In this document: positions 1 to 32,000 of the stretch, one piece after another
Layout: each line of letters opens with the position of its first letter
Numbering within the stretch: the first letter of the stretch is position 1
Assembly (NCBI GenBank): GCA_030167145.1
Contig: CP126532.1
Span: forward strand, 330,001-362,000
From: Ktedonobacterales bacterium
GTDB taxonomy: Bacteria; Chloroflexota; Ktedonobacteria; Ktedonobacterales; JADMIN01
Length of the DNA: 32,000 nucleotides
Reading direction: 5' to 3'
The notes under the pieces: generated by a model
What the model was told of the DNA's origin: nothing
Database searches by the model: none
The model's input: the letters and a program-made list of their open reading frames with translations, nothing else
Made by a program: the position numbers and the translations under genes

Positions 1-581
1 GGCTGAAAGAGTTTCTGGTGACGGCGGATGGGACGTTCGTGGAGAACCCCCGTCACTATCGCAAAGCCGAACGACAATTGAAGAAAGCCCAACGGCGTGT
101 TTCGCGGCGCAAGAAGGGGAGCAAGCGCCGGAAGAAAGCGGTACGGCTCCTCGCCAAGCGACACCAGCAGGTGCGGCGGCAACGGCACGATTTTCACCAC
201 AAAACGGTGTTTTCTTTGGTGCGCCAGTACGACACGATCTATCTCGAAGATTTGCGGGTCCGCAACCTGGTACGCAATCACCATCTGGCCAAAAGCATCT
301 CGGATGCGGGCTGGGCAGCGTTTCGTACCACACTTGAGTACAAGGCAGCATGCGCCGGTAAGCGAGTGGTTGCGCTGGACCCCAAGTACACCAGCCAGGA
401 CTGTAGTGGGATGCTGGACGATGGGCAGGGTGGCAAGACCCCCTGCGCTGAACGGATCCAGAAAAGCCTCTCGGTGCGCACCCACATTTGTCCGCGCTGT
501 GGGCTGATACTGGACCGCGACGAGAACGCGGCGAGGAATATTCTCAGGCTTGGGCAAAGCCTTCGTGGAGCCGTGGCGTAG
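1..581 (+). CDS. tnpB: TnpB (IS200/IS605-family OrfB, RNA-guided nuclease), C-terminal part; 5' end lies outside the window
   Basis: The frame is open from base 3 with no stop upstream of 18. It shows the lysine/arginine-rich helix KKAQRRVSRRKKGSKRRKKA, the zinc-finger CPRCG and the terminal RuvC-III-like DRDENAARNIL motif typical of TnpB/OrfB. Confidence 0.85.
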   Translation, partial: LKEFLVTADGTFVENPRHYRKAERQLKKAQRRVSRRKKGSKRRKKAVRLLAKRHQQVRRQRHDFHHKTVFSLVRQYDTIYLEDLRVRNLVRNHHLAKSISDAGWAAFRTTLEYKAACAGKRVVALDPKYTSQDCSGMLDDGQGGKTPCAERIQKSLSVRTHICPRCGLILDRDENAARNILRLGQSLRGAVA

Positions 582-689
582 GCTGCGGCGATGAAGCGAG
601 AATCCGTGGAGGCTCTAGCCCCGGCGGAGTATCAAAACTATCGCTAGTGATTCAATGGGGCAATTTTATAGGCGTGACTGCGTCGACGC

Positions 690-998
690 CGCGCCCCGCT
701 GGCGTGCTGATTGGCGCGCACCGTTGAGCTATCGATGCGCACTTCCCAGACCACCTGGCCTACGGCATCCGATTTGGTCTGCACCTGCGTCAGCATGCGA
801 TCCCATGTGCTGTCCCGTCGTCAGCGATAGAGCCAATCAGCACACGTGTGCAAGCGCCGTAGCGCTCGGGAAGATCCCGAAGATCCCATTGATGACCGTG
901 CGGTGATCCCGCCATTGCCCGCCACGTCGTCCACTTCTCGGCAGGAGTGGCTCAATGCTCGACCACGCCCTATCCGTCAACTTGCCTCGTCCTACCAT
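690..998 (-). pseudogene. IS5-family (DUF4096-type N-terminus) transposase remnant, multiply frameshifted and 3'-truncated
   Basis: Manual minus-strand translation across three frames gives LTDRAWSSIEPLLPRSGRRGGQWRDHRTVINGIF, then DLPERYG, then STWDRMLTQVQTKSDAVGQVVWEVRIDSSTVRANQHASGARR. The DDE catalytic part is absent. Confidence 0.6.
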
Positions 999-1288
999 CT
1001 AGCTTCCCCTCGTCTCGCACATGGACGTAACGAGGGTAGCATATCACGGGGTATTCGTCAGACAGACCCTAGATTTCACATCTGACACCTGAGTGTTCGT
1101 CAGTGCTCGTCTGTACGACAAATCCTTGTCCTTTGCAGTCATTCGGAGTGCTGATGGCGGAGGACGCAACGGATCACCCGTATGAGAGGGAGCATGCCCA
1201 TCATCTAGCCAGAGTTAGCAAAGCAATCTTAGCGCCTAGATATCCGCGCGTGGACATGGGTTCCAGGTGACAACAGAGATCTCAACTC

Positions 1289-1675
1289 TTGGCAACTACC
1301 GAACATGCCGTACTCGTCATCGGCCTCATCGTGGCTGTCTCACTGATCTTATCCACAGTGCCACATTTCCGCCGGCTCGATGTGCCAATCTCATTGGGGC
1401 CTGCATGGCTGCGACAGATAGAACGCATCGTTCGCCTCACCCTGGGCATACGCGTCATCTGTCTCGCGCTCTTCCTGATCGTCGGGCCACCCACGACAAG
1501 CTCGTCCACACCACAGCCAAGCATCCGTAGCTCACCGCCTATCACGTGTGGTAGGTCGCGGGAAGTCTGCGCGTGGGCGAGCCGGTGGTGCGGACGTCAG
1601 GAAGGTACTAAGCAGAGGCAGTCCGGTGTTTGCCCATTTGTTGACACTTTACGTGTACGATTGTACGATGCGTGA
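1289..1675 (+). CDS. hypothetical small membrane protein (TTG start in ORF track)
   Basis: Two hydrophobic helices (AVLVIGLIVAVSLILSTV, LTLGIRVICLALFLIVG) and reasonable GC3. There is no recognisable family and the start codon is weak. Confidence 0.3.
   Translation: MATTEHAVLVIGLIVAVSLILSTVPHFRRLDVPISLGPAWLRQIERIVRLTLGIRVICLALFLIVGPPTTSSSTPQPSIRSSPPITCGRSREVCAWASRWCGRQEGTKQRQSGVCPFVDTLRVRLYDA
1641..1669 (+). promoter_or_regulatory. sigma-70-like promoter: TTGACA, 17 nt spacer, TACGAT, overlapping a GTACGAT direct repeat
   Basis: TTGACA lies at 1641-1646 and TACGAT at 1664-1669. GTACGAT occurs at 1655-1661 and 1663-1669. The site is upstream of the rightward prophage-like gene string. Confidence 0.4.
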
Positions 1676-1739
1676 AGGAGATGGCGTGGCGGGGTCTGGG
1701 GTGTAGGGAGACAAGTGTCGGGGAAGGGACGGCGAGCGC

Positions 1740-1967
1740 ATGGAGCCACTGCAGCGGGCGTACTGCGAGCTGATGCTGGCGCGGGGGGTATGGCGCGCGG
1801 CGAAGGATGTGGAGGCGCAGGTGGCGCACTGGCTGCTGGAAGGGGCTGCGGCGCATGCTGATCTGCGGGCGGCACGGGAGCGCGAGAAGGCGGCGAAGGC
1901 GGCGCTGACGCGGGTGCAGCGGACGTATCAGCGGATGGCGGAGGCGCTGCTGCGTAGGGCGAGCTAG
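1740..1967 (+). CDS. hypothetical helical protein (prophage-associated)
   Basis: 75-aa ORF with high GC3, first gene after the predicted promoter. A GGGAAGGGA purine tract lies about 10 nt upstream. Confidence 0.5.
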   Translation: MEPLQRAYCELMLARGVWRAAKDVEAQVAHWLLEGAAAHADLRAAREREKAAKAALTRVQRTYQRMAEALLRRAS

Positions 1968-1987
1968 GGTTATACCGAGGTGGTGAG

Positions 1988-2344
1988 GTGGCGATATGGG
2001 GGGAGTGTATGGCAAGGCGGAAGCGGGTACGGCATGTTCGAGCGGTGAAGCCGAAGAAGCCGAAGAAACCGGCAAAGTGGCATGAGCAGCCAGGGGCGGG
2101 TAGCGCGGGCAAGGCACAACCAGTGGAGTCTGCTGGCCTTTCGGCGGCGGGCGGGTTGGTTGCCCTCGACCTGCTTGCCTCATCTGGCGCTGGCGGCGGT
2201 CTCTCCTCGGTGATGCTGAACCTGGTGGGGGATGGTGCGGTGCAGTTGAGTGCAGGTCTCGCGGCGTGGCAGCGCGAGCAGGACCGGGTAGCCAATCGTG
2301 CGTGGCGGCGTCCGGGTGGATTGCAACGGATGGGAGGGCTATGA
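1988..2344 (+). CDS. hypothetical protein with a basic N-terminus (RRKRVRHVRAVKPKKPKKPAK)
   Basis: ORF whose stop lies 1 nt before the next start (TGAGATG). An alternative ATG start is at 2009. Confidence 0.5.
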   Translation: MAIWGECMARRKRVRHVRAVKPKKPKKPAKWHEQPGAGSAGKAQPVESAGLSAAGGLVALDLLASSGAGGGLSSVMLNLVGDGAVQLSAGLAAWQREQDRVANRAWRRPGGLQRMGGL

Positions 2345-2345
2345 G

Positions 2346-3682
2346 ATGGCGCTGCGGTCAACGCTGGCACTCTATGCCTACACGTCGCCCACGGGCAGCG
2401 CGTATCCGCCGCTGGCACATGAGTACGGCGAGGCCATCGAGGCCCTGGAGTTTACGACGGTCGCGCCAGGGGGCTTCGGTGATCTGGCCTGTATGCTCAA
2501 ACTGCGGGATGCGCGTTTGCCAAGGCCGGAGCTTGGCTTATTCTCGCGCGTGGCGCTGCGGGATGGGCTGTTCACCTGCTTTAGCGGGGAGTGGTCGGAC
2601 CCGGCGCTGGTGCTGGACGGGACGCATGGCGGATTGGGCGATTACGTGCTGCTCTCGGCGCTCGGCGGTGGCGTGGCCTTGCGGGATGACCCGGATGATA
2701 GCGCGTATACGACACAGACCGCGCAGGCGATCATCGGCGCAGAGTTCTCGAAACGCGCGGCGAATCTCGCGCTGGACGCGGACCAGTCGGCGGTGCTGCC
2801 CACGGCGCCTGCCTCGACCTTTTCGCCCATCTACGATGGCTACACCCTGGAAGAGATCTGCCATGACCTCGCCTTCGACCTGGGCGATTACATGTGGGTG
2901 GTCTATGAGCATCCCAAGAATAGAGACAGCGCGGGCTATCCCACATGGCAACTCCGCATGCACCCACGAGATACACAGGCGACGACGTACATGGCGCTCG
3001 GTAGCGATATCCTTTCGTGGCGCGTGCAGCCGTCGCAGCAGCGGGCCTACAACGTGGTGCAGGTGGCGTATGTGGACGTGAGCGGTGGGCCAGCGACGGT
3101 GACGGTGTCGGGGTGACGGTGTCGGATGCGCGGTTAGCAGTCGGTGGGGGGCAGGGCAGCGCGCCATTCCAGCGAAGAAAGCTGCGCAGAAGTTTGGGCA
3201 AGAGTCCACTGACGGGCGCACAGGCGACGGCGATAGCCAATGCGTGGCTGGCGGCGTATAGCAATATCACGAATAAGGTGGAGGTGGAACTGCGGTCGGT
3301 GCGGGATGCGAATGGGCGGGCGCTGCCGCTCCATCAGGTGCGGGCGGACGGCAACCTGTATGTGCCGGAGTTGGCGGTACGCGGACAGCAATTATCGAGC
3401 GGGCCGGTGGCGGGCACCAATCAGTTTTACATCGTCGAGACGGTGTACAAGGAGACGGCGGCGGGTGACGTGCGCTTGGTGTTGCACCTGGACAATTACG
3501 CGGATGCGGTGGGGGCGGAACTGGCGCGGCTGAAGCTGGCGTATGACGCGGCGAGCCGGGCACGGGGACGTACCGGCAGCCGATCTCGCCAGGTGTGCCA
3601 GTGGTCGGCGGCTGCGGGGAATGCTGCGGCGGGCATGCCCATCACTGATGAGGAAGACGTGGCGACAGGCAACGACCAGTAG
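2346..3682 (+). pseudogene. phage-associated structural-like protein (about 440 aa if repaired), split by a 14-bp tandem duplication
   Basis: ORFs 2298..3116 and 3017..3682 join into one continuous frame (..GPATVTVSDARLAVGGGQG..) when one copy of GGTGACGGTGTCGG is removed. GGGAGGG RBS precedes the ATG at 2346. Confidence 0.6.
3098..3125. repeat. perfect 14-bp tandem duplication, GGTGACGGTGTCGG x2
   Basis: Read directly: copies at 3098-3111 and 3112-3125. Confidence 0.95.
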
Positions 3683-3707
3683 GGCAAGCAAGGACGGCGG
3701 CACCGAC

Positions 3708-4391
3708 ATGGCAAACATGACAGACAAGGCGAAGCAGCTACAGCCCACAGAAGAAGGAAGCGTGCAGCAGCATGCGGCCACGGAGGATCTGCGTGCGCGG
3801 GTGTGGGAGCTGCATTTGCGCGGGGCGACGAAACGGCGGATTGCGGAGGTGGTGGGGGTTCACCGGCAGACGGTAGGGCGCTGGTTGGCGGCGGGATATG
3901 CGGAACTGGAGGCGGACCGCAAAGCGCGGCAGAAGCGGCTGTTGGTGGCGGCGGTGGCGCGGATGCGACGGGTGCAGGAGCAGGCGTGGGATGACCACGA
4001 TGCCGACGATGCGCGCGAGCAGGCGGTGCTTGATGCGGCCCTCTTCGGAACGGCTCAGAGGGGCCGCTCTGCGGCGCTCAGTGTGGCGGCAACGTCAGAG
4101 GGGAACGATGAGAGAGGCGGCGGCGGTGTTCAGGGGATACGCTTGCAATCGCAGCGAGCGCAATACCTGCGGGTGGTGCTGGACGCCGAGAAGGAGATTG
4201 CGCGGCTAGAGGGGCTGTACGAGGCGACAGGGGATGAGGGCGCGGCGGTGTCGTTCGTGGTACTTCGGGATGATGGGGGAATCCATGGGAGCCGTCTGAC
4301 GGCCAGCGTGGGGCTGCTCAGGGGCAAACGGGGCGCGGGTAGCTCAGGTGATGGCGCAGATGGCGGCGGGGAATCCGACGATGGTGAGTAA
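3708..4391 (+). CDS. terminase small-subunit-like HTH protein
   Basis: N-terminal HTH (RRIAEVVGVHRQTVGRWL) followed by a helical region. It sits immediately upstream of and overlaps the large terminase gene. The ATG at 3708 follows the stop of the preceding gene. Confidence 0.5.
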   Translation: MANMTDKAKQLQPTEEGSVQQHAATEDLRARVWELHLRGATKRRIAEVVGVHRQTVGRWLAAGYAELEADRKARQKRLLVAAVARMRRVQEQAWDDHDADDAREQAVLDAALFGTAQRGRSAALSVAATSEGNDERGGGGVQGIRLQSQRAQYLRVVLDAEKEIARLEGLYEATGDEGAAVSFVVLRDDGGIHGSRLTASVGLLRGKRGAGSSGDGADGGGESDDGE

Positions 4392-5748
4392 ACGTGCGGG
4401 TGTGCGGCGTCAGCGGGCTGCTCACGAGGCTATGAGCCGGAAGCGGGAACTGTTGCTCAATCCGAAGCAGTACGATTTCGTGTTTAGTGAGGCGCGGTTC
4501 AGCTTCTATGTGGGGGGTATCGGCGCGGGCAAGACGTATGCGGGGGCGCTGCGGGCGCTGTTTGCGGCGCAGCAGATGCCCGGGTCGCTGGGGCTGGTGG
4601 GCGCCCCCACCTATCCGATGCTGCGAGATGCCACACAGCGGACGTTCTTCGCGCTCTGCCCCGACGCGCTGGTGCGCTCGTGGAACAAGACCGAGCAACA
4701 TCTGGTGTTCACCAATGGGAGCGAGATACTGTTCAGGAGCATGGACGCGCCCGATCGGGTGCGTGGGCTGAATCTGGCGTGGGCCTGGCTGGATGAAGCG
4801 CCGCTCTGCGGACACTACGCCTGGCAACTGCTCAAAGGCAGATTGCGGCAACCAGGGTTTGCCACGAGCGTGTGGGCGACGGGGACGCCGCATGGTCGAG
4901 ATGGCTACGCGCGTGACTTCGAGTTGGAGCCGCGGGAGGGGCATGCGCTGTATCGGGCTTCGACCAGGGAGAATGCGCGCAACCTGCCGCCAGGGTTCAT
5001 CGAGGACTTGGGGTATACGGGTCAGTTCGCCGCGCAGGAGATCGAGGGTCAGTTCGTCGCGTTCGAAGGGCTGGTGTATAGCTTCGATGCCGATGCCACG
5101 GATGGCAATATCAGGACGTGGCCGGCCACCAGCGCAGACTTCCGCAGCGTGGTGGGTGGCATAGATTGGGGCTACACGAATCCAGCGGCGGCGGTGGTGT
5201 TCGGGCTGGATGGGGACGGGCGAGCGTGGCAGGTGGACGAGTTCTATCAGCGGCGGGCGGGGCTGGAAGAGACGGTGCTACCGGCGATTGTGGCGCTCAC
5301 ACGGCGGCATGGGGTGGCGCGGTGGTATGCGGACAGCGAAGACCCGGAGGCGATAGACCGGCTCAACGCGGCGCTGGCGAAGGAGGGGTTGCAGACACGG
5401 GCGCGGGCGGCGGTGAAGGGGGCTGGCAGTGTGCGGGCAGGGATCCAGACGGTGACGGGATTGCTCTCGAAGCGGGGAGATGGCAAGGGAGGATACACAC
5501 GGGGATTGTACGTGGATGGGCGGTGCGTGAACACGATTGCGGAGTATGGCACGTATGCGTATGCCACGGTAGATCGGGCGAAACGGGATGCGTCGGAGGA
5601 GCCGCTGAAGCAGAGCGACCATGCGCTCGATGCGAGCCGGTATGCGCTGCATGGGGAGTTGGCGGGTGCGGCGAAGACGGAGGCGTACTTGGCGGCGATG
5701 GCTCAGCCACTGCGGCGAAATATGAGTGAGGAGGTGGTGAGGCAATGA
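4348..5748 (+). CDS. terL: phage terminase large subunit
   Basis: Walker A (YVGGIGAGKT) and Walker B (LAWAWLDEA). RNaseH-like nuclease motifs (GGIDWGYTNPAAAVVFGLD, YADSEDPEAIDRL, SDHALDASRYAL). An alternative ATG start is at 4381. Confidence 0.9.
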   Translation: MMAQMAAGNPTMVSKRAGVRRQRAAHEAMSRKRELLLNPKQYDFVFSEARFSFYVGGIGAGKTYAGALRALFAAQQMPGSLGLVGAPTYPMLRDATQRTFFALCPDALVRSWNKTEQHLVFTNGSEILFRSMDAPDRVRGLNLAWAWLDEAPLCGHYAWQLLKGRLRQPGFATSVWATGTPHGRDGYARDFELEPREGHALYRASTRENARNLPPGFIEDLGYTGQFAAQEIEGQFVAFEGLVYSFDADATDGNIRTWPATSADFRSVVGGIDWGYTNPAAAVVFGLDGDGRAWQVDEFYQRRAGLEETVLPAIVALTRRHGVARWYADSEDPEAIDRLNAALAKEGLQTRARAAVKGAGSVRAGIQTVTGLLSKRGDGKGGYTRGLYVDGRCVNTIAEYGTYAYATVDRAKRDASEEPLKQSDHALDASRYALHGELAGAAKTEAYLAAMAQPLRRNMSEEVVRQ

Positions 5749-6692
5749 TGGTCAATGTGCCGGTGGTGAATCAGCGGACGCAGCAGGGCGCAGATGGCCG
5801 GCCGCCGGAAGATGGCAATATGGACTGCGTGCCCGCGTCGCTCTCGGCGATGGTTCAGGCGCTGACGAGTTGTACGCAAAATGCGGACGCCTGGCATGAT
5901 GCGGTGTATGGGCAGGGCTACGTGGGGATGCAAGACCCGGCGCGGTACGTGGACTACGCCGGTCGGCTGGGTGTGCGGATGACGACGGTATGGCCGGGGA
6001 CGCCACAAGAGATGCTGGCGCGAGTGGTCGCTGATATTCGCGCGGGGCATCCGGTGCTGCTTTCGATTCCGAGCGATTGGCTGGATGAGCCGCCGCACAG
6101 TCAGTACGCGCATATGGTCGCGGGCTGCGATGTGTCCAGCGACGGCGGCGAACTGACCTGCATGAATCCGTGGACGGCGGCGTATGAGACGTATACGCTG
6201 GCCTGGTGGGCCGAGCGGCTTGGGTGCTGCTCGTACAAAACAGTGTGGGTGCTAGAGAAGGTGGAGGGTAGTCAGGTGGACAACTGGACGGATGTGAGCG
6301 ATGCCAGCGGGGCTGGCGCGAAGGACCAGCATGGGAATGAATTGCGCTTCGGGCAGGCGGCGTATGTGCTGGCGAACAAGAGCACGGCGAATGCTATCGA
6401 GGGCGTGGCGGCGCAGGCGTACCCCTTCGGCGGCGATTTCAGCGTCACGGCGCTGGAAGATGGGACAGCGTTGATCTACGGCAAGGCGTCGAATGTGGTG
6501 AGCCATGTCGGCGGGGATGCGGGCGCGGTGGTCAGTGGGCTGTATCTGGCGCTGGTGAAACTGCAGCAGGCTGATCCTGGGCAGGGTGGTAATCCTCCTC
6601 TTCCGCCTGGGAATGATGCGGCGGATGTGTCACTGGCTGCGGTGCGGGCGCTAGCGGCGGCATTGGCGGAGATTGCGGGAGCGGGGAAGTAG
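5745..6692 (+). CDS. putative papain/C39-like cysteine peptidase domain protein (possible lysin), with a C-terminal Ala/Gly-rich region
   Basis: ATGA overlap with the terL stop and a GAGGAGGTGGTGAGG RBS. Candidate catalytic Cys (GNMDCVPASL) and His (YAHMVAGCD). The family assignment is tentative. Confidence 0.55.
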   Translation: MMVNVPVVNQRTQQGADGRPPEDGNMDCVPASLSAMVQALTSCTQNADAWHDAVYGQGYVGMQDPARYVDYAGRLGVRMTTVWPGTPQEMLARVVADIRAGHPVLLSIPSDWLDEPPHSQYAHMVAGCDVSSDGGELTCMNPWTAAYETYTLAWWAERLGCCSYKTVWVLEKVEGSQVDNWTDVSDASGAGAKDQHGNELRFGQAAYVLANKSTANAIEGVAAQAYPFGGDFSVTALEDGTALIYGKASNVVSHVGGDAGAVVSGLYLALVKLQQADPGQGGNPPLPPGNDAADVSLAAVRALAAALAEIAGAGK

Positions 6693-6772
6693 CGCTCGGT
6701 TTGGTATTGGCGGCTGTGGTCGTCACGCGAATCAGGCTATCGTCACGGCGCACGACCTGCGGCGTGGTGCGG

Positions 6773-7678
6773 TCACAGCCGCAAGTGCATCTCGTGCTGC
6801 GTAAAGAGCACCGCGGCGCCGAGCTCCTGGCAGAGGCCGTGCAGGCGTGTGCCCACAGGCTCATTGACGACCCGGACACGCTCTGCGCCGTTCAGAAGGC
6901 GCGTGAGCCAGCCCGCCAGGTCAGCTGGGGTGGGCGCGTCGCTGAGGATGGCGGCCTGCACGGTGAGCAGTGACCCGGTGCGCTGGAAGGCCAGACTGGA
7001 GACGCTGCCATCGGGATGCGGGAGGCGGCTCCCCTCCAATTCGAGCATGAGCAAGGAAGCAGGCTCGCGCTGCCACGGTGGCGGCGCGGTCTGGCCCACC
7101 GCCTGGCTGGCGAGCAAGTCGCCCAGCACGAGATCTAGCGGTACCGGCTCCGGCTCAGGATGAGGGTGAGGATGAGGGTGAGGATGAGGGTGAGGCGTGC
7201 GCTGGGAGTCAGTGGCTCGCGCGGCGAGTTGCTCCGGGGTCAGCACATAGCCAGTCAGCAGGCGGTGCGTCACAAAGCCTGCCCGCTCATAGACGGTGCG
7301 GGCTGGGTCGTTCTGAGCTAGCACCTCGAGTTGCAGGAGGGTGGCGCCTGCTGTGCGCGCAGTGGCCACCATGTGGCTGGCTAGGCGGTGGGCCAGCCCC
7401 TGCCCGCGAAAGGCGGCAGCGATGCCAAACCCGCCGCACCACGCCCGGGTTCCATGGAACGCCAGGCGCGCATGGCCGACGAAGGCACCGCCCTCAGTGC
7501 GAAGCACGAGGCTGCGGCGCAGATCCAGGTGGTAGAGCCGCCAGAAGTCGGCCATCTGCTCGGCGGTCATGTCAAAAGGCACGAAATAGTCGGCGAAGCT
7601 GAGATTATGCGACTCCGCGAGCTGCGGCATGGAATAGGTGAGCGTGGACTCGACTGTGAACTGCTGATGGCTGGTCAT
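6773..7678 (-). CDS. GNAT-family N-acetyltransferase with an HP/EP linker and a C-terminal second domain
   Basis: Acetyl-CoA motif FRGQGLAHRLASHMV. Start reassigned to MTSHQQ (ATG at 7678), which is preceded by AAGGGGGAGG. The upstream extension in the ORF track is not supported. Confidence 0.85.
   Translation of the reverse strand: MTSHQQFTVESTLTYSMPQLAESHNLSFADYFVPFDMTAEQMADFWRLYHLDLRRSLVLRTEGGAFVGHARLAFHGTRAWCGGFGIAAAFRGQGLAHRLASHMVATARTAGATLLQLEVLAQNDPARTVYERAGFVTHRLLTGYVLTPEQLAARATDSQRTPHPHPHPHPHPHPEPEPVPLDLVLGDLLASQAVGQTAPPPWQREPASLLMLELEGSRLPHPDGSVSSLAFQRTGSLLTVQAAILSDAPTPADLAGWLTRLLNGAERVRVVNEPVGTRLHGLCQELGAAVLFTQHEMHLRL
7158..7193. repeat. 12-bp tandem repeat AGGATGAGGGTG x3, in frame, encoding (HP)6 on the minus strand
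   Basis: Read directly from the sequence, inside the GNAT gene. Confidence 0.9.
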
Positions 7679-7920
7679 CGCCTCCCCCTTCGTATGGCGA
7701 GCTCGCCGCTGCCGACGAGGCGGAAAGCGATGCTCCGTGTGGACCGTGTCTGGACGCTGCGCAGTATACCATGCGGGCATGAGGTGGGGTCGGGATGCTG
7801 CCGCTGGCAACGGTGCGATGATGGCTGGCATAGGTGGATTTGCGGCTGCTGTAACCACAGCACGTATGCTCTTTCGACTGGTTGGACATGACCAACCGAC
7901 CCGATCAGGAGGAGGGAACG

Positions 7921-8064
7921 ATGTCTGCTCGCATCAAGGTGACCCGTTGGCTTTGCGTCCTGACGCTGGCAGTGGTCGTCGCGCTCAGTGTCGCCGCGTG
8001 TGGCAGTTCCGCAGCGCCGAGCGGTCCTGGCAGCGTGTCCACGCAGAGTAGCAGTGGGTATTGA
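7921..8064 (+). CDS. small putative lipoprotein (47 aa)
   Basis: CAGGAGGAGGGAACG precedes the ATG. Signal peptide with lipobox LSVAAC followed by a Ser/Gly-rich tail. High GC3. Confidence 0.5.
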   Translation: MSARIKVTRWLCVLTLAVVVALSVAACGSSAAPSGPGSVSTQSSSGY

Positions 8065-8196
8065 GCGTGCGCTGCTGGGATGCCGCCACCCACCAAAGAT
8101 GTGGCGGCGGTGGCGGCGATTCGGGCGCTGGGGGCAGTGTTGGGGGCAGCGCTGGCGCACGTGAGGTGCGCGAACACGCTCCAGCGTCCTCCAACC

Positions 8197-8616
8197 TCAC
8201 CATGCGCCCCAGACACCGGCCTTGCGGTAGCCCGCCAGCATCGCCAGCGCGATGCCAAATTGGCTGAGGCCAACGACCCCCTGGAACACGACATCCCAGG
8301 TGGGACCTTGACGCGGCACAGCGCCAGTGAGCTGAAGCGCGGCGCTGGGCACGCGGACGATGCCGGCCAGGAAGACGACGAGGATCAGCCAGAAGGTCCA
8401 GCGCCAGCTACGGATGACGCCGGTAGACAGCAGCGCGAAGAGTGCCGTGAGGGCCAGGAGCGCGCCGACCTCTGCCAAGCGCGGATGGCCTGTGAGCCGC
8501 ACCAGCGCGTGCGGGAGTTGTGCGTCGTAGACCGTGCGGGCCGCCGCCAGGATGACGACCACGGCGACCCAGTAGACGGCGAAAAGGACGAGCACCAGCG
8601 CCTTGGTACGGTTCAT
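8197..8616 (-). CDS. hypothetical 4-TM membrane protein
   Basis: 139 to 140 aa with four hydrophobic segments. ATG at 8616, or GTG at 8619, with an AAGG upstream. Confidence 0.7.
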   Translation of the reverse strand: MNRTKALVLVLFAVYWVAVVVILAAARTVYDAQLPHALVRLTGHPRLAEVGALLALTALFALLSTGVIRSWRWTFWLILVVFLAGIVRVPSAALQLTGAVPRQGPTWDVVFQGVVGLSQFGIALAMLAGYRKAGVWGAW

Positions 8617-8970
8617 CACCTGACCTTACGCACCGAACGCGCACCGAAGTGGCGGACCATGCTGGGGAGACACGCGGGAGACACGCGTAAGCGCCAGCAC
8701 CCACAAGTATAGTCCATCTCGTCCATCTCTCGTCCATGATGGGGGGCAGGATGCGGCGGTGGTGGCGGCGATCAAGGCGTTGGCGGCGCTGAGCGGCAAG
8801 TAGTGGCACGAGTGGGAAGTAGTGAGCGTGAAAGAGAAGCGAATCGGCGCGCGCCCCTGCGGGCCGGAAGGTGGCTGGCGGGGGCGCTGCGGTTCTGGCT
8901 AGGTAAGACAGACAACACTACTGGCGTGACGTGTTGCCGTAGTACACCGCGCTGGCTATCGTTCTCAATC

Positions 8971-9420
8971 TCATACCGCCTTGCGCTGTATGGGGATGAC
9001 CTTTTCGTCCGCCGCTGTGCTGGCGCTGTGAGAGGAGCCTTCGACCAACACCTCCGCCGTCTCAGCGACCAGGGGATGCGACTTCGCGCGTGTAGGGCGG
9101 CGTGTTCGTCGCTCACCTGTCTTGATGCGATGGCCAACCACGCCGATAAGCTCAACCAGCAGGAAGCCAAGCAATACCACGGTCAAAACCGCGCACGCTG
9201 GGGTGGCAATTAGGAATACAACGAGCACTGCGTAGACCGTGAGGCGTACCAGCATATTGGTCGTGCTATCAGGACGAATACTTTGGCAGAATACAACGCC
9301 GACGGCGGCAAGGAATGCGCCAATGGTCGTGGCCATGGGCGCCACAATGAGAGTGCCTACCGAGCGCCGTGGGGTACACACACGATGCGCCCACGATTTG
9401 ATGTGCGAGAAGACGCTCAT
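8971..9420 (-). CDS. hypothetical membrane protein
   Basis: GGAGG lies 8 nt upstream of the ATG. Three hydrophobic helices are followed by a basic stretch (RRTRRPTRAK). Confidence 0.65.
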   Translation of the reverse strand: MSVFSHIKSWAHRVCTPRRSVGTLIVAPMATTIGAFLAAVGVVFCQSIRPDSTTNMLVRLTVYAVLVVFLIATPACAVLTVVLLGFLLVELIGVVGHRIKTGERRTRRPTRAKSHPLVAETAEVLVEGSSHSASTAADEKVIPIQRKAV

Positions 9421-10202
9421 GGTACGGACCTCCAGTACAGTAGATCAACTGAGTCGCTTCCAGGCAGCACAATCGCCAACACGGCGAATGCCCGAGTCGT
9501 CTCCATGAGTCAATGATAGATTGGCTGTCGTGACTACTGAAGTCAGATAAATCCCTGGCAGAACGCGGGAGGAGAATGGCACCCGGAAAGATCTCCGAGG
9601 AAGAGTTCGCGCTGCGCAATTTGAAATCGTAGTTGGTGGGGTCGCTGTACGTAGTCGGAAAGAATGGAGCGGAAATTTTTGCCTGTACATGGGCACTTCT
9701 TGGTGCTATACCTTGCTCAAGTTTCTGGTAGCCTCGTGTTGGGCCGGAACGAGGCAGCGTAGTATGAATACTGTTCCTCTCTTACCATGTGCTGGCAATC
9801 GTTGTCGTGATGATTGGCAGGTAGACGTGAGTAGTGCGTAGCGTGAGCGTAGTGAGGGAGTGGGAGGCAGCAGTTCTGGGCGCACAGTTGGTCTACCATG
9901 ATGGTCTTGGGTAGATGACGGGCGCATTGGCATGTCCTGGCGGATATCAGGGCTGGCACGTGCTTGGGTGACCGAGGTAGGGCAAAGAGTTTCGTCGTCG
10001 GCCCTGGGTATAGCGATACCAATCTATTGCGCGTCGGCACAATGGGCGAGCGCAGGTAGCTCGACATCGCAGAGCGATGAAGATTTCACTGGGGCCCGCG
10101 TGAGGTCAGAGGGATGCAATGCGAGATGGCGAGCACTCAAGCGCGGTTCGGTGTTGGATAGCGCAGGTGGCACGGTGAGCATGGGGACAAGAGAGAACAA
10201 CT

Positions 10203-10766
10203 ATGGCACCAACAGACGACACCAGAAACAGCCGTGAGTCACTGGAGCGCAGATATATGCATTGGAACGAGCTCGAAGCGCCTCTGATTGAGAGGAAGCG
10301 CAAGGAGCTTGGGCGGATGTTGCGGGCGTTCCGTGATCTGAAGGGATATACCCAGGAGGAGACTGCGCACAGTCTTGCCATCGCAGCGGAGGGCAGGTTT
10401 GGCGTGCAGCTGCTTGTGCCGAGTGAATACATTGGTGATCTTGAAGCGGGAAAGGTGAAGAAGGTCAGTCTTGATCTCATTCTCTGCCTTTCTGAGGCAT
10501 TAGGTGTGGATGGGAAGGGAACCGCAATGTTACTCGACGCTGGTGGGCATAATGGCACTGGATGGTGGCTTATCTCTCGTGCAGGGAATCCCGCAGTAGT
10601 CCGCGAGTGCGTGGAGAACCTAGTGTCCGGTCGTCAACCGATTACCGTGAAAGATCTGACGGAACAATTGGAGGTGTGGGATACAAAAGCAACGACCTAC
10701 CTGAGGGAGGCGATCAAGCAATTGCAGCTCGCTCTTGAAGCGATGGAGCAAGAGCGTAGCCCATAA
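10203..10766 (+). CDS. XRE-family helix-turn-helix transcriptional regulator
   Basis: HTH_3-like core LRAFRDLKGYTQEETAHSLAI...YIGDLEAGKVKKVSLDLILCLSEALG. The region is lower in GC than its surroundings. Confidence 0.8.
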   Translation: MAPTDDTRNSRESLERRYMHWNELEAPLIERKRKELGRMLRAFRDLKGYTQEETAHSLAIAAEGRFGVQLLVPSEYIGDLEAGKVKKVSLDLILCLSEALGVDGKGTAMLLDAGGHNGTGWWLISRAGNPAVVRECVENLVSGRQPITVKDLTEQLEVWDTKATTYLREAIKQLQLALEAMEQERSP

Positions 10767-11052
10767 TACCGAGACGCATCTGGTAAGCTGAGTAGCGCAC
10801 TACAGGAAATGTGCGCACACACACACACGTCAGTGGGATGCGCTCGCCGAGTGCGTCAGATAGCATGTGACTACACAAGGGAGTGTGGGCTTGAGCACCC
10901 TTTTCCGACATTGATCCACCGATACACTACAAGGGAGCAGACTTCAAATGCGTTCGACGACAACCCCTTCGTCCGAATCACGGTCTTCCCGGCGACCATC
11001 GCGGCACGCTCAGGAACAGGAACCGTGGGAACAATTGACATTTCATGGGGAT

Positions 11053-11700
11053 ATGGCAGAGGCGACTCGGCCTGATATCCTGGTAGCCGAGACACAGCAT
11101 CTGGTACAACCATGGACAGTCAAGGCTTTGATCGAGGTGTGTAAGCGGAAAGGCATTGTGTATCAAGAAACGGACGCATTCTCGACACTCAACGGCATCG
11201 TGGTGCAGTGTGGTTCGGCAGTGACCATTAAGGTTCGTAAGTCGCTGGCGGATCCCTGCAAAGTAGCGGTGATTGCTCATGAATTGGGGCATCTGGCACT
11301 TGGGCATACGCAATATCAGCGGACGAGACGGTGGGATCCCCGCTTGGGTGTGAACGTAGAACTGCAAGCCACAGGCACGACATTGGGCGCGACCGAGAAT
11401 GAGGCTACAGACCAAGAAGGAGGGCAAGATAGCGCGGAGACAGGTGACATGGGGCATCGGGAAGAAGTAGAGGCCGATGTATGGGCCGCATACGCACTGG
11501 TTCATCCCGAGGTATTTCAGCAGCATCTCAATGTGCTGCGGGCAGATGGCAATGATGACGAGACCGCGTGTCATGGTGCCGCAGCTAATGTCGCGCACGA
11601 TCTCCACCTTCCTTGGCATGTCATCGAGCGACGACTCTATTACGATGACTGGCAGTTTCCTGAGCCGCCGTACAAGTGGCTGCTCAGTGAGGGAATCTGA
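11053..11700 (+). CDS. ImmA/IrrE-family (COG2856) zinc metallopeptidase
   Basis: HEXXH motif (IAHELGHLALGH) and a downstream EVEADVWAAYALV motif. Start reassigned to MAEATRPD at 11053. Confidence 0.85.
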   Translation: MAEATRPDILVAETQHLVQPWTVKALIEVCKRKGIVYQETDAFSTLNGIVVQCGSAVTIKVRKSLADPCKVAVIAHELGHLALGHTQYQRTRRWDPRLGVNVELQATGTTLGATENEATDQEGGQDSAETGDMGHREEVEADVWAAYALVHPEVFQQHLNVLRADGNDDETACHGAAANVAHDLHLPWHVIERRLYYDDWQFPEPPYKWLLSEGI

Positions 11701-11731
11701 TGTGAGCAGTTCTCCTGGACTGAACAAACGC

Positions 11732-11772
11732 AACACTTCTGCCGTCAGGTATTACTTGACGGCAGAAGTGTT
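11732..11772. terminator. bidirectional intrinsic terminator hairpin (16-bp perfect stem) between convergent genes
   Basis: AACACTTCTGCCGTCA (11732-11747) pairs with TGACGGCAGAAGTGTT (11757-11772) around a 9-nt loop. T-rich sequence follows. Confidence 0.7.
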
Positions 11773-11896
11773 TGTTGAGAGACCTGTTCTTGACGAAGTG
11801 TGATACAGATGCAACCATGCTGGCAGGTGGCTACACGGTGGGATAGAGGTGTGACGGTGCTCGTATGTTCATATCTTGAAGGACTCGCGTGGCGAA

Positions 11897-14884
11897 TTAG
11901 GGCTCACTGCCGAGACGACGAAGAGAATCTCGCACGCTCTCGGCCTCGGGTGATCCGACCTGCTCGAAGGTGCGCAGAGCCTCGCGATAGTGGGCAAGCG
12001 CGTTAGGGCGCTCGCCAATGTCAGTGTAGAGCCGTGCAAGGGATTGATGGCACAAGGCTATCTGATAGACATCACCCAGTCTTTGTGCAATCGCCAGACT
12101 TTGCTCAATCATTGCGCGTCCGCTGGAAACCTCACCTTGCTGAGCCGTGAAGATTCCAAGGTTAAGTAGCTCGCTCGCCTCGGCGGAAGGATCGCCCAAC
12201 TGCCGGGCCAGTGTCAGCGCCCGTTCGAAGCCTGCGTGTGCGTCCGATAGCCGACCGACCTGTGCGTCGAGTAACGCTATCTCATGCACTGCGGCTTGTT
12301 CGGCCCTGGGGTCGCCGAGTTGGCGGGCCAGCACCTGGGCACGATAGAAGCCAGCACGCGCCTCGGGCAGCCGCCTGGCATCGCTATCTAATACGGCGAG
12401 GCTATAGATCTCGGCCATTTCGGCAGCGGGGTCGCCCAGTTGCTGGGCGAGCGCCAGCGCCTGTTCGAAGCCTGCGCGCGCCTGTTCTACTTTGCCAGTG
12501 CGGGCATCAAGGGCCGCAAGGTTGTGGGGTTCTTGTTGTTCGGCGGCTGAATCTCCGAGGCGCCGAACAATGGTTAACGATTGCTCGTAGCCTGCACGGG
12601 CTTCGGCTACCAGACCTGCTTGCGCGTCCAGCACGGCGAGGCTATGCACCTCGGCGCGCTCTGCGGACGGGTCGCCCAGTTGCTGGGCCAGCGCCAGCGC
12701 CCGCACGAAGCCGTCGCGCGCTTCGGCAATGCGGCCTAATTGGCTATACGTCACTGAAAGCTGATGGATTGCCCATTGCTGCTCTTTTAGGTCATTGGCT
12801 TGGTGCGCTGCCTCGTCTGCCCAAGTGTACATCTGGACTTCTTCCGAACGGTGGCCTCGCACATCCCACGCTGTGCCTAGCGCATGCGCAAGCGCCAGCA
12901 CGTTGCGGTGGCGGGCGTGGTCGTGCGCCCAGGCGAGCGCGCCCATCAGGCCGAAGTTCTCGGCTTCGAGCGCGTTCATGCCGTCGTAGCCTGGGTGGTC
13001 TTCGGCGTACTCCAGCCAGTAGGCGACGATGGTGTCGCCAAGGCGGTCGGTGGTGGGGGCGGGGAGCTGGCCCAGGCGGGCGGCGGCGTATTCGCGCAGC
13101 AGCGGATGCAGACGCAGGCGCGGGCCGGTGGCGCTGGCGAGCGGCTCGACCAGGCGCAGGGTGACGAGGGCGGCGACGGCGGCTTCGGGGTTAGCATCAG
13201 CAGATGAGGTGGGTGGCTGGTTGGGCTGGTCGGGCTGATCTGATACATCAAGGGCGGCCTGGGCGAGGGCGTTGGCAGCGGCGCGGGGGAAACTGGGGCC
13301 GCTGATGAGCGCGAGACCGGCGAAGAGGCGCTGCTGGGCAGGGGTGAGCACGTCCCAGGAGCGGTCGAAGCGCGCGACGATGGCCTTGCGGGGGTTGCCT
13401 CGGAAGGCGGCGGCGTTGAAGCCGTCACGGCGATGCTGCGCGCGGATGTCGTGTAGCGAGAAGCCTTGCACCCCGGCATAGGCGGCGGTCAGCTCGATGG
13501 CGAGCGGCAGGCCGCCCAACTCTTCGACGATGGCGTCTATCTCTGGACGCTCCTCGGCGGTGGGGCGGGTGTTCTGGCTGTTCTGGGCGAGGATGCGGGC
13601 GAACAACTTGGCGGCGGGGGTCTCGGCCAGCGGCGTGAGGAAGAGTGGCGTGAGGCGGGTATCGGGGATGGCGTCGCGGGCGGTGAGCAGCAGGGCGACG
13701 TGGTCAGGGACGGCAAGGGCATCGAGCAGGGCGTCGGCGGGGAGCGCAGGCTCGACGTTATCGAGGGCGATGAGGGTCCGCGGGCGAGCGGCGAGCGCGG
13801 CGGTGAGGGCGACGCGGCGCTCTTCGGGGTCGGCCTCTTCGGCGATCTGGCGCAGTTGTAGTTCTTCGGCGACGCGCCGCCAGAGTTCAGCGAGGCCATC
13901 GGGTCCGGCGAGGTCTTCGCAGGAGATCCAGGCGAAGCCGCCGGGGAAGTCAGCGGCATGGTGTTCGGCGAGACGGGCGACGGCTTCGGCGGCGAGGGCG
14001 GTCTTGCCGACACCGGCGATACCCTCGATGGCGAAGACGCCGACGGGGGCATTGGCGGCGGTGAGCGCGGCGGCAAGGGTGTCTAGCTCGTGGTCGCGGC
14101 CCACGAGTCCGGCGGCGCGGGGCAGGCCGGAGCGTGCGGCGATGATGCTGGGGACGGCGGGCTGGAGATTGAGCAGGTAGCCGGCGATGCGGGTGCTGAC
14201 CTTACCGCCGAGGTCTTCGGGTGTGGTGAAGTAGTCGGGGGTGTGGAAGTTGGGATTGGCGAGGAGGGCGCGAAAGGCATGGAGTTGTGCGGTGTGTTCG
14301 CGGTCGCGCGTGGCAGAAGGAAACAAACGCTCATTGAGTTCGGTGGCGGGATCGGCGAGGAAGACGAAGATGGGTTTGCCCAGCCGCCGGGCTTCTTCGT
14401 ATTCCTGGTGGGTGATGGAGCGGGTCTCGCCTGGGGGAACGGTTGGGATGGAGCCGTAGCGCCAGGCGACGATAAGCACGACGTAATCGGCGGTGGCGAC
14501 CTCGTTGGTCGAAACGGTGGCGGCGTCACCGCCCGCGCTGAACTGGGACATATCCACCGCGTGCTGCTCGATGCGTTCGAGGCGGTCGTGGACGACCCGG
14601 CGGTGTTCGATGAGGTCTACATAGGTGGAACAGAGGAAGATGCGGTGAGTGAGGCCGGTGGACTGAGGGGAGACAGGCGCGAGTGCGGGCGCGATGGGGT
14701 CAGGTATGGGAGTAATGGTGGGAGTCGCGACACTAATCAGTCCCTGCACAATGAGTTGTTGCATTGCATCGGCAAAGTGACGCAGATCGTACGCTTTGAG
14801 AAATGCGTGGAGATCGGGATCGCGTTGCCACTGATCCTCAGTTGGGAAGGAAGGTCCGTGGTTCGAGTTGGCAGGTGGAGTCAC
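11897..14884 (-). CDS. STAND NTPase: N-terminal DUF4062-like domain, NB-ARC ATPase, C-terminal TPR array
   Basis: DUF4062-like block: IFLCSTYVDLIEHRRVV...YVVLIVAWRYGS...SITHQEYEEARRLGKPIFVFL. Walker A IEGIAGVGKT at 14000-14023 and Walker B LIALDNVE. NB-ARC motifs LLLTAR and GGLPLAIEL. About seven 40-aa TPR-like repeats. The GTG start overlaps the upstream stop as GTGA. Confidence 0.9.
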   Translation of the reverse strand: MTPPANSNHGPSFPTEDQWQRDPDLHAFLKAYDLRHFADAMQQLIVQGLISVATPTITPIPDPIAPALAPVSPQSTGLTHRIFLCSTYVDLIEHRRVVHDRLERIEQHAVDMSQFSAGGDAATVSTNEVATADYVVLIVAWRYGSIPTVPPGETRSITHQEYEEARRLGKPIFVFLADPATELNERLFPSATRDREHTAQLHAFRALLANPNFHTPDYFTTPEDLGGKVSTRIAGYLLNLQPAVPSIIAARSGLPRAAGLVGRDHELDTLAAALTAANAPVGVFAIEGIAGVGKTALAAEAVARLAEHHAADFPGGFAWISCEDLAGPDGLAELWRRVAEELQLRQIAEEADPEERRVALTAALAARPRTLIALDNVEPALPADALLDALAVPDHVALLLTARDAIPDTRLTPLFLTPLAETPAAKLFARILAQNSQNTRPTAEERPEIDAIVEELGGLPLAIELTAAYAGVQGFSLHDIRAQHRRDGFNAAAFRGNPRKAIVARFDRSWDVLTPAQQRLFAGLALISGPSFPRAAANALAQAALDVSDQPDQPNQPPTSSADANPEAAVAALVTLRLVEPLASATGPRLRLHPLLREYAAARLGQLPAPTTDRLGDTIVAYWLEYAEDHPGYDGMNALEAENFGLMGALAWAHDHARHRNVLALAHALGTAWDVRGHRSEEVQMYTWADEAAHQANDLKEQQWAIHQLSVTYSQLGRIAEARDGFVRALALAQQLGDPSAERAEVHSLAVLDAQAGLVAEARAGYEQSLTIVRRLGDSAAEQQEPHNLAALDARTGKVEQARAGFEQALALAQQLGDPAAEMAEIYSLAVLDSDARRLPEARAGFYRAQVLARQLGDPRAEQAAVHEIALLDAQVGRLSDAHAGFERALTLARQLGDPSAEASELLNLGIFTAQQGEVSSGRAMIEQSLAIAQRLGDVYQIALCHQSLARLYTDIGERPNALAHYREALRTFEQVGSPEAESVRDSLRRLGSEP
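11950..12790. repeat. approx. 120-bp (40-aa) periodic TPR-coding repeats within the STAND gene
   Basis: Repeated protein unit A.AGFE.AL.LA.QLGDP.AE......LA.LDA..G.... Confidence 0.8.
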
Positions 14885-16560
14885 GGTGTGTCATTCTCCT
14901 CGATCGTAGTCTGAGACGATGGTGGCTGATCATTTGTGTCGATGCCGAGGGTGCCATATATCTGGATAAGCACGGCAGCAAGGGCGGTGGCGCGTTCGTT
15001 TGGATCTGCTGTGTCCATGGCGCGCTCGAAGCGATCAACGATATGGAGGTAGAAGCGAGGCCAGCGAACTTGCAGCAGCATGAGCAGACTCAGCGCGATG
15101 CGGTCGATGTCAGTTTCGAGCGGCGCATCTATGGATTCAGTGGCTACTACGACAGAATTTAAGAAGCGCTTCACTTCGCGTGGGTTGCTTCTCGTACCCT
15201 GGCGAATGAGTCCCATGTAGCCGTTTGGAATACGCTGGAAAGCGCGTGCGTCGAAGAAGGACGTCAAACCAGCATCGTCGAGAGACTTGGTGACAAATTT
15301 TTGAAACTCAGCGTCAGTAGGCGTGGGGAGGTGAAAATTGAGTTGCACGAGTTTCTTGAGGTATGCAGTGCCGTCGGGCACAGTTAGTGGAAACTCTCTC
15401 TGGAGAGCGTTTGCTACCTGCCCTGGATCAAAGCCCAAGACAAAGATGCATCCAGGAACGTCGAAGAAGAGCTTAATAGTTTCCAATGTTTGGAGGATAT
15501 CGTCTGGCAGGCAACGGTCGAGGTCATCCACGAATATCACCAACAGTGGCCGCCGGTTCTTAAGGGAGCTCCAATAGTGGAGGGTTCTGGTGAAGTCGTG
15601 CTCGAATTCATTGCGATAGTGTGCACGTCGGTCCATGAGGTCCACGACGCGCCCACCTGGGTTACCAGAAGGGGACACCATGGCTGCGAGTTCGAACAGT
15701 AGCCCTGGTATGTTGCCGCGGAGTTGATGGAGATACCATCGGATGGCCCGGCGAGGCATCGCATCAAAGACTGCACTGAGCAACCCGTTGCGAACATCGT
15801 TTCCTTTGTATTTCCAGGCGTTGAAATAGACAGTAAAGCACGCCCACGGCTCACCCCGTTGTTTGGGAAGATGGGCGCGCTGATTTTGGGGATTGCACAA
15901 ACGCTGGGCAATCATGCGCATGGCAGTAGTTTTGCCCATGCCCCATTTGGCCTCAATAGACAAGGCCAGGGGTGAATTGTCCGCCGAGGTAAGGATCAGT
16001 CGGGCGAGCACATCAACAAAGTCATGGTAACCAAGTGGGTCGAATCTCTTGTCCTTGATGTCCTTCGCGGTCTCGGTAAATGGAGCGTCGCCACTGAGAC
16101 TAGGCAGGGATGTTCGCAGTTGCTTCTTCTCCGAAAGCCTATTCTGCTCGCGTGCCCGATCCAGACGCGCCCACGTATTCAAGCGCCAGAGGATGATAGC
16201 GAAGAGCACGAGTAAGGCAAGGGTCCAAGGGTAGTGCTCGAAAGCGATTGCGAGCGGGGCGAGCAGAAGAATTTGCTTTGTGCGTGCGTCAAGGCTGAGC
16301 ACACGATCAGTATCAGAGACGATCTGAGGGAACACGTTGATGGCAGATGCGGCAGCAATGAGAATCAGACTGGTAAACAATGCAGCGAGGTAGAGTTGGA
16401 TAAAAATGAGCGAGAGGCGTAAGATGGCCCGCAAGACTTTCAGTATGCCTGTGCGCGGATACAGGCCATTGCGCGAGTCAGGTAGCAGCGGGACTTTCTC
16501 GAATTTGGGGGTGTAGGTCATGTGAATTGGCTTCGGATTGTGAGATGCAGGCCGATCCAT
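14881..16560 (-). CDS. KAP-family P-loop NTPase with an N-terminal transmembrane region
   Basis: Walker A SIEAKWGMGKTT at 15925-15945. KAP-type Walker B LLVIFVDDLDRCLP. Three to four hydrophobic helices within the first ~125 aa. Confidence 0.9.
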   Translation of the reverse strand: MDRPASHNPKPIHMTYTPKFEKVPLLPDSRNGLYPRTGILKVLRAILRLSLIFIQLYLAALFTSLILIAAASAINVFPQIVSDTDRVLSLDARTKQILLLAPLAIAFEHYPWTLALLVLFAIILWRLNTWARLDRAREQNRLSEKKQLRTSLPSLSGDAPFTETAKDIKDKRFDPLGYHDFVDVLARLILTSADNSPLALSIEAKWGMGKTTAMRMIAQRLCNPQNQRAHLPKQRGEPWACFTVYFNAWKYKGNDVRNGLLSAVFDAMPRRAIRWYLHQLRGNIPGLLFELAAMVSPSGNPGGRVVDLMDRRAHYRNEFEHDFTRTLHYWSSLKNRRPLLVIFVDDLDRCLPDDILQTLETIKLFFDVPGCIFVLGFDPGQVANALQREFPLTVPDGTAYLKKLVQLNFHLPTPTDAEFQKFVTKSLDDAGLTSFFDARAFQRIPNGYMGLIRQGTRSNPREVKRFLNSVVVATESIDAPLETDIDRIALSLLMLLQVRWPRFYLHIVDRFERAMDTADPNERATALAAVLIQIYGTLGIDTNDQPPSSQTTIEENDTP

Positions 16561-16610
16561 GACAAGACCTTTCGACTTCGGGCAAGACGGGTAATTGCTG
16601 TTGTTGGCGT

Positions 16611-16639
16611 ATTATGCCAGAGGTAGAGGCAACATGCAA
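16611..16639 (-). promoter_or_regulatory. candidate promoter of the KAP/STAND operon: TTGCAT, 17 nt spacer, CATAAT
   Basis: On the minus strand the -35 is at 16639-16634 and the -10 at 16616-16611, about 50 nt upstream of the ATG at 16560. Confidence 0.4.
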
Positions 16640-16764
16640 GTGGTTTCTATACTGTGAATCTGGATCACGCCAAGGTCGTATTCATGTCGTTTAAATTGAA
16701 GAAAAGGAAACCGAAGGTCCACTGTCGAGGGATGCTGCGTCATCCTAAGAGACTGTTTTGAAAG

Positions 16765-17628
16765 TTATCCAGCCGGGCTGGAAGATGCATGAGCGATGCG
16801 GCTGAGCCGCCGCAGCAGGAGGTGGCTCATGCTGGCATAAATGAGCGCTTCGCTGGATTCGAGGTGATACTCGAAGTCCTTGGCCAGCCGCCGGAACCCG
16901 CCCCACCCGCCGAAGGTGCGCTCGACAATCCAGCGGTGTGGCTGCACCTGGAAGACCTGCGGTGGCTGCTCTTGCAAGCGCTTGACGATCTCGACGGTCC
17001 AGCCCTGCTGCGCGCGCAGCTCATCGGCAAAGGTGCCGCTATAGGCGGCATCGGCCCACAGATGGGTCAGGCGCGGCAGCTCCGGGCCGAACAGGTCCAA
17101 CGCCGCCAGCACCAAGCGTCCGCCTGCGGGATCGCTCACGTTGGCCGCTGAGACGACCACTTTGAGGACAAAGCCTTGCGTATCCACCAGCAGATGCCAT
17201 TTGCGCCCCATCACCTGTTTGTGCGCGTCGTAGCCGCGCGGCCCCCGTTTTGGCTGGTCTTGACCGACTGGCTGTCCAGAATCGCGGCGCTGGGCGTTGG
17301 CTCACGGCCCAACTGGCGCCGGGTCTGTTCGCGTAGCGCCGTATGGATCTGCTCCCACAGCCCAGCGTTGCGCCACTGTCGAAAGTAATAGTAGACGGTT
17401 TGCCACGGCGGCAGATCGGCGGCAGATCGGCGGCAGATCATGCGGCAGCGCGCGCCATTGGCTGCTGGTCCGCACGATATACAACACCCCGTTCACGATT
17501 TCGCGCCGACTCCAGCGCGCCGGGCGTCCACCCCGCTTGACCGCTGGCACCAACGGCTCAAGCAGCTGCCACTCGGTATCGCTCAAGTCGCTGGGATACC
17601 CTTTGCGCTCTCCGATCTGTCTGTCCAT
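16765..17628 (-). pseudogene. IS5-family transposase (DUF4096 N-terminus + DDE), spread over three frames
   Basis: The fragments 17628-17302, 17441-17211 and 17214-16765 together read as one IS5-type protein. The first break is caused by an 11-bp unit present three times. The second break is a -1 shift at CCAAAAC/GGGGG (17241-17253) and could be programmed. Confidence 0.8.
17407..17439. repeat. perfect 11-bp tandem triplication, GGCGGCAGATC x3
   Basis: Read directly. A single copy restores HDLPPWQTVYYYFRQWR in one frame. Confidence 0.95.
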
Positions 17629-17726
17629 GTCTCCAGTCTACCACTTTCAAAACGGCCTCTAATATTACAGTTGCAGTTAGTCCGGCGATGTGACGAGACT
17701 GTCCTGGAGCCGAAAGGAGTCAGGAC

Positions 17727-19097
17727 ATGGGCGAACACGGCAGCAGCGCGGTGACGCAGGCGGAGGTGGCAAGCTGGGCAGCGGGCTTGGACGAGGTGCA
17801 GCAGCGGATCGGCCCGCGGTTCGCGCGAGCAGAACAGCGCCAGCGGGTCCGGGCATATTTGGAAGGGCTGCTGAGTCCGGTCGAGCGGAAGAATGGCTGG
17901 CAATTAGCCGAGCATGCTGGAGAGATGACGCCGTACGGCATGCAGCGGCTCTTAGCCGGGGCGAAATGGGATGCGGATGCCGTCCGCGACGACCTGCGAG
18001 CCTACGTCGTGGAGCAGTTGGGCGATCCGAAAGCCATCCTGGTCATCGATGAGACGGGCTTTCTCAAACAAGGCACGCACTCGGTCGGGGTCAAGCGCCA
18101 GTACAGCGGCACTGCGGGCCGCATCGAGAACTGCCAAACGAGAACTGCCAAATCGGCGTCTTCCTGACCTACGCCAGCCCGGCCGGGCATGTGCTACTAG
18201 ACCGCGCACTGTATCTGCCCCAGGAATGGGCCCAGGATCGAGAGCGGCGCTGGGCAGCGGGCGTGCCCGAGGAGGCGGCCTTCGCCACCAAGCCCGAGTT
18301 GGCCCGGCAGATGCTGGAATGGACCCTCGCAGCGGGTGTCCCAGCGGCATGGGTGACCGGCGACAGCATCTACGGCGGCGACCGCCGACTGCGGATCTGG
18401 CTGGAGCAGCAGGGGCAGCCCTTCGTGCTGGGCGTGACGCGCCAGGAGCCGCTGTGGGCAGTGGTGGATGGCCGCTGGGGCCAGCTGCGGGCGGATGAGA
18501 TCGCCACCCACGTGCCGGCGGGAGCATGGCGACGCCTCTCGGCTGGCGACGGTGCGAAAGGACCGCGACTCTACGACTGGGCGCGCGTGCCGCTGGCGCG
18601 GCTGCAGCTGAGCGCGGAAGAGCGCCGCTGGGAGCACTGGTTGCTGGTGCGTCGCAGCGTGAGCGATCCGACCGAGTTGGCGTACTATGTAGTCTTCGCG
18701 CCGCGCGGCACCACCCTGCGCGAGCTGGTGCAGGTGGCTGGGCAACGCTGGCGCATCGAGCAGAGCTTCGAGCTGGCCAAGGGCGAGGTGGGCCTGGACC
18801 ACTACGAGGTGCGCCGTTGGGACGGCTGGTATCGGCACATGACGCTGGCGATGTTCGCCCTGGCGTACCTAGCGGTCCTGCGGGCACAGGCCCCCGATGG
18901 AAAGGGGGCACATGGACCTGAGTGTTGACCTCTTGCCGTTGACGGTGCCCGAAATCCGCCGACTGCTGTACGGCCTCGCTGCGGCTGCCGATCCGCTGGC
19001 GACCGCCGTCCTTGCCTGGTCACACTGGCGGCGGCGACACCAAGCAACAGCCAGACGCTGCCACTACAAGCGCCGCCTGGCGCTCATCTCTACGTAA
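17727..19097 (+). pseudogene. IS701-family DDE transposase with two frameshifts
   Basis: AAAGGAG RBS. Fragments 17727-18167, 18191-18928 and 18897-19097. Break 1 is a 14-bp duplication. Break 2 is a G5 run at 18904-18908. The repaired sequence reads ..[26 protein letters not shown].. and ..PDGKGHMDLSVDLLPLTVPEIRRLL... Confidence 0.8.
18125..18152. repeat. perfect 14-bp tandem duplication, CGAGAACTGCCAAA x2
   Basis: Read directly: copies at 18125-18138 and 18139-18152. Confidence 0.95.
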
Positions 19098-19205
19098 CTG
19101 CAACTGTAATACTAACCGCAATCCTATCCGTGCAAACCGGCTGTGCTATACTGCTCGCGACGATGACGCATCCACGCGAAGGATCTCGAGGAAACACAAC
19201 GCCAC

Positions 19206-20636
19206 ATGAGCACCAAGATCTGGCAAGCACGAGAGATTCCACGCTTCTTCGCTACCATCAACAAAACCCTCCTCGATGCGCCCATCGCACTGACCTTGGC
19301 TGGCCTGGGCTGTGTCGCGCTGGCTCTCTCCAGCGATCTTGCCAATACCTTCAACGCCCCGCGCTCTGGTGGGGCGCCGATTACGCTCGCGCTCTTGGTG
19401 GCGCTGGCGCTCACATTCGTCTGCTATCTCGCTGCCACTCGCCTCGTGCCCATTCCCCGACTTCAGCCGCACCGACGGCGTTTCAACCTGTTGCTGTACC
19501 CAATCCTGATTTGGGCGCTCTTTACAGGCATCCAGACTGTGACGATTCTCGGCACTGGTCTGGTGCGCTCGCTCACCGTCTCTCATGTGCGCTATGGCAG
19601 CGATGATCTCTATTACAACCACTATAATGCCGTACTTGTGCTGCACGGAGAGAACCCTTATACTGGCCAGCGACTGGTGGACGAAGCCGCTTACTTCGGG
19701 GAGTTTGCCTTTACCCCCATTGCGCGCGGGCGTTTTGCCGATCCGCACCACTATCCGACTCAGGCCGAGATGGATCAGGTATTGCGCGCGTATCTAGCAC
19801 ATCCCGAAAGCCTGCCATCCGAAGTGGATCCGCGCACCACGCACAGTTATCCAGCGGGTGCGTTTCTCGTCGTGCTGCCTTTCGTTGCGGCAGGCATCCC
19901 CAGCATCGCTTTTCCACAAATCTTGCTCTTCTTGCTCCTCTTTGCTGCGATACTTCGTATCACACCTGCACCCTGGCGGTTGCCTGTCGCGTTGCTAGCG
20001 CTGAGTGCGGCGGATGGCGCACGGCAAGCCGCCGGCTCCGACTTCGAGATTTGGCCGCTGGCATTTGTGGCTCTTGCCTGGATCGTGCGGGAACGCCGCT
20101 GGTCTTCTGCTCTGTTGCTGGGCGTCGCGTGCGCGATTAAGCAGACTGCCTGGCTTGCGGCGCCATTCTATCTCATCTGGGTCTGGCGCGAGAAAGGCGC
20201 TGCTGAAGCCGCGCGCCGTGCAGCTCTGGCCGCCGTGACCCTCCTTGTCATCAATGCACCTTGGATCATCGCATCGCCGCACGAATGGCTATCGAGCATC
20301 TTCTTACCAGTGAGCTTGCCACTACTTCCTGATGGGAGTGGCATCATTGGTCTATCGCTCACTGGGTTGCTGCCACTTGCGCCATCTATCGTGTTTGCGG
20401 CGTTGGAAGTGGCTGCGCTGGTCATTGCGCTTTTCTGGTATTCACGCGCACAGCCTCGCTATCCCTATGCCGGGCTAATCCTCCCGCTCATTCCGTTGCT
20501 CTTCGCATGGCGCAGCCCAGAGCGCTATTTCGTCCTATCGCCACTCATCGCTGTTCTGGCGCTCGCGCTAATACTGGCACAGAGCGCATGTAAAAAACCG
20601 GCGGGCGCAAACATTACGCCCACCGGTCCGAACTAG
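19206..20636 (+). CDS. polytopic membrane protein, GT-C-type glycosyltransferase-like (DUF2029-like)
   Basis: 476 aa with at least 10 hydrophobic segments and a large early loop (YGSDDLYYNHYNAVLVLHGENPY). The functional assignment is tentative. Confidence 0.7.
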   Translation: MSTKIWQAREIPRFFATINKTLLDAPIALTLAGLGCVALALSSDLANTFNAPRSGGAPITLALLVALALTFVCYLAATRLVPIPRLQPHRRRFNLLLYPILIWALFTGIQTVTILGTGLVRSLTVSHVRYGSDDLYYNHYNAVLVLHGENPYTGQRLVDEAAYFGEFAFTPIARGRFADPHHYPTQAEMDQVLRAYLAHPESLPSEVDPRTTHSYPAGAFLVVLPFVAAGIPSIAFPQILLFLLLFAAILRITPAPWRLPVALLALSAADGARQAAGSDFEIWPLAFVALAWIVRERRWSSALLLGVACAIKQTAWLAAPFYLIWVWREKGAAEAARRAALAAVTLLVINAPWIIASPHEWLSSIFLPVSLPLLPDGSGIIGLSLTGLLPLAPSIVFAALEVAALVIALFWYSRAQPRYPYAGLILPLIPLLFAWRSPERYFVLSPLIAVLALALILAQSACKKPAGANITPTGPN

Positions 20637-20652
20637 CGAAACAAATCAGCAG

Positions 20653-21249
20653 TTAGCTAAGCGGGAAGACGGGAAGCGCCCACTTGCCGCCAGAGACACC
20701 AGCCAGTACGCCAGCCATCGCTGTGTACCACGCCACGATGGCTGTAGCAATGCCGAACCAACCGCCAAGCTGCGTCAGCCCCTTTCCAGCCGCATCGCCA
20801 TTGAAGGCGCCAATGGCCAGCAGCAAGAAAGTAATAAACAGGAGAACGAAGACGGCTGCGGTTGAGCCATTGGTACGGAACGAACCAAGCATCATAATGC
20901 CTGTAAAGATCGTCCAGCCAATCAAGTAGTAACCTAAAGCATTGCCCGATGGCCCGGTCTTGGTTCCAAAGCCAATGCCGAAACCAGGGATGAGCAAGGC
21001 CGCAAAAGAGAGCCAGAACGCGCCAAAAGAAGCGAACGCCGTCGCTCCGAATGTGTTGCCAGTGCGGAATTCCCACATACCCGCGCATAATTGCGCGATG
21101 CCGCCATAGAATACCGCAAGACCGATAACGACGAGAATGTCGCCGCCGCCCTTGAGAAGTCCGGCATTGACAGCACTGAGGACGAAGGTGGTCAATGCGA
21201 ATCCGCAGAGACCAAGGGGACCAGGGTTGGCAATCTTGACTTCGTTCAC
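20653..21249 (-). CDS. satP: GPR1/FUN34/YaaH-family acetate/succinate channel
   Basis: Family signature NPGPLGLCGFALTTFVLS and six TM segments. Start reassigned to the GTG at 21249, preceded by GAGAGGAG with a 6-nt spacer. Confidence 0.85.
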   Translation of the reverse strand: MNEVKIANPGPLGLCGFALTTFVLSAVNAGLLKGGGDILVVIGLAVFYGGIAQLCAGMWEFRTGNTFGATAFASFGAFWLSFAALLIPGFGIGFGTKTGPSGNALGYYLIGWTIFTGIMMLGSFRTNGSTAAVFVLLFITFLLLAIGAFNGDAAGKGLTQLGGWFGIATAIVAWYTAMAGVLAGVSGGKWALPVFPLS

Positions 21250-21574
21250 GAAGAACTCCTCTCGGGGAGGGAAACACCTCTGTCTCCTCCCATACATGCC
21301 GAATTGCCCCGGGGAAAACTCCCTGTTACGAGAAAGAAGTGCATTGACGCTGAACATCCGCCGCGCGAGTATTCCATAGTTGGTGAATCCACCGGTCGCG
21401 GCGTACATCCAGGGTCGCCGTATCTCCTCCTTTCACTCGGTGTATTCGTAGGTCATCTCGCTGGTGCGTATCCCCGGAAAGTGGGGATGCTCAGGGGCTA
21501 ACGCGCCCGCCTGTCTCTTACGCGCTTTCAGCGATATGCCAGTTGTCTAGCCATTGGTGATCTGGCATCTTGCT

Positions 21575-21595
21575 ATGGTTAAATTACGTAACCAT
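21575..21595. promoter_or_regulatory. palindrome ATGGTTA-N7-TAACCAT in the satP/acs divergent intergenic region (candidate operator)
   Basis: Read directly. No cognate regulator was identified. Confidence 0.25.
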
Positions 21596-21789
21596 CACGT
21601 GCTTATACGTACTCTGCGCTGGCCAAAGCGCTGTTATCCAAGTTCTGCTAGGGCGAATGTATCATAAAACGAAGCGAAATGGAATACCCTAAGCATCGCG
21701 TTGCGAAATTTGTTATCATACCTGCAACGGGTGCTCAGTTACACGTGCCCGGTGTCAGCGATTGTTCGTCAGGTCAAATGGAGGCAATC

Positions 21790-23841
21790 ATGTCTAATCC
21801 GCAGGATTCCGTCGGGACATCCACGACCATTGACGCGCTGTTGCAGGAGGAGCGGGTGTTTGCGCCGTCGGCGGCCTTCGTCGCCCAGGCGACCATCGCC
21901 GACCCCACCGTCTACGAGCGCGCCGCCGCCGACCCCGACGCCTTCTGGGCCGAGGCCGCCCGCCGCCTCGACTGGTTCACCCCCTTCACCTCGGTGCTCG
22001 ACTGGGATCCGACCGCCACCCCCCCCACCGCCCGCTGGTTCGCCGACGGCACCCTCAACGCCGCCTACAACTGCGTGGATCGCCATCTCAAGACGTTCCG
22101 CAAGAACAAAGCGGCCCTCATCTGGGAGGGGGAGCCAGGCGACCGGCGGGTGCTGACCTACCAGGACTTATACCGCGAGGTCAACACCTTCGCCGCCGTC
22201 CTGCAACAATTGGGCGTGCAGGCCGGCGACCGCGTCGCCTTCTACATGCCGATGCTTCCCGAACTGGCCATCGGCCTGCTGGCCTGCGCGCGGCTGGGCG
22301 CGCCACACACCGTGATCTTCGGCGGCTTCAGCGCCGAGGCGCTGCGCGACCGCATCCAGGACTCCGCGGCCAGCGTCGTGGTCACCGCCGACGGCGGCTG
22401 GCGGCGCGGCAACGTCGTCCCCTTGAAAGACACCACCGACGCCGCGCTCACCGACACCCCCAGCGTGCGCCACGTCCTCGTCGTGCAGCGCGTCGGCCCC
22501 GCGGCGCGCGCGGTGGCGATGCACGAGGGCCGCGACGTGTGGTACCACGACGCCGTGGCGCAGGTGACGCAGGGTGGGCGGCACGTGCCGGTGGTCGCCC
22601 CGGTGCCGGTGGCGAGCGAGCATCCGCTCTACATCATGTACACCTCGGGCACCACCGGCAAGCCCAAGGGGCAGCTGCACACCACCGGCGGCTACCTGAC
22701 CGGGGTGGCGCTGACCCACCAGTGGATCTTCGACCTCAAAGAGGAGGATGTCTACTGGTGTACCGCCGACATCGGCTGGGTGACGGGCCACTCCTACATC
22801 GTCTACGGCCCGCTGGCGAACGGCGCGAGTGTGGTGATGTACGAGGGCGCGCCGGACTACCCCGACAAAGACCGCTTCTGGGCGCTGGTCGAGCAGTACC
22901 GGGTCAGTATCCTCTACACCGCGCCGACCTCGATCCGCACCTTCATGCGCTGGGGCGAGCAGTACCCCGCCGCCCACGACCTCACCTCGCTCCGCCTCTT
23001 GGGCACGGTCGGCGAACCGATCAACCCCGAGGCGTGGATCTGGTACCAGCAGCACATCGGCGGCGGCGCGCAGGCTACGGCCGCCGCCCAGACGGGCCGC
23101 CCGCCGTGTCCGATTGTGGATACCTGGTGGCAGACCGAGACCGGCATGATCCTGATCTCACCGCTGCCGGGGCTGGTGCCGACCAAGCCCGGCTCCGCCA
23201 CCCGCGCCTTCCCCGGCGTCTTCCCGGCGATCCTCGACGCCGCCGGGGCGCCCGTCCCCGCGGGCAGCGGCGCGGGCGGCAACCTGGTGCTGACCCGGCC
23301 CTGGCCGGCGATGTCGCGCGGCATCTGGGGCGACCCGGCCCGCTACCAGGCGACGTATTGGGCGACGTATCCGGGGCAGTATCTGACCGGGGACGGGGCG
23401 CGGCAAGACGCCGACGGCTACTACTGGTTGCTGGGGCGGGTGGATGATGTGGTCAATGTCTCGGGGCATCGGCTGGGCACGATGGAGGTGGAGAGCGCGC
23501 TGGTGGCGCATCCGGCGGTGGCGGAGGCGGCGGTGATCGGCGCCAGCGATGCGCTGACCGGGCAGGCCATCGTCGCCTTCGTCACGCCGCGCGCCGGGCA
23601 GCAGCCCAACGACGCGCTGACCGCCGAACTCAAGGAGCAGGTGGTGCGCAGCATCGGCGCGCTCGCCCGGCCGCAGCGCATCTACTACACCAGCGAGCTG
23701 CCCAAGACGCGCTCGGCCAAGATCATGCGGCGGCTCTTGCGCGACATCGCCGAGGGGCGGGTCTTGGGCGACACCACCACGCTGCTCGACCCCTCCATCG
23801 TCGCCCAGATCAAAGAACAGTATGAGGCCTCCGAAGGCTAA
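21790..23841 (+). CDS. acs: acetyl-CoA synthetase (AMP-forming)
   Basis: Motifs [20 protein letters not shown] and [14 protein letters not shown], plus the C-terminal [15 protein letters not shown]. Start reassigned to MSNPQD (ATG at 21790), preceded by GGAGG. Confidence 0.95.
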
Positions 23842-23862
23842 GGCTGCCGCTTTGCTGAGCAC

Positions 23863-23899
23863 AATGCCGTCTTCTCTGGTGTAGAGAAGGCGGCATTGC
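23863..23899. terminator. hairpin between convergent acs and the EamA gene
   Basis: CAATGCCGTCTTCTCT pairs with AGAGAAGGCGGCATTG (1 mismatch) around the loop GGTGT. Confidence 0.55.
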
Positions 23900-23919
23900 T
23901 CGATCCGAGACTTCTCACG

Positions 23920-24855
23920 TTAGCGGTTAAATCCGCGATTTACTAAATAGATGCCTGTAAGCGTCACCAGTCCACCAACAATTTGATGTGGCGCGAGCGC
24001 CTCACCAAGAAGCGGCACAGCGAAGAGCGCAGTGAGCACGGGCTGGCAAAGTAACGTAACAGAGGTAATGGAGGCAGGCAGATGACCGAGTACGTAGTTG
24101 ATGGCCAGCCAGCCCACCACCTGAGAAATCAGCCCTAGGCCAAGTAGCGCAAGCCATGTGCCTGCGGAGAATCCCCAGAGTTCGTGCCGAAGCAGAAGGT
24201 TGAAGATGAGCAACAATACTGTGCCAGACAATCCTGGGATCCAAAGTGAGGCAAGCGTGTTCAAGTGCACACGTAAACGTTGTGTCAGCACGAGGTAGAG
24301 CGCGTACGCGACTCCCGCCGATAAAGCGAGCGCATCGCCGAAACCGATGTGCCCTGCTCCGTGCAATGCATCTTGTCCGACGATAATACCCATCCCCGCG
24401 AGCGCCATTGCCAGCCCCATCCAATAGGAGGGTTTCAGCCGTTCGCGGAAGACAAGAAGTGCGATCAGTCCGACGATGATCGGCGCGTCATTGGCGAGTA
24501 GGGTTGCATTCGCTGCTGTCGTGATGAACAGAGAGGTGTTCCACAGTCCCAGGTCGAGTGCGAAAAAGACGCCGGTACCCAGCGCGAGCAGCCAGAGCCG
24601 ACGGTCACGTGTTATTTCGCCATGCCGGAAGGACCGCAAGAAGAGGGGTAGTAATGCAATTTCGCAGATGGCAACACGATAGAAGGCAGAGACCGTGCCA
24701 GGAACATCAGCCAGCCGTGTGAAGATTGCCGAAAGTCCGATGCAGCCGATGCCCAGCGCCAGCAACATGTAGATACGCAGGCGGCTCACTGGAACCGTCT
24801 CGGGCCGTGGCGCAACAGCATCAACCACCGGCATACTCACTCCAACATCCGCCAT
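23920..24855 (-). CDS. EamA/DMT-superfamily transporter
   Basis: 311 aa, about 10 TM segments, with two EamA-like halves. Confidence 0.85.
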   Translation of the reverse strand: MADVGVSMPVVDAVAPRPETVPVSRLRIYMLLALGIGCIGLSAIFTRLADVPGTVSAFYRVAICEIALLPLFLRSFRHGEITRDRRLWLLALGTGVFFALDLGLWNTSLFITTAANATLLANDAPIIVGLIALLVFRERLKPSYWMGLAMALAGMGIIVGQDALHGAGHIGFGDALALSAGVAYALYLVLTQRLRVHLNTLASLWIPGLSGTVLLLIFNLLLRHELWGFSAGTWLALLGLGLISQVVGWLAINYVLGHLPASITSVTLLCQPVLTALFAVPLLGEALAPHQIVGGLVTLTGIYLVNRGFNR

Positions 24856-25078
24856 ATACTTATCCTCAACTTCTTACCCACGTTACGGCCATGTAGGCTT
24901 TCGAACGCTTTTCAATGGTCATCAACGAGAAGCCGACTAATGAACCAAGGGTCGTACTATCACGCTACTGCCTTCTCGCCTTCCGGCAGCACTCACTTGC
25001 TATGAGGCGCGAAACACTCGTTCTGCATGTCAATCACGAGCAATGCCAGTTTCATCTCGCGTGTCTCCCAATTCAAGG

Positions 25079-26101
25079 CTACTTCGTGATACGGCTGTGT
25101 TCTGGCAGCCTGTCAGTCTCACTATCATCATGAAGTGCGACAACTGATACGGCGACTGGTTGCGGAGTAACCCGAACCAACTGTCGCACCCGCGCGAATT
25201 GTGTGTTCAGCGTGCCATTGGTGATCATGGTGCCCAGCAATACCAACAGCAGCCCAGCAAAGGAATTCCAAGACACACGCTCACCCAGGAAGATCATCCC
25301 CCAGAGCAGTGCGGTACAAGGCAGCAAATAGGTGACCAGTGCTGTGCGTGTCGGGCCAACGTGGTGAATCAGCCAGAAGTAGAGCAGATAGGCCAGTGCT
25401 GTACCCATCACTCCTAGCTCAACAATGCAGGCAAACGTGGCAAGCGATGGCAGATGGGTTGGCGGATCCCAGAGCAACGCAACAGGTGTCACTACCAGCA
25501 GTGCTCCGGCCTGCATGGTGAGCGGCGCGGCCAAGGGCGCGGAGCCAGCGTAGCGTTTGCTCATCAAAGCTCCCACTGCATAAGCGGCAGCTGCGATCAA
25601 TACGGCGAGCTCGCCCAGAGTCTGCGCCATGCTTCCCCCGCCCAGATTGAACGCTGCCGGGCCAATCAACACAGCCACACCAAGGAAGCCGATCAGCACG
25701 CCCGTGCTGCGGCGAAGTGTGAGCGATTCGTGAGCTGACCCAATCCAGAACTGCGCGAGCACGACCGTGAACAGTGGTGTACTCGCGTTTAAGATAGAAG
25801 CGACGCCGCTGGCGATACGGGTTTCACCCCAAGAAATGAGTAGAAATGGTATGGCGTTATTGATTGTGCCGATGAGTAGACCGTAGCCAAGGTAGCGACG
25901 CCAACCAGCAGCCAGCGCGGGTCGGCATGCGGCGATAAGCGCGAGTGTCAGCACTGAAAGTGTCAAACGTCCGAAAACTAGTGTAGCAGGGGAGACGTCT
26001 TCCACCGCAATCTTGATGAAAAGAAAGGAGATACCCCAGATGAGGGCCAGCGCAAAAAGTACCCCATATTCACGCGCGCGCATCGTAGATTGCCTCCCCA
26101 T
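25079..26101 (-). CDS. EamA/DMT-superfamily transporter
   Basis: About 10 TM segments, with FALALIWGISFLFIK typical of EamA. The start is the ATG at 26101, abutting the GntR stop, or the ATG at 26083 with GGGGAGG upstream. Confidence 0.85.
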   Translation of the reverse strand: MGRQSTMRAREYGVLFALALIWGISFLFIKIAVEDVSPATLVFGRLTLSVLTLALIAACRPALAAGWRRYLGYGLLIGTINNAIPFLLISWGETRIASGVASILNASTPLFTVVLAQFWIGSAHESLTLRRSTGVLIGFLGVAVLIGPAAFNLGGGSMAQTLGELAVLIAAAAYAVGALMSKRYAGSAPLAAPLTMQAGALLVVTPVALLWDPPTHLPSLATFACIVELGVMGTALAYLLYFWLIHHVGPTRTALVTYLLPCTALLWGMIFLGERVSWNSFAGLLLVLLGTMITNGTLNTQFARVRQLVRVTPQPVAVSVVALHDDSETDRLPEHSRITK

Positions 26102-26767
26102 TCACACGTGTTCGATGTGAAGCCATTCCAACCCACGCTCCCAGTTCCGCGCGAGCACATGCTGCCCCAGTTCCTGGTTGCGCTCGGCAAGCGCCATAAT
26201 CAACTCGCTATGGTCATGTACCGAAGGTGTACGGTCCGCACTACCCCAGAAGGCGCGCTCGATGCGACGCACCTTCGACTTCAGAGTGCCAAGCGTACTT
26301 ATCAATTCGCTATTACCGCTGCGCTCGGTAAATGCCGCGTGTAGCGCCAGATCGGCCTCCGTCGCCGCGTCCGCGTCGCAGACCTCGAGCGCCGTAGACA
26401 GGCGCTCGTTTGCGCTTCGCATTGCGTCGAGCATGTCTGGCGTAACCTGAGGCATGGCGAGCCTGAGCGACAGTGCCTCAAGAGTTGCCACTATTGGGTA
26501 AATTTCGCGCGCCTGGGTCAGCGTGACCGGACTGACAAAGCTACGGCGTGTTGCGGATGTAATAACCAACCCATCTTCGCTCAGCCGCTGCACTGCCTCA
26601 CGCACTGGTGTACGACTCATGCCAAGCGCCTCAGCTAATGCCTCGTCTCGAAGTGCCTCGCCTGGCGTCAGTGTGCCATCTAGAATCCAGTCGCGCAGGC
26701 GTTCATAAGCCACGTCACGCAGGCAGACTCGGGAAATCACTGCACTGGATGTGTCGGGAATAGGCAA
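26102..26767 (-). CDS. GntR-family (FadR/FCD-type) transcriptional regulator
   Basis: Winged HTH LRDEALAEALGMSRTPVREAVQRLSEDGLV followed by a helical FCD-like C-terminal domain. Confidence 0.9.
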   Translation of the reverse strand: MPIPDTSSAVISRVCLRDVAYERLRDWILDGTLTPGEALRDEALAEALGMSRTPVREAVQRLSEDGLVITSATRRSFVSPVTLTQAREIYPIVATLEALSLRLAMPQVTPDMLDAMRSANERLSTALEVCDADAATEADLALHAAFTERSGNSELISTLGTLKSKVRRIERAFWGSADRTPSVHDHSELIMALAERNQELGQHVLARNWERGLEWLHIEHV

Positions 26768-26813
26768 TTTCCACTCCCTCCCTCACTATTCACCTCAAAT
26801 GCCAAACAGAATA

Positions 26814-26830
26814 TTGTATACAGTATACAA
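26814..26830. promoter_or_regulatory. perfect palindrome TTGTATAC-A-GTATACAA, candidate GntR autoregulatory operator
   Basis: Lies about 50 nt upstream of the GntR start and fits the GT-N-AC core logic of GntR operators. Confidence 0.45.
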
Positions 26831-26943
26831 AATTTCTGAAGTGGTGTGCAACCTATCCAACTACACAGTGACCTGGATGGAACCGGAGTGGCAGTACAGC
26901 ATCTTGACGTTGCTCAGGCAGTGGGGTATGCTGGGGGTGTCCT

Positions 26944-27017
<74 letters not shown>

Positions 27018-27101
27018 CCCAACTCAGCCCTGTATGATCCCTGAATATATCCCACTGTGCACCACACAGCCGGCCATTCATCGCACCCTCGTCTCGACAC
27101 A

Positions 27102-28143
27102 TCATCCCCCTGTTGACAGCAAAACGGACAGCAAAACGGACAGCAAAACCTCCAAACCGGCACGCGCTTGTGCGGTGTCACGGGCAAGTAACGACATCAT
27201 CACCACAGCGGCATCCTGCTGCACATCCGGTATCACATGCGAATAGATGTCCAGCGTGATACTCACCGACGCGTGCCCCAGCATCTCGGAGACCACCTTC
27301 GGGTTCACCCGCGACCCCAGCAGCAACGTCGCCGCTGTATGCCGCAGATCGTGGAACCGGATGCGCGACAGACCCGCACGCTCCACCAACCGCAGAACGC
27401 ATGGTACACACCGCTCGCATCCAGCGGCCCACCCGTCGCGCCACAAAACACCAGATCCTGTCCAATTCCCTGCTCGTGCCACGCCGCACCCAGCAGCAAC
27501 CGCTCATGATGCTGCGCCACCCTATGCCGCCGCAGCGCCTCCACCGCGAGCGCTGCCTGCGCGATCTGCCTGCGCGAGCGTTTCGTCTTCGTCTCACTCA
27601 ACATCAGCGCCCCCGACTGGTCCCGCTGCAACGTCGCACGCACCCGCAACACCAGCAGGTTGCCAACACCAGATAGATCCCCCAGGTCCACCTCCTGCCA
27701 GCGCAGCGCCAAAAGTTCACCCTGCCGCATGCCAGTGGTCACCGGCACAACATGCAACGCTTCGAGCCGCTCACCCACCGCAGCCGCCAGGAACCGTTGC
27801 GCCTCCTCCCGCGTGAAAAACCGCATCTCCCGCTCACGCATGCGCGGCACATCCACCAATCCCAAACGCAGCACCGCCGAGAGCGCCTTACCCGGCCCAA
27901 CACCGGTACGATGTGGAGCCGCACATACTCGCTGTGCCGCTTCCACGTCGAGTGCCGCAGCGTCGGCGCCACCGGCAGCCCGGCATCCAGCGCACGTCTG
28001 GCCTCGCTCAAGCGCCGCTGGACCTCCTGCCGCGTCTTGCCTGTGAAACTCTTGCGCCGCCCATCCTCAAGCGTCAGTTGCGATACCCACCGACCATCCG
28101 CACGCTTGAAGATCGTCCCTTCACCATGTCCGCGTCGTGGCAT
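27102..28143 (-). pseudogene. int: tyrosine recombinase/phage integrase, frameshifted at least twice with probable internal deletions
   Basis: N-terminus MPRRGHGEGTIFKRADGRWV.., a middle fragment (..GMRQGELLALRW..) and a C-terminal catalytic fragment (IRFHDLRHTAATLLL...GHASVSITLDIYSHV) lie in three different frames. Confidence 0.85.
27106..27139. repeat. 12-bp direct repeat ACAGCAAAACGG, about 2.8 copies
   Basis: Read directly. It overlaps the last codons of the integrase frame, about 90 bp from the tRNA 3' end. Confidence 0.9.
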
Positions 28144-28178
28144 GCTGTGCCCAGTTCCATTTCTTTTGTAGCACATGG

Positions 28179-28565
28179 CTATATGAAGGGTCGCGTGGGA
28201 TAGGGTATCGCTGCCGAGCCATCGCCTGGCCTGCTTGGCCCACCCTGCCCCAACGCGGCGATATACGCTTCCAACGTCGCCACCGGCACCAGCCGTCGTC
28301 CGCCATCTTTGATCGAGAAGATCTCTCCCCGCATCAGCTTCGGATACAACTTCGCGCGACAGATGCCCAACGCCAGTGCCGCTTCCGATGGCGTCAGCAA
28401 CAGCTTCGGCACGACGGCAGAAGCATACTGCTTGGATGATCGCTTCACCTGTGCCTTCGACGTCGCCAACGCCGCATTCACTGCCGCAGGTGTTCGCTGA
28501 ACTCTCATCGCCAACGCCGCATTCACTGCCGCAGGTGTTCGCTGAACTCTCATCGCCATCACCAC
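28179..28565 (-). CDS. excisionase-family/MerR-like HTH DNA-binding protein
   Basis: LLLTPSEAALALGICRAKLYPKLMRGEIFSIKDGGRRLVPVATLEAYI. Located directly upstream of the integrase. The N-terminus carries an in-frame 15-aa duplication. Confidence 0.7.
   Translation of the reverse strand: MVMAMRVQRTPAAVNAALAMRVQRTPAAVNAALATSKAQVKRSSKQYASAVVPKLLLTPSEAALALGICRAKLYPKLMRGEIFSIKDGGRRLVPVATLEAYIAALGQGGPSRPGDGSAAIPYPTRPFI
28463..28552. repeat. perfect 45-bp tandem duplication, in frame, encoding MRVQRTPAAVNAALA twice
   Basis: Read directly: 28463-28507 and 28508-28552. Confidence 0.9.
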
Positions 28566-28885
28566 ACCTCCACCCGCTCTATCTCACCTTCGCGCGCCTC
28601 GTACCGCCCACTGGCAGTCCACCCTACCCGCTGGTCCGTCCCGCTCCCGTGCGAATACCCCCGCAGCGTACATTTATAGTAGGCCTTGTCCTGGTAGCTG
28701 ACCCGCACCAACTGCACGCACGTCTTACAGGTCAGTCCCGCTGGTCCCGCGCCATACACCGCCACCAGCGGATTACCCGCCTGACGCCGCCGTATATCCC
28801 GAAGTCGCGCACGACTCCGTGCGCGTTCTTGCTCCTGCCTGATACGTTCTGCGCGTTCGGCATCTGACACACGAGCGTCCCACAT
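28559..28885 (-). CDS. hypothetical protein (Arg-rich N-terminus; CxxC plus a downstream Cys)
   Basis: 108-aa ORF that overlaps the downstream excisionase-like gene by 7 nt. No family recognised. Confidence 0.5.
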   Translation of the reverse strand: MWDARVSDAERAERIRQEQERARSRARLRDIRRRQAGNPLVAVYGAGPAGLTCKTCVQLVRVSYQDKAYYKCTLRGYSHGSGTDQRVGWTASGRYEAREGEIERVEVW

Positions 28886-28906
28886 CGCCAGCTTCCGAGC
28901 CGCCCT

Positions 28907-29080
28907 CTAGTTCACCTCCACCGTCACCGGCTCACCCCACAACGACTCTACTTCAATGGTCTCTGCGATGGTCTCTGCGATGGTCTCTGCGATGGTCTCT
29001 GCGATGGTCTCTGCGATGGTCTCTGCGATGGTCTCTGCGATGGTCTCTGCGATCTGGTGCGCCTTCATCGTGTTCATCAT
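28907..29080 (-). CDS. unannotated 57-aa ORF: MMNTMKAHQ-(IAET)x8-IEVESLWGEPVTVEVN
   Basis: Manual translation. AAAGGAGG lies 7 nt upstream of the ATG at 29080, and the TAG stop is at 28909-28907. It is the first gene of the minus-strand int/xis string and is too short for the ORF track. Confidence 0.45.
   Translation of the reverse strand: MMNTMKAHQIAETIAETIAETIAETIAETIAETIAETIAETIEVESLWGEPVTVEVN
28956..29051. repeat. perfect 12-bp tandem repeat ATGGTCTCTGCG x8
   Basis: Read directly. No spacers, so it is not a CRISPR array. Confidence 0.95.
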
Positions 29081-29600
29081 CGCCGTGCCTCCTTTGCCAC
29101 ATTGCGTGGCCCCAGATAGCGCAACTCACCCGGCGGTGTCCAGTCGAACAACCCTTGCTGACCACGTAGCGGAATTGGCTCAAGTAGCCGGACCTCAGAG
29201 AACACCCAACCGTAGCGGCCAGAGTGATAATTAACATGAATCCTGGATAAGCTCGGCCCCTGGCCCGGCCAGGAGGTGGCGGTCGAGATGCAGCGACGGT
29301 TTCTTGGGCTGGTGGCAGTAGGCAATGAGACCAGCCAGCAGGTGAACGAGGAAGTTGAGCGGGCTGTGATGGCGGGTATGTCGATCTGGCAGACGTTCTT
29401 GCGCTGGTCGTTAATGCTCTCGATGATGGCGCGCTTGCGCAGCAGCAGCGTGTCGGTAACCGCCAGCAGTCGCTCGCGCATGTTCTTGCGCAACGTGGTA
29501 ACGAGCTGGATGCCAGGCTCGATCAAGAGGTGCTCGGCCAGCGGCTGCGAGATATAGCCCCGGTCGCCAAAGAGTTTACCGAAGAGGCGGCGCACCAGGC

Positions 29601-29626
29601 GAGGCACAGGACGGAGGCACGGGGCG
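29601..29626. repeat. 13-bp tandem duplication, GAGGCACAGGACG / GAGGCACGGGGCG (11 of 13 identical)
   Basis: Read directly. Removing 13 bp restores ..[23 protein letters not shown]... Confidence 0.8.
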
Positions 29627-29969
29627 GCGGTCATCCACGTTGCCGGGGGTGAGGCAGACGGCCAGCAGTTCGCCGCGGCCATTGACCACCAGATGCAACT
29701 TGAAGCTGTAGAACCCGCCGACCGAGGTCTTGCCGCGTCGCGCATCGGCCCGAAAGACGCGGTGCTGCGAGATGTGCGCATTGTGGCAGACGTGCAACGC
29801 GGTGGAGTCCACAAAACTCAGGTTGGTACATGACCCCAGTTGGGGGTATGCAGGTAGACCGCCAGCGGCAGCACCACGCGCGGCAGGAGCGCGACAAAGC
29901 GGGTGGAGCTGACCAACTGCGGAAACTCGGCGCGCAACTGGACCTGAACCTGTTGCGTAGAAAAGCCCT

Positions 29970-29991
29970 TGAACGTCCGGTGAACGTCCGG
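29970..29991. repeat. perfect 11-bp tandem duplication, TGAACGTCCGG x2
   Basis: Read directly. Confidence 0.95.
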
Positions 29992-30376
29992 TAGCCCGAC
30001 TGCTGAAAGAGAATCAAGATGGTCATGATCTCACTCGGACGCAGTCGGGTCACACGCTTGCGCCGCCGCTTCCCTGCGGCGACCAGTTCGCGTTCCCAGA
30101 GCGGCGCAAACTGCTGCCAGAACGTATCCACCGAACAGTACAGGTCGAGTATACTCATGCTAATGCCTCCGGGTAGGGACTGATGGGTCGGGATAGACCG
30201 CATCATATCCCTGCCGTAGGCATTTCGCTTATCCAGAATTCACGTCGTGTTATTCTTGGCGCAATCTGCCCCTTGACAAAGCAATGCGTTCAAGGCATTC
30301 TTGTCGTGAGCGATTCCGGGAGCGATTCCGAGGCATTTCGAATTGAGGGATGCGCCGCGAGAGTGAAGGGGGCAGC

Positions 30377-31489
30377 ATGGCAAAGAGACCAACGATCGAA
30401 GATATTGCACGGTTGGCGGGGGTCTCGCGCACCACGATTTCACGCGTCTTGAATCACCGTCCTGATGTGGATCGTGCCACACGTGAACGTGTTTTGCAGG
30501 TCATCGAAGAGCAGGGCTATGTGCCGAGTCTGACGGCTGCGGGGTTGGCAGGAGGACGCAATCGGCTGCTGGGCATGCTGTTGCCAGTCTTCACCTGGCC
30601 GATCATTCCCGATCTTATCCGTGGCATCAGCGAAATCTTGAAGCAGACTCCCTATGAACTGGTCCTCTACACCTTCAATGATGAAGACTTGCATCGCGAC
30701 CGGCGTGACGTTATCAACCGTTTGCTCGCGACCAACCTGACTGCGGGACTGCTTGGAGTGTTTCCGGGCGCATTGTCCGCGCAATTGACAGAACTGTATG
30801 ACCACGGCGTGCCAGTGGTCATCATTGACGACCAGCAAGCACAGACCACGCCATGGGTACGCGCGGACAACGTTACCGGAGCCTATGAGGTGGTACATCA
30901 TCTGACCGTGCTCGGGCATCGCCGGATCGCCCACATCCAGGGGCCGGCTGAATATCTTGCCTCGCACGACCGCCACCAAGGCTATCTCCGTGCTCTCGAG
31001 GAGACAGGCATAGTGCCGGATCCCGCGCTCATCCTCGAAGGGGACTTCCTGCCGCAATCTGGCTACGAGGGCGCCAATCGGCTCTTTGATATGCCGCCCG
31101 AAACACGGCCTACCGCCATCTTTGCCGCTGCGGACCAGATGGCGTACGGCGTACTGCGCGCAGCCGAGGAACGCAACATTACGATAGCGAAAGATATCGC
31201 GCTGGTCGGTTTCGACGACGACGCCCCTTCAGCCCATGTGCTGCCACCATTGACGACAGTTCGCCAACCATCCTTTGAAATGGGACAGGAGGCCATCAAA
31301 CTGCTGCTCGATTTGGTCGCCCAGGCGGAAGGGCAAGCCTCCGGGCGTGATAGCGCCGTATCTGCCTACGACAAGGGCGAACACAGACCACTGCAGATTG
31401 TCCTGCCAACGTCGCTTATCGTGCGTGCCTCGTCGGGCGCACCCGATCCTGTTTCTCCTGTTCCAATCCAGCAGCCTTCAATCATGTGA
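30377..31489 (+). CDS. LacI-family transcriptional regulator
   Basis: HTH MAKRPTIEDIARLAGVSRTTISRVLN followed by a periplasmic-binding-protein-like sugar-binding core. Start reassigned to the ATG at 30377, after GAAGGGGG. Confidence 0.9.
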   Translation: MAKRPTIEDIARLAGVSRTTISRVLNHRPDVDRATRERVLQVIEEQGYVPSLTAAGLAGGRNRLLGMLLPVFTWPIIPDLIRGISEILKQTPYELVLYTFNDEDLHRDRRDVINRLLATNLTAGLLGVFPGALSAQLTELYDHGVPVVIIDDQQAQTTPWVRADNVTGAYEVVHHLTVLGHRRIAHIQGPAEYLASHDRHQGYLRALEETGIVPDPALILEGDFLPQSGYEGANRLFDMPPETRPTAIFAAADQMAYGVLRAAEERNITIAKDIALVGFDDDAPSAHVLPPLTTVRQPSFEMGQEAIKLLLDLVAQAEGQASGRDSAVSAYDKGEHRPLQIVLPTSLIVRASSGAPDPVSPVPIQQPSIM

Positions 31490-31557
31490 CATGAAGGCAT
31501 ATGAGCCTGAGCCTGCGGAGGCAGGCAACATTGCGCAGCCTCGTTGTCCGTCGCCCC

Positions 31558-31578
31558 GGGGAACACCGTTCGTTCCCC
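31558..31578. promoter_or_regulatory. inverted repeat GGGGAAC-N7-GTTCCCC upstream of the transporter gene (candidate LacI-type operator or leader hairpin)
   Basis: Read directly. Located about 20 nt upstream of the GGAGGTG RBS. Confidence 0.3.
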
Positions 31579-31599
31579 ATCTGACACTGGAGGTGTGTT

Positions 31600-32000
31600 G
31601 TGGCAGGTCCTCATTTCGCCCGGCGTAGGCCCAGACTTGGATTGTTCCTTTTCGCGTCCTTGCTCGTGATGTCGTTACTGCTTTCCGCTTGTGCCAGCGC
31701 CACAAAGCACGTGGCGCATCGCAACTACGTGACCATCGTGGCAAATGCATCTGGCGATTACACGCAGAACTTCAACCCGTACAACACGTCAAATCTGACG
31801 ACATCGCAGGGAGTGATCTACGAGACGCTGCTCTTCTTTAACCGCGGTGATGAGAGCGTCACGCCATGGCTGGCCTCGAATTATCAGTATTCGAGCGACC
31901 TGACCCAGATTACGTTTACGATGCGCTCAGGAGTGATGTGGTCAGACAATCAGCCGTTCACCAGCGATGATGTGGCGTTCACGCTCAATCTGCTCAAGAA
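31600..32000 (+). CDS. ABC transporter substrate-binding lipoprotein, family 5 (peptide/oligosaccharide type), 5' part; continues beyond the window
   Basis: Manual translation from the GTG at 31600, after GGAGGTG. Signal peptide with lipobox LLLSAC, then ..NFNPYNTSN..GVIYETLLFFN..VTPWLASNY..ITFTMRSGVMWSDNQPFTSDDVAFTLNLLK. Not in the ORF track because no stop lies in the window. Confidence 0.8.
   Translation, partial: MAGPHFARRRPRLGLFLFASLLVMSLLLSACASATKHVAHRNYVTIVANASGDYTQNFNPYNTSNLTTSQGVIYETLLFFNRGDESVTPWLASNYQYSSDLTQITFTMRSGVMWSDNQPFTSDDVAFTLNLLK

Follow-up and report, generated by a model that had tools for sequence, protein, structure and literature searches.

A rare, sometimes fused module pairing a predicted membrane KAP NTPase with an NLR-like STAND protein in Ktedonobacteria-type bacteria

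The 32,000-nucleotide stretch of a Ktedonobacterales genome analysed here (contig CP126532.1, positions 330,001 to 362,000; hereafter the window) encodes a KAP-family NTPase followed by an NB-ARC/TPR protein of the STAND class, and the two form a rare, conserved two-gene module, sometimes fused into a single protein, of Ktedonobacteria-type bacteria. In all nine informative members of the clade that contains the window's KAP (P0001-4 and P0212-218), the KAP protein is adjacent or fused to an NB-ARC/TPR STAND: the STAND gene lies directly downstream at six loci (the window, L003, L004, L171, L173 and L175), and three further proteins are in-frame fusions (L008, P0216 and P0215). At the other KAP loci, an NB-ARC neighbour was found in 0 of 159. 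The order TM–KAP–N-motif–NB-ARC–TPR, in which the N-motif is a short element at the start of the STAND, is constant in adjacent pairs and fusions alike, and every element of it is present in the window pair and the other informative members. The edge of the clade is sharp (members score 494-762 bits, the next protein 205 bits), and an exhaustive search matched its members from the TM module onward. The linkage is judged on a small sample: 1.84 billion representative proteins yielded about 10 clusters of this clade, many of them on short metagenomic contigs; the members with a taxonomic label, the window and L008, are both Ktedonobacterales. One of the fusions, P0215, carries a frameshift in its TPR array. 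An earlier sequence-only reading of this DNA had proposed the two genes as a pair and suggested asking whether their homologues are adjacent across genomes; they are, which identifies a genuine functional pair.

The upstream gene belongs to the KAP family by its profile match, above the gathering score (PF07693, E = 2.5e-36, 125.9 bits against a cutoff of 20, residues 180-474), and by both Walker motifs, WGMGKTT and DDLDRC; G207, G209 and K210 of the first, and V341 to C350 in the region of the second, are invariant in the clade. Its AF2 model has a pLDDT of 81.8. Two hydrophobic stretches (residues ~38-76 and 92-131, with Kyte-Doolittle maxima of 2.39 at residues 51-69 and 1.74 at residues 105-131) both precede Walker A, as the sequence-only reading had described, and AF2 places helices at residues 35-76, 92-109 and 111-151; from hydropathy and these helices we predict that the segments are transmembrane. 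Neither method indicates a hydrophobic segment between Walker A and Walker B. In the canonical description of the KAP family, reportedly that of Aravind and co-workers in 2004, the TM helices of many members are inserted within the NTPase domain. Among 159 KAP homologues, such an insertion is present in 38 and absent from 110, while placement solely at the N-terminus is confined to the window KAP's clade, all members of which share the N-terminal TM module. Because the insertion is not universal in the family, the window protein remains a KAP despite lacking it.

The downstream gene encodes, in order, the N-motif, a linker, a DUF4062/NIR domain, an NB-ARC NTPase and TPRs. An NB-ARC profile match (7e-13, 48.8 bits against a cutoff of 23.5, residues 265-467), the Walker A (GIAGVGKT), Walker B (LIALDNVE), LLLTAR and GLPLA motifs, and the repeats that follow identify it as an NB-ARC-type STAND, or NLR-like, protein. 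The repeats match TPR_12 (3.6e-20, 72 bits) and show a 40-residue periodicity with 35% self-identity. In line with the earlier reading, both minus-strand ORFs are intact, the motifs quoted for each protein are present, with the Walker motifs of both NTPases complete, and the DUF4062-like domain, the NB-ARC and the roughly seven TPR repeats are recovered; its interpretation of the protein as sensor, switch and effector is correct. The start of this gene deserves comment, since the JGI gene caller places it at M41. The frame opens just 2 codons upstream of a GTG, no other ATG, GTG or TTG occurs between that opening and M41, and the N-motif is conserved (residues 22-54, shared with the STAND partners of homologous KAPs), which leaves the GTG as the only start encoding the motif; a Shine-Dalgarno-like GAGGAG lies 11 nt upstream of it. 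The overlap of this GTG with the KAP stop had been taken to imply coupled translation and fixed stoichiometry. The overlap is real, but the intergenic gaps at other loci are ~36-181 nt and the 4-nt overlap is not conserved; fixed stoichiometry through coupling is therefore not a trait of the family.

Table 1. Features of the KAP–STAND pair, in coordinates of the window.
Feature	Residues	Position	Strand	Basis
KAP gene (gene 1): predicted membrane-anchored KAP-family P-loop NTPase, 559 aa, ATG start		14881..16560	-	ORF, Pfam
Predicted TM hairpin, two long hydrophobic helices	38-131	16168..16449	-	Hydropathy, AF2
KAP Walker A, WGMGKTT	206-212	15925..15945	-	Motif position; conservation in clade
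KAP Walker B region, LLVIFVDDLDRC	339-350	15511..15546	-	Motif position; conservation in clade
STAND gene (gene 2): chimeric NLR-like STAND protein, 995 aa, GTG start		11897..14884	-	ORF, Pfam, composition, tree
GTGA, overlap of STAND start (GTG) and KAP stop (TGA)		14881..14884	-	Sequence inspection
N-motif, short helical adaptor-like element	16-54	14723..14839	-	HMM, AF2, GC3
Pro-rich disordered linker with probable recombination junction	55-80	14645..14722	-	pLDDT, composition, GC3
DUF4062/NIR TIR-like domain, predicted NADase effector	81-240	14165..14644	-	Pfam, AF2, Foldseek
Codon of putative catalytic glutamate E161	161	14402-14404	-	Alignment with KpSwz E97
NB-ARC NTPase switch with ARC/winged-helix region	260-640	12965..14107	-	Pfam, motifs, tree, GC3
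TPR array (putative sensor), ~7-8 units of 40 aa	649-995	11900..12940	-	Pfam TPR_12, TPR_MalT; periodicity

The feature that tracks KAP linkage is the N-motif, a segment of ~35 residues present in 9/9 STANDs linked to the clade and specific to them. An HMM built without the window sequence recovers the window STAND at E = 7.8e-6 among 4684 ORFs (the next match is at 0.17) and matches none of 47 paralogues of that protein. The sequence-only reading, in which the motif does not appear, had instead named DUF4062 as part of the pair; this domain is absent from the other eight linked STANDs and is not part of the conserved KAP–STAND system. AF2 predicts helices at residues 16-21, 23-31 and 34-46 of the motif with low confidence (pLDDT 56-70).

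Short N-terminal motifs are also found on the NLR partners of effector/NLR pairs in filamentous bacteria, Ktedonobacter among them, the genes of such pairs frequently overlapping by 4 bp (10.1101/2020.01.06.895854), and the coupling principle of EAD systems fits the present layout as well (PMC7159879). The BASS amyloid pairs (Dyrka et al. 2020) and the EAD systems (Kaur et al., eLife 2020) share with our module a collinear, sometimes overlapping two-gene organization in multicellular bacteria, an NB-ARC/TPR protein whose enzymatic effector is replaced by a short N-terminal element, and a membrane-acting partner encoded upstream. The N-motif could then be one half of a homotypic pair, with a second copy in KAP that templates or binds it, yet we find this very improbable. 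On 11 KAP moieties the nine-sequence HMM never exceeds 3.7 bits, which rejects an EAD-coupled system, and the six-frame ORFs of the window contain no further copy. Local alignments of KAP C-termini or whole KAP proteins with STAND N-termini, made for three pairs, score within shuffles (a fraction of 0.43-0.81 of the shuffles equals or exceeds the real score), and the motif is predicted to be helical rather than beta-rich, which together reject a BASS pair; the partner, moreover, is a large NTPase and not a small Bell-type or enzymatic effector. Since KAP holds no second copy, any coupling through the N-motif must be heterotypic, and we infer that the motif links the STAND to KAP in this manner.

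The remainder of the window STAND has a different history. GC3 steps from 0.52 to 0.80 at codon ~60: the N-motif (0.52) resembles the KAP gene, the NB-ARC region lies at 0.73-0.93, and the linker between the N-motif and the NIR domain has a pLDDT below 50 and 27% Pro. In the tree, 200/200 bootstraps place the window NB-ARC with stand-alone Ktedonobacterales paralogues, and the other eight linked STANDs are monophyletic, again in 200/200. The body of the window STAND is 48-61% identical to paralogues devoid of any KAP neighbour, a family that is itself from Ktedonobacterales. By composition and phylogeny, the protein is a chimera of the clade's N-terminal motif and the body of a local paralogue, in which the N-motif was kept while the rest was swapped. 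Close paralogues bear an N-terminal hydrophobic module of their own in cis, which is not homologous to the N-terminal module of KAP (hhalign).

Because its body derives from paralogues that work without KAP, the window copy might act autonomously and KAP be redundant. The two window genes would then be independent today, the STAND being a self-sufficient NIR-NLR like its paralogues or PsAvs2 and the KAP either a relic or a single-gene defence of its own (PDC-S20 or EF_KAP-like), with an adjacency that is merely historical; NIR-STAND-TPR proteins do function singly (10.64898/2026.09.04.749371), and the KAP gives partial PADLOC matches to PDC-S20, PifA and QatA. We regard this as quite unlikely, however, given that the N-motif and the reading frame survived the recombination, which even created the 4-nt overlap with the KAP stop, that neither ORF is broken and the catalytic motifs of both are complete, and that the ancestral linkage, fusions included, is very strong.

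The domain acquired with this body is identified by a match to DUF4062 (PF13271, 8e-15, 55.2 bits against a cutoff of 24.7, residues 81-165). AF2 models it with high confidence (pLDDT 87-97 over residues 81-240), and the best Foldseek matches of the model, the RPS4 TIR at 2.5e-5 followed by SARM1, TIR-STING, BcmB, NDT and DNPH1, indicate a TIR-like or NDT-like flavodoxin-type fold. Preprints from 2026 show that DUF4062/NIR is a TIR-like NADase effector of Avs/NLR-like defence proteins (10.64898/2026.09.04.749371; 10.64898/2026.05.01.722283): PsAvs2, a NIR-STAND-TPR protein, depletes NAD+ on sensing terminase (Le Mouellic et al., bioRxiv 10.64898/2026.09.04.749371), DUF4062 is the NADase of Swarozyc (Osinski et al., bioRxiv 10.64898/2026.05.01.722283), and the respective catalytic glutamates are PsAvs2 E108 and KpSwz E97. 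In a weak phmmer match (E = 0.59), E161 of the window STAND falls on the residue that is mutated in the KpSwz E97A chain (10wc_A); across 23 homologues it is at least 90% conserved and sits in the invariant motif S.T..EY..A, whose S156, T158, Y162 and A165 are invariant. The domain is therefore predicted to have NADase activity and to deplete NAD+.

The window STAND thus resembles PsAvs2 and other NIR-STAND-TPR proteins in its N-terminal DUF4062/NIR, central STAND NTPase and C-terminal TPRs, a likeness that extends, for PsAvs2-type proteins and Swarozyc, to the conserved catalytic glutamate, the TIR-like fold and the predicted NAD+ depletion. It differs from NIR-STAND-TPR proteins in the adaptor-like motif ahead of the NIR, in the obligately linked membrane KAP gene and in an NTPase that is an NB-ARC of a Ktedonobacterales family; in other lineages, moreover, the KAP–STAND system occurs without the NIR. 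None of the named types Avs1-5 could be assigned, the sole PADLOC match of the STAND being a generic TPR model, and the protein is Avs-like in architecture without belonging to a named type. The pair had been presented as a candidate uncharacterised two-gene system; the pairing could indeed be matched to no named system in PADLOC, NCBIfam or the literature, but DUF4062-STAND-TPR proteins have been characterised in the preprints cited above.

How might the module work? We consider it fairly probable that both genes belong to a single functional unit, an NLR-like conflict system of two components, probably acting in anti-phage defence or abortive infection, in which the N-motif couples the STAND to a membrane KAP executor. 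The KAP protein would be a cytoplasmic P-loop NTPase held at the membrane by its N-terminal two-helix hairpin, while in the STAND the TPR array would serve as sensor and the NB-ARC as a nucleotide-driven oligomerisation switch. Ligand bound by the TPRs would trigger NB-ARC oligomerisation, and the activated STAND would act on the membrane KAP through the heterotypic N-motif. KAP would thereby hold the effector position, in the order kept by the natural fusions, and probably works at the membrane, either permeabilising it in the manner of PifA or assembling there in an NTP-dependent way. In the window copy, where recombination with a local paralogue bearing DUF4062/NIR with an intact catalytic glutamate replaced the ancestral STAND body, activation would very likely lead also, or mainly, to NAD+ depletion.

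The direction of signalling could also be the reverse, with KAP as an upstream membrane sensor or regulator that permits or holds back the STAND through its NTPase cycle, and the STAND's own domains (the NIR here, another output elsewhere) as executor; this is the model in which KAP regulates a C-terminal module fused to it. The KAP defence proteins tested so far consist of TM-KAP and a C-terminal module needed for defence (PMC13552941), a layout shared by the fusions L008, P0215 and P0216, where the C-terminal module is a whole NLR, and the window STAND has a predicted enzymatic effector of its own. We hold this to be rather unlikely: in eight of nine linked STANDs a recognisable effector domain is missing and N-motif and linker alone precede the NB-ARC, so that another executor is required and KAP is the sole candidate encoded nearby; the N-terminal position of a STAND is normally its effector or adaptor side, and the TPR array already supplies a sensor. 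KAP as membrane executor remains our preferred reading.

Precedent for such an executor comes from EF_KAP and its relatives, KAP NTPases that are antiphage together with linked modules and need Walker B (PLoS Biol 2026, PMC13552941), and with which the window KAP shares a KAP_NTPase with intact Walker motifs, membrane association and a linked module after KAP. PifA, the T7-exclusion protein of the F plasmid and likewise KAP-type, acts at the membrane, as predicted for the window KAP, by depolarisation and leakage (as summarised in PMC13001434), although it lacks TM helices (PMC13001434). Compared with EF_KAP, PifA, QatA of the QatABCD system and PDC-S20, the module linked to KAP here is an entire NLR-like STAND, a second signalling NTPase that is fused to it or encoded by the next gene, and unlike in known KAP antiphage proteins the hydrophobic helices are solely N-terminal, with none inside the P-loop domain. 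The window protein is neither PifA (PADLOC, 100 bits, the best stretch covering only 183-346 of a 720-position profile) nor QatA (NCBIfam equivalog NF041923, 117 bits against a cutoff of 600), and neighbour scans found no QueC-like or TatD-like genes of a QatB/C/D set. PDC-S20, a PADLOC candidate for a single-gene KAP system, gives 116 bits in two stretches (the best at 170-358 of 464 positions), and the gene here does not stand alone.

The genomic setting bears on whether the module is antiviral. The sequence-only reading had described a defence-island-like context. Genes of mobile elements do surround the window pair, as do a terminase and a TnpB fragment, but the XRE/ImmA matches fall just under Pfam thresholds, none of the ten neighbours belongs to a known defence system, and housekeeping genes surround the homologous pairs in L171 and L177; a defence-island context beyond mobile elements is not supported. 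These surroundings, together with the Ktedonobacterales origin of the window, L008 and the window STAND's paralogue family and the tendency of NLR-like expansions to track a multicellular habit (10.1101/2020.01.06.895854; PMC7159879), would suit a role in programmed cell death, kin/non-self recognition or developmental signalling in these filamentous multicellular Ktedonobacteria. Such a role seems improbable to us, as all bacterial NIR, KAP and STAND-TPR proteins characterised so far are antiphage (10.64898/2026.09.04.749371; 10.64898/2026.05.01.722283; PMC13552941), IS elements and a prophage remnant border the window copy, and a patchy, rare distribution with swapping of bodies is typical of defence genes. 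We infer a defence role, as we do the signalling direction, the action of KAP and the NADase activity, and the KAP–STAND module is most probably an immune system that has not been described before.

Both KAP NTPases and STAND/NLR-like proteins are established classes of immune NTPases. A conserved, sometimes fused KAP–NLR unit provides a concrete handle on how KAP proteins act, and predicts an interface between the N-motif and KAP as well as an output at the membrane. The window copy is a natural experiment in which the sensor/effector body was swapped; the retention of the adaptor points to it as the likely coupling determinant. More tentatively, and by analogy, this may be a two-NTPase immune module in which an NLR-like sensor is plugged through a heterotypic adaptor into a membrane KAP executor, a functional analogue of plant sensor/helper NLR pairs; the adaptor would make the system modular, so that sensor-switch(-effector) bodies could be exchanged with KAP coupling kept, as the window copy would exemplify. 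The resemblance to such pairs, to membrane-inserting resistosomes and to STANDs with N-terminal TM effectors lies in a sensor NTPase coupled to a second NTPase or executor at the membrane and is one of analogy only, the executor not being homologous and KAP not being a STAND. The window copy would join a putative membrane executor with a predicted NAD+-depleting NIR domain, and the module adds to the view that the NLR repertoires of filamentous bacteria are expanded and recombining.

Both genes were recovered as intact ORFs (see table below), consistent with the sequence-only reading, which had described an overlapping minus-strand pair, quoted motifs for both products and placed the hydrophobic helices of the KAP protein ahead of its P-loop; all of the motifs were found at verified coordinates, and the hydrophobic segments lie solely N-terminal to Walker A. 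Pfam assigns a KAP_NTPase domain to the product of gene 1 (2.5e-36, residues 180–474), and DUF4062 (8e-15, residues 81–165), NB-ARC (7e-13, residues 265–467) and TPR_12/TPR_MalT matches to that of gene 2, whose start overlaps the gene 1 stop in the tetranucleotide GTGA. The JGI gene call starts the STAND protein at M41, 117 nt 3' of the KAP stop. The reading frame opens just two codons 5' of the GTG, and no other ATG, GTG or TTG occurs between this opening and M41. Residues ~22–54 correspond to a motif (hereafter the N-motif) that is conserved N-terminally in the STANDs partnering homologous KAPs: an HMM built only from the homologous loci L003, L004 and L008 retrieved this stretch from among 4,684 ORFs at E=7.8e-6 (next match, 0.17), with no match in any of 47 close STAND paralogues. 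The N-motif is thus encoded only if translation begins at the overlapping GTG; the JGI start, which would remove it, was rejected. The translational coupling proposed from the overlap fares less well, since the GTGA is present in the window but is not conserved, with gaps of ~36–181 nt in the other loci. Scanning the operon for promoters and terminators gave nothing above shuffles.

Coordinates of the KAP-STAND pair and of flanking features in the window
Feature	Position	Strand	Remarks
KAP gene (gene 1)	14881–16560	-	559 aa, ATG start
STAND gene (gene 2)	11897–14884	-	995 aa, GTG start
STAND codons 61–660	12905–14704		GC3 0.73–0.93
HTH gene	10203–10766	+	HTH_31, 24.5 bits, just under cutoff
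M78/ImmA-like peptidase gene	10948–11700	+	Slightly under Pfam threshold
IS-derived genes, whole flank	16765–18928		One flank of the pair
IS-derived genes, first group	16765–17441	-	Both groups together include DUF4096, DDE_Tnp_1 and DDE_5 ORFs
IS-derived genes, second group	17727–18928	+	

Of 159 KAP homologues in which both Walker motifs are present, 38 carry a hydrophobic segment between these motifs and 110 lack such segments altogether; an exclusively N-terminal placement is confined to the window KAP's own small clade. This clade is very narrow: in an index of 5.8 billion proteins, only the homologues P0001–P0004 score 494–762 bits, followed by a drop to 205 bits. Scanning 1.84 billion representatives exhaustively with HMMER added P0212–P0218, which align from the N-terminal membrane module on, all lower matches covering the KAP domain only. 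All clade members whose flanks are long enough have a linked NB-ARC/TPR protein (a count that leaves out three further members on contigs too short to judge), either as adjacent collinear genes (the window, L003, L004, L171, L173 and L175) or as a single chain (L008 from a Ktedonobacterales MAG, P0216 and the independent P0215, each with KAP_NTPase, NB-ARC and TPR matches in Pfam). The domain order is invariably TM-KAP-N-motif-NB-ARC-TPR. A more general association of KAPs with STANDs was rejected: no NB-ARC gene neighbours any of 159 other KAP loci, drawn from GTDB genomes and JGI metagenomes, and the link is therefore clade-specific. The fusions, together with synteny conserved at 32–41% KAP identity, provide strong evidence for one functional unit, which the two genes, as judged from these comparisons, very probably form; the earlier view of them as a real pair is upheld by this synteny and by the fusions in other lineages. 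In the P0215 fusion (L177:1720–6196), the tail is out of frame and a 149-aa TPR ORF overlaps the 3' end, a frameshift within the TPR array that is either real or an assembly artefact.

Within this unit, the STAND protein of the window stands apart. DUF4062 is found in it alone among the nine STANDs adjacent to or fused with a clade KAP; in the other eight, the N-motif and a linker lead directly into NB-ARC. Its closest relatives are stand-alone Ktedonobacterales NB-ARC/TPR paralogues (48–61% identity), which bear DUF4062, TIR or an N-terminal hydrophobic module of their own, and have neither the N-motif nor a KAP neighbour. Its NB-ARC domain is 51–59% identical to those of the paralogues versus 28–36% to those of the KAP-linked STANDs, and in a bootstrapped NJ tree it grouped with 17 paralogues in 200 of 200 replicates and with the linked clade in none, the other eight linked NB-ARCs being monophyletic in all 200. 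GC3 follows the same division: it is 0.52 over STAND codons 1–60, similar to the KAP gene, rises sharply over codons 61–660 and falls back to 0.53–0.70 in the TPRs, while composition is uniform along a paralogue gene and the L003 and L004 partners. Because this step lies inside the STAND gene and not at the gene boundary, a GC difference between the two genes was discarded as a sign of separate origin. Taken together, the identities, the tree and the GC3 pattern indicate that the window STAND is a chimera, in which the clade's N-motif has been joined to a paralogue-derived DUF4062-NB-ARC (and TPR) body. Near codon 660, the 3' GC3 boundary could be a further site of recombination, although the TPRs, too, are closer to the paralogues than to the KAP-linked partners.

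Several observations concern the paralogues themselves. P0205, encoded outside the window, has DUF4062 fused straight to TPRs with no NB-ARC; its DUF4062 is 66% identical to that of the window, making it a possible relative of the donor. P0167 (JGI 3300047160), a 612-aa DUF4062-NB-ARC protein, lies beside genes for Cas1, SSB and an HTH_17 protein, surroundings that suggest a mobile element; other Cas families are absent among the ~14 called genes shown. One Ktedonobacterales NB-ARC/TPR family (P0165, P0166, P0169–P0175, P0177, P0178, P0181, P0183–P0185, P0188, P0189 and P0194; e.g., L168:8001–11063) has its own N-terminal module of ~150–185 aa, containing a pair of hydrophobic segments and the conserved loop P[DN]HW..[GA]V[QK][SN]Q, followed or not by DUF4062, and its members look like membrane-anchored NLR-like proteins. 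Homology between this module and the N-terminal hydrophobic module of the KAP was rejected (hhalign aligned 13 columns), and the two appear analogous at most.

The N-motif is present in all nine linked STANDs, N-terminally where the genes are paired and, in the fusions, between the KAP and NB-ARC domains, with a consensus of roughly [DE]x[DE]L[QRH]xF[LI]..[FY]...[IL]..[LIV][IV]..G[LM]P.V. The AF2 model, of low confidence here, has three short helices (16–46) and then a disordered linker rich in Pro. Its survival of the body swap, with the reading frame kept and an overlap with the KAP stop, argues for the N-motif as the determinant of coupling to the KAP. Neither the C-termini of the KAPs nor the whole proteins show similarity to it, and an HMM from all nine sequences scored no higher than 3.7 bits on any of eleven KAP moieties. 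At the sequence level this rules out an EAD homotypic pair, which would call for a second copy of the motif, as well as a BASS/amyloid pair, with no motif shared by KAP and STAND. If the N-motif is the coupling element, the coupling would be heterotypic.

Three preprints from 2026 identify DUF4062, renamed NIR, as a TIR-like NADase effector, so that a DUF4062-STAND can no longer be called uncharacterised. KpSwz/Swarozyc requires E97 (10.64898/2026.05.01.722283), and PsAvs2, a NIR-STAND-TPR protein triggered by phage terminase, requires E108 and depletes NAD+ (10.64898/2026.09.04.749371); both protect at low MOI, and cultures at high MOI arrest growth or collapse, in the manner of abortive infection. 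NIR also occurs in other NLR-like proteins (10.64898/2026.09.04.749371). The window protein shows three hallmarks of the family: E161 aligns with the E97 position of KpSwz (the phmmer match being weak), it lies in an invariant S.T..EY..A motif and is itself conserved to at least 90%, and the confidently modelled domain has TIR domains, BcmB, nucleoside deoxyribosyltransferases and DNPH1 as its best PDB matches. We consider it rather likely that the window copy depletes NAD+. As a component of the system, DUF4062 is present in the window but is a lineage-specific addition, missing from the other eight linked STANDs.

Those eight also lack any recognisable enzymatic effector, and in the fusions the KAP occupies the N-terminal, effector side, which favours it as a partner that acts at the membrane, downstream of the STAND. 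Antiphage activity that needs Walker B has been validated for KAP NTPases with linked C-terminal modules (PMC13552941), and PifA causes membrane depolarisation and leakage (summarised in PMC13001434). The model of the window KAP (pLDDT 81.8) shows an intact P-loop domain preceded by two very long helices at the N-terminus; a PDB sequence search gave no match, i.e., no close solved relative, and the fold matches are generic ORC/Cdc6/AAA+ ATPases and the ring-forming RADAR ATPase RdrA (TM ~0.35). An effector role for the KAP is nevertheless put forward only tentatively, with a serious rival in which it acts upstream of the linked NLR, as its regulator or its sensor. Elsewhere in the family, many homologues among P0006–P0163 are fused to FGE-sulfatase/C-type-lectin-like (PF03781), TIR, pentapeptide-repeat, caspase, kinase or HEAT domains, consistent with a role for KAPs as the STAND-like core of diverse sensor proteins in multicellular bacteria (PMC10907252). 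Separate single-chain KAP-TPR fusions of ~1170–1200 aa occur in Acidobacteriota (Pyrinomonadaceae; L018, L027, L052, L067, L138 and L164), where the KAP itself appears to take a STAND-like role.

The neighbourhood contributes little to a defence assignment. Opposite the IS-derived genes, the pair is flanked by an HTH/ImmA-like gene pair and prophage-like genes (terminase, C39-like peptidase). The XRE/ImmA pair of the sequence-only reading is present in that HTH and M78-like genes exist, but both fall just below Pfam thresholds. Its PADLOC similarity to CapH (1e-3) and CapP (5e-4) is weak. Because the pair converges on the STAND gene at its 3' end, a role as STAND regulator is not obvious, and control of the operon by the pair was set aside. 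The IS elements had been described as dead: the DDE_5 transposase, split across two ORFs, looks disrupted, but the ORFs for DUF4096 (76 aa) and DDE_Tnp_1 (148 aa) overlap, an arrangement typical of the two-ORF, frameshifted transposases of the IS5 group, and this element may not be dead. Mobile-element and prophage genes are thus present, but no known defence system was detected among the ten neighbours of the pair and the homologous pairs in L171 and L177 are surrounded by housekeeping genes, which weakens the defence-island argument and leaves that claim unsupported.

No named equivalent of the pair was found in PADLOC, NCBIfam or the literature searched, in agreement with the sequence-only reading, which did not recognise the pairing as a named system; assignment of the KAP to QatA or PifA was rejected, the matches being sub-threshold and partial, respectively, and the match to PDC-S20 is also partial. 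Taken alone, the window STAND belongs to the known NIR-NLR-like proteins and the KAP to a family that now includes antiphage proteins; the terms KAP, NB-ARC and transmembrane are absent from the NIR paper (10.64898/2026.09.04.749371). The candidate two-gene defence system is therefore retained as a real, unnamed two-gene unit, but without its DUF4062, coupling and defence-island components. The module is rare. Resting on domain content and the published function of the parts rather than on context, the unit is probably a defence or abortive-infection system. What appears new, on the comparisons made here, is the specific pairing, conserved and in some members fused, of a TM-KAP clade with N-motif-bearing NB-ARC/TPR proteins, together with the evidence of body swapping around an N-motif adaptor.
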